From an uncultured Methanosarcinales archaeon (GTDB lineage Archaea; Halobacteriota; Methanosarcinia; Methanotrichales; Methanotrichaceae), in the NCBI GenBank assembly GCA_963843555.1, contig CAWJKV010000003.1:32001-96000 (forward strand): a stretch of 64,000 bases of DNA, written 5' to 3'. Both the position numbers and the translations under genes were made by a program. Positions 1-64,000 of this stretch are shown in pieces. A model generated the notes under the pieces. That model was not told where the DNA came from and made no database searches. It saw only the letters and a program-made list of their open reading frames with translations. Each line of letters begins with the position of its first letter. Position 1 is the first letter of the stretch.

Positions 1-264
1 TCAGAAGCCTCTACCAACCCTGGAATTTGCAGCCCGACAGGACGCTGCTCTTCATCCTTGACCCAAGCCTTGCCCTGCAGAGAATGCAGTCGCGTCCGGG
101 ACGGGAGAAGTTCGAGCAGGCTCGAGTTCCTGCAGTCCGTGGACGAAAACTTCCGCCAGCTGGCCGCCGGTGAGCCGGAACGTTTTGTATTGATAGATGC
201 GAGCCTTGGCCCGGAGTCGGTAGCTGAGCAGGCACTCTTGGCCGTCCTCGAACTGATATCCTGA
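1..264 (+). CDS. tmk: thymidylate (dTMP) kinase, C-terminal part; truncated by window edge, one frameshift near 118
   Basis: Joined frames read PDRTLLFILDPSLALQRMQSRPGREKFE / LEFLQSVDENFRQLA...RFVLIDAS, the typical Tmk C-terminus. Confidence 0.75.
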   Translation, partial: SEASTNPGICSPTGRCSSSLTQALPCRECSRVRDGRSSSRLEFLQSVDENFRQLAAGEPERFVLIDASLGPESVAEQALLAVLELIS

Positions 265-289
265 GAAGTTCTGCTCTTTTGCAGCCCTT

Positions 290-916
290 TCAGCTCATGG
301 CCAGTTCGATCAGCTTTTTGGCCCAGGCCAGCTTCCTTCTTTTGCGCGGAGTGACACTCTCATCTTCGAAGTCAAAGCCGACCAGTTTTATAGAGGTCGC
401 CCCCAGCTCTTTTGCCAGAAATACACATCTATCCCCATCAGTGAATCCTCCAAAGTTATAAAGGCCCGGAGGAGGGCGGCACTGGGCTGTGCCTATGACC
501 CTCTTTAGCTCTGGCACACATCTTTGCAGTGCGTCCAGATTGTCTCCGTGGGCATGTACCACCACGATGCTGCCCTCTCGATTGGCCTTTAAAATGTCAG
601 GAAAGGAGCCGTCCAGGTCAGTAACTATGATATCGGGTATAATACCATGCTTCAAGAGAACCGTCGTCGCCCCGTCTGCTGCCAGGAGGACAGCATCTTT
701 TTCCTGCAGCCCATCCAGCTCGCGATCCAGAGTCGGGGCATTGCCGAATACAACCACACCTCGGCCGCGAACCCGGGCATCGGCTTTAGGCAGCCAATTT
801 TCTGAGCCATGCAAGAGCTCTGCCAGCAGCCTTGCCGCTTCTTCATCCCTCTTTAGAGAGAAGCCGAAATCCTCTAGCATAGCCAGGTAAAGGGGCTCCC
901 AGGTCGCGAATTGCAT
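290..916 (-). CDS. mptE: 6-hydroxymethyl-7,8-dihydropterin pyrophosphokinase MptE (DUF115)
   Basis: W.PLY..ML.DFG N-terminus, AADGA, PDIIVTDLDG, VHAHGDN, NFGGFTDGDR and K..KL.WA motifs; ATG at 916. Confidence 0.88.
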   Translation of the reverse strand: MQFATWEPLYLAMLEDFGFSLKRDEEAARLLAELLHGSENWLPKADARVRGRGVVVFGNAPTLDRELDGLQEKDAVLLAADGATTVLLKHGIIPDIIVTDLDGSFPDILKANREGSIVVVHAHGDNLDALQRCVPELKRVIGTAQCRPPPGLYNFGGFTDGDRCVFLAKELGATSIKLVGFDFEDESVTPRKRRKLAWAKKLIELAMS

Positions 917-925
917 ATCGATCAA

Positions 926-966
926 GAAAAAAAATTAAAAAAGAAAGGGAGATTTATCCCTTCTTC
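926..966 (-). terminator. hairpin plus long T-tracts after the secreted-protein gene
   Basis: Minus strand GAAGGGA-taaatc-TCCCTTTC followed by T6 and a second long T run, directly after the stop at 968. Confidence 0.7.
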
Positions 967-967
967 A

Positions 968-1936
968 CTAGTAGACTCTTGGGAACTGAGCCTGGGTTGG
1001 TGCCTTGAAGCAGGTGCAGTCGAAGACGCCAGTTGCTGATTTGAAGGACTTCTTATTCGTGGCGTCCATGTCCGCAAAGCCGCCGAAGCAGCAGGGCAGC
1101 CAGTCTTCCGACTTCTGAATCAGATGGTAGGGCACTTCGAGAGTCATGTTCTTCTCGATATGGTAGGTTCCCCAGTAATCCTCATCGATCTCAATGGCAG
1201 GATTCTTCCAGGCAGTCATATCCAGATTGCCAATGGTACCCCCATTAATGGTATCCAAACTGGCAAAGGTTTCTGATGCCTGCAGGACGCCGATATGGGC
1301 CTTGCCGTCAGTCATATCTTCATTGACTTTCATCTGTGTGTAGCCTACGCCCACTATTTCTGGATCATAGGTTAAATTGAATTTCTCTTTGGCAACGAGA
1401 CTCAATTCCTTATCCAGAGCATGGGCATACTCCACCTCATGGTGCATGCTGGTGCCGGCACGATAATTCTTCACCCAGGTCTTCTCCTTCAGTAAGGAGC
1501 TGTAGTCTACCGGGTTTGCGGCGTAGTAACCGGTTCCGACAGCGATTCTCATCGGCGCATAGACCATGGATACATCTTCCTTGAACTGGATGCAGTTCTC
1601 CATGATGTCGTTGTATGAGTCGGCGTAGTGCGTCTTCCTGTCCATATTATAGTAGTTCAGGACGGCCTCACTGTTTATTGAGCCGCTGCCGTGAGCGTAA
1701 TTCTTCATAGCGACATTATCGGCCTTCGCATATATGTAGGTCATGAAATAACCATTTCCCTGCACGCTCTGCTCGAAGTCGAATGTCACATTGCTCTCTT
1801 CCAGCCCGTTTATGTATTTACCTTCCGCCGGAAATGTTTCGGCTGGAGCCGGAATTGTCGCTCCTTGAACCAATGAAATTCCCATAAGTGTAACCAAAAC
1901 CATCGCTACCGATACTGCTAGCATTGCCTTCTTCAG
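968..1936 (-). CDS. secreted / cell-envelope protein of unknown function (signal peptide, Cys-rich C-terminus)
   Basis: 318 aa ORF from ATG 1924, extendable to CTG at 1936 (KKAMLAVSVAMVLVTLMG) after GGAGG; hydrophobic signal ending VQG-A; WLPCC...CTC near the C-terminus. Confidence 0.8.
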   Translation of the reverse strand: MKKAMLAVSVAMVLVTLMGISLVQGATIPAPAETFPAEGKYINGLEESNVTFDFEQSVQGNGYFMTYIYAKADNVAMKNYAHGSGSINSEAVLNYYNMDRKTHYADSYNDIMENCIQFKEDVSMVYAPMRIAVGTGYYAANPVDYSSLLKEKTWVKNYRAGTSMHHEVEYAHALDKELSLVAKEKFNLTYDPEIVGVGYTQMKVNEDMTDGKAHIGVLQASETFASLDTINGGTIGNLDMTAWKNPAIEIDEDYWGTYHIEKNMTLEVPYHLIQKSEDWLPCCFGGFADMDATNKKSFKSATGVFDCTCFKAPTQAQFPRVY

Positions 1937-2664
1937 ATTAATCCCTCCACCTAAAGCGAATAACGCTATTCTATTTAATTATCCTTTTTCCTTAGGTAAA
2001 CTCACCTATTTTAATCTGTTGATTGTCTTTTTATAAATTTGAAAAAATTTGCCTTGCCGCAATCAGATAACGTAATTTCCTTCAACGAGCTGCACCAATT
2101 GCCTGGCATCGCTTTTGGCTCCGGAGAGTGCTTTGGCCATTTTTGGGAAATCCCCCGAGCAAAATCAAGCTCTGACAACAATGCTCCTCTCTGCACGGAT
2201 CGCCATAATTTATATACTATAATCTATCAACCATTTTAACTGGGAAAATTCTTACAGTGATGAAAATTACTCAATATATGGCCTTGGACACTGCATAAAA
2301 AGTTGAACACGTCATAAAAAAGTATTAATCCCATGAATGCATAACCAAAAGGTTAATACGTGAAGGGTTTCTCGATAGGTAACAGTATGCTCGCTCCTAT
2401 CGATCTTATGGGAAGGTCACCTTTTGGTCATACCGATTGCGTCAGTTCCAAGCGATTTGAGAACGAATCAGAATTTGAATGATAGTTATATATCGAGATA
2501 AGCATCGATCATAAGATCTGTAAAATTGAGCATACAAAAAACCCCACAACGTACAGTGCCGAAAGAGAAACGCTTCGTCACTCTGGCGAAGGGTTCCCGG
2601 GTTTTTTGGTTCCGGAGTGGGACCAAACCCCAGCCATGGGCTGGAACAGGAGGATAAACGGGGG

Positions 2665-3525
2665 ATGCTGGCAGAACTGGAAGATAAGAGAGGCAAACTC
2701 AGGCAGGAGTCCCTTGCCTTTAAGGATAGGCGCAGCCAACTGAATGCTGAGGCGAGCAAATGGGCCGCCAAGAGGAATGAGCTCAACAAGTCCACCAAAG
2801 ATCTCATCGACAAGGCTCAAGAACTCAAGAAGCTGCGGGATGAGAACAATAAGAATGTGGCTGAAGCCAAGAAGCAGAGGGACGAGTTCAACGAAAAGAC
2901 CAACCAATTCTATGCAAGAATAGACGATATCCGGAAGAAGTACAATTTGACCGGTGAGCGTTCCATAAGAGATCTGCGCCGCGAGATCGATCATCTAGAG
3001 TTTCGGCAGCAGACCGAGGTCTTAAGCCCGGATAAAGAGAAGCAATTGGTTGATAAGATCGCCGCCTTGCATGCTGAATTCCGAAGCCGCAAAGAGCAGC
3101 TGGAGAAGAATGATGAGCTGAGGAAGCTCCTGGATGAAGCTCAAGCCATGAGAGATGAGGCATCTCAGCATCACGACGAGGTTACCAAGTTCGCGGAGCT
3201 GGCCCAGGAATACCACGATCAGATGATAGGCACCTTCAAGGAAGCCGATCAGACTCGTGCCGAAGCCGATGCCGCTCATAAGGAGTTCGTGAAGGCCCAG
3301 GAGGCCGCCGATGAGCAGCACAAGGAGTTCATCCGCACCCAGCGAGAGGTTCGCGACTTCGAAAAGGTCATCGTGGGCTTGAAGAAGAAGAATAAGGACA
3401 TAAAGGAAGATCGCGCCAAAGAGGTTGCCAAGCGCGAGGCTGAAGACATCCTTACCCACTTCAGGCAGGGCGAAAAACTGGACACAGCCGATCTGCTCAG
3501 GTTGCAGCGTGCCGGCCTGGTTTGA
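2665..3525 (+). CDS. archaeal coiled-coil protein (COG1340-like)
   Basis: E/K/R-rich heptads, LEFRQQTEVLSPDKEKQLV motif, C-terminal F..GEKL.T.DLL.LQ; ATG at 2665 after GGAGG/GGGGG. Confidence 0.85.
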   Translation: MLAELEDKRGKLRQESLAFKDRRSQLNAEASKWAAKRNELNKSTKDLIDKAQELKKLRDENNKNVAEAKKQRDEFNEKTNQFYARIDDIRKKYNLTGERSIRDLRREIDHLEFRQQTEVLSPDKEKQLVDKIAALHAEFRSRKEQLEKNDELRKLLDEAQAMRDEASQHHDEVTKFAELAQEYHDQMIGTFKEADQTRAEADAAHKEFVKAQEAADEQHKEFIRTQREVRDFEKVIVGLKKKNKDIKEDRAKEVAKREAEDILTHFRQGEKLDTADLLRLQRAGLV

Positions 3526-3550
3526 TCAGCTCAAAAATTTCGACCTTATT

Positions 3551-3574
3551 GGGCAGAGATCCTGCCCTCTTCTT
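3551..3574 (+). terminator. putative terminator hairpin
   Basis: GGGCAG-agatc-CTGCCC followed by a pyrimidine tract downstream of the coiled-coil gene. Confidence 0.45.
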
Positions 3575-3663
3575 AGATTTTAGCTTCCTTTTTCCAAAAA
3601 GTCCGAATTCTCACCGGTGAAAGACCGTAAGCTTTTAAGCTTCTTCATCTGATCTGCCAAGGG

Positions 3664-4173
3664 ATGAATGAAATTCGCCTGCTCTTCGGAAAGCCGGTTA
3701 TCCGGGACAGAAGCGAGCTCATATCAGTAGTCAAGGATCTACAAACCCGTCACGGCTGCGTGGTGCAGGCGCTGGATGCAGATAAAGTCGTCAGCGAGAG
3801 ACATATCTTCTTTGCCGCCGAGAAGGCACTCGCTGCATTCTCCCAGGGGCGAAACATTGCGAAAGATGTCGGAATGGAAATAATGCGTTATGCCTCTGGA
3901 GAGCGACAGATTGAAAGGGCCCTTCACATGGGAATATCTGATTGTACAAAGCGAATCGCACTCATCCTCGCCACCTCCGACTGCATTAGCCGCTGGCCAA
4001 ATGCCGGGGATCTATCCCTGCTCGTGGAACTGGATGGATTTGGCTGTTCCTTCAGCGACGAGGCAGTGAGAGAGGCTTTCAACATCTCCTCCGCGGAGAT
4101 GGAAGCCGTGGGTGAGGGAAGGATTGAAGATTTGGTCATTGAAAGAGTAGCCCTGGTTGATACATACCGGTGA
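3664..4173 (+). CDS. cgi121: KEOPS complex subunit Cgi121
   Basis: VQALDAD.V.S.RH, NIAKD.GMEIMRYASGERQIERA, IEDLVIERVAL motifs. Confidence 0.88.
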   Translation: MNEIRLLFGKPVIRDRSELISVVKDLQTRHGCVVQALDADKVVSERHIFFAAEKALAAFSQGRNIAKDVGMEIMRYASGERQIERALHMGISDCTKRIALILATSDCISRWPNAGDLSLLVELDGFGCSFSDEAVREAFNISSAEMEAVGEGRIEDLVIERVALVDTYR

Positions 4174-4187
4174 ATCGTCAAAAAAGG

Positions 4188-4799
4188 ATGAGTCCTACAA
4201 TGAAGGAAGAATTCTACACCCCGAAGCGGTGGCTCAACTGGATGAACAAGGTCAAGGATAGCAACTTCAAGCTCACCGAGTCGGATGATAAGAACTCGGG
4301 TGCAGTATTCATCTACATCATGGATGATGTTGTGCTGGCCTGTCTGAAGGTTATAGCCCGATGCGAAAGAGAAGTTATCACTCAAGAAGAGGCCATAGCG
4401 GAGATCGAGGCAATTAAGTCAATAGTCTTCCAGGAGCATGAATCCATGGGGGAAGATGCAGATCTGATGCTGGAATCCCTCAAGACATCCCTTGCCGCGG
4501 TATTTGTCTCCAGCCAACGCCATATCACGGGAGACTTTGATCGCGATAGTGCCCTGGAGGAACTGGTAGCAAAGGCAATCGCCGCCGAACAGAAAGAGAA
4601 CCTGGACGAAGCCTTCGATCTGCTCAGTCAGGTCGGCGCGAGGGTTATAGGCGGAGAGAGTCTCCCTGAAATAGGCGACCTGCCCTACTGCATGACGGCA
4701 GAGCTTATGGATGGAATTGATGCCATATCTGCGGCCATGTTGGGCGATGACAGCTATAAAGAAGATGACGGATCAGCGGATACAGGCGAGGGCGATTAA
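4188..4799 (+). CDS. conserved euryarchaeal protein (DUF2150-like)
   Basis: EFYT.KRWLNW N-terminus, DDVVLACLK motif, acidic tail; start uncertain (4170/4188/4200). Confidence 0.7.
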   Translation: MSPTMKEEFYTPKRWLNWMNKVKDSNFKLTESDDKNSGAVFIYIMDDVVLACLKVIARCEREVITQEEAIAEIEAIKSIVFQEHESMGEDADLMLESLKTSLAAVFVSSQRHITGDFDRDSALEELVAKAIAAEQKENLDEAFDLLSQVGARVIGGESLPEIGDLPYCMTAELMDGIDAISAAMLGDDSYKEDDGSADTGEGD

Positions 4800-4838
4800 G
4801 CTGAGGCCTGAGGAAAAGGCCAGGGATTAAAAAGAAGA

Positions 4839-5741
4839 CTAAATCTCCATTGAACTCGGGTTGCCTGGCCTGGTTGTTACCTCGCAGCCATTCTCAAGAA
4901 CCACAACCGTGTGCTCCGCCTGGGAGACCATAGCTCCTTCTACCTCCCAGAGCACAGGATATCTGTGCACTACTCCACCGCGCATGAGTTGCATGAGCGC
5001 ATATTCCGCCCTCTCCCCCTTCAGCCATCGTCGGGCGAAAGGAAGCGTCTTGTAGCTTTCCTGAATCTCCTTCATCAGCACCCTTGCCGCAGGCAGCCGC
5101 ACGGGCCGGGGCGCGGATAGGCCATAGATCTCATTGATGGGGGCCTCGCTGATTCTGCCCGATCCGTTGGTGGCAAAGGGCTCAATGGCTATGACATCCC
5201 CTTCTTTCAAAGTCACGCCCTTCTCCATAGCCTTGTTGGGCACGGCTGGCTCATCATGGGCCAGATATCTGGAGAGGCCGTGGCCTGTCAAATTGTATAC
5301 CGGCTTGTAGCCGTAGCCTGTTATCGCCTCTTCGATGGCTTTGCCGATATCGGCTGTGCTTACCCCGGGACCGACCAGCTCCAGGGCTGCAGCCAGGCCG
5401 GCACAAGAGGCCTCAGTGAGCTTATCGTGGCCGCTCAAGTCAACCGTAATGGCGGCGTCGGCAATGTAACCATCGACGTGCACGCCCACATCCAGCTTGA
5501 CCATGTTCTCGCCAAATATGCTCTTATCATCGGGCGTTGGCGTGTAATGAGCCGCGCTCCTGTCCAGAGATATGTTGCAGGGAAAGGCGGGCTCGGCTCC
5601 TCTTGATCTTATGGCACCCTCTACGAAATTCGCCACGTCCAGCAGAGACGCGCCCATTTCGACTTTTGGTCGCGCTTCTTGCAACACTTCGGCCAGGATC
5701 CGCCCGGCAGTTCTGTACTTCTCCAGTATTTCCCTGTCCAT
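4839..5741 (-). CDS. map: type II methionine aminopeptidase
   Basis: PAFPCNIS, AAHYTP, KLDVGVHVDGYIADAA, NLTGHG, AIEPFAT, SQAEHT motifs. Confidence 0.95.
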   Translation of the reverse strand: MDREILEKYRTAGRILAEVLQEARPKVEMGASLLDVANFVEGAIRSRGAEPAFPCNISLDRSAAHYTPTPDDKSIFGENMVKLDVGVHVDGYIADAAITVDLSGHDKLTEASCAGLAAALELVGPGVSTADIGKAIEEAITGYGYKPVYNLTGHGLSRYLAHDEPAVPNKAMEKGVTLKEGDVIAIEPFATNGSGRISEAPINEIYGLSAPRPVRLPAARVLMKEIQESYKTLPFARRWLKGERAEYALMQLMRGGVVHRYPVLWEVEGAMVSQAEHTVVVLENGCEVTTRPGNPSSMEI

Positions 5742-5796
5742 TGATACCACCATTTAAGGCAAGATATTCCCTGGCCTGTTTTCTTAACCCGTAATT

Positions 5797-6942
5797 TTAA
5801 AGCACCAGTTCTCTCTCGAAATGGGTGAGGTTCTCGCACCCGTTTCCTCTTACCACTACCAAATCCTCCAGCCGCACGCCTCCGATTTGGGGATAGTAGA
5901 GTCCCGGCTCCACAGTCACCACCTGGCCAGCCTGCAAGGTCTCGCCGATTTCGCTGAGCGAGGGTCTTTCATGCACGTCCAGGCCAACGCCGTGGCCTGT
6001 GGAGTGGGCGAAACCGCAGCCCTCTGTTTCCGGATAGCCCATATCCTGGAAGACCTGAGCCACACGTGAATGGACCTCCTTTCCCGAGATGCCAGAGCGG
6101 ACGGCCTCAATGCCAACGTCTTGAGCCTGGCGAACGGCAGCAAAGATCTCACACACCTCAGGCGTTGCCTCGCCCCGCAGCACAGTGCGGGTCATGTCTG
6201 CATAGTACCTGCTGATCTTGGAGCGCGGAAAGATATCGATGACAATGGGGGCATTGGCATGAAGGGGCCCTGCTCCTCGCGCATGAGGGTCCGCAGCGTC
6301 AGCGCCGCCGGCCACGATGGTGTCCATGGTCTCGCATGCGTCTTCCAGCAAGGAGACCTCAATGGCAGAGCGCACCTGCTCAGAGAGAAGGGGCTGATCC
6401 TGATAAAATAGGATATCCCCGCGGGGCCGAGAGCCTGCGATCAGATCCACAGCCTTACGCATAGCCCTCTCGCAAGCCCTTTGCGTAGAGGTTACGGCAG
6501 CGATCTCTTTGTCCGTCTTTACGGCTCTCTCTCTTGTTGCTGGGCTCTCCAGGATCTTGACTTCAAGATCCGGTGACAAATTTTGGAAGATTCCGGAGGG
6601 GAAGCGGAAAGGCACGCCCACCCGCAAGACGCCGTGATCGCGCAGGAACTCTTTTAGCACCTCCAGATAGGCCAGGTCCGGTTTTCCGGAACTTTTCAGC
6701 TTTTCCATAATTTCGTATTGGGAGGTGCTGAGCACAATATCCGCCGTTGACTCTTTCTCGGCCCGGCCCTTCTCCATTGAAGAGACGAGCAGTGTGGTAT
6801 TTTCCTGGGCGAGAAGGGCGAATCGGTCGCCGGCCAGAAAGTGAGAGAGGTAATACATATCCGAATCGCAGATGCTGTCGCCAACAAAAAGAAAACCGTC
6901 CAGGTTGGAGGCCTCAAGAAAGCTCTGCATTCCGGATTGCAC
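5797..6942 (-). CDS. pepQ: Xaa-Pro peptidase (M24B family)
   Basis: DIFPR, YYADMTRT, HSTGHGVGLDVHERP, TVEPGLY, GGVRLED motifs. Confidence 0.88.
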   Translation of the reverse strand: MQSGMQSFLEASNLDGFLFVGDSICDSDMYYLSHFLAGDRFALLAQENTTLLVSSMEKGRAEKESTADIVLSTSQYEIMEKLKSSGKPDLAYLEVLKEFLRDHGVLRVGVPFRFPSGIFQNLSPDLEVKILESPATRERAVKTDKEIAAVTSTQRACERAMRKAVDLIAGSRPRGDILFYQDQPLLSEQVRSAIEVSLLEDACETMDTIVAGGADAADPHARGAGPLHANAPIVIDIFPRSKISRYYADMTRTVLRGEATPEVCEIFAAVRQAQDVGIEAVRSGISGKEVHSRVAQVFQDMGYPETEGCGFAHSTGHGVGLDVHERPSLSEIGETLQAGQVVTVEPGLYYPQIGGVRLEDLVVVRGNGCENLTHFERELVL

Positions 6943-6947
6943 AGTGG

Positions 6948-7706
6948 TTACCTGCGAATGGAGCGGGTCACTTCAGAAACGAAAGATGTGACGTCCGGGC
7001 TACGCTCTACGGCCGTGCCTGTCACTATCAGGTCCGCTCCTGCCGCCACAAGCTCCGCGGCCGCAGCTCCGCTCCGAATCCCCCCTCCCACGATGAGGAG
7101 CACATCTCCGAGAAGCCTTTTCACCAGAGCCACCATGGCAGCAGGCACTGGCGAGTCCGCACCGGACCCCGCCTCAAGGTACACCAGCCTCATGCCCATG
7201 TACCTGGCAGCCAGGGCGTAAGCCGCGGCCAACTCCGGCTTCTTTCTGGGTATAAGACGGGCATCGCCCACAAAACCTACTGTCCCCCCCGGCTCGATGA
7301 TGATGTATGCCATGGGTATGGGCTCCAGATCATAGCGCAGTATCAAGGGAGCACCCATAGCCTGATTCTCTACAATGTAGCTGGTCGAGCGAGAGTTGAG
7401 CAGGCTCATGAAGAATACGGCATCGGCATTCTCGCAGATGCCAGCTACACTGCTGGGAAAAAGAATGACGGGCAGACTGGTCTTCTTCTTGATCTGTTCA
7501 ACGGTCTCATGAAGAAGAATGCCTGCCGAGCCCACAGAGCCACCTACCATGATGGCATCTGTGCCTCCTCTGGTGGCAGCTTCGGCCATGGCTGCGGCCG
7601 CGTCAGGGCTCTGGGAATCAGGGTCAATCAGAGTGAGATGTCCCGCTCCATGCCGCTTCACAGCATTATTCAGGTGCAGCTCGACCCTGCCCCTTTCAGA
7701 GCTCAT
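6948..7706 (-). CDS. geranylgeranylglyceryl phosphate synthase
   Basis: HLTLIDPD, TDAIMVGGS, FFMSLLNS, YLEAGSGA, VGGGIR, IVTGT motifs. Confidence 0.93.
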   Translation of the reverse strand: MSSERGRVELHLNNAVKRHGAGHLTLIDPDSQSPDAAAAMAEAATRGGTDAIMVGGSVGSAGILLHETVEQIKKKTSLPVILFPSSVAGICENADAVFFMSLLNSRSTSYIVENQAMGAPLILRYDLEPIPMAYIIIEPGGTVGFVGDARLIPRKKPELAAAYALAARYMGMRLVYLEAGSGADSPVPAAMVALVKRLLGDVLLIVGGGIRSGAAAAELVAAGADLIVTGTAVERSPDVTSFVSEVTRSIRR

Positions 7707-7856
7707 TTATGCGGTCTTATTTTCCTTGGACTTCATCCTCAGGCCATGATAGCTGCACTTACGGCAGCGGGTCGCTTTTACAGGATTACGTGCATTGCAG
7801 CGCATGCATATCTTGAGGTTCAAGATTCTATTTTCTGCTTCAGGAAATCTAGCCAT
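7707..7856 (-). CDS. rpl40e: 50S ribosomal protein L40e
   Basis: [37 protein letters not shown] at 7856. Confidence 0.96.
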
Positions 7857-7912
7857 AACAATCAGCTCTTCGTCGCAACCTAATCTGATATGAAACTTTC
7901 CGTAATAAATAG

Positions 7913-8063
7913 CGCCGGGGTTGGGATTTTCCTGACAGGTCTCTTGCGCCCTGCCATTTTGAACCCAAGTGTCCCTGGAAGGGACAACAGGTCTCGAGCC
8001 TGCCGCGTATGAACTCCCGTCGGCTTTCAGACCGGCGGAATTTGTCCGCTCTGCCACCCCGGC
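7913..8063 (-). tRNA. tRNA-Ser(CGA) with two non-canonical introns (8009-8041 and 7927-7957); 87 nt mature, CCA not encoded
   Basis: After intron removal: acceptor GCCGGGG/CCCCGGC, discriminator G, anticodon arm GCAGG-CTCGAGA-CCTGT, long variable arm TGTCCC/GGGACA, T arm TTGGG-TTCAAAT-CCCAA. Confidence 0.92.
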
Positions 8064-8086
8064 CCGAGTGATTCTCGGTGAGCCCA

Positions 8087-8100
8087 TGCTTTATATCTGT
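8087..8100 (-). promoter_or_regulatory. TATA box for tRNA-Ser and probably the downstream rpl40e-GGGPS genes
   Basis: Minus strand ACAGATATAAAGC about 25-35 nt upstream of the tRNA 5' end. Confidence 0.6.
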
Positions 8101-8144
8101 TGCTCTTCCAAAAGTCCCCTTCAGACCGCAAATTGGGTGAATTA

Positions 8145-9381
8145 ATGTCTCTAAGAAGTGATGCATTAGCGTTTCATAAAGCTGCCAAAGGCAAAATTGC
8201 CGTGCACAGCAAGGTACCTTGCTGCACAAAGCTTGACCTGAGTCTGGCTTACACTCCAGGCGTGGCCGAACCCTGTCGCGAGATCGAGAAGAATCCTGAT
8301 GACGTTTACGAGTACACCGCCAAGGGCAATATCGTGGCTGTGGTGACGGACGGGACAGCCGTGCTGGGTTTGGGCGACATCGGGCCCCTGGCCTCCATCC
8401 CGGTTATGGAGGGAAAGGCCATTTTGTTCAAGAATTTTGCAGGCATCGACGCCTTTCCCATAGCTGTCGCCTCCAAGGATCCCTCGATCATAGTGAACAC
8501 TGTCTCCATGATCGAGCCTGTCTTTGGCGGGATCAACCTGGAGGATATCAGCGCACCTCGCTGCTTTCGAGGTAGAGGAGCGGCTGAAGAAGATCCTGAA
8601 GATACCAGTCTTTCACGATGATCAGCACGGCACAGCCGTAGTCGCCCTGGCGGCATTGATCAACGCCCTCAAGGTGGTGGGCAAGGACTTCGGCGACGTG
8701 CGCGTAGCCGTGAGCGGCGCGGGCGCGGCGGGCATTGCCGTCACCAAATTCCTCCTGAGCTTCGGAGCGAAGGACGTCATCCTCTGCGACAGCCGTGGCG
8801 TGATTCACGGGGATAGGTCCGATCTCAACCCGTCCAAGCAGGAGATAGCCAGAGTCACCAATCCCCGCAATGTTAAGGGCACCCTGGCTGACGCCCTAGT
8901 CGGAGCGGACGTCTTCCTGGGGCTGTCCGTGGCAGGCATTGTGACTCCTGCAATGGTGAAGAGCATGGCCCATGACGCTATTGTCTTCGCCATGGCCAAT
9001 CCCGTGCCCGAGATCATGCCCGATCTGGCACTGGAAGCAGGCGCCCGGGTAGTGGCCACAGGACGATCGGACTTCCCCAATCAGGTCAACAATGTGCTGG
9101 GCTTCCCGGGCATATTCCGGGGAGCTCTGGATGTCCGGGCCAGCGATATCAACGAGCCCATGAAGATCGCAGCCTCGCGGGCCATAGCCGGCCTGGTGGA
9201 GAATGTCTCTCCGGAGTGCATCATCCCTTCGCCACTGGACCGGAGAGTTGTTCCTGCCGTGGCCGAGGCGGTCGCGCGCGCGGCCATAGAGACGGGCGTC
9301 GCCCGCGTGCCGGTTGACCCCGTCGAGGTAAGACGCAGGGCGGAGGCGCTGGTGAGGGATCTGCAAAAGAGCGTTTGCTGA
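8145..9381 (+). CDS. NAD(P)-dependent malic enzyme; frameshift near 8568
   Basis: [44 protein letters not shown] in one frame, then [30 protein letters not shown] in the next. Confidence 0.92.
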
Positions 9382-9512
9382 TCTTTTCCGGGCGGCTGGT
9401 GTTGCTGTTATCAGGTAGAGAAGGGCAGCCTCTGGCCGTCTTCACCAGATATCTCGCGAACAATCAAAGTATTAAGCTTCAGGCGTTGATAAGAGAATTA
9501 GGTGTTCTTTTC

Positions 9513-9632
9513 ATGAATAAGCAGCCAAAGAAGAGGAAAGACAGCCCGGAAGAGATAAGAAGACGGCTGGAGAACAGTCTCCCCTGGAGCCTGTCTCGCT
9601 GGTTTGCCCGGCGGATGGGGCGAAAGAAGTAG
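9513..9632 (+). CDS. small basic hypothetical protein (39 aa)
   Basis: ATG after AGGTG; MNKQPKKRKDSPEEIRRRLENSLPWSLSRWFARRMGRKK; no motif recognised. Confidence 0.35.
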   Translation: MNKQPKKRKDSPEEIRRRLENSLPWSLSRWFARRMGRKK

Positions 9633-9687
9633 CTTCGATTTCGAAAGGGGAAAGATCTATCTACTTACAATCCTTACAACATTTATC

Positions 9688-9873
9688 ATGCTTGCTACTA
9701 AACGCATTCCTGTGACTGAGGCTGTATGGGTTGAGCTATCAGACCTCAAGATGGCAGGACAGACCTATTCCCAGCTCCTGGAAGAGATGATCGAAGATCG
9801 GAAAAAAGCCCGATTTTTCCGCGATATGGAGCGGATTGAGGAAGAAGGCGAGTTTGTGGAGTTTCCGTGGTAG
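9688..9873 (+). CDS. putative antitoxin (ribbon-helix-helix-like)
   Basis: 61 aa; TKRIPVT..VW.EL..LK..GQTY..LL..MI pattern, acidic tail, overlaps the toxin start. Confidence 0.75.
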   Translation: MLATKRIPVTEAVWVELSDLKMAGQTYSQLLEEMIEDRKKARFFRDMERIEEEGEFVEFPW

Positions 9874-10157
9874 CCTACCAGCTGGTCATCAAGAAGAAGG
9901 CTTTGGAGTTCGTCAACTCATTACCCCCGAAGAGCCAGAAGGTAGTGATCGAAAAATGCAAGACACTTACAGATGATCCATTTCCTGGCCAGGGTGACAA
10001 AGAGATAATTCGGCGAAAGGGTCATGAGAACATCTATCGTTTGCATATTTCTAGATCTTACACAGCTTTTTACAAGGTACATAAAGGCGAGAAGAGGGTT
10101 TTGATCCTGGATATCACAACCATTGAGCAAGCGCATAAGATCTACGGTCGATTCTAA
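9867..10157 (+). CDS. relE: RelE/ParE-family toxin
   Basis: 96 aa basic protein; YQLVIKKKALEF..SLP, DPFPG, IYRLHISRSYTAFY pattern; GTG start overlapping the antitoxin. Confidence 0.82.
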   Translation: MVAYQLVIKKKALEFVNSLPPKSQKVVIEKCKTLTDDPFPGQGDKEIIRRKGHENIYRLHISRSYTAFYKVHKGEKRVLILDITTIEQAHKIYGRF

Positions 10158-10248
10158 ATCAGGCAGGAGGTCATTTTCGCCCGCCGTTTCAGTCAGCTAG
10201 ATGATGGCTCCCACGGAAGTAATTTAGGCACCGAATTTTGAGAATGAG

Positions 10249-10276
10249 AAACCTGCGCCCCTCCAGACGCAGGTTT
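10249..10276. terminator. 9-bp hairpin between convergent genes
   Basis: AAACCTGCG ... CGCAGGTTT perfect inverted repeat. Confidence 0.55.
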
Positions 10277-10279
10277 GCA

Positions 10280-11287
10280 TCAATCACTCAAATTGGCCGA
10301 TGATGGGGCGCCTTCCTCCACCAGATACCCAGCAACGGCTTGAGTCACATCCGCGGTCCCAGAGCTCCCGCCCAGGTCCGGTGTCTTCACACCCTGCGCC
10401 AGCGCCCGCTGCACAGCCTGCTCTATTCGGCGCCCTATCTCCGGCTCGCCCAGCCACTCCATCATCATGGCCGCGCTGCGCATGGCTCCTATGGGATTGG
10501 CGATCCCCTTTCCTGCGATATCCGGCGCGCTGCCGTGTATCGGCTCGAATAGAGCGCGCGTTGTGCCGATATTGGCGCTGGCGCACAGGCCCAGGCTTCC
10601 CACCACTCCGGCTGCCTCATCACTCAGGATGTCTCCAAATAGATTGGTGGTGACCAGCACATCGAACCTCTGCGGGTTGACCACCAGATTATAGGCCGCG
10701 GCATCCACGAGCATATCGTCGTAGGGAACGCCGCGCCGCCGCGCCACCTCCCGGCAGGTCTGGAGGAAGAGGCGATCGCTTCTCAGGACATTGGACTTAT
10801 GGATGATGGTCAGACTCTGCCGTTTTGCAGCCAGGTCACACGCCACTTCTGCGATCCTCTCCGAGCCGCGGCGCGTTACCACCCTCAAAGTGCGCGACTC
10901 CTCCACCCCCACCTCTTCCAGACCGGAGTAAAGCCCCTCCGTGTTCTCCCGCACAATGATGAAATCCAGTTCGCGGGATTGGAAGGGCCGGATGTTAGCA
11001 TAGAGGTCCAGATCCTTTCGAAGCCTCAGGAGGACGCTCTTGTAGTCCGGATCGGGCGGAGTGGTGATGGCCCCCAGGAGAACGCAGTCGCACTCCTTGA
11101 TGGTCTCCAGGTCCTCGTCCGCCATGGCCTGGCCAGTTCTCTCCCAGCGGCACAGGCCTACCTCCAGAGGCACGAGCTCGAGCTCTGCGCCTGCCGCTTT
11201 CAGCACGGCGAGGGCGCTCTCCATGACCTCTGGCCCGATGCCGTCGCCGGCGATTACAGCTACTTTCTTAGTCCCTTGACCAGACAT
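10280..11287 (-). CDS. aksF: isocitrate/isopropylmalate dehydrogenase family, probably homoisocitrate dehydrogenase AksF
   Basis: GDGIGPEV, LDLYANIRP, VRENTEGLYSG, NLFGDILSD, FEPIHGSAPDIAGKGIANP; AksF inferred from linkage to a YLRT-type small subunit. Confidence 0.75.
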   Translation of the reverse strand: MSGQGTKKVAVIAGDGIGPEVMESALAVLKAAGAELELVPLEVGLCRWERTGQAMADEDLETIKECDCVLLGAITTPPDPDYKSVLLRLRKDLDLYANIRPFQSRELDFIIVRENTEGLYSGLEEVGVEESRTLRVVTRRGSERIAEVACDLAAKRQSLTIIHKSNVLRSDRLFLQTCREVARRRGVPYDDMLVDAAAYNLVVNPQRFDVLVTTNLFGDILSDEAAGVVGSLGLCASANIGTTRALFEPIHGSAPDIAGKGIANPIGAMRSAAMMMEWLGEPEIGRRIEQAVQRALAQGVKTPDLGGSSGTADVTQAVAGYLVEEGAPSSANLSD

Positions 11288-12093
11288 CTTACCGCCTCTG
11301 CTATCTCCCAGGGCCCGTCCCCCCAATGCACGACCATGCCAGGCTGGCCGCACTTCTCTGTCATGCCCCGCCGCTCGGAACGGCAACAGCGGGTGATGAA
11401 GGGCCTGTGGGGTTCAAAGACAGGATCCTCGCAATGCAGAGGACAAATATTCACAAATTCGTATTTATGCCCAGGATTATTGGCCAGAAAGATCTCGCGC
11501 GAGACCTCGCAGCCCACTATGCGGGGAAGGTCGCACGTTACCGGGTCCGAGTCCAGGGAACGCCCCAGGCCCGAGGCCCTGCAGGGGTAGTAGACATTTT
11601 CGCAATCGAACTTACGCAGATCCAGGATACTCGGCTTGAATTGAACCGCCAGGTCGCCCAGGATTCCGCATTCCTCCAGACCCCCGAGAACGTGAACCAG
11701 CCAGGGCGGGTCAGGCGGCGAGACATCCAGAACCTCGATGATTAGAATCTGGCCCGGGTCAGGATCTTTGACGAAGGTGATATGCTCATCCGGCCCCTGG
11801 AAGACTACCGTATTCGCTTTTCCTTTCTTGCAGATGCCATCCGCCAGATCGATCAGATGGGCCCGGTTGCGGGTGTCAACTCTCTCTGGATAAAACTCAA
11901 TCTCTGCACCGGAGGCGATCAACTCCAGCTTATCCACCTCATGCATGAAACCTGAGCCACGGCTCTGCACCCGATAGAGCCTCGGCCCATCCCGGCTGAT
12001 GAGAAACTCGGTGGCAAAGTAGACCGGCTCGCCCCGGCACTCCCGGTCCTTTATGCCCACGAACTTGTACTCTTCTGGAAAGATCATGCCCAT
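11260..12093 (-). CDS. Cys-rich hypothetical protein
   Basis: Intact ORF tightly coupled to both neighbours; YYPC, VGC, ICPLHC, TRCCRSER, VVHWG motifs; start 12093 or 12087. Confidence 0.75.
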   Translation of the reverse strand: MGMIFPEEYKFVGIKDRECRGEPVYFATEFLISRDGPRLYRVQSRGSGFMHEVDKLELIASGAEIEFYPERVDTRNRAHLIDLADGICKKGKANTVVFQGPDEHITFVKDPDPGQILIIEVLDVSPPDPPWLVHVLGGLEECGILGDLAVQFKPSILDLRKFDCENVYYPCRASGLGRSLDSDPVTCDLPRIVGCEVSREIFLANNPGHKYEFVNICPLHCEDPVFEPHRPFITRCCRSERRGMTEKCGQPGMVVHWGDGPWEIAEAVRCLVKGLRK

Positions 12094-12097
12094 GCCA

Positions 12098-12577
12098 TCA
12101 TGCCAATCCTTTCTGCCGCCGCCGGTGCGCCACCAGGCCACCATCCTCCAGTATCTCCATGAGGAAATCAGGCAGCCTTGTTCCCTGATAGACTTTATCC
12201 GCAACGCGCACAGTCCCTGCCTTCAGGTCCACCTCTACAGTATCGCCTGCCTGGCATGTGACATCCGCCTCTATCAGAGGAAGCCCAACGTTTATTGCAT
12301 TTCTGTAGAAGATGCGGGCAAAAGACCGGGCCACCACCACAGCCACGCCTGCCTCCTTCAGTGCCCGGGGCGCCTGCTCGCGGGAGGATCCGCTGCCGAA
12401 GTTGCGGCCGGCCACAATTATGTCGCCCTTCTGGACTTGCAATGCAAATTGCGGATCCAGGCCCTCCATGGCATGCTGGGCCCAAACCCGGGTGTCTTTG
12501 GTCCGCAGGTACTTGCCGGGGATGATCACATCTGTGTCCACGTCGTCGCCATAGATCCAAGCCTTGCCCCTGATCAT
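12098..12577 (-). CDS. aksE: homoaconitase small subunit (LeuD family, AksE/HacB type)
   Basis: [42 protein letters not shown]; the YLRT loop is the homoaconitase-type signature. Confidence 0.8.
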
Positions 12578-12846
12578 AATATAGAACACATCCCGCAATG
12601 GCATTAACGATTCGCAAGCATAATACTTTTGGCATTCGTCGAGCCATTACTTTCGCCCCGCCCTCTCATCCTTTTTCTCCTCATTCATCTCATTATAATC
12701 ATCGTCTTTATGGAAGGGCATTTATGGGGCGATTTTATTGCAGACCAATTGTATCTTATACATACTTTTATAAGTTCATAAAATGATCTATGGTTATCTA
12801 TTTCTCTAGAAAAGTATTTAATCTTACACGTACTTGATAGCAGTTG

Positions 12847-13050
12847 ATGGCAGGAGTTCTGGCAGAGTTATGGAGGCCGCGGCATACGAGGCCGAAATTT
12901 GAGCCGCAAATGTTCCCCAGCTACAGGCTCGATCGGAAGGCTCTCGAGCTGGAGACCGCTAAGGAGATCCTGCGAGAGGTCTTTGGCACCACTTCCGCCG
13001 AGGTGGAGGAGATGATCCGGCTTCGTCTGGAAGAGCACGATGCCCTCTGA
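12847..13050 (+). CDS. small hypothetical protein
   Basis: 67 aa ORF preceded by BRE/TATA-like GAAAAGTATTTAAT; helical C-terminus ELETAKEILREVF. Confidence 0.55.
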   Translation: MAGVLAELWRPRHTRPKFEPQMFPSYRLDRKALELETAKEILREVFGTTSAEVEEMIRLRLEEHDAL

Positions 13051-13141
13051 AAAGCCTCTCCGAATATTTTTGCGGATCTCATTTTTGGGCGTTTCGCCTC
13101 TCCAGGCAAATCTGAAATATCAGCAATCCCCATAGACTATC

Positions 13142-13753
13142 ATGATACTCGGCATATCCGGCAGCCCTCGCAAGATGGCCACGGAACATATCCTGGGTGA
13201 GGCCCTCAAGATGCTGGCGGAGAAAGGCTTCCAGACGGAGCTGTTCACCGTGCGGGGCAAGAGCATCAGCCCCTGCAAACACTGCGACTACTGCCTCAAG
13301 AACAAGGAATGCATCGTCAAGGACGACATGTATCAGCTCTACCCGCTCATCCGGGAGGCAGAGGGTTTTATCTTCGCCACGCCCGTCTACAACGGCGGAA
13401 TGAGCGCCCAGACGAAGATAGTAATAGACAGGACGCGAGCCACCCTGGCTGCAGAGCCCAAAGCGCTCAGGCGCAAGCCCGGCATGGCGATCGCAGTGGG
13501 AGGCGACCGCATGGGCGGCCAGGAGCTGGCAGTGCAGCAGATCCACACTTTTTACATTCTCAACGGCATGATACCTGTGAGCGGGGGATTTTTCGGTGCC
13601 AACCTGGGTGCAACCTTCTGGTCTCGCGATACACTGGAGGAAGCAAAAAAAGATGAAGAAGGCTTTCGGTCCCTCAGAAAGACCACCCGCCGGTTTGCCG
13701 AGGCCCTGGATTGGCTGAAGCTGGCAGAGGTGCAAGGAAAATGGGAAAAATAA
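13142..13753 (+). CDS. iron-sulfur flavoprotein (Isf, flavodoxin-fold)
   Basis: ILGISGSPRK, CxxCxxC-x5-C cluster motif, ATPVY, GGDRMGGQE. Confidence 0.9.
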   Translation: MILGISGSPRKMATEHILGEALKMLAEKGFQTELFTVRGKSISPCKHCDYCLKNKECIVKDDMYQLYPLIREAEGFIFATPVYNGGMSAQTKIVIDRTRATLAAEPKALRRKPGMAIAVGGDRMGGQELAVQQIHTFYILNGMIPVSGGFFGANLGATFWSRDTLEEAKKDEEGFRSLRKTTRRFAEALDWLKLAEVQGKWEK

Positions 13754-13810
13754 GGATGATAATGCGAAAATAAATATCCTGAAAGGTCCAATCGGATAAG
13801 GGTTGAAACT

Positions 13811-14395
13811 ATGGCAACGGATGGGGCAAAAGAAGGATCCAGGAAGAAGATCGCCTGGGGAATCACTGGCAGTGGCGACCGCATTGTGGAGACGGTCGAG
13901 GCCATGATCGAGCTGCAAAAGCAGTATATTGAAGTTGTGGACGTTCGTGTCTTCGTATCCAAGGCAGGCGAGCAGGTCATAAAATACTACAAGCTCTTCA
14001 ACACCCTGGAAAAGAACTTCGACAAGGTCTGGGTGGAGATCAACTCCAACTCACCCTTCCTGGCCGGCCAGCTGCAGGTCAAGCGCTACGAGTTCCTGCT
14101 CCTCGCCCCCACGACCTCCAACACAGTAACCAAGATCGCCCTGGGCCTGGCAGACTCTCTGCTCTCCAATGCCGCCATCATGTCCCAGAAGGCGTTCGTG
14201 CCCACGTACATCATGCCCTGTGACTATAAGCCTGGAATCATATCTACCATTCTCCCTGACGGCAGCGAGATGAAGCTGCGCATCAGAAAAGAGGATGCAG
14301 AAAATGTAGAGAAGCTGCGCCGGATGGATGACGTCCATGTCATCGAGACGCCCGGCGATATTGCAGGTGTCTTCGAGAAATACTTCGCTCGATGA
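13811..14395 (+). CDS. afpA: archaeoflavoprotein AfpA
   Basis: IAWGITGSGD, NSNSPFLAGQLQ, APTTSNTVTKIA, YIMPCD motifs. Confidence 0.9.
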   Translation: MATDGAKEGSRKKIAWGITGSGDRIVETVEAMIELQKQYIEVVDVRVFVSKAGEQVIKYYKLFNTLEKNFDKVWVEINSNSPFLAGQLQVKRYEFLLLAPTTSNTVTKIALGLADSLLSNAAIMSQKAFVPTYIMPCDYKPGIISTILPDGSEMKLRIRKEDAENVEKLRRMDDVHVIETPGDIAGVFEKYFAR

Positions 14396-14566
14396 GGATA
14401 GGCAAAAGGTGGGCGATGTTATGCCTTCGAACTTTTGGTAGCAGTAGCAAATGGTCTGTAATGTCAAATAATTCCTTTTTCGTCGGCCTCAGGGGGTGGT
14501 CGTGATTCCAGAATAGCTTTGAATTTTTGAATAGCTTTATATTATCTGATTGTAATAGGAAAGGTA

Positions 14567-15289
14567 ATGAAGAAATTGACCTTTGCTCCACTATCTATTC
14601 TCGTTTTAATTATTCTATTCTCCAGCGCCAGCTCTTCCGAGGAGAAGGGCGCTGTTGCTTGGTTCCCAAAAATAAATACGACTATCCTTTCTACCTCTCA
14701 GAACGTTGATTTTATTCCCAATTTGACGGCCTACCAGCAAACGACCGACTATACCTGTGGTCCGGCAGCATTGCTTTCTCTGGCCAAATTCTACGGGTTG
14801 CCTGATATCGAGGAAGATGCCAAGACAGAAATGCGAATCGCTCAAGAATTAGGCACAAGGGATTTGAATTCATCCCAGCCGGGGACTAAACCGCAAGAGA
14901 TGGCTAACTGGCTTGAGAAAAATGGCTTTGATGTGCAACTTGAGTTTGAGGACAAAGGCGATGGTACTGCATTGCAGCGGCTGCGCGACAACATTCGGGA
15001 TGGCATTCCAACTTTGGTAGAATGGATAGATCTCAGCGGACACTGGGTCATAGCTGTTGGTTATGACTATCGCAATGAAAGCGATCCGTGGGATGATGTC
15101 TTGATTCTGGCAGATCCTTATGATAAGTATGATGATTACGGCGACGGCTATTCCTATGTGAATGCAGATCGTTTTTACTGGATGTGGTTTGACGCACTGT
15201 ATTTCGATGATATCACCTGGCGAACCATGATCACTGCCACCCCGAGAGAGCCTCTCGGGCAAAAGTCGAACCATACAATGGCACAATGA
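14567..15289 (+). CDS. secreted C39-like (papain-fold) cysteine peptidase
   Basis: Signal peptide; QQTTDYTCGPA (Gln/Cys), GHWVIAVGYD (His), LADP (Asp). Confidence 0.82.
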   Translation: MKKLTFAPLSILVLIILFSSASSSEEKGAVAWFPKINTTILSTSQNVDFIPNLTAYQQTTDYTCGPAALLSLAKFYGLPDIEEDAKTEMRIAQELGTRDLNSSQPGTKPQEMANWLEKNGFDVQLEFEDKGDGTALQRLRDNIRDGIPTLVEWIDLSGHWVIAVGYDYRNESDPWDDVLILADPYDKYDDYGDGYSYVNADRFYWMWFDALYFDDITWRTMITATPREPLGQKSNHTMAQ

Positions 15290-15497
15290 CAACAATGCCT
15301 GCACAAGCAGAAGGAGGATATTCGTAACTTTTTTCATTACGGCCATTTGGCCTAAGGGCCCCATTCGCACTTTTGCTCAGCCTCCTGGCAGCATCTCTTC
15401 CTCTCCAACTCCAACGCCCATCTTTTCATCCAGGAAAAGCGTTATAAACTTTCCATCCGACCGCAGAGGAGATAATCGCGCAGGGAGGCTCCATCTG

Positions 15498-15800
15498 ATG
15501 ATCAAGCACATAGTGATGTTCAAGTTCAAGAAATTCGCCGAGAGCAATAATAAGTTGGGCAATACTCAGATGCTAAAGCAATATCTGGAGGCCCTTCCTG
15601 CCAAGATCAATGAGATCAAATTCTTCCAGGTGGGCGTCAACTTCAGTGACGCTACAGTCGCTTACGATCTGGTCCTCGTTTCCGAGTTTTTCAGCAAAGA
15701 GTCCCTCTATAGCTATCAGCAGCATCCAGAGCACCTCAAGGTGGCGGACTTCGTGGGCAAGGTGTGCGAGAGCAGGATAATTGTGGACTATGTGGTCTAG
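15498..15800 (+). CDS. Dabb-family stress-responsive alpha/beta barrel protein
   Basis: MIKHIVMFKFK, YDLVLVSEF, YQQHPEH, VDY motifs. Confidence 0.9.
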   Translation: MIKHIVMFKFKKFAESNNKLGNTQMLKQYLEALPAKINEIKFFQVGVNFSDATVAYDLVLVSEFFSKESLYSYQQHPEHLKVADFVGKVCESRIIVDYVV

Positions 15801-15808
15801 GGATTGCG

Positions 15809-16048
15809 ATGAAGATAGGAGTATGCGGCATCGCCTGCGAGGTCTGCCCAAGAATGGTGCGGGGTATGTGCCCCAACGGCGAAGCGGGCTGCCTTCCACG
15901 GGAGAACAGGATGTGCCAGATAGCCACCTGCGCCTTTCGAAAGGGGGTAGAATTATGTTTCCAGTGCCCGGAGTTTCCCTGCGAGACGACAAAGCAGGGA
16001 CCGATAAGCTATGGCTACTGTCAGTTCATCTCCGGCCGGGATTCTTAA
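15809..16048 (+). CDS. small Cys-rich protein (DUF3795-like)
   Basis: GVCGIACEVC...C...C...CQIATC...LCFQCPEFPC pattern. Confidence 0.75.
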   Translation: MKIGVCGIACEVCPRMVRGMCPNGEAGCLPRENRMCQIATCAFRKGVELCFQCPEFPCETTKQGPISYGYCQFISGRDS

Positions 16049-16087
16049 GGCAAATAATCTATCTATTCTGATAATAATATTTGGATC

Positions 16088-17032
16088 ATGCAGCTAATTA
16101 TCGAGCCTCTGCCGCCCTTTGACTTCGATCTGTCAGCGCAAATCTTCGTGAATGGGGACGGGCGCGTACAAAAGTACGAAGGTAGTGTCTTCTGGCAGAC
16201 AGTTCGGCTGGGAGGGATTCCGGCATTGATCAGAGTTTCATCTCAAGGGACAGTCGACCATCCCCAAATCCTGGTGCAGGTCGAGCCACAGGACGCCTTT
16301 TCCGATGATGATAAAGAGGATATTGAAGCCCTGGTGGTCAGACTCTTCAATCTGAAACTGGATCTATTGTCCTTTTACGAAGCGGTTAAGGATGATCGCA
16401 TAATGCGGCCAATAACTAAACGCCTGTGGGGCCTGCACAGCCCCAGCACGGCCACAGCTTTTGAAGCTCTGATCGACTCCATTATCGAGCAGCAGATCTC
16501 ACTCAAAGCCGCCTGGAGTATGCAGCGGCGGCTGATTGAGACCTTTGGGGAAGCCCTGAACCTGCGGGGCCGCACCTATTTCGCTTTTCCAGAGGCGGAG
16601 AAGCTGGCCGCGGCCACCATTGAAGAGCTGCGCAATTGCGGCCTGAGCGGCAGGAAGGCAGAGTATGTGCAGGGAGTCGCCAGGTTTGTGGCGGGAGGGC
16701 TGGACCTGGAGAATTTCCGGGCCTGGGACGAAAAAAGGATTATCGAAGAACTCAGCCTGATAAGAGGGGTGGGCGTCTGGACGGCGGAGATGACCATGAT
16801 CCGGGGGATGCAGAAGTTTGATGCTTTCCCTGCCGACGACATTGGCCTGAGAAGGCTCATCGCCCGCTATTACTATGGAGGCGAGAAGATCACGGGAGAA
16901 GAGGCGCGGTGCACTGCCGCCGCCTGGTCGGGCTGGCGGGGTCTGGCCAGCTTCTACCTGGTCATGGCCGAAATGCTGCAGATCGAGCCTGAGCTGGACG
17001 AATTATTGGATAAAGATCCGGAGACGGCTTGA
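16088..17032 (+). CDS. alkA: DNA-3-methyladenine glycosylase II (AlkA family)
   Basis: FEALIDSIIEQQIS, GLSGRKAEY, HhH motif IRGVGVWTAEM, FPADDIGL. Confidence 0.9.
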   Translation: MQLIIEPLPPFDFDLSAQIFVNGDGRVQKYEGSVFWQTVRLGGIPALIRVSSQGTVDHPQILVQVEPQDAFSDDDKEDIEALVVRLFNLKLDLLSFYEAVKDDRIMRPITKRLWGLHSPSTATAFEALIDSIIEQQISLKAAWSMQRRLIETFGEALNLRGRTYFAFPEAEKLAAATIEELRNCGLSGRKAEYVQGVARFVAGGLDLENFRAWDEKRIIEELSLIRGVGVWTAEMTMIRGMQKFDAFPADDIGLRRLIARYYYGGEKITGEEARCTAAAWSGWRGLASFYLVMAEMLQIEPELDELLDKDPETA

Positions 17033-17478
17033 TGCCCCGCAGATACTCTGACCGCAAAGCAACTCCCTGGAGAGAGCAATGCATCCCGTGGCCGGACAAC
17101 AAGAGATGCATCAGATGTGGTGGCGACATCCCGGAAGAGATGCAATTCAACCTCGGAACTGAGCATAGATACTGCTCCCCAGAATGCATCCGATTGTCTG
17201 TCAATGCCATTCATGATTGGACCAGATTGAGGGCCTGGATCCTCAAGCGGGATGGATTTGCCTGCCAGAGGTGCGGGGCCAAGGAGATCCGGAGGAAGAT
17301 ACCCTGGCGAAAGGACAAAGTCTTCCCTTTGGAGGTTCACCACATCAAGCCGATCATGGATGGCGGTCCGAAATTCGAATCTGCCAACTGCATAACCTTA
17401 TGCCATGACTGCCACTGTGCCGAGCACTTTCAGATTGCTCCTATCCGGAGAATGCATCGCACCCTGGACAGCTTTTAA
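17032..17478 (+). CDS. HNH endonuclease with N-terminal Zn finger
   Basis: CIRCG...YCSPEC, RDGFACQRCG, LEVHHIKPI..GG.....NCITLCHDCH. Confidence 0.85.
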   Translation: MPRRYSDRKATPWREQCIPWPDNKRCIRCGGDIPEEMQFNLGTEHRYCSPECIRLSVNAIHDWTRLRAWILKRDGFACQRCGAKEIRRKIPWRKDKVFPLEVHHIKPIMDGGPKFESANCITLCHDCHCAEHFQIAPIRRMHRTLDSF

Positions 17479-17482
17479 AATC

Positions 17483-20014
17483 TCAAGATAACTCTTCCTT
17501 CAGCCCCTTTAGAAAGTGCCCCGTGGTGATGCCCCCCAAAGATCGTGCCCTGGCTTCTTCCTTCAGGGCCTGCAGATCCCTATCCCGCGTCGGTGATCCC
17601 GCTTGGGTGACCCTTATTGCTTTCTGGTAGATCTCCGTCATCTCCCGGGCATACTTTCGGGTTCTGCCGCGAGTGTCCACAGCAATGCCGTCCAGCCCTA
17701 TCCGGAAGACCTCGGGCAGGAGGTCCAAAAGGCAGGTCTCGACGGAGTTGAAGATGTGCGTCCTTCCTTCGTCATCCTGGCGTACAGGGAAGATGCGTTT
17801 GAAGTCCTGCAGGGCCCAGAAGTCTCCTGGATCGGGTTTTCCTTTTGCCAGGCAGGGAATGCAGTCCTCAGTGACCATTACCTCCAGGTTGCCCTGCACC
17901 AAGAGCTCCAGCTTCAGGACGCCGTCAATCTGGCAAGCAGCAGCGACGGTCCGGGCCAGTTGATCGCAAGAGAGTTCGGGCGAGAAAGTGAGGTGCTGAA
18001 GGTACGGTGCCAGTGCCTTAATCGTCATGTGGTTCCATACATTCAGGCCTGCAGCTCCATAAATGCGGGCCTCCGGCTTCGCCTCCAGGACGGCCTCAAT
18101 GGCGCCGATATTTTCCACCATGATCCCATCCACATCGACTTCATTGAGCAGATGCCGGGCAATCTTGAGGAAATCATCTCTGGTGATCTTGGGCCACTTC
18201 CAGATCAGCTCTGCGTCCGCCTTCTCGCAAATCTCTCTTGCCTCCTTGAGCAAAACCCTGGTCTCTCTGGCATGATCTACTTGACTTCCCAAAAATGGCT
18301 CGAAGTAGATGCGCCGGCATCCTCCCTCGATCGCTCCCTCTACCGCCTCCAGGCTGTCGGCATAGACTGCCAGCGCAGGGATGCGGCCATCCAGACCTTC
18401 TCCAATGTCCTGGCCGCAAGCCAGTCTCATCTCTTGCAGGCGTTCTCGCGCCCGTGCGACCAAATCTTTAGTCGGGCGATGCTTTTCCAGGAGGGCCTTC
18501 TCTGCTTTATCGAGAAGATCGCGGCGCAGCTGGTTCAGGGCTCCCAGTGGGGCGAAGAGGTCCCCAGGATAGTCCATATCTATCTTCCTGATGACGAAAG
18601 GCGTCCCGCCTGTCCGGCGCATCTGGGATTCGATCTGTTGCCGGGTTATGGGCTGATTTACTGCCTTCTCCATCTTGAATCTCGCTTTGACCTCCACGCG
18701 TTGGCCCGTCTCCAGCCTTCCCTCGACATGGCAGGTTCCGTTCGCAAAGGAGATGACGAGATCGATGGGAATCTCCACTTTGCCGGAGCTCGTGATCTCC
18801 TGCGCTCTTCTGGCGAGGCTTGTGCTGCCCGTAAGATAGACTCTGGCTCCCGGGCGCACTCTCTCCGGCGTCCTAAGCCGCACCAGGCCGTTTTTTTGGG
18901 CGGCGCTCTGCACGACCAGGCCCATCTCCTGGCCCGGAGCCTGGAAGACCAGGCCGTCGCCCCTTTCCGGTGCCAGGGGACCGCAAAGGCGAACCACTGC
19001 CTCGCCTCTTTGCAGGTCGTAAGAGGCGACGCTGCCCAAAAGAAAACCCTGATTGTCCGACGCCTTTCTGCCCATAACATCCCTGGCGCCGAGCAGGTGG
19101 CCTTCAGTAAAATCGCGGTTGAACGCCAGGGCCAGGTCCCTCTCCTCCTCCACTGACGCCGTCCATGAACCGCAGGCTATGGAGTCCAGAGCCTTTCTAT
19201 AAATGCTGGTGACGATGGCCACATACTCCGGGGACTTCATCCGTCCTTCGATCTTCAGCGACTGCACAGGCGAGCGGACGATCCTGTCCAGATGTCTGTA
19301 AACGGAAAGGTCGCGGGTGGATATGAGAAATCTCTCTTTTTGTGGCTCCGCAGCCAGGCTCGCCGGCCTCCCGTACTCGTCCTTCTTGCCGCGCAGCAGC
19401 ACGTATGGTTTGCGACAGGGCTGGGCGCACATTCCCCTGTTGCCGCTGCGCCCGCCAATGGCAGAGGAGAGGAGGCACTGCCCGGAGTAGCAATAGCAGA
19501 GCGCTCCGTGCACGAATACCTCCAGGCCCAATCCAGCGGCTCGCGTCTCTGACTCCCATTTTTTAATCTCTTCCAGGGTTACTTCTCTCGCCAGGACCGC
19601 TCTTTTAAATCCTGTTCGAGCGGCAAAAAGGACGCCCTCGCTGTTGTGGATAGTCATTTGCGTGGAGGCATGCTTTTCCAGCTCCGGCACAAGCAGTCCT
19701 GCCAGGGCCGCCGCTCCCAGATCCTGCAGCAGAATTGCGTCTGCGCCCATCTCGTAGAGCCGGATCAGGTATTCAGCAGCATCCAAGAGTTCTTCCTCTC
19801 TGATCAGAGTGTTGACGGTAACGTATACTCTAACGCCTCGCAGATGAGCGTAGTCAATAGCTTCTGCCAGGGCAGAATCATCGAAGTTTGCGGCAAATTT
19901 TCTGGCCCCAAATCTCTTGCCGCCAAGATATACGGCATCGGCTCCCGCAGCTATGGCTGAATGCAGTGCCTCGGGCGAGCCTGCGGGCGCGAGGAGTTCA
20001 GGCAGTTTTCTCAA
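17483..20014 (-). CDS. U32-family protein (long RlhA-like RNA hydroxylation type)
   Basis: PELLAPAG, GADAVYLG, HASTQM, EVFVHGALCYCYSGQC, SGNRGMCAQPCR, LKIEGRMK; TTG start. Confidence 0.88.
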   Translation of the reverse strand: MRKLPELLAPAGSPEALHSAIAAGADAVYLGGKRFGARKFAANFDDSALAEAIDYAHLRGVRVYVTVNTLIREEELLDAAEYLIRLYEMGADAILLQDLGAAALAGLLVPELEKHASTQMTIHNSEGVLFAARTGFKRAVLAREVTLEEIKKWESETRAAGLGLEVFVHGALCYCYSGQCLLSSAIGGRSGNRGMCAQPCRKPYVLLRGKKDEYGRPASLAAEPQKERFLISTRDLSVYRHLDRIVRSPVQSLKIEGRMKSPEYVAIVTSIYRKALDSIACGSWTASVEEERDLALAFNRDFTEGHLLGARDVMGRKASDNQGFLLGSVASYDLQRGEAVVRLCGPLAPERGDGLVFQAPGQEMGLVVQSAAQKNGLVRLRTPERVRPGARVYLTGSTSLARRAQEITSSGKVEIPIDLVISFANGTCHVEGRLETGQRVEVKARFKMEKAVNQPITRQQIESQMRRTGGTPFVIRKIDMDYPGDLFAPLGALNQLRRDLLDKAEKALLEKHRPTKDLVARARERLQEMRLACGQDIGEGLDGRIPALAVYADSLEAVEGAIEGGCRRIYFEPFLGSQVDHARETRVLLKEAREICEKADAELIWKWPKITRDDFLKIARHLLNEVDVDGIMVENIGAIEAVLEAKPEARIYGAAGLNVWNHMTIKALAPYLQHLTFSPELSCDQLARTVAAACQIDGVLKLELLVQGNLEVMVTEDCIPCLAKGKPDPGDFWALQDFKRIFPVRQDDEGRTHIFNSVETCLLDLLPEVFRIGLDGIAVDTRGRTRKYAREMTEIYQKAIRVTQAGSPTRDRDLQALKEEARARSLGGITTGHFLKGLKEELS

Positions 20015-20101
20015 TGTCGATCGATCATATCAGAAGCCGAGCCAGTTGATAAGCCCTCGCCAAGGAAACCTATGTACCTTATGGAGTACGATTATTGACA
20101 T

Positions 20102-20698
20102 ATGCCACCCAACGCAGTGATCAAGAGCCCTGATACGCAAAGGTCTTCCAGAGTGCCTCCAGGCCAGAGGCTGACTGAATACTGGCCTGTCCTTCATTAT
20201 GGAAACGTTCCCAGAATAAACCCGGAAGAGTGGCGCCTCAGACTGTTCGGCCTGGTGGAAAAAGAGCGCAATCTCAGCCTGCAGGAGTTCAGGGCTCTGC
20301 CGCAGGCCAGTGTCCTCTCGGATGTGCATTGCGTTACAGGCTGGTCCAGGCTCGACAACCTCTGGGAAGGGCTGCCGGCGGTTGCCATAAGAGAGCTGGT
20401 GAAGATTCTTCCGGGGGCCGGATTTGCCATCATTCATGCCTGGGGAGACTTCACCACCAACCTCACCCTGGATGACTTCTTCCAGGAAGATGTCATACTG
20501 GCAGCCAAACACAATGGCCTGGAGATATCTCCTGAACACGGCTATCCTGTGCGCCTCGTCGTACCCAGGCTTTACTTCTGGAAGAGTGCTAAATGGATAA
20601 CGGGCGTGGAGTTCACATCCGAGGACCGACCGGGCTTCTGGGAGAGCCATGGTTACCACAATCGGGGCGATCCCTGGAAAGAAGAGCGCTACGGATGA
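20102..20698 (+). CDS. sulfite oxidase-like molybdopterin oxidoreductase
   Basis: RVPPGQ, WPVLH, DVHCVTGWS, EHGYPVRLVVP.LYFWKSAKW, PGFWE..GYH. Confidence 0.9.
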   Translation: MPPNAVIKSPDTQRSSRVPPGQRLTEYWPVLHYGNVPRINPEEWRLRLFGLVEKERNLSLQEFRALPQASVLSDVHCVTGWSRLDNLWEGLPAVAIRELVKILPGAGFAIIHAWGDFTTNLTLDDFFQEDVILAAKHNGLEISPEHGYPVRLVVPRLYFWKSAKWITGVEFTSEDRPGFWESHGYHNRGDPWKEERYG

Positions 20699-20752
20699 GG
20701 ATAGAATAAGGATATACGGGTTATTTATTGGATAAGATCCCATTATATTCTG

Positions 20753-21775
20753 GTGAATGTGATGAAGAGCGCTAACATAATACTCGTTCTAATGGCCCTC
20801 ATTCTGCTCTCCTCAGGAGGGCAGGCATTGAGGACCTTTTCCGGGGACACGATTTCTATAGACACGCCCATAGAGGATGATGTTTTCGCCGCAGGCAGCA
20901 TAGTGAGCATCAATGCCCCAGTGGACTCGGCAATAGTCGCAGGCGGCACGGTGAATGTCAATGCTCCGGTGAAAGGTGACCTCATTGCTGCAGGGGGCCA
21001 GGTCAATGTGAACTCTGATGTGGGCGGGAAGGTGGTAGCAGCGGGAGGAAATGTTATCCTGGGTGGCAACATTGGCACCAATCTTGTGGCCGCAGGTGGC
21101 CAGGTGAGCATACTTCACGACAAGATCATTGCCAGAGATGCTCTCATCGCTGGCGGCAATGTGGTCAACGCCGGCCATGTTAACGGCACCTTGACAGTTC
21201 GCGCCGATAATTTCACCAATACCGGCTCAGCCGGAAGGGTGGACTTCTACCAGACAGAGAGTAAGGCCCCGAAAGGAGACGAGGACCGGGGAATGTTCAA
21301 TGTCTTCACCCTTCTGATCATTCTTGGCTACTTCATTCTGGGATTGATCCTGGTGAAATATCTCCCCGGCATCTTCATGGCAGTGGATAGCGAGATTCGC
21401 AGCTCTGCCTTACTCAAGACCATCCTTGGGTTCGTCATGATCATTGCCTCGTTTATTGCCGTGCTTCTGGTGGCCATAACCATGGTTGGTTTGCCGATCG
21501 CTCTGATCTCATTTCTCCTCATACTTGCCGCCCTGATGCTCAGTGGCACCTTTGTCTCCTTCAGCCTGGGCAAATGGATTGGCGAGCAAAGGAAGATCAA
21601 GCAGGGAGACCTGGTCCTCTTCACATTGGGTTTCGTTATCCTTAATGTGCTCTTCCTGGTGCCATATGTTGGCGGTCTGATCTCTTTGATCTCCATGAGT
21701 CTGGGATTTGCGGCTCTCCTTTACGCTGCACGCCGCTTCTTAAGAACAGATAAGGTTACAGCCATAGCAAAATAG
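20753..21775 (+). CDS. membrane protein with N-terminal beta-helix (bactofilin-like) repeats
   Basis: Signal peptide, repeated (V/I)xG(D/N)xxAAGGxV units, then about five hydrophobic segments. Confidence 0.8.
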   Translation: MNVMKSANIILVLMALILLSSGGQALRTFSGDTISIDTPIEDDVFAAGSIVSINAPVDSAIVAGGTVNVNAPVKGDLIAAGGQVNVNSDVGGKVVAAGGNVILGGNIGTNLVAAGGQVSILHDKIIARDALIAGGNVVNAGHVNGTLTVRADNFTNTGSAGRVDFYQTESKAPKGDEDRGMFNVFTLLIILGYFILGLILVKYLPGIFMAVDSEIRSSALLKTILGFVMIIASFIAVLLVAITMVGLPIALISFLLILAALMLSGTFVSFSLGKWIGEQRKIKQGDLVLFTLGFVILNVLFLVPYVGGLISLISMSLGFAALLYAARRFLRTDKVTAIAK

Positions 21776-21793
21776 TGCGCCAATAGAGACGCT

Positions 21794-21820
21794 TTTGCGG
21801 GCCCAACAAGGACCCGCAAA
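21794..21820 (+). terminator. putative terminator hairpin
   Basis: TTTGCGGG ... CCCGCAAA inverted repeat just after the stop at 21775. Confidence 0.45.
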
Positions 21821-21884
21821 CATTATTTGCGCTGCAAGACGATAGTTATATGTTCCGATCTTGTTGTGCGAGAGTGGTGAAGTC

Positions 21885-22673
21885 TTGAAACTGGTAGTAT
21901 TCTACAATGGCGAGTTTGGCCTGAGAGTGGTGGGAAACCTCATCAATTACTCGGGATTTTGCATATCCTGCGGTGAGGCCTGCTCTCTATGCCGTAATGT
22001 TCGGCCGGGTTATGCCGAGAACATAGTATCCCTGGTGGAGATGCCCGATCCTGCGACTTTGGGCGACTTTATTGATGATGTGGATCCACTTCTTCCCAAG
22101 GATATCCCGGCAGCGGATATCGCCCTGGTGATCAATGTCCATCCCGACATACTCTTCGGCCTGCTTCCCAAATTGAAAGAGGCGGGCGTAAAGGGCATAG
22201 TGGGAGGCTCGGAATCGCCCCGCGATCTTCCTTTGGGCCAGAGGAAGCAGCTGGAGGAGAAGGCAGCTGAGCTGGGAATGGAGGCCGCCTTCGCCAAGCC
22301 TTTCTGCGCTCTTCGCCCGGACCCCAGCAAGCCCAACATCTATGCCTTCCTCAATGAAGCAGGGATAGGAGACCCTGTAATCGATGTGACTCTGCAGAAA
22401 AGCCGGGAGGGCAAAGAGCACATTCTGGCGGCCAACGTTGTCAGGTCAGCACCTTGCGGATCAACCTGGTTTGTGGCCAAACGCCTTCTGGGGCTGGAGC
22501 CTGATCAGCCCGACATCAGGGAGAGGATCTCTGAAGCGCATCATGCCTACCCTTGCACCGGGTCGATGGAGCGGGACACTGAAATTGGCGATACCGTCCT
22601 GCATAAGGGCGGCTACATCATCCGCGATGCCGTGGAGGATGCTTTCAAGAGAGCGAAACGCCAGGAGGCGTAA
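21885..22673 (+). CDS. DUF166-like conserved methanogen protein
   Basis: G.FG.RVVGNL.N, HPD, AKPFCAL, RSAPCGST.FVA, HHAYPC.GSM motifs; start uncertain (21861 or 21885). Confidence 0.75.
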   Translation: MKLVVFYNGEFGLRVVGNLINYSGFCISCGEACSLCRNVRPGYAENIVSLVEMPDPATLGDFIDDVDPLLPKDIPAADIALVINVHPDILFGLLPKLKEAGVKGIVGGSESPRDLPLGQRKQLEEKAAELGMEAAFAKPFCALRPDPSKPNIYAFLNEAGIGDPVIDVTLQKSREGKEHILAANVVRSAPCGSTWFVAKRLLGLEPDQPDIRERISEAHHAYPCTGSMERDTEIGDTVLHKGGYIIRDAVEDAFKRAKRQEA

Positions 22674-22695
22674 GCCCAAAACCTTTTTGCCGTGA

Positions 22696-23208
22696 ATGAG
22701 ATTCATAATGAATATGTCATCAAGAGATCTCATGTTCTCCATTCTCATGATACCATCGTCTGGAGAGACGCAATCTGCCGGCTATTGGCTGGAAAAGGGA
22801 AATGAGCTATGCAACTCAGGGCAGATGGAAGAGGCGATCAAGGCTTACGAATTCGCCTTGAGCCTTGATCCAACGCTGATCGATGCCCAGAACAACAAGG
22901 GCCTCATCCTCGCCAATGAGAATCGCCTGGCAGAGGCTCTGCAATGCTTCGATGAAGTCCTTAAGATCTCACCCCGACATGCCTATACTCTGAACAACAA
23001 AGGCATGGTTCTAGCTCAGCAAAAGAAGTATCAAGAAGCTCTGGACTGCTTTGAAGCCGCTCTCGTCGTGGATCCCTATTTTGCCGGTGCCTGGTACAAT
23101 AAGGCTCTGGTCATGCAATGCCTTGGTCGGGACAGGGAGGCCATGGCTGCAATGAAGACCGCCGATACGCTGGAGGGAAAGGCTGGAGGATGCAGGCGAA
23201 GAGGCTAG
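22696..23208 (+). CDS. tetratricopeptide repeat protein
   Basis: Four TPR units (W..KG/NNKG...EA..CF..AL..P); start uncertain. Confidence 0.88.
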   Translation: MRFIMNMSSRDLMFSILMIPSSGETQSAGYWLEKGNELCNSGQMEEAIKAYEFALSLDPTLIDAQNNKGLILANENRLAEALQCFDEVLKISPRHAYTLNNKGMVLAQQKKYQEALDCFEAALVVDPYFAGAWYNKALVMQCLGRDREAMAAMKTADTLEGKAGGCRRRG

Positions 23209-23403
23209 ATCGACAAAGCCATGGAAGAGATCCCTTCTCTTTCTCATGAGACAGTTGAACGTGCCTAAATAGGGGGGCCGGGCAGGATATTCCTCTTTGC
23301 AGCAATATGGTGGCACTGCTAACATAAATATCAATAGAATTAAAAAAATATTTTAGTTATCAAATTTCGAAATGTGATTGACTTGCCTTCTGCCATCCTG
23401 CAA

Positions 23404-23841
23404 TTATCCTAATTCGATTATCGGTCTTGGTTTCATACGTTCTCTCATCCTCTTAATTGTTACAGCGGGGTCGTTTTTTTTCGCGGTTACCCAATCCATT
23501 CTGCTCCATTGTTTGTTCTTTGCGTCAACAAAGATCACATTCGCATTCATTGGCAAAGCTACAAGTGCGTCATAATTCACGAATAATTTTCCCTCTATAT
23601 TCATTTGAGGCACATCTGGTCCTATCACTCCTGCAGGCATCTCCCACTCAAATCCTTCTGGCTCGACGCAGGGCAACCAGCTTCCAGTTGTTGGATCACC
23701 AGGAGGCCTTATATTCACTGTTCCACAAACATAGCACAAGCACTTTTTGTTATTCCCTGCAAACTCTACAGGAAATTTGCAGTGGAAACATTGATATCCA
23801 CCCATTGCCTTTGCTTTCGCTTCTTCATCTGCCATCTCCAT
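23404..23841 (-). CDS. hypothetical protein with N-terminal Zn ribbon
   Basis: ATG after GGAGGT; CFHC...CLCYVC, WLPC, PEGFEW.MPAG. Confidence 0.75.
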   Translation of the reverse strand: MEMADEEAKAKAMGGYQCFHCKFPVEFAGNNKKCLCYVCGTVNIRPPGDPTTGSWLPCVEPEGFEWEMPAGVIGPDVPQMNIEGKLFVNYDALVALPMNANVIFVDAKNKQWSRMDWVTAKKNDPAVTIKRMRERMKPRPIIELG

Positions 23842-23888
23842 ACCTCCGTATTAATTTTGAATTGGAGTTGAATTCGTAGACTATTCTC

Positions 23889-23993
23889 TTAGGTCAAATT
23901 GACATTGGTCCCATTGACATTGGTCGCATTAATGTTGGTCGCATTGATCTTGGTTGCATTAACGCTGGTCTCATTGACTGCGGTCTCATTAAC
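23889..23993 (-). repeat. imperfect 15-bp coding tandem repeat, about 7 units
   Basis: Plus-strand units such as CATTGACATTGGTCC / CATTAATGTTGGTCG / CATTGATCTTGGTTG. Confidence 0.8.
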
Positions 23994-24407
23994 TGGATTA
24001 AGAAAATCCTCTATAGTCTGTCCGGGTTGGGTCGTGGTAACATTTTCCGAATTAAGAAATGCATCAATAGAGGATCCGGCCTGTATATTGAATATCTGGC
24101 TCTTGGCATCGCTATGAAACGATTCGTTTGTATTTGGGAAAAGTTGTGGCACCGAGTCAATGAAATCCTGTGTGGCATTCTTGCTCAATATATCATCATC
24201 GACCTGCGGTTCTAAGAAGTGCTTTCCTTTCAATATGTTTTGGTTTGCAAATGCGTCTGTCTTGAATACGGACGCATTTACTCCGTGAGTATTCACCACA
24301 GGTTTCTCGGGCTCTACTGCTTTTCTCACCACATCCGCTGGTGTCAATGCACCAACTACCATCATCATTACCAATCCGATGATTACTAATTCTATTATTT
24401 TTTTCAT
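23889..24407 (-). CDS. secreted hypothetical protein with C-terminal NxT pentapeptide repeats
   Basis: MKKII signal peptide; tail VNETA VNETS VNATK INATN INATN VNGTN VNLT. Confidence 0.8.
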   Translation of the reverse strand: MKKIIELVIIGLVMMMVVGALTPADVVRKAVEPEKPVVNTHGVNASVFKTDAFANQNILKGKHFLEPQVDDDILSKNATQDFIDSVPQLFPNTNESFHSDAKSQIFNIQAGSSIDAFLNSENVTTTQPGQTIEDFLNPVNETAVNETSVNATKINATNINATNVNGTNVNLT

Positions 24408-24818
24408 TCTGCACTCCCCCTCGTGTTCCTTACCAATTTTGCGGAATTGAGGAGCTTGATGAATTCAAGAGCCTTGCTCACTTCCGATTTGAGAAAGTTG
24501 ATGCGAGGCCCAACCCAGCATTCTGATTTGGGCAAATGTCAATTGAATTTGCCTCGAAATCCTTGCATCAACTCCTTTGGATCCTGCAATTATCTTGTTC
24601 CTAAACTATTTATAGTATACGACCACAAAACCCGATTTTAAGAAAGAAAGATAAGAATCATGCATACTAATTTACATTCTCAAAGTTCTTGATTGGCGAA
24701 ATAGCTAATAAAGCAAATTTTATTAGATTTGTGTTCTGGATCGAACTCCGTTCCCATTTTCTTTTTTGAAACTCCACCTTCCAAAAGGCAAATAAACTTG
24801 CACGCCCTCGCCCCCCCC

Positions 24819-26292
24819 ATGTCCCGCTTTCTCGTGGTCCTCGGCACCACCTCCCACTCCGGCAAGAGCACGCTTGTCGCCGCCCTCTGCCGCCTTCTCT
24901 CCGATCGCGGCTTTAGGGTCGCGCCCTTCAAGTCCCAGAACATGAGCCTCAACTCCTGGGTGACCCAGAACGGCTGCGGAGATCGGCATCGCTCAGGCGG
25001 TGCAGGCCTGGGCGGCCCGGGCGGAGCCGAACGAGTTCATGAATCCCATCCTCCTCAAGCCCAAGGGCGACCGCACCTCTCAGGTCATAGTCCTGGGCAG
25101 GCCCGTGGCCGACAAATCGGCAGAGGAGTACTATCGGGAGATCGAAGGGCTCAAGGAGGTGGTGGACCGATCAATCAAAGAGCTGGAGAAGGACTACGAC
25201 TACATAGTAGTAGAAGGCGCGGGCGGAGCGGCGGAGATCAACCTCTATCGATCGGGATATCGCCAATATCTACGTGGCCCGCTCCTGCAGGCCCCCATAA
25301 TCCTGGTCGGGGATATCGAGCGGGGCGGCGTCTTCGCCAGCCTTTTCGGCACGGTGCAGCTTCTGCCCGAGGACATCCGGCCACTGGTTAAGGGCCTGGT
25401 GATCAACAAATTCCGGGGCGATCCTGCCATTTTCGGATCCGGCCTGAAGACGCTGGAAGAGCTCACCGGCGTTCCCGTGCTGGGCGTCATGCCCTATCTC
25501 GATCTGGACATACCATCCGAGGACTCTGTCTCTTTGGGCGACAAGAAGGCCCGGCCTTCGCGGCGAGCGGTCGAGATCGCCGTGATCAGGCTGCCGCGCA
25601 TCAGCAACTTCACCGACTTCGAGCCCCTGGAACGGCAGGCGCGTGTTCGGTACGTGAACCTCTCGGACGAATCCCTGGGCCATCCGGATGCGGTGATCAT
25701 TCCCGGCACCAAGAACACCGTCTCCGATCTGCGAGGAGATGCAGGAAAAGGGCATGGCCGATCAGATAAAATCCCTGCCGGACACTCCGGTCCTGGGCAT
25801 CTGCGGAGGCTACCAGATGCTGGGCCGGGAGATCATCGACTGCGGCATTGAGGACACCGTGGGAACCGTCCCCGGTCTGGGTCTGCTGGATGCTGTGACC
25901 CGCTTCGACCTTTATGAGAAGAGGACGGTGCAGGTGAAAAAGACGGTCACGGGCGGCGGCCCCATCCTGGAGCCGATCCGCGGCCAAATGGTCACAGGCT
26001 ACGAGATTCACATGGGTGTGACCAGCCCCGAGGGGAGGCAGCCTTCGGAGACGACGGCGCTGTATCAGAGAACGGAATGGTGATCGGCACCTACCTGCAT
26101 GGAATCTTCGAGAATGAGAACTTCCGCAATGCTTTTCTCGATTTCCTCCGCCGCCGCAAAAATTCGGGCCAGGACAGAATTGTTCCCAGCGAATGGCGGC
26201 CGCAGAAGGGAGACGGCTTTGCGGAGCTGGCCGCGGCTGTAGAGGCAAACTTGGATATGGAGAAGATCTGGCGGATGCTTGACCTGGATTGC
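24819..26292 (+). CDS. cobQ: cobyric acid synthase CobQ; several frameshifts, end approximate
   Basis: [74 protein letters not shown] across four ORF fragments. Confidence 0.9.
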
Positions 26293-26334
26293 TGCAATAT
26301 CTTTTTCAGCCGGCAGGCATTCGTTCTACAACTG

Positions 26335-27030
26335 ATGAAACTGGGCGTGCTCTTCTCCGGCGGCAAGGACTCGGTCTTTGCCTGCCGCCGGGCCATGGAA
26401 AAGAACCAGGTAGCCTGCCTGATAACTCTGGTCTCGGAGAACCCGGACAGCTACATGTTCCACACGCCCAACATTCGCCGCACCGACCTGCAGGCGAAGG
26501 CCATGGGCATTCCCCTGCTCACCTGGCCCACGCACGGCGTCAAAGAGGAGGAGCTGGAGGACCTGTCGGCTGCCGTAGCCGCCGCCCGGGAGAGATACGG
26601 CATCCAGGGAATCGTCACCGGAGCCATCGAGTCCGTCTACCAGGCGGCGCGTGTGCAGAGGATCTGCCGCGACCAGGATCTCTGGTGCTATAATCCCCTC
26701 TGGCAGACAAATCAGATCGATTACCTCCGGCAGGCTTTTAAAGGAAGACTTTTCCGATCATCATCTCCGGGGTCTATGCCTATCCCTTCGATGCCTCCTG
26801 GCTGGGCGCACGAGTTGACGGAGGAGCGCATCCAAATGCTGGAGCGGCTCCAGCAAAAATACAAGATAAATCCCTCAGGCGAGGGCGGGGAGCTGGAGAC
26901 CTTCGTCCTGGACGGCCCCATCTTCCAGAAGAGAATCGAGATCCTGAAGGCATCCCAGAGCTATGCCAACTACCGGGGGCAGTTTGTCATAGAAGAGATG
27001 CAGCTGGTGGAGAAACCAGTGAGGAAATGA
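26335..27030 (+). CDS. diphthine-ammonia ligase (Dph6 / ATP pyrophosphatase family); internal compensating frameshifts about 26730-26810
   Basis: MKLGVLFSGGKDS, SYMFHTPN, GAIESVYQ, PLW, GEGGELETFVLDGP. Confidence 0.88.
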   Translation: MKLGVLFSGGKDSVFACRRAMEKNQVACLITLVSENPDSYMFHTPNIRRTDLQAKAMGIPLLTWPTHGVKEEELEDLSAAVAAARERYGIQGIVTGAIESVYQAARVQRICRDQDLWCYNPLWQTNQIDYLRQAFKGRLFRSSSPGSMPIPSMPPGWAHELTEERIQMLERLQQKYKINPSGEGGELETFVLDGPIFQKRIEILKASQSYANYRGQFVIEEMQLVEKPVRK

Positions 27031-27079
27031 GTCCGGAAATTGAAGGGAAATTCCGGATAACGAAGGCAAATTCCAAGGA

Positions 27080-27650
27080 ATGATGCATAGGAAGGGCGCA
27101 TCCTCCTGGTTGACCTGTGCTTCGAAAAAGACTCCCTATCCCAGTACGAATTTGTCCATCCCATTAGAGATACGCTGCAAAAATTGGGCTTTCTCTGCAA
27201 CATTTTGCATTATACCGAGGTCAAGCCGCAGGCTCTTGCCAACCACGATAAAATTATCCTCTGCGGAACGAGCCTGTTGGACAATGTTTATGCCGAGCAT
27301 TTGCAGCTCTTCTCCTGGATAAAGGATTTGAAAAAGCCCATTTTGGGCATCTGCGCCGGCATGCAGGTTATCAGCGCCGTTCTATGGTGGATCGATAGTG
27401 CCAAATCATGCTATCGGCCTGGAAGAGATAGAGATCGTCAGGGCTTCACCGCTGCTGGGCGAGCCGCGGCAGATAGAAGGCTATCATCTTCATAACTATG
27501 CAGTGACATTGCCGGAGGGATTCATGCTTCTGGCGGGAGAACCTTGATGCCGTCGAGGCTTTCCAGCACCGCACCCATCCCACTTACGGCATTATATTTC
27601 ATCCTGAAGTGCGAAACCGGTGGATATTGGAGCGCTTTGCCAATCTTTGA
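27080..27650 (+). CDS. stand-alone class I glutamine amidotransferase; frameshifted
   Basis: Joined frames give RILLVDL..YEFVHPI, IILCGT, KPILGICAGMQ (Cys), YHLH and FHPEV (His-x-Glu). Confidence 0.75.
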
Positions 27651-27718
27651 TGAAGTCTGCCGGAAACCCCTTTCCTTCGAAACCGATTTATGTAATGAAT
27701 CATCACTATTAGCGCGCT

Positions 27719-28903
27719 ATGCAAGACTACTCCCTCAATCAGTTCTTGGCCCTGGCCAAGACACCACCCCTGGACATCGAGATCTGCGATGTAACCCTTC
27801 GCGATGGTGAGCAGATGCCGGGAGTAGTCTTTCGTGCCGATGAAAAACTGGATATTGCTCTGCGGCTGGATGAGATCGGCGTCGAGGTTATAGAAGCCGG
27901 TTTTCCCGTCGTATCCGCGGCAGAGATGAATGCCGTAAAAGAGGTCTGCAATCTGGGACTTGATGCCAAGATCTCAGCCCTCTGCCGGTCCGTCAAGAAG
28001 GATGTCGATGCGGCCATTGAATGCGGCGTGGACATGGTCAGCGTCTTCATCGCTACCTCTGATCTTCATCTCAAGTACAAACTGCACATGAGCTGTCCCG
28101 AGGCGATTTCTTGCGCACTGCAGACGGTGGAGTACGCCAAGGACCATGGCCTGATTGTGCGCTTCTCGGCCGAAGATGCCACGCGCACCGATTTTGAGAT
28201 CTTAAAGAAGCTTTACAAGAAGGCAGAGGAGTACCATGCCGACTACATCAGCGTCGCCGACACCGTGGGGATCATGAATCCGCGCACGACATATTACATG
28301 ATAAGCGAGCTGAAAAAGGTTGTCAAGATCCCCATCTGCATGCACTGCCACGACGACCTGGGAATGGCCCTGGCCAATACCCTGGCCGGAGCGGAAGCAG
28401 GGGCAAAGCAGCTGCACACTACGGTAAACGGCATTGGTGAACGCAGCGGCAACACGCCTTTAGAAGAGCTGCTGGTAACTCTGCGGCTGCATTACGACCT
28501 GGGCGGTTACGATCTCACCAAGGTAAAAGACCTCTCCAAGCTGGTGGAGACCTACTCGGAGGTCCCCGTGGCCAGGAATAAAGCCGTAGTGGGCACGAAT
28601 GCCTTTGCCCATGAGTCGGGAATTCATGTGGCGGCCGTCCTGGAAGAGCCCAGAACCTATGAGCTCTACTCTCCGGAAATGGTGGGCGCTGCCCGGCACA
28701 TCATCATAGGCAAGCACACCGGAGCCAAGGCGCTCAAATACATCACCCAGAGAATGGGCTACTACTTAAAGGACAAGGAGCTGGGCGATCTCTCGGAGCG
28801 GGTGAAGATGTGCAGCGAGTTCAAGCATCCCATAAACTGCGAGGAGCTGCGCAAGTTGATATTGAACATGGAGAATATCGAGGTTATTTATCCGGGACCG
28901 TAG
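27719..28903 (+). CDS. aksA: homocitrate synthase family (AksA-like)
   Basis: DVTLRDGEQ, IEAGFP, FSAEDATR, HCHDDLG, NGIGERSGN, AFAHESGIH; lacks the LeuA regulatory domain. Confidence 0.78.
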   Translation: MQDYSLNQFLALAKTPPLDIEICDVTLRDGEQMPGVVFRADEKLDIALRLDEIGVEVIEAGFPVVSAAEMNAVKEVCNLGLDAKISALCRSVKKDVDAAIECGVDMVSVFIATSDLHLKYKLHMSCPEAISCALQTVEYAKDHGLIVRFSAEDATRTDFEILKKLYKKAEEYHADYISVADTVGIMNPRTTYYMISELKKVVKIPICMHCHDDLGMALANTLAGAEAGAKQLHTTVNGIGERSGNTPLEELLVTLRLHYDLGGYDLTKVKDLSKLVETYSEVPVARNKAVVGTNAFAHESGIHVAAVLEEPRTYELYSPEMVGAARHIIIGKHTGAKALKYITQRMGYYLKDKELGDLSERVKMCSEFKHPINCEELRKLILNMENIEVIYPGP

Positions 28904-29113
28904 TCTGAAATTGTTTCATTTTGAGATATTTCCGATAGTTCCAATCCGAAATCTAAGAAGAAATGAGTTCATCATTTCGAGATACGGGCACTTTAAAGTT
29001 GCTTTTTGGCCCTGAAGGTTCATTGCGAGGGATAAAGCAGAGTTCTCATTGAGGGCTATATTTAAATTCGTTTCCTGCTTTGCTATATCGTGCAACGATA
29101 GGACTGGTGCAAT

Positions 29114-30352
29114 GTGAAAAAGTTTGCTGTGCTCTCTCATGTACTGCCGCCATCTAGTTCGGGTCAGGCCATGGTCCTATACAGGCTGCTGAAAGACTTG
29201 GATCCAGAAAGCTATTGTCTCATATCTCAGCGAAATTATAGCTCTGGGATATACAAGTCCTATACTGGTAGGCTGCCTGGAAGATACAACAAGATTCTGG
29301 CTGAGCTTCGATTTCGCAATCCCGTCATGTTTAGCCGTGGTTTGCTGTCTCCCATTGGTTCAGCTATCCGGTTAATCAATGCCCTGCTAGCAATTGTATG
29401 GATCCCCTTCAGAGGAATGCAGATTGCTCGAATCCTTCACAAAGAGAACTGCGGAGCCGTTGTTGCCTGCACAGCTGACTGGATAAATATCCCTGCCGGC
29501 TACTTAGCAAGCCGACTGATTGGCGTATCATATTTCCCCTACATGTTCGATTACTATTCTTATCAGTGGACAGAACCTTTTTCCAGGTTTTTTGCGAATC
29601 TCATTGAGCCACACATTCTCAAAGGTGCCGCCGGGGTTATAGTTCCTAATGAGTCCTTGCGCGATGAACTGGGGGATCGCTATGGAGTCGAATCGGCAGT
29701 TATCCACAATCCGTATGATGGCCCTGAAGTCGAGACGGATCTGCCCTGGCCGTCTAGTGAAGATGAGATTTGCATAGTGTATACAGGCGCGATCTATTAT
29801 GTGCATTACGACGCATTTCGCAATCTTGTGGCTGCAATAGAGCGACTGGGCAGGGACGACGTCTACCTCCATATCTATACAGGCGATTCTCACAGATTGC
29901 TGCAATCGGAGGGTATTCTTGGACCTGTAAAATATCATGATCATTTGGAACTCTCAGATGCCCTAGAAGTGCAAAAGAAAGCTGATGTTCTATTCTTGCC
30001 GCTGGGTTTTGTCTCTTCAAATCCAAAGATCATAAAGACATCTTCTCCTGGAAAGATGGGTGAATACCTGGCCAGCGGCCGGCCGGTTTTGTTGCACGCA
30101 CCTTCCGACTCATTTGTGAGTCGATATTTTCGGGAGCATGAATGCGGCGTTGTAGTAGACGAGGATAGTGTAGATCATTTGGCCGAGGCTATCCGAGAAC
30201 TCATCGAGGATAAGGATCTAAGAAGCCGGCTGGTCGCAAAGGCGCGCCAATGTGCCCGAGATGATTTTGACCTCGCCTCGAATCGCACCAAGTTCCTTGA
30301 GCTGTTAGGTTCTGAGAATTCCAAAGCACTTTTGACATCGAAAGCAAGGTGA
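29114..30352 (+). CDS. glycosyltransferase (GT-B, family 4-like)
   Basis: IVYTG.IY, ADVLFLP, PGKMGEYLASGRPVL. Confidence 0.82.
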   Translation: MKKFAVLSHVLPPSSSGQAMVLYRLLKDLDPESYCLISQRNYSSGIYKSYTGRLPGRYNKILAELRFRNPVMFSRGLLSPIGSAIRLINALLAIVWIPFRGMQIARILHKENCGAVVACTADWINIPAGYLASRLIGVSYFPYMFDYYSYQWTEPFSRFFANLIEPHILKGAAGVIVPNESLRDELGDRYGVESAVIHNPYDGPEVETDLPWPSSEDEICIVYTGAIYYVHYDAFRNLVAAIERLGRDDVYLHIYTGDSHRLLQSEGILGPVKYHDHLELSDALEVQKKADVLFLPLGFVSSNPKIIKTSSPGKMGEYLASGRPVLLHAPSDSFVSRYFREHECGVVVDEDSVDHLAEAIRELIEDKDLRSRLVAKARQCARDDFDLASNRTKFLELLGSENSKALLTSKAR

Positions 30353-30475
30353 TTTCTCTCCCATCGGCAAGGATGTGGGTATTCTCATCATCTCTCCTCA
30401 CTCCTCTGCCAAGGTTAATGGTCGGATCACTTTTTATATTGGGGTAATATCTCATTGCATACGAAGGTGAATTAA

Positions 30476-31351
30476 GTGAAGGTTCTCGTTCTTGGTGCCA
30501 CTGGGATGCTGGGCCATAAATTGATGCAAATCTTTTCCGAACGGTTTGATGTCACGGGCACTGTGCGCGCCAGCGCTTCAAGTTACAAGAACCATCCTGT
30601 GCTGGGGGGATTGTCCCTGCAAAGCGAGGTTCTGGCTGAGAACTTTGACAGCGTTATCGAGGCCATGGCGCAAGTCAAGCCGGATGTCGTCGTCAATTGC
30701 ATTGGAATTATCAAACAGCATCCGAGTGCCAAGGATCCACTGCGTAGCATCGCCCTCAATTCATTATTTCCCCACCGACTGGCCAGGCTTTGTCATGTTT
30801 CAGGGGCTCGCATGATTCACATCAGCACAGATTGTGTCTTTTCGGGCAGAAGAGGCAATTACTCGGAAGAGGACTTAGCTGACCCTGTGGACCTCTACGG
30901 CCAGAGCAAGCTATTAGGGGAGGTAACGGACCCAGGATGTTTAACCCTTCGCACTTCCATGATAGGGCGAGAGCTGAAAGGCAAGCTTGGTTTGATCGAG
31001 TGGTTCTTTGGTCAAAAGGGCAAAAAGGTGCGCGGCTTTGCTGGTGCGATATATACTGGTTTCACTACTCCAGCTCTAGCAAACCTGATCGGAGATATAA
31101 TTGAAAATCGCCCTGAGCTAAGCGGCATGTGGCATGTATCATCGGATCCTATCAGCAAATACGATCTCTTGAGTCTTGTCAATCAGGAGTTCGAACTGGA
31201 TGTAGAAATAGAAATTGATCAGATATTTCAATGCGACAGAAGCCTCAATAGTACCCGGTTCCGGACAGCAACCGGATTTAAGCCACCCTCCTGGGAGGCG
31301 ATGGTAAACCAGATGGCCAGCGATGCTACTGCATATGATAGGTTGATTTAA
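30476..31351 (+). CDS. RmlD-like NDP-4-keto-6-deoxy sugar reductase (QnlA/WbvR-like)
   Basis: VLGATGMLG, PDVVVNCIGIIKQ, HISTDCVFSG, YGQSK. Confidence 0.85.
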   Translation: MKVLVLGATGMLGHKLMQIFSERFDVTGTVRASASSYKNHPVLGGLSLQSEVLAENFDSVIEAMAQVKPDVVVNCIGIIKQHPSAKDPLRSIALNSLFPHRLARLCHVSGARMIHISTDCVFSGRRGNYSEEDLADPVDLYGQSKLLGEVTDPGCLTLRTSMIGRELKGKLGLIEWFFGQKGKKVRGFAGAIYTGFTTPALANLIGDIIENRPELSGMWHVSSDPISKYDLLSLVNQEFELDVEIEIDQIFQCDRSLNSTRFRTATGFKPPSWEAMVNQMASDATAYDRLI

Positions 31352-31377
31352 TACACTTGAACAATGGAGGCTTCAAT

Positions 31378-32436
31378 ATGTTGAATGGAAAGAGAGTGGT
31401 AATTACCGGCGGCACGGGGTCTTTGGGCAAGGTTCTCTTGATGCGCCTGCTCTCAGGAGAGATGGGTAGGCCAAAGAAGATAATAATCTTCTCCCGTGAT
31501 GAAGCCAAGCAGCATGCTTTGCGTGTAGAATACATGCAACGCAAATCAGCCACTGATGAAGTGATATACAGGAATTTTGAGCAGCTATTGGAGTTTCGTA
31601 TCGGGGACGTTCGTGACTTCCACAGCGTAAGTGAAGTCCTGCGTGATGCGGATGTAGTCTTCAATGCAGCGGCTCTAAAGCAAGTCCCTACCTGCGAGTA
31701 CTTCCCATTTGAGGCAGTGAAGACCAATATTGTCGGTCCGGAGAACATAGTTCGGGCCATAAGAGAGCACGACCTCCCAGTGGAAACAGTTGTAGGCATC
31801 TCTACCGACAAGGCCTGTAAGCCGGTCAATGTGATGGGCATGACTAAAGCCATTCAGGAGAGGGTCTTTATTCGGGCTAATCTGGAATGTTCAGATACAC
31901 GCTTTATTTGCGTGAGGTATGGCAACGTTCTGGCCTCCCGAGGCTCTGTAATTCCGCTCTTCCACGAGCAGATAGCAAATGGAGGTCCCGTGACCATCAC
32001 CACAACTGACATGACTCGCTTTCTCCTCAGCCTGGACCAGGCCGTTGACACCATATTCAACGCTTTGCACAATGCAAATAGGGGGGAGACCTTCATACCA
32101 AGGGTACCATCATCCAAGGTCGTGGATATTGCGGCCGCTTTGATAGGCGAGCGGCCAATAGAGATGGTAGTGACTGGCATTCGCCCCGGCGAAAAGGTAC
32201 ACGAGATTCTCGTATCAGAAGAGGAGGGCCATCGAACTGTGGAGCGTGGGGATTACTATGCCATCTTGCCCATGCTGCCTGAACTGCGCAAATCGGAATT
32301 GGAAGGTACGCCTCTTGGGCATGAGTTCAGCTCTTCTGATAATCTTATGTCCCCTGAAGAGGTGGCTGCATTGCTCAAAAGGCATGATCTGATGCTTCCG
32401 ATGCGGCCAAGTCTTCAGCCGGAGCTGCTAAGATGA
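31378..32436 (+). CDS. UDP-GlcNAc 4,6-dehydratase/5-epimerase (FnlA/CapE/WbjB-like)
   Basis: TGGTGSLG, FSRDEAKQ, AAALKQVPTCE, STDKA..PVN.MG.TK, RYGNVLASRGSVIP, GIRPGEK. Confidence 0.88.
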   Translation: MLNGKRVVITGGTGSLGKVLLMRLLSGEMGRPKKIIIFSRDEAKQHALRVEYMQRKSATDEVIYRNFEQLLEFRIGDVRDFHSVSEVLRDADVVFNAAALKQVPTCEYFPFEAVKTNIVGPENIVRAIREHDLPVETVVGISTDKACKPVNVMGMTKAIQERVFIRANLECSDTRFICVRYGNVLASRGSVIPLFHEQIANGGPVTITTTDMTRFLLSLDQAVDTIFNALHNANRGETFIPRVPSSKVVDIAAALIGERPIEMVVTGIRPGEKVHEILVSEEEGHRTVERGDYYAILPMLPELRKSELEGTPLGHEFSSSDNLMSPEEVAALLKRHDLMLPMRPSLQPELLR

Positions 32437-33509
32437 AGATCATGACTGTTCTGGGCACCAGGCCGGAGTTGATCCGTCTGAGTTGCGTGATCCCCAGACT
32501 GGACAGGCTCTCTGACCATGTATTGGTTCACACGGGACAAAACTTCGATCCCAAGTTAAGCGACCTATTCTTTCAAGAGCTCAGCATCCGCCAGCCGGAT
32601 CACTATCTGGGTGTGAAAGGCGCGACGATAGGCGAGCAGATAGGGAAGATACTTTGGGAGTGTGAAAAGGTCATCCAGAGAGAGCGCCCTGACAGGCTCC
32701 TGATCCTTGGTGATACCAATAGCAGCCTGGCGGCAATCATTGCCAAGCGCATGGGAATTCCTGTGTTTCATATGGAAGCCGGCAATCGCTGCTTTGACGA
32801 CCGGGTTCCTGAAGAGGTAAACCGACGCATAATTGACCACAGCAGCGATATCCTTATGCCTTACACTGAGCGCAGCCGCCAGAATCTCCTCCAGGAGGGC
32901 ATACCAGTAGAGAGGATCTATGTAACAGGCAATCCCATCTTTGAAGTGATACAGAATTATGATTCCAAAATAAGGGAGTCCACTATTCTGGATCAACTCG
33001 GCCTGGAACCGCAGGGTTACTTCCTGGTGACCATGCACCGGGCTGAGAATGTGGATGTGGAAGAGCGGCTGCGGGGGCTCGCTCAGGCCTTTGACCTCAT
33101 GCAAAGGAAGTATGATCTGCCCGTGATCGTAAGCACTCATCCCCATACCAAGATGAGAATGGAGGCTTTCGGCATAGATGCCAAGAACGATAATATAAGG
33201 TTCCTTCCTCCATTCGGTTTCTTCGATTTCGTGACGCTGGAGCGAAATGCCTTATGCACCGTAAGCGATAGCGGTACCGTGCAGGAGGAGTGTTGCATCT
33301 TCAAGAGAGCCAATGTCACCATACGAGATGTAACGGAGAGGCCCGAGACCCTGGAATGCGGCAGCAATATCCTTAGCGGTGCGGATCCGGAAGTGGTGCT
33401 AAGGTGTATCCAGACGGTCCTGGAGGGTGTGGTTGATTGGAGGGTCCCTCCTGAGTACCTGGTTCCCCGCCCAAGCAATGCCGTGGTCAAGATTCTGATG
33501 GGATTATGA
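32433..33509 (+). CDS. non-hydrolysing UDP-HexNAc 2-epimerase (FnlC/QnlB-like)
   Basis: GTRPE.IRL, HTGQNFD, LGDTNS, HMEAGNRCFD, SDSGTVQEE, TERPE. Confidence 0.88.
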   Translation: MKIMTVLGTRPELIRLSCVIPRLDRLSDHVLVHTGQNFDPKLSDLFFQELSIRQPDHYLGVKGATIGEQIGKILWECEKVIQRERPDRLLILGDTNSSLAAIIAKRMGIPVFHMEAGNRCFDDRVPEEVNRRIIDHSSDILMPYTERSRQNLLQEGIPVERIYVTGNPIFEVIQNYDSKIRESTILDQLGLEPQGYFLVTMHRAENVDVEERLRGLAQAFDLMQRKYDLPVIVSTHPHTKMRMEAFGIDAKNDNIRFLPPFGFFDFVTLERNALCTVSDSGTVQEECCIFKRANVTIRDVTERPETLECGSNILSGADPEVVLRCIQTVLEGVVDWRVPPEYLVPRPSNAVVKILMGL

Positions 33510-33625
33510 GATTAGGAGTCGTTATTTGTCAAGCTTCAGATGAAACTCGGGCGACAAAAGTCTCGCCAAATCTTGGCCATTCTCGGACCAGATTGTTATA
33601 AAAGGCTTGACCAGGATTATTCTCT

Positions 33626-35074
33626 ATGAGCGAGTACGGTCTTTTTGCTCAGAGGATCGGGCTGGTTGGACTGGTCAGTCTCTTGTCCAGCCTCAGCGCT
33701 ATGGTAATGCTGCCGGTCCTCACCAAGAACATGTCTCTGTCCGATTTTGGCATTTGGACTCAGGTCAACGTCACCATGGGTCTCGTTTCTACGCTTATGC
33801 TCTTAGGGCTTCCTGATGCCCTTACGAGGTTTGCAGCCGCTGCAAAAACCCGTGCCGAGATGCAGGAGAGCTTCTGGACTATATTTACCACAATTCTAGT
33901 TTGGGGGGGCGCCTTGGCCGTGATCTTTCTCTATTTCTCCGGGACACTGGCAGGGGTTCTCTTTCATGGCGATCTTGCCGTTACTAAAATTGTGCCTATC
34001 ATCATTCTGGTCCATTCGCTAAACATTCTGCTCTCCTATTTCTTCAGGACGGTGCAGCAGATGAAAAGATACTCATTTTTTTCCTTCTTGACCCTTGTTT
34101 TGGATTTGGCCTTCATCTCTGCCCTGGTGCTGACGGGGCACGGCATTCTTGGAGCGGTATTGGCCCTTTTGATTTCCAGGACATTGCTATTCTCGGCCAT
34201 GTTTTACCTCGTAGTCTCGAACATTGGCCTCAGGATGCCGGGGTTCAAGGACATTCGTGCTTACCTGGCATTCGGCCTGCCTATTGTGCCCAGCATATTT
34301 TCCGGCTGGGTGGTAAATTCGAGCGATCGATATGTGATAAACATCCTCCTGGGAACGGCGGCCGTGGCTGTCTACTCCCCCGGCTACATACTGGGCAACA
34401 TTATTGGCATGTTCGCAGGCCCTCTCATGCTCGTCTTGCCGGTTGACCTATCCAAACATTTTGATAGAGATAGAGCGGATATGGTGGAGATCATGTTGAG
34501 CCGTTCGCTGAAGTATTACCTGGCCTTAGCTATACCATCCTTCTTTGGAGTATCTTTGCTGTCGAAGCCTATACTCTCGGTGCTTTCCACAGAGGTTATT
34601 GCCTCTCAAGGGTACCTGATAACTCCATTCATCGCGGCGAGCATGATCCTGTATGGAATCACAACCATATTATCCAATGTTCTCTCACTCCAGAGGAAAA
34701 CTGTGCAGATCGGTCTGATCTGGATGGGTGCAGCTCTCTTGAATTTGATTGCAACTGTGGCTTTGGTTCATTATTTGGGCATAATAGGTGGAGCGATGGC
34801 CACCCTTGTCGCTTTCGCTTTTGTCTTCTTGCTGGTGGCTTATATATCCTCCCGTTATATGAAGATGAGAGTGGACTATGTCTTTCTGACAAAGAGTCTG
34901 GCTGCCTCTTTGCTCATGTCCGGAGTCATCCTGGCCTGGGTACCATCCAGCCTTGTGGAAATATTTGCTGAGATCGGGATTTGTGGCATTATTTACTTTA
35001 GTACCTTATGCATCCTGGGTGGATTTGAGAGGACAGAGATAGAATTCTTAAGAAACACAATATTCAAAAAATAA
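33626..35074 (+). CDS. Wzx/MOP-family oligosaccharide flippase
   Basis: 482 aa polytopic membrane protein; PVLTK.MS.SDFG, FGLP, SSDRYVI...LG. Confidence 0.88.
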   Translation: MSEYGLFAQRIGLVGLVSLLSSLSAMVMLPVLTKNMSLSDFGIWTQVNVTMGLVSTLMLLGLPDALTRFAAAAKTRAEMQESFWTIFTTILVWGGALAVIFLYFSGTLAGVLFHGDLAVTKIVPIIILVHSLNILLSYFFRTVQQMKRYSFFSFLTLVLDLAFISALVLTGHGILGAVLALLISRTLLFSAMFYLVVSNIGLRMPGFKDIRAYLAFGLPIVPSIFSGWVVNSSDRYVINILLGTAAVAVYSPGYILGNIIGMFAGPLMLVLPVDLSKHFDRDRADMVEIMLSRSLKYYLALAIPSFFGVSLLSKPILSVLSTEVIASQGYLITPFIAASMILYGITTILSNVLSLQRKTVQIGLIWMGAALLNLIATVALVHYLGIIGGAMATLVAFAFVFLLVAYISSRYMKMRVDYVFLTKSLAASLLMSGVILAWVPSSLVEIFAEIGICGIIYFSTLCILGGFERTEIEFLRNTIFKK

Positions 35075-35129
35075 GTATAAATATATCCATTTTAGCCACG
35101 ATACTTGCAAGGGGGTAATGGTATGTGAG

Positions 35130-36340
35130 TCACCGGGTCTGGTTTTTGGGTTTGGACTTCAAAACGCTTTTGTACACATCATAGATCATCTTCCCCACCA
35201 CAAGAGAGCTGAAGCGGCTCTTTGCGTATTTGGCAATCTCTTTCGAGTCGTATCTCCCGTAGTTATCCAGCATGTAGTCCATGGCTTTGGCCAGTCCCTC
35301 TACATCGCTCTTCTCTACCAGGATCCCACATTTATCATCGACAAATTCCTCCGGCCCTCCGCATCTGGTGGCAATCACAGGTTTGCCGCAGAGTCAGAGA
35401 CTCGGCTGCGGAGACTGAGAATGTCTCGAATTTGCTATTGATTACGGAAAAGTCGGAGCCTTGAATGAAAGTCTCTACCTCGTCTGCATCCACCATGCCG
35501 TGGAAGTAGATCATACTATTGAGGAGGCCGTAATTGCTGGCCATATCTTCGAGTTTCTTCCTGTCGTTTCCATCGCCAATGAGGTGGAGCTCGAAATCGG
35601 ACCTCTTTTGCTTCAATATCCTTATGGCCTCGATTATCCCGGATACATTCTTGACTTCATCTTTCAATAAAGATATGTGAATTATTATCTTTTTGTCACC
35701 ATGCCGGACAAGGGATCTGTCGGGACGCTCTGGGACATCCACTACATTGGGGATGACGAAGAAGTCGATTCTCTATTCCGCAGGCCTTCATGGCATCTCT
35801 CAGCTGCAGCTCACTGCCATTAATGCCAGAGCTTTATTTCCGACAGCTCTGATTAAGTATTTTCCAACGTGAAGAACGCCGATAGAAGGTGCCGTCCTCC
35901 TTTAGATATCCTGCCCAGTGCTCTGTCACTACATAAGGTATACCTCTTAAGAATTTTAGGGCCAGACCCATGAGACCCGATAAAGAATGACATTAACGTG
36001 AGCCAGATCGGGCCTACCGAACTCCTTTTCGATGATCCTGTATCCATAAGTTCAGCTCTGGAAATCAAATTCATAGATTACTATGCTGGTCATAGAAATA
36101 TTTCATCCACTCATTCTTGTATTGCTGCTTCTTTTGTATACCTTGACCTCGATGAGATTGCGTTCTCTTGTTACCTCGGCTTTCGTTTCTGTATCGCCGA
36201 TTTGACGTAAAGCACGGAATATCGCAGTATCTGGAGACTGCAATGGCATGCCTTTCTACAAAGATCCCGCTCACTGGATTCTCCTTATCGGGTACCAGCT
36301 TGCCAAGAACAGAGAATCTTCAGCCTTCAGCTTCTGACTT
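35130..36340 (-). CDS. glycosyltransferase family 4; heavily frameshifted, boundaries approximate
   Basis: Fragments LFLASWYP, GIFVERHA, VIPNVVD, KNVSGIIEA, SKFETFSV.AAE, IATRCGGPEEFV. Confidence 0.7.
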
Positions 36341-36424
36341 ATCGGCCAACGTACCGCCTCGCAAAAGGCTAAAGTCCGCATCGATTGAACAGCAAGCTCC
36401 TGTCCAACGTTTTGATGATTTTTC

Positions 36425-37605
36425 CTAAAGGCGGCGGACCATTTTGACATCTCAATTTTTGACATCTCAATGATCCTATGATGATTTGATGGCCTCAAAA
36501 GATCACTTCGGCTCGTTTGTTCCAGGTATGCTCTAGCCCTCATGCTCATCATCTTCTTGGAGATCTTCTCACGCATGGAAGGATCGTTTATGAGCTTCTC
36601 TATCTCCTGACGCTAGAGGCGACTTCGTTATAGTCAAAATAGATTATTGCCACCTTGTTTCCCAAGTCCAATGAGAGACTGACACTTGCGTGCACAGTAT
36701 CGATTTTCCAGTTCCAAGGTACTCAAAGATCTTGGTGGGCGAGCTGTAATTAATGTACCCGACACGGCAGATCATAGGGCATCACAAAGACGTCCATCTC
36801 CCTCAAGGCAGCGGGCAGATCCTTCCTGGGAATCGTTGCCCTGTTTTATAAAATTGCTTTTTTCTATAGTATTCTTCAAATCAGGAGAGATTCCATCTCC
36901 ATAAGATCCAAAAATATACAGCTTCAGAAAAGGACACCGCTGCTGCAAGCTCTCGCAGGCCTTCACCAATATATCGATGCCCCGGTTCTTCGTCAGTCCT
37001 CCAATGTAGCAGACGTTAAACCTATTTTCTGCGCTTTTGTAGGGGTCCGGAAAGAGCCGGCAGGAACTTCGTCTTCAAAGGCGTTGGGCAGAAATATTAC
37101 CCGTTTATGGCTGGATATCTTATATTTTTCTGCAAGATAACCCCACATGAAGCTGTTCAAAGCCAGGACAATGGTCGCATTTTTAAAATAATATTCTTCT
37201 TGATATTCATTTAAAGCTGATCCGCTTGAACCGACTGCCTCTCCCTGCTCAACTGTATCGTGAATATCCAGGATTACTTTTAAATCCAGCATTCTGCAAA
37301 ATCGGAAGAGCATTCGATTCTGAACGGTAGTTAAAGAGTGCGGGTAAGCAAAATAGACCAACGGCCGGTAACGAATCAGCGGCAAAGCCGATCGCAGGGC
37401 TACCGCAGTCTTTAGCACGTTGTTGTACAGTATGCCCACTAGTCCTTTTTTGGGGAGCAAATGAAAGCGGATGGCCATCACTTCCATGTCCTCAAAATTT
37501 TTCAGCTCATTTAGCAGGAAATGTATGCGCGTATATGTAGGCGAAGTATTCTCTTCCAGAGCTTTCTATCACCTCGCCGTTTACTACGGCAAAGAGCTTC
37601 GTCAT
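36425..37605 (-). CDS. glycosyltransferase; heavily frameshifted, boundaries approximate
   Basis: ATG at 37605 abutting the upstream stop; fragments ILDIHD, FLPNA, GIDILVKAC, EKLINDPSMREK. Confidence 0.6.
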
Positions 37606-38574
37606 CTAAAAAGCGCCTCTATAGACTCTATCAGGGCCTTTTCTCTTCTTGCAAGAGAGAACTAGATCCTCGATCCGTCTCCTGGCACGGGCTCCGTTGT
37701 CCGATCTCAAGGCCTCTTTGATTCCTCGGGCGGTAGCCATCTCATCCTCATAGGCGACATAGAATCCTGTATCGCCCACAACCTCGGGCAATGCTCCCTT
37801 CTCCGTAACAACAGGCACGCATTCGCAGAGCATGGCCTCGGCCAGGGACATGCCGAAGCTCTCATAGGCAGAAACCTGAACGTAGACCCGGGCCCTCTGA
37901 TACCATAAGAGCAGCTCCTGGTCAGTGACAAAACCGGTGAAGCTCACATTGGGTGATGCGATAGATCTCAGGTGGTTGATGGAATCATCCTGCTCCTTTC
38001 CGATGACAACGAATCTGGCCTCCGGCACCAGACCGGCGGACTTGACGAAAGTCTCCAACCCTTTTCTCGACAGATTGGACCGGCTCACCCCACCTACCGT
38101 TATCACCAGGTCTTCTTTCTCGCCATCTGCCTGGAAACTTTTTATATTGACGCCGTTATATATAACCAGATTTTTCTTTGGTTGAGCCCATCTCAGAACC
38201 TCTTTTTTTGTGAATTCTGAGACGGGCAGAATGAGGTCGGCATATTTCAAAGAAAAAGAAGTCATGAATCTCTTGGCCCGGGAGAGGGTGAATTGGCCGT
38301 AGTTGATCTCAGGAACGCAGGCAACATCGTAGCCGCCTGCAATCACAATGGACTTCTTGCCAAGCAGCTTTGAGAAGAGGACCGCGGCAAAAGAGTGACC
38401 GGATGCAAACCAGGAGAAAGAGACATCGCATTTCAATACTGATTCCAAAATCTTAAATATGTCCGCCGATCGCCTGTAATTAACTCTTATGACTTCAAAA
38501 TGTCGGGCCAGGATCTCTTCATCCTGCCGAACGAAAGACGAAAAATCATAATATATAAAGGCGATCTTCATCAT
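37606..38574 (-). CDS. glycosyltransferase family 4
   Basis: VIYNGV, RKGLETFV, ESFGMSLAEAM.C.CVPV, GALPEVVG; probable indel near the 3' end. Confidence 0.88.
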   Translation of the reverse strand: MMKIAFIYYDFSSFVRQDEEILARHFEVIRVNYRRSADIFKILESVLKCDVSFSWFASGHSFAAVLFSKLLGKKSIVIAGGYDVACVPEINYGQFTLSRAKRFMTSFSLKYADLILPVSEFTKKEVLRWAQPKKNLVIYNGVNIKSFQADGEKEDLVITVGGVSRSNLSRKGLETFVKSAGLVPEARFVVIGKEQDDSINHLRSIASPNVSFTGFVTDQELLLWYQRARVYVQVSAYESFGMSLAEAMLCECVPVVTEKGALPEVVGDTGFYVAYEDEMATARGIKEALRSDNGARARRRIEDLVLSCKKRKGPDRVYRGAF

Positions 38575-38595
38575 TGCTATCCTAATCCGACGCAT

Positions 38596-39710
38596 TCACC
38601 AGAACTCTTTCATACTTGTCGCAATATTTCTCCAGTCGTACTTCTCGGCCAGGGACCTGTATCTCTTTTCATCAAGTCTTGCGCCCAGCATTATCTTCAC
38701 CTGCGCGATGAAGCTCTCCACATCATCATAATAGTAGATCTCATCTCCCAGCAGCCTCTCCAGGGCGATCATGCGGCTGGAGAGAACCGGCCGGCCGCAG
38801 GCCAGGTAATTGAAGACCTTGCCCCCGGCTGCGTACTCGTTCTTCTTCATCATCTTCAGAGGATTGAGACCGATGTCCATGGCACTGATGTACCGGGAGA
38901 GCTCGGTGTACTTCACAGCACCTGTAAAGATAACCCTGTCTGCCACTCCCAGATCTTCCGCCATCTTCTTTATCGTGCTTCCGTAATCGGTGAATAGCCC
39001 TGGCCCCACTACGAGCAGAGTTGCATCGAGGCTCGGCATCGCCTGCACTACCGTTTCCAGGTCCACCCAGTGCTCCAGAGAGCCGACGTAGCCTAGAACC
39101 ACACCCGTCAGGCCCAGGGAGTTCTTGGCCTCCTCCATGGGCATGGGCATAAGCACCTTGGTATCCACGCCGTTGGGAATCACAGTTATGTCTTTTACTC
39201 CCAGGTCTCCTGCAAAAATTGAGATAGCTCTCTGGGTGACGGTTATGACGGAGCGGGCATGGCGGAGATTGTATCTGGTGATGGAGCTTACTACCCTTCT
39301 TGACGATCTCTCCCAAGGCCGATCCGGGATAGTAGATAGATGCCGATTCTTCCAGGTGATCCAGATAGTCGAAGACCACAGGAACGCCTGCGAAGTTGGC
39401 GGCAAAGGAAGGCAGAATGTTGGTGGAGAGGATGACGTCTATATTCAGGCTCTTCGCCACATTCCTGATCTTCCACAAGTGGTATGGAAAGTTCAAAAGA
39501 TAATAAGAGCGACGGATCATCGAATGCGATCCAGCTCGCGTCTACAAGGCGGCACTTCGTCGTTCTGGCCTCCAGATTCCGGAACCTCTTCAAGCCGAAG
39601 TGCAGTACATATACATCGTGCTCTTCTGCCAGAGTGTCGAAGATGAAGTTGAGCCGGTTGGGAACAGGATGTCTTATCCAGTCCGTAGTCGGTATTACCA
39701 GTATCTTCAT
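38596..39710 (-). CDS. glycosyltransferase family 4; frameshifted
   Basis: MKILVIPTTDW..HP, VIPNGVD, GYVGSLEHW, KVFNYLACGRPV across three fragments. Confidence 0.8.
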
Positions 39711-39896
39711 CTTACCTTTTATCTCGCCTGAATGCATTGTCTCGCCCTGGGGTTATTCGGGCTTCTATAAAAACTTGGGCTTTTTTGATATGCTTATCCG
39801 GTCTTTAGTATGCTCCTTTCATATTTTTTATGAATCCTTGACCGAAAAGATATAAAGCATAGTTCGTTCCATGTATTTGTTTAAGTTATCCTGGCT

Positions 39897-41099
39897 GTGA
39901 TAGATTTGAAGGGAGTCATATTGGCGGCAGGAGAAGGCCGCAGGTGCAGGCCGCTTACCCAGACCAGATCCAAGGTCATGCTGCCCGTAGGTAACCGGCC
40001 TTTCATGGAACATGTCATCCTGGCGTTGGCCGCAAATGGCATTCGAGACCTCTTACGTGGTGGTAGGCTACCAGAAAGAGAGGGTCATGGACCACTTCGA
40101 GGATGGGATCGATTTTGGCGTAAATATCACTTACATCGAGCAGAATGAGCTCCTGGGAACGGCTCATGCCCTGCGCAAAGCTGAGCCATACGTAGATGAG
40201 GAGTTTCTGGTGGTCAATGGAGACAACCTTATAGACAGCAGGGCGATCAAGGAGCTGATCTCGGCGAAGGGAGATAACGTGATCTTAGCCGCTCTTCGCC
40301 AGCACACGGGCGACTATGGTGTTCTGATGGTGGAGCAGCAGCGGGTAAAGGCAATAATCGAGAAGCCGGGAGGCCTTGCGGAGGAATCCTCAATACAGGA
40401 GCCTATAAATTCAGCCCGGCCATCTTCGAAGATCTCTCCAGAACGCCCATCTCAGAGACGCGGTTCTTATGAGCTCACCGAAACCATATCGCAGATGATC
40501 AAAGACGGCAAGGAGATTGTGCCCTTGATCAGCAAGGGCATATGGGCGGATGCCATATTTGCCTGGGATCTGCTCAATGCCAACAGCCTGGCTTTGAGCA
40601 TAAAAGACACGAAGATCTCGGGTGAGGTCGAAGAAGGTGCCAGATTGCAAGGGTCCCGGTGGAGGTCGGAGAGGGCAGCATTGTTCGCTCCGGATCTTAT
40701 CTGGTGGGCCCGGTCTCCATCGGCGAGGACTGCGATATCGGTCCCAACGCCGTCATCCTTCCGTCCACATCTGTGGGGGACTCGGCAAGGATTGGCGGCA
40801 ATTCCGAGATTCGCAACAGCATAATCATGAACGACACCAGGATCGGCTCAGGAACTATCATATCCGATTCGGTCATTGGAGCAAGCTGCACTCTTGGCGA
40901 CCAACTGGTCGTCGAGACGGGTGCCTCTGTGGTGGAGGTGGAGAAAGCCTTCCAGAGAGCAGAGTTCGGCGCTATCTTTGCCGATGATGTATCGGCAGGG
41001 CAAGAGTCCTGGCAAGTCCGGGAACGGTGGTGGGCACGGGCGCGCAGATCGGCTCAGGAGCCGCGATTCGCGGCTGGATCGATCGAGAGAGCAGGGTGA
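39897..41099 (+). CDS. bifunctional sugar-1-phosphate nucleotidylyltransferase/acetyltransferase (GlmU-like); frameshifted
   Basis: [33 protein letters not shown], hexapeptide repeats. Confidence 0.82.
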
Positions 41100-41107
41100 T
41101 TTGCTAA

Positions 41108-42919
41108 TGTGCGGAATAGTGGCATACATCGGCGACGAATTGGCGGGTCCCATACTCTTTGATACGCTGAAAAGGCTGGAGTATAGGGGTTACGATTCGG
41201 CAGGCATAGCTGTCAAATCCGGTGGGGAGATTGAGGTTCTCAAGTCCGCCGGCCGGATAGCTGATCTGGAAAAGGTCTACAAGAGCCTTGGTTCCCCTGG
41301 AGAGTGCATGGGCATAGGCCATACCCGCTGGGCGACGCACGGCCGGCCAAGCGACCTAAATGCCCATCCTCATACCTCGGGCGAGATCGCCATCGTTCAT
41401 AACGGCATCATTGAGAACTATCTGGATCTGAGAGAACTGCTGACCGAGATGGGGTATGAGTTTCAGTCGGAAACGGACAGCGAGGTTCTGGCACATCTCA
41501 TCCACTTTTATTACCGAGGAGATCTCTATCTGGCCGTCTGCACAGGCCCTGGAGAAGGTGGAAGGCTCCTATGCCGTGGCAGTGCTGGCAGCCAGCTCGC
41601 CCTATCTGGTCTGTGCCCGAAAAGAGAGCCCTCTGGTGCTGGGCAAGGGGGAAGACGCGGTCTATGTGGCATCCGATGTTCCTGCGCTTCTTCCTTACAC
41701 CGAAGATGTGATGCGCATGAAGGATGGACGAGATGGCTCGCCTTTATGCGGATCGGGTAGAGCTGATGGATCATGAAGGCTGTGCTCGCACGGCTGATAT
41801 CGAGCACATCACCTGGGATGCCGATGCCGCGGAGAAGGGTGGCTACGCCCACTTCATGCTCAAGGAGATCCATGAGCAGCCGCGGGCCATTCGCGAGACC
41901 ATCGCCGGCCGGATCTCGGAGATAGATGGCGACGTGCGGCTTGATTTGGGAATGAGCGACGAGGAGATTCAGGGGCTGGAGAGGGTGATCATCATCGCCT
42001 GCGGCACATCATACCATGCCGGATTGCTGGCGCGCTACCTCTTTCCTCGTGCGGCAGGCCTGCCTGTTGATGTGGAGGTGGCCAGTCCGAGTTCCAGAAT
42101 CTGTCCGTCCGGCCGCAGGACTTTGGTCGTGGGCATCACCCAGTCTGGAGAGACCGCCGATACCTTGCTCTGCCCTGAAGAAGGCCAAGACCTGCGGCGG
42201 GCGCAGCCTGGCTATTACCAACGTCGTCGGATCAACGGTGACGGAGCTGGTGGATGGCACCATCTATACTCGCTGCGGGCCGGAGATCGGTGTGGCTGCG
42301 ACCAAGACCTTCACATCTCAAGTGGTGGCGATCATTCTGCTGGCCGTACGCCTGGGCCGGGCCCGCGGCCATCTGACGCCGGATCAGGCCAGGAAGATGC
42401 TCATTGAACTGACCAAGCTTCCGGGACTGGTGCAGAGGGTCCTGGAGAAGAGGGAAGGGATCGAGAAGATCGCCGAGCAGTTTGCGGGATGCCAGCTGCT
42501 ACTTCTTCATCGGTCGGGACTACCTTTATCCCATCTCCCTGGAAGGCGCTCTGAAGATGAAGGAGATCGCCTACATTCCCTGCGAGGGCTATGCAGGCGG
42601 CGAGCTGAAGCACGGGCCACTGGCGTTGATAACGGACAAGACGCCAGTGGTGGCCCTGGCCACCTGCGGCGAGAAGATCCAGTCCAATATCAAAGAGGTC
42701 AGAGCCCGGGGAGCAGAGGTCATAGCTCGTGGCCACAGAGGGCGACGCGGATATCGGCAAGGTGGCCAAGCAGGTGATCGAGGTGCCCGGACTATGCCCA
42801 TCTTCTCAGCCGTTCTCTGCACGGTGGTGGTTCAGCTTCTGGCTTATTATACGGCCAACAAGCTCGGCCTGCCCATCGATAAGCCCAGGAACCTGGCCAA
42901 GTGCGTGACTGTGGAGTGA
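41108..42919 (+). CDS. glmS: glutamine-fructose-6-phosphate transaminase; several frameshifts
   Basis: [73 protein letters not shown]. Confidence 0.93.
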
Positions 42920-42947
42920 AGGGCTCTGCTAACCTTTTGGATGCAAC

Positions 42948-43943
42948 TCAGAGGCTCTCGTAAACCTCTCGGATGATCTTATCGTTCATCTCCCAGAACC
43001 TGTAATCCTCCGGGACCAGCCGCTCGGGCTCTCGCATGAGATTTTCACGTACCGCATTGACAAGTTCTCTTGCCCTCACAACCACCAGGTTCTTTCTTTT
43101 CTCCTCCATGGTCACGCCTGAGGCTACCACAATCTTTCCCAGTGCCAGGTACTCATTGAGCTTCCAGACGCTCTTGTCTGTGGAGTAGGGCGTGAGGGCG
43201 TTTTCTTCCCTGGGTATCAGGCAGAGACGGGCCTTATTCAGCAGAGCTGCTATACTCTCATGGGGCTGCCAGCCCAAATTCTTCACATTATCGGGCTTTC
43301 TCCAGAGATACCACCTGGCAAGAGGCCCACCACCAACTATCCAGAACTCCTGGTCGGGTATGGAACGCGCCACATCCAAGAGCTTTCCAATTCCCTCCTG
43401 GGTGCAGATCCTTCCTATGAAGATTATCGGCTCTCTTCCGGGTGTAACCGCCCATTCCGGACTATCAAGCTCCAGGGACCCTTTGGCAAAGGAGCTATAA
43501 GGATAGTTGGGAATAACGTGCACCTCTTTTTCAGGCGCATATTCTTGCACCTTCCTGCCTAAAGGCGCATTTACCGTGGTGATGATGTCAGCGTTCTTTG
43601 CCAGTTCTTTCTCGAAATGCTCCGCGAATATCATGCCTGGTTTGCCGAAGGTTTGCGCAAACTCGACGCCCCAGGGCGACCTGTAGTCATAGATGAGCTT
43701 TCTGAAGCCTTCCCCCCTCAGACCTGCGAAGCCGTGATAGATCGCATCCGGTACATTGAAGATGTGAACTACATCAGGTTTTTTCTCTCTGGCGATCTTT
43801 TTCGCCATCCCCGCAATTTTGATCCAATTTTTGGTGCCAAAGTTGGGAATTATCACTTCATGTCCCTGGGACTTCAGAGTGCCTCCGAACATCTTCAGCC
43901 GCGTGGTTCTTTCTGGCTGATTGGCTAAAAGAAGTATCCTCAT
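42948..43943 (-). CDS. glycosyltransferase (GT-B)
   Basis: PDVVHIFN, LIYDYR, VIPNYP, FIGRI, KLNEYLALGK. Confidence 0.78.
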   Translation of the reverse strand: MRILLLANQPERTTRLKMFGGTLKSQGHEVIIPNFGTKNWIKIAGMAKKIAREKKPDVVHIFNVPDAIYHGFAGLRGEGFRKLIYDYRSPWGVEFAQTFGKPGMIFAEHFEKELAKNADIITTVNAPLGRKVQEYAPEKEVHVIPNYPYSSFAKGSLELDSPEWAVTPGREPIIFIGRICTQEGIGKLLDVARSIPDQEFWIVGGGPLARWYLWRKPDNVKNLGWQPHESIAALLNKARLCLIPREENALTPYSTDKSVWKLNEYLALGKIVVASGVTMEEKRKNLVVVRARELVNAVRENLMREPERLVPEDYRFWEMNDKIIREVYESL

Positions 43944-43952
43944 GATTTCACT

Positions 43953-45029
43953 CTAATCAAGCGAACCACAAACCAGCTTTTCAATCAGTTCTGCGGTCTT
44001 GATGCTTGCGTCTCCAACGCCGAATGCATCATGACGCTCTTGGCCTGGCTCAAAATGTCTGGCCATCTGAACTATCTTCTCTCTGCTCGAGCCCACAAGC
44101 ACATTCCATCCGTCCGCCACTGTCTCTACCCATTCCGTCTCATCTCTGAGGGTGATGCAAGGGACCCCGAGCAGATAAGCCTCTTTCTGTACGCCCCCCG
44201 AATCGGTAAGAATCTTTTTAGCATTCTTCTCCAGATTGAGCATATCAAGATAGCCCACAGGCTTGATGACTCTGCTGCTCCTGTTCAGGTCATCCCAGAG
44301 CCCGAAATTTCTAAGATATTTCTCTGCACGTGGATGGCAGGGGAAGACTATATCCTCCAGCTCTCCCAACGCCTCTACAATTCCCCTGAGCTTATCAGGG
44401 TCGTCGGTGTTCGACGCTCTATGGATCGTTGCCAGATAGTACTTTTTGGGCTCTATGCCCAGATCCATCAGGATGCGCGATTTATTCTCGGCTACTTTTG
44501 CGCAATCTCTTTGCGCGTCCACCATGACATCTCCTGTCAGGTAAACATTCTTTTCAATGCCCTCTATCTTCAGGTTCTCCACGGCGGTCTTTGTCGGGCA
44601 GAGCAGCAGGTCAGAGCAATGGTCCACAAGCACTCGGTTTATCTCCTCGGGCATGCTTTTGTCATAGGATCTGAGGCCTGCTTCGACGTGAGCTACATTG
44701 ATATGCAGCTTCGCCGCCGCAAGCGCTCCGGCCAATGTGGAGTTGGTGTCGCCAAAGACCAAGACCACATCAGGCTTCTCCAACATTATGACCTCTTCCA
44801 CCTTCTTCAGCATCTCACCGGTCTGGTGGCCGTGGCTTCCCGACCCAATGCCCAGATGATAGTCGGGAGCCGGTATACCCAGGTCATCGAAGAAGATCTT
44901 ATCCATTTCATAATTATAGTGCTGACCGGTATGAATTATTACCTCATCGAACCGTCTTCGCATCTCTCTTGACACGGGAGCAAGCTTGACGAAATTCGGC
45001 CGGGCGCCAACGATAGATGCCACCTTCAT
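43953..45029 (-). CDS. non-hydrolysing UDP-HexNAc 2-epimerase (WecB/WbpI-like)
   Basis: VGARPNFVK, HTGQHY, GDTNSTLA, HVEAGLRS, TDSGGVQKEA. Confidence 0.9.
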   Translation of the reverse strand: MKVASIVGARPNFVKLAPVSREMRRRFDEVIIHTGQHYNYEMDKIFFDDLGIPAPDYHLGIGSGSHGHQTGEMLKKVEEVIMLEKPDVVLVFGDTNSTLAGALAAAKLHINVAHVEAGLRSYDKSMPEEINRVLVDHCSDLLLCPTKTAVENLKIEGIEKNVYLTGDVMVDAQRDCAKVAENKSRILMDLGIEPKKYYLATIHRASNTDDPDKLRGIVEALGELEDIVFPCHPRAEKYLRNFGLWDDLNRSSRVIKPVGYLDMLNLEKNAKKILTDSGGVQKEAYLLGVPCITLRDETEWVETVADGWNVLVGSSREKIVQMARHFEPGQERHDAFGVGDASIKTAELIEKLVCGSLD

Positions 45030-46237
45030 CGAAGCTCTCCATATCCTTCAGTTTGGCCTGATGCCTCAAACTTCAACTCAAAAGGATCAAAAACCAGATC
45101 TGCATCATCTGGATTGAGATACCTCTGGCCTTTGCCGCGAACCTCTTCTTCGGAGAGGATGGGATCGGCGACGTAGACGTCTAGGCCTTTATCTGCTAGC
45201 AGCTTGGCCAGAGCCAGGTTGCGGCTGTGATAGAACTCTTTTACTCCCGCCCGGAAGGTAATTCCCTTGATGCAGATCTTAACCCGAGAGAGTGGTTTGT
45301 CGAATTTCATACATTCCAGCAATATTTTCTCAGACCAGTACTGAATCATCTCATCATTGACAAGTCTAGAGGTATGCAGCAAACGACATTTATCGAAATG
45401 CTCGCGCATCTCCATCTCTTTTATGAGGAACCAGGGGTAGACGGGAATGCAGTGGCCGCCTACTCCAGTAGAGGGCAGATGAATGTTGCAGAACTGATGG
45501 TTGGCATACTCCCTGGCCTCAAAGAAGTCGATCTCCATCTCCTCGCAGATCTTGAAGAGCTCATTGGCCAGAGCGATGTTCACATCTCTATAGCACCCCT
45601 CCATCACCTTGATCATCTCGGCCGTTTTGGCCGATGAGACCAGATGGAGGTTGGGGATGAATTGTTTGTAGACCTGATAGGCTAAGAGACCGCTCTCTTC
45701 GTCTGTACCGCCTATCACTTTGGGGAATTGCCTGAGCCGTGAGATGCTGTATCCGGTCATTATCCTCTCCGGAGAATAGGCCAGGAAGAAGTCGCCCTGT
45801 TTTAGGCCGCTCGATTCGCATAGCCAGAGCCTCACTTTATCATCGGTCGTTCCTGGTGGAAAGGTGGTCTCCAGCACAACCAGATCTCCCTTCTTCAAGA
45901 TCTGGCCCAAGGACCGCAGGGCCTCTTCCATGATTGAGAAATCTGGGCTGAATCTCTGGTCCACAAAGAGAGGTACGATCACTATGAAGTTCTTACAGAG
46001 TCCGGCATCTATGAAGCGTGATGTGGCGACGAGCCTCTCTCCCCCGTATTGCCTTATCAGCTCTTCTAAACCCTCTTCCTGAGGGATGGGGTTGATCCCC
46101 CGATTTATGAGCTGGCAGCGCTCCTCGTTTATATCAATACCAATGACATTGATGCCGCTGTCGGCAATGACAGCCGCCAGGGGGAGCCCGGCATTGCCCA
46201 GGCCGATCACGGCGATTCTCGCTTTCTCCTCAGACAT
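45026..46237 (-). CDS. nucleotide-sugar 6-dehydrogenase (WbpA/WecC-like)
   Basis: VIGLG..GLP, ETTFPPGTT, YSPER, YRDVNIALANE, GVGGHCIP. Confidence 0.88.
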   Translation of the reverse strand: MSEEKARIAVIGLGNAGLPLAAVIADSGINVIGIDINEERCQLINRGINPIPQEEGLEELIRQYGGERLVATSRFIDAGLCKNFIVIVPLFVDQRFSPDFSIMEEALRSLGQILKKGDLVVLETTFPPGTTDDKVRLWLCESSGLKQGDFFLAYSPERIMTGYSISRLRQFPKVIGGTDEESGLLAYQVYKQFIPNLHLVSSAKTAEMIKVMEGCYRDVNIALANELFKICEEMEIDFFEAREYANHQFCNIHLPSTGVGGHCIPVYPWFLIKEMEMREHFDKCRLLHTSRLVNDEMIQYWSEKILLECMKFDKPLSRVKICIKGITFRAGVKEFYHSRNLALAKLLADKGLDVYVADPILSEEEVRGKGQRYLNPDDADLVFDPFELKFEASGQTEGYGELR

Positions 46238-46273
46238 CTCTATTATCCTTCCTCTCATGCAATTCGTGGGTCT

Positions 46274-46849
46274 TCATTTCGTGATCACGACATCTCTTTC
46301 GCAAGCCGGGCATTTATAAACCATCCTGTCGCTGCCTTCTTGCCAATCTGTCTTCAGACGCCTTCCGCAATAGCAGACCCAACCCTTTTGCCGGCCGGGA
46401 TTGCCCAGGATTAAAGCGTTGGGCGGAACATCTTCGGCCACCAGGCTCCCGGCGCCTATCATCGCATACTCCCCGACAGTTATGCCGCAGACCAGTGTGG
46501 CATTGGCACCGATGCTTGCTCCCTTGGAAATGAGCGTGGGAACAACGTGCTCCTCATCCCAAATAAATGCACGCGGATAGAGGTCGTTGGTGAAGGTGGC
46601 TGAAGGACCTACGAAGACGTCGTCCTCAATGGTGACGCCCTTGTAAACGGAGACGAAGTTCTGGATTTTCACATTGTTTCCGATCTCGGCCCCTATATCG
46701 ATATAAACGCTCTTGCCGATAATGCAGTTCTTGCCAATTTTCGAGCCCTGGCGCACGTGGGCAAAGTGCCAGATCTTTGTTCCCTCTCCTATAACCTCGC
46801 TCTCAACGATCGCCGTGGGATGGGCATAATAGCTTTGCTCGATTGTCAT
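46274..46849 (-). CDS. hexapeptide N-acetyltransferase (WbpD-like)
   Basis: HPTA, TKIWHFAHV, KIQN.VSVY, FTNDLYPR, GASIGANAT, GNP, terminal CYCG...CPAC. Confidence 0.88.
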   Translation of the reverse strand: MTIEQSYYAHPTAIVESEVIGEGTKIWHFAHVRQGSKIGKNCIIGKSVYIDIGAEIGNNVKIQNFVSVYKGVTIEDDVFVGPSATFTNDLYPRAFIWDEEHVVPTLISKGASIGANATLVCGITVGEYAMIGAGSLVAEDVPPNALILGNPGRQKGWVCYCGRRLKTDWQEGSDRMVYKCPACERDVVITK

Positions 46850-46890
46850 CTTCGGTCCCTTCTCAATCCGGGGTCCTTCCCATTCTAAAT

Positions 46891-47811
46891 TCACGACCCC
46901 AACCGCAATCCCTGCTTAATCTTTTCGCAGATTTCAAGATTATTCAGGGCCTCTCTGGGTGTGACAGGGAAGCTCTTGCCGGATCTCGCGCAGTCTAAGA
47001 AAGTCTTCAGCTCAACCTTAAGAGGCTCCACCTTATTGACCAGAACCTTTTCGATGATGTTCTCTTGCAGGTATCGCTCATTTTCTACACCGTACTTCCC
47101 CGGCTTTCGGTAAATGTAGACCTCCTGGGTCATGAAGTCGCCCTCTGTCGTAAAGTCCTCGGCCTCGACATAAAAGGTCCGGAACTTTTTGGAGGAGAGC
47201 CGACTGGCGGAGATGGAGACGACAGAGTCGCGAAAGACCACCATGGCCTCGCAGACGTTGCGGCTACCGGCAGAGTAGATCTTATATTCATTTTCGCCCT
47301 TGAAGAGGACATTGAAGACGATGTCAATGTCGTGGATCATGAGATCCTCCACCACCGAGGCATCTGTGATGCGGCTTGAGGTGGGATTATGCCGTTTTAT
47401 GGATACGTAATCCGGCCGCTCGGCGATCTTCTTGATCTCCTCCACAATGGGGTTGAACCTCTCGATGTGGCCCACCCCCACAACTATGTCGGTAGCATCG
47501 ACAAGTTCCAGAAGCCTGGCTCCCTCCTCCACCGTCAAGGTGATAGGCTTCTCAATCAGGCAGTCTGTGCCGGAGCTGATGACCTTTTTGGCCGTATCAT
47601 AGTGAAACCTGGTGGGCACACAGATGCTGACTGCCTGGGCATGGTCCAAGAGCTCTTCCTGAGAGCTGCAGATCGTGGCAAACTCCTTCATGCGCTCTGC
47701 ATTTTCGGGAACCGGATCATAGACATACACCGTGTCCACTCCTTTCAGCTCTGAGTAGACGCGCACGTGATTACGGCCCATGACCCCGACGCCGATGACT
47801 CCTACGTCCAT
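46891..47811 (-). CDS. Gfo/Idh/MocA oxidoreductase (WbpB-like)
   Basis: GVIGVGVMG.NH.R, IEKP, VGHIERFNP, DLMIHDID. Confidence 0.85.
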   Translation of the reverse strand: MDVGVIGVGVMGRNHVRVYSELKGVDTVYVYDPVPENAERMKEFATICSSQEELLDHAQAVSICVPTRFHYDTAKKVISSGTDCLIEKPITLTVEEGARLLELVDATDIVVGVGHIERFNPIVEEIKKIAERPDYVSIKRHNPTSSRITDASVVEDLMIHDIDIVFNVLFKGENEYKIYSAGSRNVCEAMVVFRDSVVSISASRLSSKKFRTFYVEAEDFTTEGDFMTQEVYIYRKPGKYGVENERYLQENIIEKVLVNKVEPLKVELKTFLDCARSGKSFPVTPREALNNLEICEKIKQGLRLGS

Positions 47812-47813
47812 GC

Positions 47814-48914
47814 TCAGGCCTCGAAGCTATTCAGTGTCTCGGCGATATACATGAGATCCGACTGGCTGAGGGACGGATGCACAGGCAGGCTCATCACCCG
47901 GCGGGAGACGTCTTCGGATACAGGGCAACTTCCATTGCCATAGCCCAATTCCCGGTAGAGGGGCTGCTCGTAAACCGCTTTCGGATAATGGACGGCCGAT
48001 GCAATTCCTCTGGCTTGCAGGAACTCCATCAGCTTCTCTCTGGTAACAGGGAAGCTATCCTCCACGCGAAGGACATACTGATTGTAGGCGTGCCGCACAT
48101 TGCTCGCCTTGTAAGGAGTGGTTAAGCCTTTGATCTTGATATTTTGGTTGAGCTGTCCGGCATTACTGATCCTCTTGGCGATGAAACCCTCCAGCCGCTT
48201 GAGCTGCAAGAGACCAATGGCCCCCTGCAGGTTCATCATCCTGTAGTTATAGCCGAGAGCGACGTGGTTGTATTTTCCCGTGTCTCCGTGATTACGCATC
48301 AGGCGCAGACGCGCTGCCAGAGCATCATCATTGGTGGTGATCATGCCTCCCTCGCCTGTAGTCATGTTTTTAGTGGGATAGAAAGAGAAGCAACCTGTGC
48401 CGAAAGAGCCCACCTTCTTCCCATCGAACTCGGCACCATGAGCCTGGGCGCAGTCTTCTATGAGAGCAATATTATGATCCTCACAGATCTGTACTACCGC
48501 TTTGAGGTCGAAGGGCTGGCCGTAGAGGTGAACGCCGATAATGGCTCGCGTCCGGGGTGTTATCTTCTCTTGCAGGTCATCGGGATCGATATTGAAGGTC
48601 CTGGCATCCACATCTGCAAAGACGGGTTTCAAGCCCTGGTACAGGATGCTGTTGGCAGTTGCGATAAATGTGAACGCGGGCGAGATTACCTCGTCGCCAG
48701 GCCGGAGGCCCAATGCCTTCAGAGCAAGATCCAGGGCGACGGTGCCGTTGTTGACGGCGACGGAGTTTTGCACATCCAGGTACTTTGAGAACTCCTCTTC
48801 AAAACGCAAGACTTTCTCGCCCTGGGTGAGCATGCCACTCCTCAGCACCTCTCCCACGGCTTCGACTTCTTCTTCGCCTATGATGGGCTTGGCTATGGAA
48901 ATAAAATCTCTCAT
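47814..48914 (-). CDS. DegT/DnrJ aminotransferase (WbpE-like)
   Basis: NGT.AL, FTFIATAN, VHLYGQ, IEDCAQAHGA, SFYPTKNMTTGEGG, GYNYRM. Confidence 0.9.
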   Translation of the reverse strand: MRDFISIAKPIIGEEEVEAVGEVLRSGMLTQGEKVLRFEEEFSKYLDVQNSVAVNNGTVALDLALKALGLRPGDEVISPAFTFIATANSILYQGLKPVFADVDARTFNIDPDDLQEKITPRTRAIIGVHLYGQPFDLKAVVQICEDHNIALIEDCAQAHGAEFDGKKVGSFGTGCFSFYPTKNMTTGEGGMITTNDDALAARLRLMRNHGDTGKYNHVALGYNYRMMNLQGAIGLLQLKRLEGFIAKRISNAGQLNQNIKIKGLTTPYKASNVRHAYNQYVLRVEDSFPVTREKLMEFLQARGIASAVHYPKAVYEQPLYRELGYGNGSCPVSEDVSRRVMSLPVHPSLSQSDLMYIAETLNSFEA

Positions 48915-48984
48915 CAAGATCTCCTTTCAACCTTGAATCTCTTCATTTCAATTCTATGCTCATCCTCTGCCTTGAAAAGGCTTG

Positions 48985-50226
48985 TTATGTCTGCGAACAA
49001 GAACGGAGTAGACTTGATTGGCTCAGCTCTTTCTCTCTGGAAGCAAGGCCCCTGATAATCGCGGCCGGCAGTCCCCAAAAGCCTGACTCGATGACCGTTC
49101 CCGGGTAGATGGTGGTATTGATGCCGGTCTGCACCTCGTCACCCATGATAACCCCCAATTTGCGCCGCATGCTATCCGTCTTCTGACCTTTGATGTACGA
49201 CTTTATGGTGCCTTTGTCGTGGCGCAGATTGGAGCAGACGGTTCCTGCACCGAAGTTGCATCTCTCGCCGATGACGCTATCGCCTACGTAGGAAAGGTGG
49301 CCGATCTTGGTGCCATTCATAATGGCGCTATTCTTGACCTCCACTGCGTTTCCCACTCGAACATTGTTGCCTATACACGTCGTGGCCCGGATGTAACAGT
49401 TGGGCCCGATATCGCAATCTTCTCCAATCAGAACCGGACCCGTGATATAGGCTCCAGACCGGACAACCGTTCCCCGGCCAATGGACACATTCCCCGATAG
49501 CGTTGCTCCGGGCTCAACCTCTCCAGCAATTTGAGGCGCAACTTCCGGGAGCAGACGCTCATTGGCGGACAGGATGTCCCAGGGCCGGCCGATCTCCAGC
49601 CAGCTCTTGAGCTCTATTATCCTGATCGACTCCCTGGCCGCGGCCCTGTTCAGTGCATCGGTCAGCTCGTACTCTCCTCGCTCCGATTTGGGAATAGCTC
49701 GCAGGTCGTCGAAGATTCTTCGCTCAAAGAGATAGATGCCGGCGTTGGCCAGATTGGAGGGAGGGTTATCGCTCTTCTCCACCACGGATTGAAAAATGCC
49801 CTTCTCCTGCACATAGACGCCGTATCTCTTCGGATCATCGACTTTGATGGCCGAGACCGACGTGCCTCCGGCGGCCATCACCTGCAGGGAGCCGGCATCA
49901 GGGAGGACGTCACCATTTAAAACCATGAATCGATCCTCTGCCTGGCTTTCCGCTGCCATCAGAGCATGGCCTGTGCCCAGGCGCTCCTCCTGGACGGCGT
50001 AGTCTACCTTCACGCCAAGGCGGCTTCCATCTCCAAAGTGGGATCGCACTGAGTCGGCCTCATATCCCACTACCAATACGAAGCTGTCCAGGCCCGCCTC
50101 CCGAGCCCTGAGGATTATATGCTCCAGAAGAGGTCTGCCGGCCACAGGCAGCATTACTTTAGGCATCTTCGCGGTCAAAGGCCGCATCCTGCTGCCTTCG
50201 CCTGCCGCCAGAACTATAGCTTGCAT
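48985..50226 (-). CDS. glmU: archaeal bifunctional GlmU
   Basis: LAAGEGSRMRPLT...PKVMLP, EK, NAGIY, SERGEYELTD, HLSYVGDSVIG, NFGAGT..SNLRHD. Confidence 0.9.
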   Translation of the reverse strand: MQAIVLAAGEGSRMRPLTAKMPKVMLPVAGRPLLEHIILRAREAGLDSFVLVVGYEADSVRSHFGDGSRLGVKVDYAVQEERLGTGHALMAAESQAEDRFMVLNGDVLPDAGSLQVMAAGGTSVSAIKVDDPKRYGVYVQEKGIFQSVVEKSDNPPSNLANAGIYLFERRIFDDLRAIPKSERGEYELTDALNRAAARESIRIIELKSWLEIGRPWDILSANERLLPEVAPQIAGEVEPGATLSGNVSIGRGTVVRSGAYITGPVLIGEDCDIGPNCYIRATTCIGNNVRVGNAVEVKNSAIMNGTKIGHLSYVGDSVIGERCNFGAGTVCSNLRHDKGTIKSYIKGQKTDSMRRKLGVIMGDEVQTGINTTIYPGTVIESGFWGLPAAIIRGLASREKELSQSSLLRSCSQT

Positions 50227-50320
50227 TATATCTCCCGTCTGATTGAGGTGCATAAGAGCTTAAAAATGCTTTCGTAAAAAAACCGAAAAGGCTTTAGGGT
50301 TATTTGCCCCAACTACATGC

Positions 50321-50999
50321 ATGTTGGATGAGTTCAGCCGTTACTCTGCCTTGCAGCGCGATCAATTGCCCCTGGCGACGCTGCTGGTCTACCTGAAGCG
50401 CAAGGGAGGCTTTGTGCAGCTCAACCAGATCTGGAGGGAGCTGGGGCCCACCGGCGGCGGCCCTTTCTGGAACCAGACCACTCTTATCAATAAGCTCGAT
50501 AAGCTGGAGCGGATGGAGGTCGTTTCCATGGAACGGAGGATCCTTCCCTCGCCCCGCGCTGAGGCCAAGAAGAAGACCAACACCTTCTACCGGATCAATC
50601 CGTGCGACGCCGCTCTATCCCTACATCTTCGGCATGCTCAAGATCTACAAGGAGGAGCCGGACAGGTACTCATCTCAGCTGGTGGAAAAACCCCTCGATC
50701 ATCTGTGCGATCTGGCAGGAAAGTCCAGTGCAGGGAGCCATATGATCGGAAGAGAGCTGGAGGTGGCCAGGGAATTGATCAGCGAAGTCTTCTCCGTAGG
50801 AAACGACGAAGTGAAGAGGATGATCAAGGAAAGGATGGCCCGCAAAGGCATGATCAAGGATCGCGATCGCAGAAAGGACCTCTCGGAGATTATTCAAGAA
50901 GGACCAAAAAAAGAGCCCAAGACGGCGACCAGCAAGACCCGTAAGCCCTCCAGAAGGAGGCAGAAGATTGAACCCGTTCCCGAAGAAGAGGCGGAATAG
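50321..50999 (+). CDS. hypothetical protein, possible winged-helix DNA-binding; frameshift near 50600
   Basis: N-terminal LLVYL..QIWREL..NQTTLINKLDKLE..V..TFYRI joins the alternative frame PLYPYIFGML... ending at 50999. Confidence 0.6.
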
Positions 51000-51013
51000 C
51001 CAGCTATGTTTAG

Positions 51014-52749
51014 CTAGCTCCAGCCTCTCTTCTTCCGATAGAGCCGCAGCATCTCCTCCACGGTATCGGGCGTCACCATTCCCGAAGCGGAGATCGTCTC
51101 GTAGAACCTTTTTGGGATGCGGGCCAAGGCGAGGTCGAATCCCTCCTGCACTTTGAATTTATATTTCTCGTCGAAGATCCGCTTTCCCAGGTCCTCCAGA
51201 TCTTCATGGGTCTTGACGATGCCAACAGCACCTAAAGAGTCGATTATGTTCTCTTCGGTGTAGACGCCCCGGGCAAATAAGCAGCCCACCAGGCTGTTGA
51301 AGACGCCGCGAGAGTTGTCCTCTTTGATAAGTTCATCCACCATTTTTTCCGGGTCCATCGCCTTTTTGACCGCCTTCTGGTCGATGGCGTATCCGCCGTT
51401 ATCCAGATGAGAGTGGCGCACGCCTACCAGCTGGCCCACAATGGAGGCGGGACCCGTATGGTAGCCGGATACCTCATTCTTCCCCAGAGCCATGGCAAAA
51501 TCCTGGCCGCCATACTTTTCAGCCGCGTAGCCCACGCCCCGGGCCAGAGCCTGATAGAACTCATTGGGACCTTTGACGATATTCTCCAGGGCTTGAGTGT
51601 AACCAGCTACATTGTTCCACTGCATAGGCACATCCAGCGTCTCCCGGGCCGTGATGAGACCTTTTTCCAGGGCCTCGGTTGCCCAGGAGAGGACAACTCC
51701 TGCAGACATGACATCCAGTCCCATCCTCTCGCAGACGTCGATCAGCTGCAGTATCCCTTCAGCTGAGCCGACTCCCAGATTTGAGCCCAGGGAATAGATG
51801 GGCTCGTAGTCATAAGAGACCTTTCTCACCTCGAATTCGTGATGGGGGGAAAAGTCCGACTTCAGGGCGGCAATGTGCACGCAGCCGATGGGGCACCCGG
51901 CGCAGGATAGCCTTCGAAACAGGTATTTTTCCGCAAACATCTCTCCACTTATCTTCTCCCCCTCGGGGAAGCTGGAGAGCTGGAAGTTATTGGTAGGCAG
52001 CCCTTTGAGCCAGTTGAGGACGCTGATGTTCACAGATGTTCCGATATCGTGGTACTTTTGCATTACGTCCGTCTGGACTGCGGTCTTGTAGAGGCGGTTG
52101 TATACCTCCTTGTACCTCCGGGGATCGGGGACGTCAACGTGCTCTGTCCCTGAGATCACCAGGCCTTGAGCCGCTTCGATCCGAAGACGGCCCCGAAGCC
52201 TAAGCGCCCGAAGTGCCTGTAGGTGTCCACGACAACACCTGCGTAGCGAACCAGGTTCTCGCCGGCGGGCCCTATGCGAATAATGGACCTTCGGCCCACG
52301 CCTGTCTCGTGCTCGCGCAGGATCACTCCCGTGGTCTGGGCATCAATGCCCCATATCGATGTGGCGTCCTTGATTTCGACTTTATCATCGTTTATGGAGA
52401 TATAACTGGGTCGATCTGCCCGGCCGCGGATAACAATGGCCTCGTGACCTGCGAACCTCATGGCCAGAGATAGCCTTCCTCCGGCGTAGGATTCGCCCAG
52501 CTCGCCGTTGAGTGGCGATTTAAATGTCGCCACGGTCTTGGTGGCCACGGGAAAGATGCCATTGAGAGGACCAATGGAGAGGATTATAGGCGCCTCTGGC
52601 GAGAGCGGATCGGTGCCGGAAGGACACTCTTCCTGGAGCAGCTTGATCCCTGCGCCCGTGCCTCCCATCCAGTTCTCGAAGAGTTCTTGCCTCTCCTCGA
52701 CAAAGGATTCTCCTTTAGAAAGATCGATGTACAGAACTTTTCGCAGCAT
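51014..52749 (-). CDS. aor: aldehyde:ferredoxin oxidoreductase family; frameshift near 52158
   Basis: VLYIDLS, FKSPL.G..GES..GG, IGPAGEN, GR.G.GAV.GSK.LKA, CAGCPIGC, YEP, GLDVMS. Confidence 0.9.
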
Positions 52750-52750
52750 T

Positions 52751-53273
52751 TCATCCTCCCGAGGCGGGGACCTCTTCCATCTCCAGAACGCCATGGGGAC
52801 AGAAGTCCACACAGGCTCCGCAGTGGATGCATTTGATGGGCAGTTTCTCTTTTCCCAGGGTTATGGCGCCCACCAGGCAGGCCTTTGCGCATTTTCCGCA
52901 GCCTTTACATAGATCCTTGTGGAAGACCACTCTGCCGTCCGGCTTCTTCTCAAGTGCACCCTCGGGGCAGGCTCTGGCACAGGGAGGCGTCCTCGCAGCC
53001 GCGGCAGACCACGACCCGGAAGTCGCCTTCGATCCCGCCCTGGGTTTGGACCTTGATGGCGCTATTTTGCAGGGATACGGTTCCGGTACGTATTCTGCTA
53101 CAGGCGAACATGCAACCCAGGCAGCCTATGCAGCGCTCGGGATGGGCGACCTTCAAACGGCGGCGCGTTCTGGGCCTGGCGGCCGGAGAGCCTGCGGTTT
53201 TTTGTTGATCAGGCTCTGGCCTTATCTCTGACGCACCGGACTCATCCGTCTGGATAACAGGCATCAATAGCAT
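52751..53273 (-). CDS. 4Fe-4S dicluster protein (AOR partner); frameshifted
   Basis: CIGCLGCMFAC, CRGC....C...CP, CKGCGKCAKAC, KCIHCGACVDFCP across frames. Confidence 0.85.
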
Positions 53274-53386
53274 TCCTCCTGGGAAAAATTTGCGATATAA
53301 TGGCAGTAATTGGAATAAAATATTGTCGGGCAAAGTATAAAGCTGCTGCTCTTGTAACGGTTTCAATAAGCAGGGGACATTCTGGG

Positions 53387-54268
53387 CTATTTGCCCTTCA
53401 AATGGAATAAATAGACGAGATTTCTCTTCTCCTCCGGGAGAAGCGACTCTGCTGCCATTTCCACCTTCTTTTGATCCTGTCCGCCAGCGATTATTATCCC
53501 TTCGATTATGGCAAACCAGCCCTCTCTGATGCCAATCTCCTTGAGCCTCTTTCGATACTTCCTGGCCTGAACCCTGCCCATCTCCTCGCTGTACACGGGC
53601 AATAGCTCCGGCTTCTCTCTGAGCAGCTCCTCGATCTCCTGCCAGTGAAAGTCTCGGCTTTCCTGGGATCGCAAAAATGCCCTCAGCCTCTCTGAATCGC
53701 TGGGCGCCGCATCCTGGGGAGAGAAGGGCAGCGAGGTTATTATTCCATAGCTCGCTTTTGCCTGGCGAAAGCTGTCGTTGATGCTGCTCTTCATACCCGA
53801 GCCGAAGAATAGATTGTAGCAGCTGAATGAGCCGTCGAAGATGATCTTCTCCTTAAATGGGAGAAGGGTGGCCTGGACAATTCTGGGCAGATTGCCGATC
53901 AGCTCCCATTGCATGGCCAGCCCCTTCACACCGTAGGCCTTGGGCGGATGGCCTTCATCCATGAAGACCACATGGTCCTTTAGAAAGCGGACGATGTAGA
54001 ATCTGCCTTTGACGAAGTGCCGCCAGCTGGATATGATCTCCAGCTCTTCAGCAGAAAAACCCTCGGGATTCTCCCGGACAAATGAATCGATCTGATCAGG
54101 CTCAGAGTAGAGCTTCTCTTTGAGCTTCTCGATATCTTCCAGATCCTTCCCGAAGAGATCCCTGGGATGATTTAAGTTCTTCAGAATTTTGTGTTTTTTA
54201 TTTACATATATCAATAATGAGTGATACAGCCTTAGAAAGAGCTTTCTATCGGCATCTGGAAGGTTCAT
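53387..54268 (-). CDS. hypothetical protein
   Basis: Intact ORF of about 293 aa; GRFYIVRFLK, YGVKGL, ATLLPFKEKIIFDG; no function recognised. Confidence 0.7.
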   Translation of the reverse strand: MNLPDADRKLFLRLYHSLLIYVNKKHKILKNLNHPRDLFGKDLEDIEKLKEKLYSEPDQIDSFVRENPEGFSAEELEIISSWRHFVKGRFYIVRFLKDHVVFMDEGHPPKAYGVKGLAMQWELIGNLPRIVQATLLPFKEKIIFDGSFSCYNLFFGSGMKSSINDSFRQAKASYGIITSLPFSPQDAAPSDSERLRAFLRSQESRDFHWQEIEELLREKPELLPVYSEEMGRVQARKYRKRLKEIGIREGWFAIIEGIIIAGGQDQKKVEMAAESLLPEEKRNLVYLFHLKGK

Positions 54269-54432
54269 GGCAGATTCATGGAGCTGCAAATATTTGGCTT
54301 TATTCCCGGAAGGTCATGATGAGCAAATCCCTCCATCCCTTTCATCCGTCGCAGCCAGTGATCCAGGCCTCGCTGGCGTTGAGGGGGCCAGATACTCCTC
54401 CGCGCGCGGCGTCCCACCAAAGCAGATTGCAA

Positions 54433-55549
54433 TTACTCCGTGTCCACAAACCTCTTCGCCAGAACTTTCATGACATGGGGCAGGGTGGTGTACTCCATAT
54501 CCTCCATGGGCAGTCTCCCCGGCTCGAAGGGGCCGTGCGCCCTCATGTAGTCAGTGATCTCCAGGCACCTCTGGCGGGCCCGGTCGAAGGCCACGTCTTT
54601 GAAGAGATCGACGGGACCGACGAATTCTCCATAGGCCATCTGGAAGCCGGCGGCAATGACACGGGGCGGGCCGTCGAACCTTGTGGGGTGGGCCGTCTCA
54701 AAGGAGCAGGGCATGAGGGGGCCATTATGGCTGCCGCGCATCCATCCGCTGACCAGGTGCCCGAGCGCAAAAGGCTCCAGCACCTCGCCTAAAGCGGGCA
54801 GGCCCGGACTGACATCTGACCAGGGCCACGGGGTCATCCTTGCCGACGTACGTCCCGGCCGTCTGGAAGAGCTTCTCAGTGCTGACCACGGCAACGGCCT
54901 CCTGTTCCGATATTTTGCTGTTCGGCTTGCAGAAGACCCTCTTGATCACATAGCGGCTTTTTGCGCCAATGAGCGCCAGCAGGTCGTACATCTCTGCAGG
55001 ACAGTCCATGAAGACCCTTCTGTGCTCCATGATGTCCCAGACCTCGAAGGTGAAGCCGTGGTGGCACGCCGGGTCTATCACCAGTCCGGCGGTGTTGAAG
55101 GGGTCGGCGAAGATCTTGAAGATGGGCAGATTGAAGGCACCGGGCTCGGTCTTGTCCATCATGAAGGCAACGACGGGCTCGCTGGTTCTCTCTTCTATCT
55201 CCATCTCCGCCACGCCCGGTCCCATGCCCCGGATGTTGCCAGAGAAGGCGTCCGCCAGCAAGTCCTGCCCGGCGCCGTAGAGCTTGAGCTTCTTGGCCTT
55301 CTCAGTGGCCTCTTCGAAGGTCTCCCAGGCCAGGGCATGCACCTCACCGTTGTCGCAGCCCTTCTTGTGGCTCATGAGCAGCTCCAGATCGTCGCCGCAG
55401 GCCAGCACTCTGAAGTCCGTCAGAGCTCCTGCCTTCTTTGCCTCTTCCAGCTTCGACTCCGCCGTCTTGATCAATGCGGGATGGACCGAGGAGTGGCCGG
55501 GGTAGCCGCCCACATCGGCCTTTATAAGGCTGATTGTTATCTTTGTCAT
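54433..55549 (-). CDS. fbp: bifunctional fructose-1,6-bisphosphate aldolase/phosphatase (class V); frameshift near 54805
   Basis: SLIKADVGG.PGH, GDDL, KLYGAGQDLL, DKTEPGAFN, YVGKDDPV, GWMRGSHNGPL, RFDGPPRV, MEYTTLP. Confidence 0.93.
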
Positions 55550-55632
55550 CTGGATCCCATCTGATGCTCTTTGGCGAATACCGCAGATTTGTCTTTATTA
55601 AGTATTATATTGGGGCTTTTGAGGTCTTAAGC

Positions 55633-57075
55633 CTAATTGTGTGCAGTTTCACGGGAGGATGCTTTACGGCTCAGAGGCTCATCGCCTTTCAGCGCCGCGG
55701 GCATTTTCAGCGGCACATCAGTTGGCTTGATGAATTGATCCAGGATAGATCGGGTGCCTTTGACCTTGAGCTTATCAAATAGAAAGGCAAATTTCCTCTC
55801 CAGCTCATTGCAGATTTCGTCGCGGACGTCATTCGGCAGGTGCCACAGCTCCATTTTGAACGGTCCGAAGCCTTTCTTGCGGGTTTTGTAGATGAACTGC
55901 TCTTCCGTGTCCCTTTCTTTCCATTCGCCTTTCATTTCGGCTAACAGACGATCATAAATTTTTGCCCGCAGCGAAGCTGGGAAAGCTTTACTATCATAGA
56001 TCATGTTTTGGAAACCGGTAGCCAGATGAATCTCGGCCGTTCCGGTAGCAGGAAAGCGGTCAAACGCCTCATCGGGCAGCGTTGAAGCGCCGTGCTGAAC
56101 GGCGCCGGACAGACCGTATTGCGCCCGGGCGGTCTCCGACAGTCTCTGCAGCACGTCAAAATCAATTTTGACTTTCGCGACTGTTCCATCGGCCAGCGGC
56201 ACACCGCCATGCGTCGTCCCGGTCTGCACGCTGATCTTGCTGATACCCTTGAGCTCTTGGCCCCGCTTCTTGAGCTCCTCCAGATAGCCGTCCATGAAGG
56301 TCTGCAATTCATCGACAGTGCTGTTCTTGCCGCCAACCTCGCCGATTTCGCCGCCCACAGAAACAGTGATGCCTTCCGGCTCCAGATCGCGAATAAAGGC
56401 GGTTAACTCCGCCGCAAGCGTAAAGTTTGTTCTTTGCTGGTCTTTGACTGTGGGCTGCGACAGATCAACCAGTGTTGATGTATCGATGTCGATATTGTAA
56501 AAACCGGCCTGGATGGCTTCCCGGATCAAATCCTTAACCGTCTCCGTTTCCTTTTCCGCGTCCGCTGCGAACTTTTTGGCGTTTATCTGAAAATGGTCGC
56601 CCTGCAAAAATACCGGTCCGCGCCAGCCGGATTTAACAGCCGCCGCCATAACAGCACAGGTGTATTCCAGCGGCCTTTGCTTTGTATAGCCTATTTCCGA
56701 ACGGGCGATTTCAAAAAGAACAGGCCCTACATTCCCTTTTATCGCGGCACGAAATACTGCCTGCGCCACGTCGTAGGTAATGCCGCGGATATTGATCGCC
56801 GGAACGGTAAATCCGCCTAGTTCTCTGCGCCCCATGGCTTCATAAAGGGATTGGATCGACGCCTGCCTGATTCCCTGCGCAGCAGCGCCGCGGCGAATCA
56901 GAAACCCCGCTGCTTCCGAAGTTGCAGGGTCGGGACTGAAAACAACCGTATAGATTAAATCATCGATCAACTTTTCCCGAAACCTGGTTTCATCCAAGAC
57001 ACGAACATCTCTGCCGTCACCGGCGAGTATGGATTTGCATCCTTTCTTTAGCTGATCCTTATTCTCGTAAATCAT
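55633..57075 (-). CDS. class II fructose-bisphosphate aldolase (long type)
   Basis: TVPAINIRG, FEIARSE, FLQGDH, NIDIDTS, GGEIGEVG, QTGTTHGG, VQHGASTLP, EIHLATGFQ. Confidence 0.85.
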   Translation of the reverse strand: MIYENKDQLKKGCKSILAGDGRDVRVLDETRFREKLIDDLIYTVVFSPDPATSEAAGFLIRRGAAAQGIRQASIQSLYEAMGRRELGGFTVPAINIRGITYDVAQAVFRAAIKGNVGPVLFEIARSEIGYTKQRPLEYTCAVMAAAVKSGWRGPVFLQGDHFQINAKKFAADAEKETETVKDLIREAIQAGFYNIDIDTSTLVDLSQPTVKDQQRTNFTLAAELTAFIRDLEPEGITVSVGGEIGEVGGKNSTVDELQTFMDGYLEELKKRGQELKGISKISVQTGTTHGGVPLADGTVAKVKIDFDVLQRLSETARAQYGLSGAVQHGASTLPDEAFDRFPATGTAEIHLATGFQNMIYDSKAFPASLRAKIYDRLLAEMKGEWKERDTEEQFIYKTRKKGFGPFKMELWHLPNDVRDEICNELERKFAFLFDKLKVKGTRSILDQFIKPTDVPLKMPAALKGDEPLSRKASSRETAHN

Positions 57076-57095
57076 TGCTGCCCCTTCGAATGTAT

Positions 57096-58034
57096 TTATT
57101 GCGACAGGAATTCCCCCGCCATTGTCACTTCCGCAGACGAGCCGATGTAGATGGGCGACCGTTGATTGACGGACGTCACTTTGAGGGAAAGAATATCCTC
57201 CTTCCCATCCGTGGCCCTGCCGCCAGCCTGCTCCACGATGAAAGCCATGGGCTGAAGTTCAAACAGCAACCGCAGCTTCCCCTGGGGCGATTTCTTCAGT
57301 GCAGGATAGGTGAATACGCCTCCCCGCTTGATGATCACCTGGTTGATGTCGGGAACAAATCCGCCGCTGTAGCGCAGCTTGTAGCCGTCTGCCTCCAGCT
57401 TATCGATATACTTGCTATGGTTGTCCGTCCAGTCCTTGCGCAGACCGCCAGGTGAAAAGATCGCTCCATTCTCATTGAGCCGGATATTTTCCTCTGACAG
57501 GACATACTCTCCCTCGCGGTCCAATACGAACTCATGCACGCCCTTTCCGGCTGAATAAATCATAGTGATGAGCGGGCCATAAGTAATATAAAGAGCGGCG
57601 ACCATTGAATTCCGGCCGCAGTCAAATATTGAATTTTTGTGGATGCCGATGATCGTTCCGATGGCCAGATTGGTATCCACCAGGGAAGAACCGTCCACCG
57701 GATCGGCGGTAACAATATATTTTTCCTGCCCTTGACCGATGGTGACGATATCTTTGAGCTCCTCGGAGGCATACTCGCGAACAAATCCGGAGTTCCGCAG
57801 CATATTTTTCAGTATGTCGTCGGAAATGCGGTCCAGCGCCAACTGATCCTCACCGTAAACATTCTTGAAGCCGGCCAGCTTGCGGTTGGATTCGTGGATC
57901 TTTGCGGAAATATATTTGCCGACCACGGCAATCTGCCAGATGAGGCGCCGCAATTCCACCTCGATGCCACCCATCCACATATGGCGCCTCAGATCAACGA
58001 TGTATCGAGTGTGATCATTTATGCCTTCGCCCAT
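57096..58034 (-). CDS. class I fructose-1,6-bisphosphatase
   Basis: NVYGEDQLALD, ASEE, DPVDGSS..DTN..IGTI, YGP, LRYSG.FVPD, GKLRLLFE.QPMA. Confidence 0.92.
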   Translation of the reverse strand: MGEGINDHTRYIVDLRRHMWMGGIEVELRRLIWQIAVVGKYISAKIHESNRKLAGFKNVYGEDQLALDRISDDILKNMLRNSGFVREYASEELKDIVTIGQGQEKYIVTADPVDGSSLVDTNLAIGTIIGIHKNSIFDCGRNSMVAALYITYGPLITMIYSAGKGVHEFVLDREGEYVLSEENIRLNENGAIFSPGGLRKDWTDNHSKYIDKLEADGYKLRYSGGFVPDINQVIIKRGGVFTYPALKKSPQGKLRLLFELQPMAFIVEQAGGRATDGKEDILSLKVTSVNQRSPIYIGSSAEVTMAGEFLSQ

Positions 58035-58356
58035 AGATTCTCCTGATATTTTTTAGCAGTCTGCAGGGTATTCTTCGATAATATAGATGTTGCCCCCGCA
58101 CCGAAAAAAATGTGCTTCAATCCTCTAATTGCTGTTTGCCAGATTTTTCCAAAATTTTTGCCCGCAGCTCAGCCTGGAAACCAATGCTATCATAGATCAC
58201 GTTCTGGAAAGTCTATCCGGCAGAAGTTCTTATATCCGCCAGAGACTCATCTATGCCCGGAAACGGCCAATGAAGACTCAATGTCATTTTGAGAAGGAGT
58301 TGTCCAGATGGCGGAAGGAGTCCCGCTGGCTGAGAAAAAACATCAGGAGCGGTAAT

Positions 58357-59521
58357 ATGGAACTTGTGGCAAAATATCATGTTGAATCAGACCTTCCCAT
58401 CCGGAAGGCCGCAGCGGCCATAGCCGCCGAGCAGTCGACCGGCACCTGGACAGAGGTGCGGGGCGCAGGACAATCCCCTTGCCGCCCGGGTCATATCGGC
58501 CCAGGGGAACGACGTCGAGATCGGCTTTCCTGAAGAACTCTTTGAGCCGGGAAACGTCCCTCAGTACCTCTCTGTGGTGGCAGGAAACCTCTTCGGTCTG
58601 GGCTCTCTGAAGAAGGTGCGCCTGCAGGACGTCATCTTCCCTGAGAGCCTGCTCTCGGCACACAAGGGTCCTCGCTTTGGGATAGAAGACGCGCGCAAAA
58701 TCTTGGGCGTCTACGACCGGCCTTTGGTCGGCACCATTGTGAAGCCCAAGGTGGGCCTGGACCCGGCTGGGACTGCAGCGGTGGCCGCAGCAGCAGTTCG
58801 CGGCGGTCTCGACCTGGTCAAGGACGACGAGACCCTCACCAATCAGAGCTTCTGCCCTCTCGTTCCAAGGCTGGAGGCGGTCATGAGCGCTCTGGATAAG
58901 GTGGAGAAAGAGACGGGAAAGAAGGCTTTTTATGCTGTCAATGTCACCGCGGGCGCGGACAAAATTTTGGAGCGCGCCCAAGCGGCTGTCGATCACGGGG
59001 CTAACATGGTCATGGTCGATGTCCTGACGGCTGGCTTCTCCGCTCTGGAGGTGCTCAGTCGACATGTGAATGTGCCTGTGCACGTGCACAGGACCATGCA
59101 CGGGGCCTTCACCAGGGACAAGGGCCATGGCATCTCAATGGTTGTCATATCCAAACTCGTGCGCATGATGGGAGGAACTAATCTGCATACGGGAAGCTAC
59201 ATGGGCAAGATGGCGCTGGGAACGGAGGAGAACGACCTTTCCCGGGATGCTCTGCGAGAGGAGTGGCACGGCTATAAGCGGGTCTTCCCCGTGGCTTCGG
59301 GCGGAGTGTATCCTGCCAAAGTCTATGGAAATTTGGACGGCTACGGGATAGACTGCATCATCCAGGCAGGTGGCGGAGTGCATGGCCATCCGGATGGAAC
59401 AGAAGCCGGAGCCAGGGCGATGGTCCAGGCAGCGGAGGCATGGCAAGAGCAAATTCCTCTCAAAGAATATGCAAAAGACCACAAAGAGTTGGAAACAGCC
59501 CTGAGATTTTGGGGATCGTAA
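58357..59521 (+). CDS. rbcL: RuBisCO large subunit, form III-like; frameshift near 58470
   Basis: [57 protein letters not shown]: catalytic residue set present. Confidence 0.88.
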
Positions 59522-59559
59522 GTGGAAAGAATGGAATTGGGGACATTGCCCAAAAGCAA

Positions 59560-59578
59560 AACCGAAGAGTTTATATTG
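59560..59578 (+). promoter_or_regulatory. BRE/TATA promoter of the ATP synthase operon
   Basis: ACCGAAGAGTTTATATT about 105 nt upstream of the first ATG. Confidence 0.55.
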
Positions 59579-59679
59579 GTAGATGAGGGATGGATCAGAT
59601 CGTTTATCACGAGCCAAAGTGATGTAGCGCTGTTTGAAAAATAGAAATGGTGTAGTGAGGGAGCATGTAGAGGGATCAG

Positions 59680-60006
59680 ATGGCTAGAGACGATATCTTA
59701 TCGAAAATCAAAATGGCAGAGGCTGAAGCCGGGACTGCAGTCCAGCGAGTCCTGGAAGAAAAGGAAAAAAAGATAGCCGCTGCCACTACTGAAGCAATGA
59801 ACCTCGTCAAATCCGCCGAGATTGAATCACAGGACTACTATGACAAGAGCGTTGCCAAAGCAGAGAGCGACGTTATCACCAAAAAGCAGTCAATCATTCA
59901 GAGTGGTGAGAAGAACGTCAACTCGTTAAGCGGCAGCGCCAGCGCAAAGCTGGACAAAGCAGTCGAATATCTTATGAAGGAGTTTATGGGGTTGTTGCAT
60001 GCTTAG
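59680..60006 (+). CDS. atpH: A-type ATP synthase subunit H
   Basis: 108 aa helical protein (ILSKIK.AE.EA), first gene of the operon, overlaps subunit I. Confidence 0.82.
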   Translation: MARDDILSKIKMAEAEAGTAVQRVLEEKEKKIAAATTEAMNLVKSAEIESQDYYDKSVAKAESDVITKKQSIIQSGEKNVNSLSGSASAKLDKAVEYLMKEFMGLLHA

Positions 60007-62032
60007 ACCCGTAAAGATGAGTCGCGTAGTCGTCGCCGGGTCAAAGGATGTAATATCTCCTGTTGTTGAAAAGCTGCATGAGTTGCGCTTGTTGCACATT
60101 ATCAACTACGATGGCAGCCAGCCTGAGTTTGAGTTGGGAAAGTCTATCGGTAAAGCTAAGGAATATTCTGAGAACCTCATCAAACTCAGATCCGTCACCA
60201 GGTACCTTGATATCAAGAACAAGGCTCCTGAGAAGACCTATCCTGAGTCGCAGGTTCTATCCGAGATGGACAATCTTCTAAATAATGTCGGCGGGGAAAT
60301 TACCGCTACCTTCGAGCGCATCACTGCGATCGAAGCAGAAGTCAAGTCCAAGCAGGATCAGATAAAGTCTCTAACTCCTTTGTCTGCCTTGCCGCTGCCG
60401 TTAGATGCTTACTATGGTTATGATTCTCTGGCGACCTTTGTCGGCACAGCAGCAACCCCTGTTGATGCTGACGTAGCGAGGGTCTCTCCGGTTAATGAGA
60501 TCTACACAGGAACCGCCAAGAAAGCAACTCTTGTTGCGATATTCGTGCCTGTAGACAAGGCCGGCGACGTATCAACAGTTCTTTCCGAGCATGGGTTTTC
60601 TGAATTATCCGTTCCCAAGCTTGAGGGCAATGTAGACTCGGCAATTGCGACTTTAGAAGGCGGCATCAAATCCCTGGAAGGCGAAATGGCGCCTCTCCAG
60701 AAGAAGCTGGCCGACATGAAGAAGCAGAATGAAGACCTGATACTGGCGACAGACGAATATCTGACGATGCAGACCCGCAAGACTGAGGCACCACTCAGAT
60801 TCGCTGAGACGGCCAATGCCTTTGTGATTGACGGCTATGTTCCGAGCGATCAGTTCAGCAGGCTGAAGAGCGAGCTGGAGAGCGCAGCCGAAGGCCGGCT
60901 AGAAGTACAGTTGATCGCGGACAATGAATCAGAAGAACTCGTAGAGAAGGGCGAAGACATACCGACCAAGATGGATAATCCAAGCCTGGTCAGGCCTTAT
61001 GAACTCGTCACAAGGCTATTTGCCATTCCAGAGTACAAGGAGTTCGATCCGTCATTGCTGATATTCATCTTCTTCCCGATCATGTTCGGCATGATCCTGG
61101 GTGATATCGGATATGGCCTCATGACGCTCGTGGTTCTGATATTGCTCAAGAAAAAGTTCAGAACCGAAGGGTGGCAGCAGCTGATCAACATCGTCATGAT
61201 TGCCAGCGTGTGGTCAATCATATTCGGAATCTTCTACGGTGAGATCTTTGGGCCGTTAGGTCTATGGAATTATATGTTTGGAATGCTGTCTCACGCGCAA
61301 ATTGTGGTGTTGGAAGAGGAAGGCCTGTTCTTTGGTGAAGGTCTCTATGGATCTCTTGGAAGGCTCGGCCCGTTGGATATCTTCCCGTTATATAGATTGG
61401 CAACTAATGCGGTTCTGCTTTTGATAGGCGTAAGTTTGTTTATTGGTGTAGTCCATTGTTCTGTGGGCTCCATTTTGGGAATCAAGACGGAGCTGAACTA
61501 CGGCGAGAAGAAGCATGCCTATTTCGAGCGCCTTCCTGTGATGCTTTTCCAGGTATTCTTTGCTATTGCATTACTTGGACTGGTCATGGGACAGATGCCA
61601 ATGGTAATCCTGGGCGCAATAGTGATCGTTGTCTCCATAGGGATGATGGTTATGGGACCGGAAGGTGCCATGGGACTGGCTCACGTGCCATCCTATGTGA
61701 GCAATCTGATATCCTACCTGAGGCTTCTGGCCATCGGCCTGGCTTCGGTCGGTTTGGCATATGCCGCCAATCAGTTGGCCTTCTATGTCATAATGCCCAT
61801 GTTAAGCGGTGGAGCGACGAATAGTGCTGATTTCACAATACCTGCCATTATCGTGGGTATGGTGGTCTTGGTGCTGGTGCACTTCATCAACTTCCTGCTG
61901 GGAATTCTGTCTCCTTTCATGCATCCTCTCAGGTTGCATTATGTGGAGATGTTCACGAAGTTCTACAGCGCTCATGGTGGTGGAGTGGAATACAGTCCCT
62001 TCGGACATGTCCGGAGGTTCTTGAAGGCATGA
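59999..62032 (+). CDS. atpI: A-type ATP synthase subunit I
   Basis: MLRPVKM, P.YKEFDP, FGMILGDIGYG, ISYLRLLAIG, HPLRLHYVEMF.KFY. Confidence 0.95.
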   Translation: MLRPVKMSRVVVAGSKDVISPVVEKLHELRLLHIINYDGSQPEFELGKSIGKAKEYSENLIKLRSVTRYLDIKNKAPEKTYPESQVLSEMDNLLNNVGGEITATFERITAIEAEVKSKQDQIKSLTPLSALPLPLDAYYGYDSLATFVGTAATPVDADVARVSPVNEIYTGTAKKATLVAIFVPVDKAGDVSTVLSEHGFSELSVPKLEGNVDSAIATLEGGIKSLEGEMAPLQKKLADMKKQNEDLILATDEYLTMQTRKTEAPLRFAETANAFVIDGYVPSDQFSRLKSELESAAEGRLEVQLIADNESEELVEKGEDIPTKMDNPSLVRPYELVTRLFAIPEYKEFDPSLLIFIFFPIMFGMILGDIGYGLMTLVVLILLKKKFRTEGWQQLINIVMIASVWSIIFGIFYGEIFGPLGLWNYMFGMLSHAQIVVLEEEGLFFGEGLYGSLGRLGPLDIFPLYRLATNAVLLLIGVSLFIGVVHCSVGSILGIKTELNYGEKKHAYFERLPVMLFQVFFAIALLGLVMGQMPMVILGAIVIVVSIGMMVMGPEGAMGLAHVPSYVSNLISYLRLLAIGLASVGLAYAANQLAFYVIMPMLSGGATNSADFTIPAIIVGMVVLVLVHFINFLLGILSPFMHPLRLHYVEMFTKFYSAHGGGVEYSPFGHVRRFLKA

Positions 62033-62099
62033 ATTCGAGATTTCGAATTGAGAGATTGAACCCAAATTGTAATATTAATAAAAAGGAGGATTGAGGAAA

Positions 62100-62366
62100 A
62101 TGGTAGTTGTAGCAGATGCGGGTGTATTGTATGGATTGATAGCTGTCGGCGCTGGCCTGGCTACTGGATTAGCAGGCATTGGTGCTGGTGTTGGTGAACA
62201 GGGTATTGGCGCTGCAGTAGTGGGCGTCGTGGCTGAGGAGCCCGGATTCCTGGGCAAGGGTCTTTTCCTCATGCTTCTGCCCGAGACACTGATCATCTTC
62301 GGCCTCGCTGTATCGCTGATCCTGATGTTCGCCTGGACGCCTTTCGCCCCTATCGTGACACCCTAA
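62100..62366 (+). CDS. atpK: A-type ATP synthase subunit K (c, proteolipid)
   Basis: Single hairpin; GLAGIGAGVGE, LPETLIIFG. Confidence 0.93.
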   Translation: MVVVADAGVLYGLIAVGAGLATGLAGIGAGVGEQGIGAAVVGVVAEEPGFLGKGLFLMLLPETLIIFGLAVSLILMFAWTPFAPIVTP

Positions 62367-62393
62367 GTTGGCCATTCCAGAGGGTGAGAGGCA

Positions 62394-62942
62394 ATGGCAC
62401 TAGATGCAGTGGTTGAGTCGGTCCTGGCAACCAGCAAGGACAAGGTCGCTCAGATAAATAGCGAAGCTGACCTAGAGGTTGCAAGGATACTCAATGAAGC
62501 TAGGGAACGTGCCGCAGAGATTAAGTCCAGGAAGGAAACTGAGGTTGGACACACCACAGAGGCAATCGAGCGCAGGGAGATCTCCAGCGCCAATCTCGAA
62601 GTAAAGAGATCGGAGCTTAACGTTCACAAGGATCTCCTGGAGAAGGCCAGGACAAGACTTCTGGAGAAGACCCAAAATCTTCCCAAGAAGGATAACGAGT
62701 CCATGCTGAAAAAGATGCTCGAGCCTTACGATCTCAAGGATATGAAGGTCTTCTCCAATAAGAGAGATGAGGCCTTCATATCCTCTCTCGCCCCCAATTA
62801 CGGCGGGAACCTGGACATCATCGGCGGCGTCGTGATCGAGAGCAAAGATGGGTCTCTGCGTTACGATTTAACCTATGAAACTCTTGCGCGTGAGGTATTT
62901 AATAACCACATGAAAGAGGTTTCCGGGATCTTATTCGGGTGA
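62394..62942 (+). CDS. atpE: A-type ATP synthase subunit E
   Basis: [27 protein letters not shown], position in operon. Confidence 0.92.
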
Positions 62943-62947
62943 GGACG

Positions 62948-63997
62948 ATGCCTGTACTACGTTTGCCGAAGTTCGGAAAACCGGTGAAGTACGCTTACAT
63001 CACGGGCAGAGTCCGGGCGATGAAAACCAAGCTAGTCCCGGCAGAAATGTATGCCAGGATGATGAACATGGAGATGTCGGAGATCGCCCGATACTTGGAA
63101 GAGACACAGTATAAGGATGAGATCGACGCGCTCTCCAAGGATTACTCTGGGGTGGAGCTGATTGAGCACGCCACCTTTGCCAATTTGGCAAAGACCTTCA
63201 GGAAGCTGGCCGAGGTCTCTATAGACGAGCCGTCATTCCTGATTCTGGAGTACTTGCGGCGCTGGGATGTCTGGAACATCAAGACTCTCTTGCGAGGCAA
63301 GTTCTACGGGGCCACCGACACGGAGATTGTAAAATATCTCGTGCCGGCAGGAGAGTTATCCCCCGAGTACCTCGATGAGCTGGCCAAAAAGGATACCATC
63401 CAGGATATCATATCGGCCTTGGATGGAACTGACTATGCCAGCGCACTGTCGCAGTACGACGGCAAGAATTTGGCGACGCTTGAGAATGCCCTGGACAAGC
63501 TCTATTACTTCAGAATGGAGCGCGCGGTTGGCGGCACATTGTCCGTAGGTGGCGGCCTGCTGCTCAAGTACGTCCGCAGAGAGGTCGATATCAGAAACCT
63601 GATCACTCTCTTCAGGATGAACAGGGCAGGCGTCGATGCAGCCGTGATTCAAGAGAATCTTATCCCCGGAGGAAAGCTGCACGAAGAGCTGGCTCGCATG
63701 GCTGGTCAGCCTTTCGGCGAGTTCCTGCGCGGATTGGAAGGATATCCCTTCTGGTCTTCGATATCTGATATCGCAACAACGGATCTTGATGCCGTCAGCA
63801 GAGTCGAGGCCAGATTGAGGGCTTATCTCATCCGGTATGCATGGGCTCTTTCCAACTATCATCCGTTATCCATCCTGCCTGTGCTCGGATACATGGTGAG
63901 CAAAGAGACTGAAGTTTCCAACATCAGGAAGATTGTGAGGGGAAAAGAAGCCGGACTTCCTGCAGAACTCATCGAGGAGCAATTGGTGGTGGCCTAA
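62948..63997 (+). CDS. atpC: A-type ATP synthase subunit C
   Basis: [39 protein letters not shown]. Confidence 0.93.
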
Positions 63998-64000
63998 AAT

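Follow-up and report, generated by a model that had tools for sequence, protein, structure and literature searches.

A tRNA-Ser(CGA) Gene with D-loop and T-loop Introns Is Conserved in Methanotrichaceae

The stretch analyzed here, referred to as the window, comprises 64,000 nucleotides of a contig from an uncultured archaeon of the family Methanotrichaceae, an acetate-using methanogen. On its minus strand, the 151 nt from 8063 to 7913 contain a tRNA gene in three pieces, from which excision of 8009–8041 (33 nt) and 7927–7957 (31 nt) leaves exons of 22, 51, and 14 nt and a total length of 87 nt. ARAGORN identifies the 87-nt spliced product as tRNA-Ser(CGA), in agreement with the coordinates, lengths, and serine identity given in the initial annotation. 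The product has a 7-bp acceptor stem, a 5-bp anticodon stem, a long variable arm, a 5-bp T-stem, and the CGA anticodon. Its D-stem contains an A12.C23 mismatch, and there is no intron at the 37/38 site of the gene, as had also been reported. The locus has the following features.

8090..8097, minus strand: TATA-like box GATATAAA, read by eye; putative promoter element some 30 nt upstream of the gene
8042..8063, minus strand: exon 1, tRNA positions 1–21, with the GGAC of the intron 1 central helix and two bulge bases at its end
8009..8041, minus strand: intron 1, 33 nt, D-loop site 21/22, relaxed HBh' motif; central helix 8047–8044/8014–8011, intron helix 8040–8036/8019–8015
7958..8008, minus strand: exon 2, positions 22–59, with the anticodon arm (CGA 7996–7994), the long variable arm, and the 5' half of the T-arm
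7927..7957, minus strand: intron 2, 31 nt, T-loop site 59/60, hBHBh' motif; central helix 7963–7960/7932–7929, intron helix 7956–7950/7939–7933
7913..7926, minus strand: exon 3, positions 60–73, ending in the discriminator G73, with no encoded CCA
7707..7856, minus strand: rpl40e, 56 nt downstream of the tRNA (PF01020, E 2e-4, below the curated cut-off)

The TATA-like box is kept, by eye, at an equal distance in 20 related loci (L001–L020). Co-transcription of the tRNA with rpl40e is possible. An open frame of 126 codons (window 7707–8087, minus strand) spans the whole tRNA gene into rpl40e, and a gene caller could stretch rpl40e across the tRNA gene along it; the frame is unlikely to be conserved because the intron lengths of relatives differ by single bases.

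A canonical tRNA is obtained when both introns are cut out behind the second base of each bulge. ARAGORN makes no call on the unspliced gene or on a form from which the D-loop intron alone has been removed, and removal of the T-loop intron alone leads to a false tRNA-Phe. When two segments were excised at random 3000 times, the outcome was tRNA-Ser(CGA) in 10 cases and a different call in 15; in the 9 listed of these 10 Ser(CGA) products, the second cut lies within 3 nt of the true T-loop site. The intron-less orthologues constitute a natural control that is stronger than random excision. Up to 81 of 87–88 aligned positions are identical between them and the spliced product, both junctions are gap-free in the alignments, and the assignment of the introns to sites 21/22 and 59/60 thus agrees with the uninterrupted genes.

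Another Ser(CGA) gene was not found among 45 ARAGORN calls or by an nhmmer scan and motif searches of the 18 contigs, and neither was an intron-less copy, which the initial annotation had named as part of what would mark this gene as a pseudogene; because the genome is only 82% complete, a second gene could be missing from it. Three specific exon motifs occur once each in the genome, at this locus. A Ser(UGA) gene is present, and a rough tally over long open frames puts UCG at about 13% of serine codons. Ten other tRNA introns were located in the genome, all at 37/38. Further non-canonical tRNA introns were not detected with blastn and nhmmer, a weak search in which the listed extra nhmmer hits did not include the Ser(CGA) gene itself.

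Within the family, 93 of 104 other genomes match the gene, 87 of them across the full two-intron length; of the remaining matches, one is weak and five are interrupted by the end of a contig or by a stretch of N (one was checked). Both introns are present in all 37 of the full-length family copies that were extracted. The comparison of the locus upstream of rpl40e that had been proposed for related genomes shows rpl40e 31–98 nt downstream of the tRNA in 35 of these 37 loci and in none of 6 loci of the neighboring family. A pattern scan of the genome collection gave at least 120 stretches, and a phylum-wide pattern search with one mismatch gave mostly noise beyond a few families. In all, 194 loci were collected, of which 156 (107 distinct) parse as full-length genes; the other 38 were set aside as chance hits in bacteria, truncated ends, loci with a protein gene only, or tRNAs with another D-arm.

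The 156 parsed loci, among the matches listed, comprise four groups. (i) Genes with D-loop and T-loop introns (74 loci, 56 distinct) belong to Methanothrix, Methanosaeta, Methanocrinis, and Methanotrichaceae or to organisms named to higher rank only. (ii) Genes with the D-loop intron only (30 loci, 25 distinct) include those of Methanococcoides, Methanohalophilus, Methanohalobium, Methanosalsum, and Ca. Methanocomedens. (iii) Genes with a D-loop and a variable-arm intron account for 18 loci (10 distinct). (iv) Intron-less genes (34 loci, 16 distinct) include those of Ca. Methanoperedens, Methanogaster, Syntrophoarchaeum, and Mnemosynella. No locus in this set has a T-loop intron without a D-loop intron. 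In the loci examined, the D-loop intron is common to other Methanosarcinia and the T-loop intron is confined to Methanotrichaceae-type genes. A search with an intron-less query missed the Ser(CGA) gene in four of five large genomes of the neighboring family. The nested distribution across lineages suggests that the D-loop intron predates the T-loop intron and that the second introns arose separately. The third group represents a second lineage (with bog_38, fen_29, fen_3, and SPRUCE among its record titles), in which the Ser(CGA) gene has a D-loop intron of 16–18 nt and an intron of 31–32 nt with a full hBHBh' motif in the loop of the variable arm. Excision of both introns from each of the 10 distinct bog_38-type genes leaves an 87-nt tRNA-Ser(CGA), and every one of their precursors is mis-called by ARAGORN.

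In intron 1 the central helix is GGAC/GTTC, the bulges are AAA and ATA, and the intron helix is TTCCG/CGGGA. All four pairs of this central helix are formed in the 56 distinct two-intron genes, the second pair being G-U in 34 and G-C in 22. The exon-side helix is absent in all 56, with C.C, G.G, A.C, and G.G at the corresponding positions, and the motif is therefore of the HBh' type. Intron 2 has the central helix TTCA/GGAA with one A.G at its end, bulges AAA and AAT, and flanking helices TTGGG/CCCAA and TGGCAGG/CCTGTCA. Three pairs of the central helix are invariant in the 56 genes, and the fourth is A.G in 43, A-U in 10, G.A in 2, and G.G in 1, so that it is Watson-Crick in only 10; one canonical intron of the same genome likewise has a central-helix mismatch. 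The exon-side helix h of this intron is the 5-bp T-stem in 56 of 56. Every helix and bulge that had been described for the two introns is thus present, including the missing exon-side helix of intron 1. The accompanying view that both motifs are relaxed is correct for the D-loop site; the T-loop motif is not clearly relaxed, as both of its outer helices are present.

The 56 distinct genes have 47 different D-loop introns (30–47 nt) and 49 different T-loop introns (30–44 nt), and only 20 mature sequences; exons 1 and 3 each differ from those of the window by at most one base in all of them. The intron helices have a mean of 6.6 (D) and 5.5 (T) contiguous pairs as compared with 0.74 and 0.62 in 200 shuffles, and the stems covary through two-sided changes such as C-G/T-A, although the counts of helices and changes overstate the number of events because sequences of kin are not independent. 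Predicted pairing probabilities of the D and T central helices have medians of 0.00 and 0.01 over 37 genes, and the full BHB fold lies a median of 7.1 kcal/mol above the minimum. Central-helix pairing values of 0.10 or less are likewise found for four of the ten canonical introns in this genome. Folding energy was rejected as a discriminator, as it does not separate the Ser(CGA) introns from canonical ones. In Logan contigs of four RNA-labelled runs (85% likeness) no spliced joint was found, and the introns are present in every piece that spans a junction; these pieces come partly from related strains and are possibly DNA, and contigs drop rare forms, so that an absence of splicing is not inferable from them.

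The EndA gene, on contig C5, has two repeats in one frame, with two PF02778 and two PF01974 matches, and no second EndA-like gene was found in the 82% complete assembly. The closest structure is that of A. fulgidus EndA (E 5e-43). In an alignment with the A. fulgidus enzyme, the catalytic Tyr, His, and Lys are located in the second repeat. By sequence, the enzyme belongs to the α'2 homodimer type, as expected from the earlier reference to homomeric EndA. It has no L1/CSL, L2/ASL, or L3 insert beside the active site, as indicated by gaps relative to the CSL-bearing chimera 3P1Y and to ARMAN-2 4FZ2. Twenty-two aligned enzymes from two-, one-, and no-intron lineages show no lineage-specific insert. 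A lysine in the GFYGKP sequence was considered as an explanation and rejected, as intron-less lineages have it and the enzymes of two genomes with a D-loop intron do not. The rtcB gene is present but frameshifted in the assembly (contig C10, about 72078). The malic enzyme gene beside the tRNA is also frameshifted, at about 8564 of the window (frames 8100–8621 and 8524–9381). Both breaks occur where three consecutive T precede CGA and are probably assembly errors of one kind.

The two-intron gene is already known as a machine prediction, so that the novelty implied in the initial annotation does not hold. The tRNAscan-SE 2.0 supplement lists it in three Methanosaeta genomes (PMC8450103, supplementary file S1, Archaea_v20_diff.ss), with lengths of 151 nt in M. 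concilii GP6, 150 nt in M. harundinacea 6Ac, and 153 nt in M. thermophila PT; all three entries are "novel" rows there, absent from tRNAscan-SE 1.3. All three orthologues share the T-loop site of the window. In M. harundinacea 6Ac, with introns at 23–55 and 106–136, both sites equal those of the window. The D-loop intron is misplaced in the other two of the three reference genomes (at 14–38 in M. concilii, giving a 95-nt product, and at 22–56 in M. thermophila, two bases off), and the exons of the printed M. concilii precursor, by eye, equal those of the window when it is cut at the sites found here. The same file gives the D-loop 21/22 site for M. evestigatum and M. mahii as well as for M. 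harundinacea 6Ac. The available part of the main text (bioRxiv 10.1101/614032) does not discuss the Ser(CGA) predictions. M. thermophila was included in a 2008 SPLITS screen (PMC2237900), and there may be records older than the supplement. In the literature covered, in which subscription papers are thinly represented, we found no discussion of this gene and no assay in which an EndA from Methanotrichaceae acts on it. Neither ARAGORN nor tRNAscan-SE 1.3 reports the gene, and Rfam, at gathering thresholds, finds nothing in the window. The expectation that standard pipelines miss or mis-call it was therefore justified, and the common tools drop or mis-call the sole Ser(CGA) gene of Methanothrix-type genomes.

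The Ser(CGA) genes of Methanosarcinaceae (Methanohalobium, Methanohalophilus, Methanosalsum, Methanococcoides), as far as their entries go, share the D-loop site, the GGAC central helix, and the missing exon-side helix, but they lack the T-loop intron and have a different intron interior. A similar arrangement is described for the euryarchaeal Methanopyrus kandleri pre-tRNA-Glu(UUC), which has two introns, one of them in the D-loop (20b/21) with a relaxed HBh' motif; the EndA of this species likewise has no specificity loop (PMC5829648). There, however, the second intron is canonical and the enzyme is (αβ)2, whereas in the present case neither intron is canonical and EndA is of the α'2 type. 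Introns at the same T-loop site, 59/60, are recorded in ARMAN-2 (PMC3239211), and multi-intron tRNAs of Thermoproteales have several introns per gene, as in the present case. These two groups are described as having loop-bearing ε2 or (αβ)2 enzymes and many disrupted genes, in contrast to the ten other introns of this genome, all at the canonical site.

The two-intron tRNA-Ser(CGA) gene is real and conserved, and its conservation suggests that the organism splices it. We consider it highly probable that this is a functional single-copy gene with two BHB introns and its own promoter, cut by EndA and joined by RtcB. The precursor would be transcribed from the TATA promoter, the single α'2 endonuclease would cut behind the second base of each 3-nt bulge, RtcB would join the exons, and the 87-nt product would then receive CCA and be charged. 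Assembly errors or integration scars in place of introns might be suspected from the presence of at least two single-base frameshifts in the assembly and of an orphan tRNA-Leu 3' half elsewhere in it. However, both insertions are at identical places in 74 loci from independent assemblies, contigs of public runs and the three complete genomes with published entries contain both as well, and no duplicated tRNA end flanks them; the family-wide conservation of both insertions refutes this reading, whose probability we put at next to nil. It is also very improbable that the gene is a pseudogene or permanently unspliced, with UCG read by tRNA-Ser(UGA) through wobble. The Ser(UGA) gene, the A12.C23 mismatch, and the lack of a spliced joint in the contigs of the four RNA-labelled runs are compatible with such a loss of function, but the mismatch also stands in most of the intron-less orthologues, promoter and position are conserved, and the exons of the family are near-invariant while the introns drift with compensating changes.

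For a functional gene, the means of excision is the main point of discussion. In the accessible parts of the literature, a review assigns one strict intron at 37/38 to euryarchaea with α4 or α2 enzymes (PMC4090602), relaxed motifs are said to be removed efficiently by loop-bearing enzymes only (PMC6379350), and A. fulgidus α'2 EndA failed on a D-loop HBh' intron in vitro (PMC5829648). The T-loop intron appears to mimic the canonical 37/38 geometry on another 5-bp stem with a 7-nt loop, and a strict enzyme could plausibly cut it because of this resemblance; the D-loop intron, with its exon-side helix missing, would be a harder substrate. For a loop-type motif at 37/38, the folded tRNA body is reported to help the A. 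fulgidus enzyme (PMC6379350), but here the central helices of both introns occupy bases of the elbow (G18/G19 and U54–A57), so that help of this kind seems unlikely before splicing. We give about even weight to the proposal that the loop-less α'2 endonuclease of Methanosarcinia alone removes the relaxed HBh' D-loop intron and that tRNA-Ser(CGA) has been a repeated intron landing site in the phylum, where an old D-loop intron would have been joined by the T-loop intron in Methanotrichaceae and, separately, by the variable-arm intron in the bog_38-type lineage. A rather unlikely alternative is that the gene is spliced but EndA needs help on the D-loop intron, in the form of a cofactor, base modification, or refolding after T-loop excision. 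The lack of a second EndA-like gene in the assembly argues against it, and in other families 30 loci have the D-loop intron but no T-loop intron, so that prior removal of the T-loop intron is not generally required. Furthermore, few enzymes, those of A. fulgidus and T. acidophilum in the table of PMC6379350, stand behind the "narrow" label of the α'2 type. The EndA of this genome has more residues (350 versus 305) and a less decayed first repeat. If the loop-less enzyme does act alone, the rule that relaxed motifs need loop-bearing enzymes would be broken. What remains of value beyond the earlier prediction is the correction of the intron boundaries, the lineage distribution, and an apparent conflict with the stated specificity of loop-less α'2 enzymes, for which this family-wide gene is a natural substrate with one-intron, two-intron, and intron-less genes as natural controls.

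Several other observations concern tRNA genes and repeats. The orphan tRNA-Leu 3' half is at 346229–346271 of contig C5 (minus strand) and resembles what an integration site would leave behind; a complete tRNA-Leu(TAG) with the same end exists in relatives, and no Leu(TAG) or Leu(CAG) is called in this assembly. The ARAGORN tRNA-Arg(TCT) at 16921–17001 of the window (plus strand) does not show the D- and T-loop sequence typical of tRNAs and is apparently a false call, and a normal Arg(TCT) is present on contig C7. On contig C6 (72416–72506, minus strand), what ARAGORN labels "Ser(GCT)" is a tRNA-Arg(GCG) interrupted by a canonical intron of 18 nt. The tRNAscan-SE 2.0 supplement (PMC8450103) also lists a further D-loop intron in tRNA-Arg(CCT) of M. 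thermophila PT; Arg(CCT) of the present genome is intron-free at that position. Weak nhmmer hits on contig C12 (about 100230–101270, minus strand) correspond to an imperfect direct repeat array with a period of about 125–130 nt.
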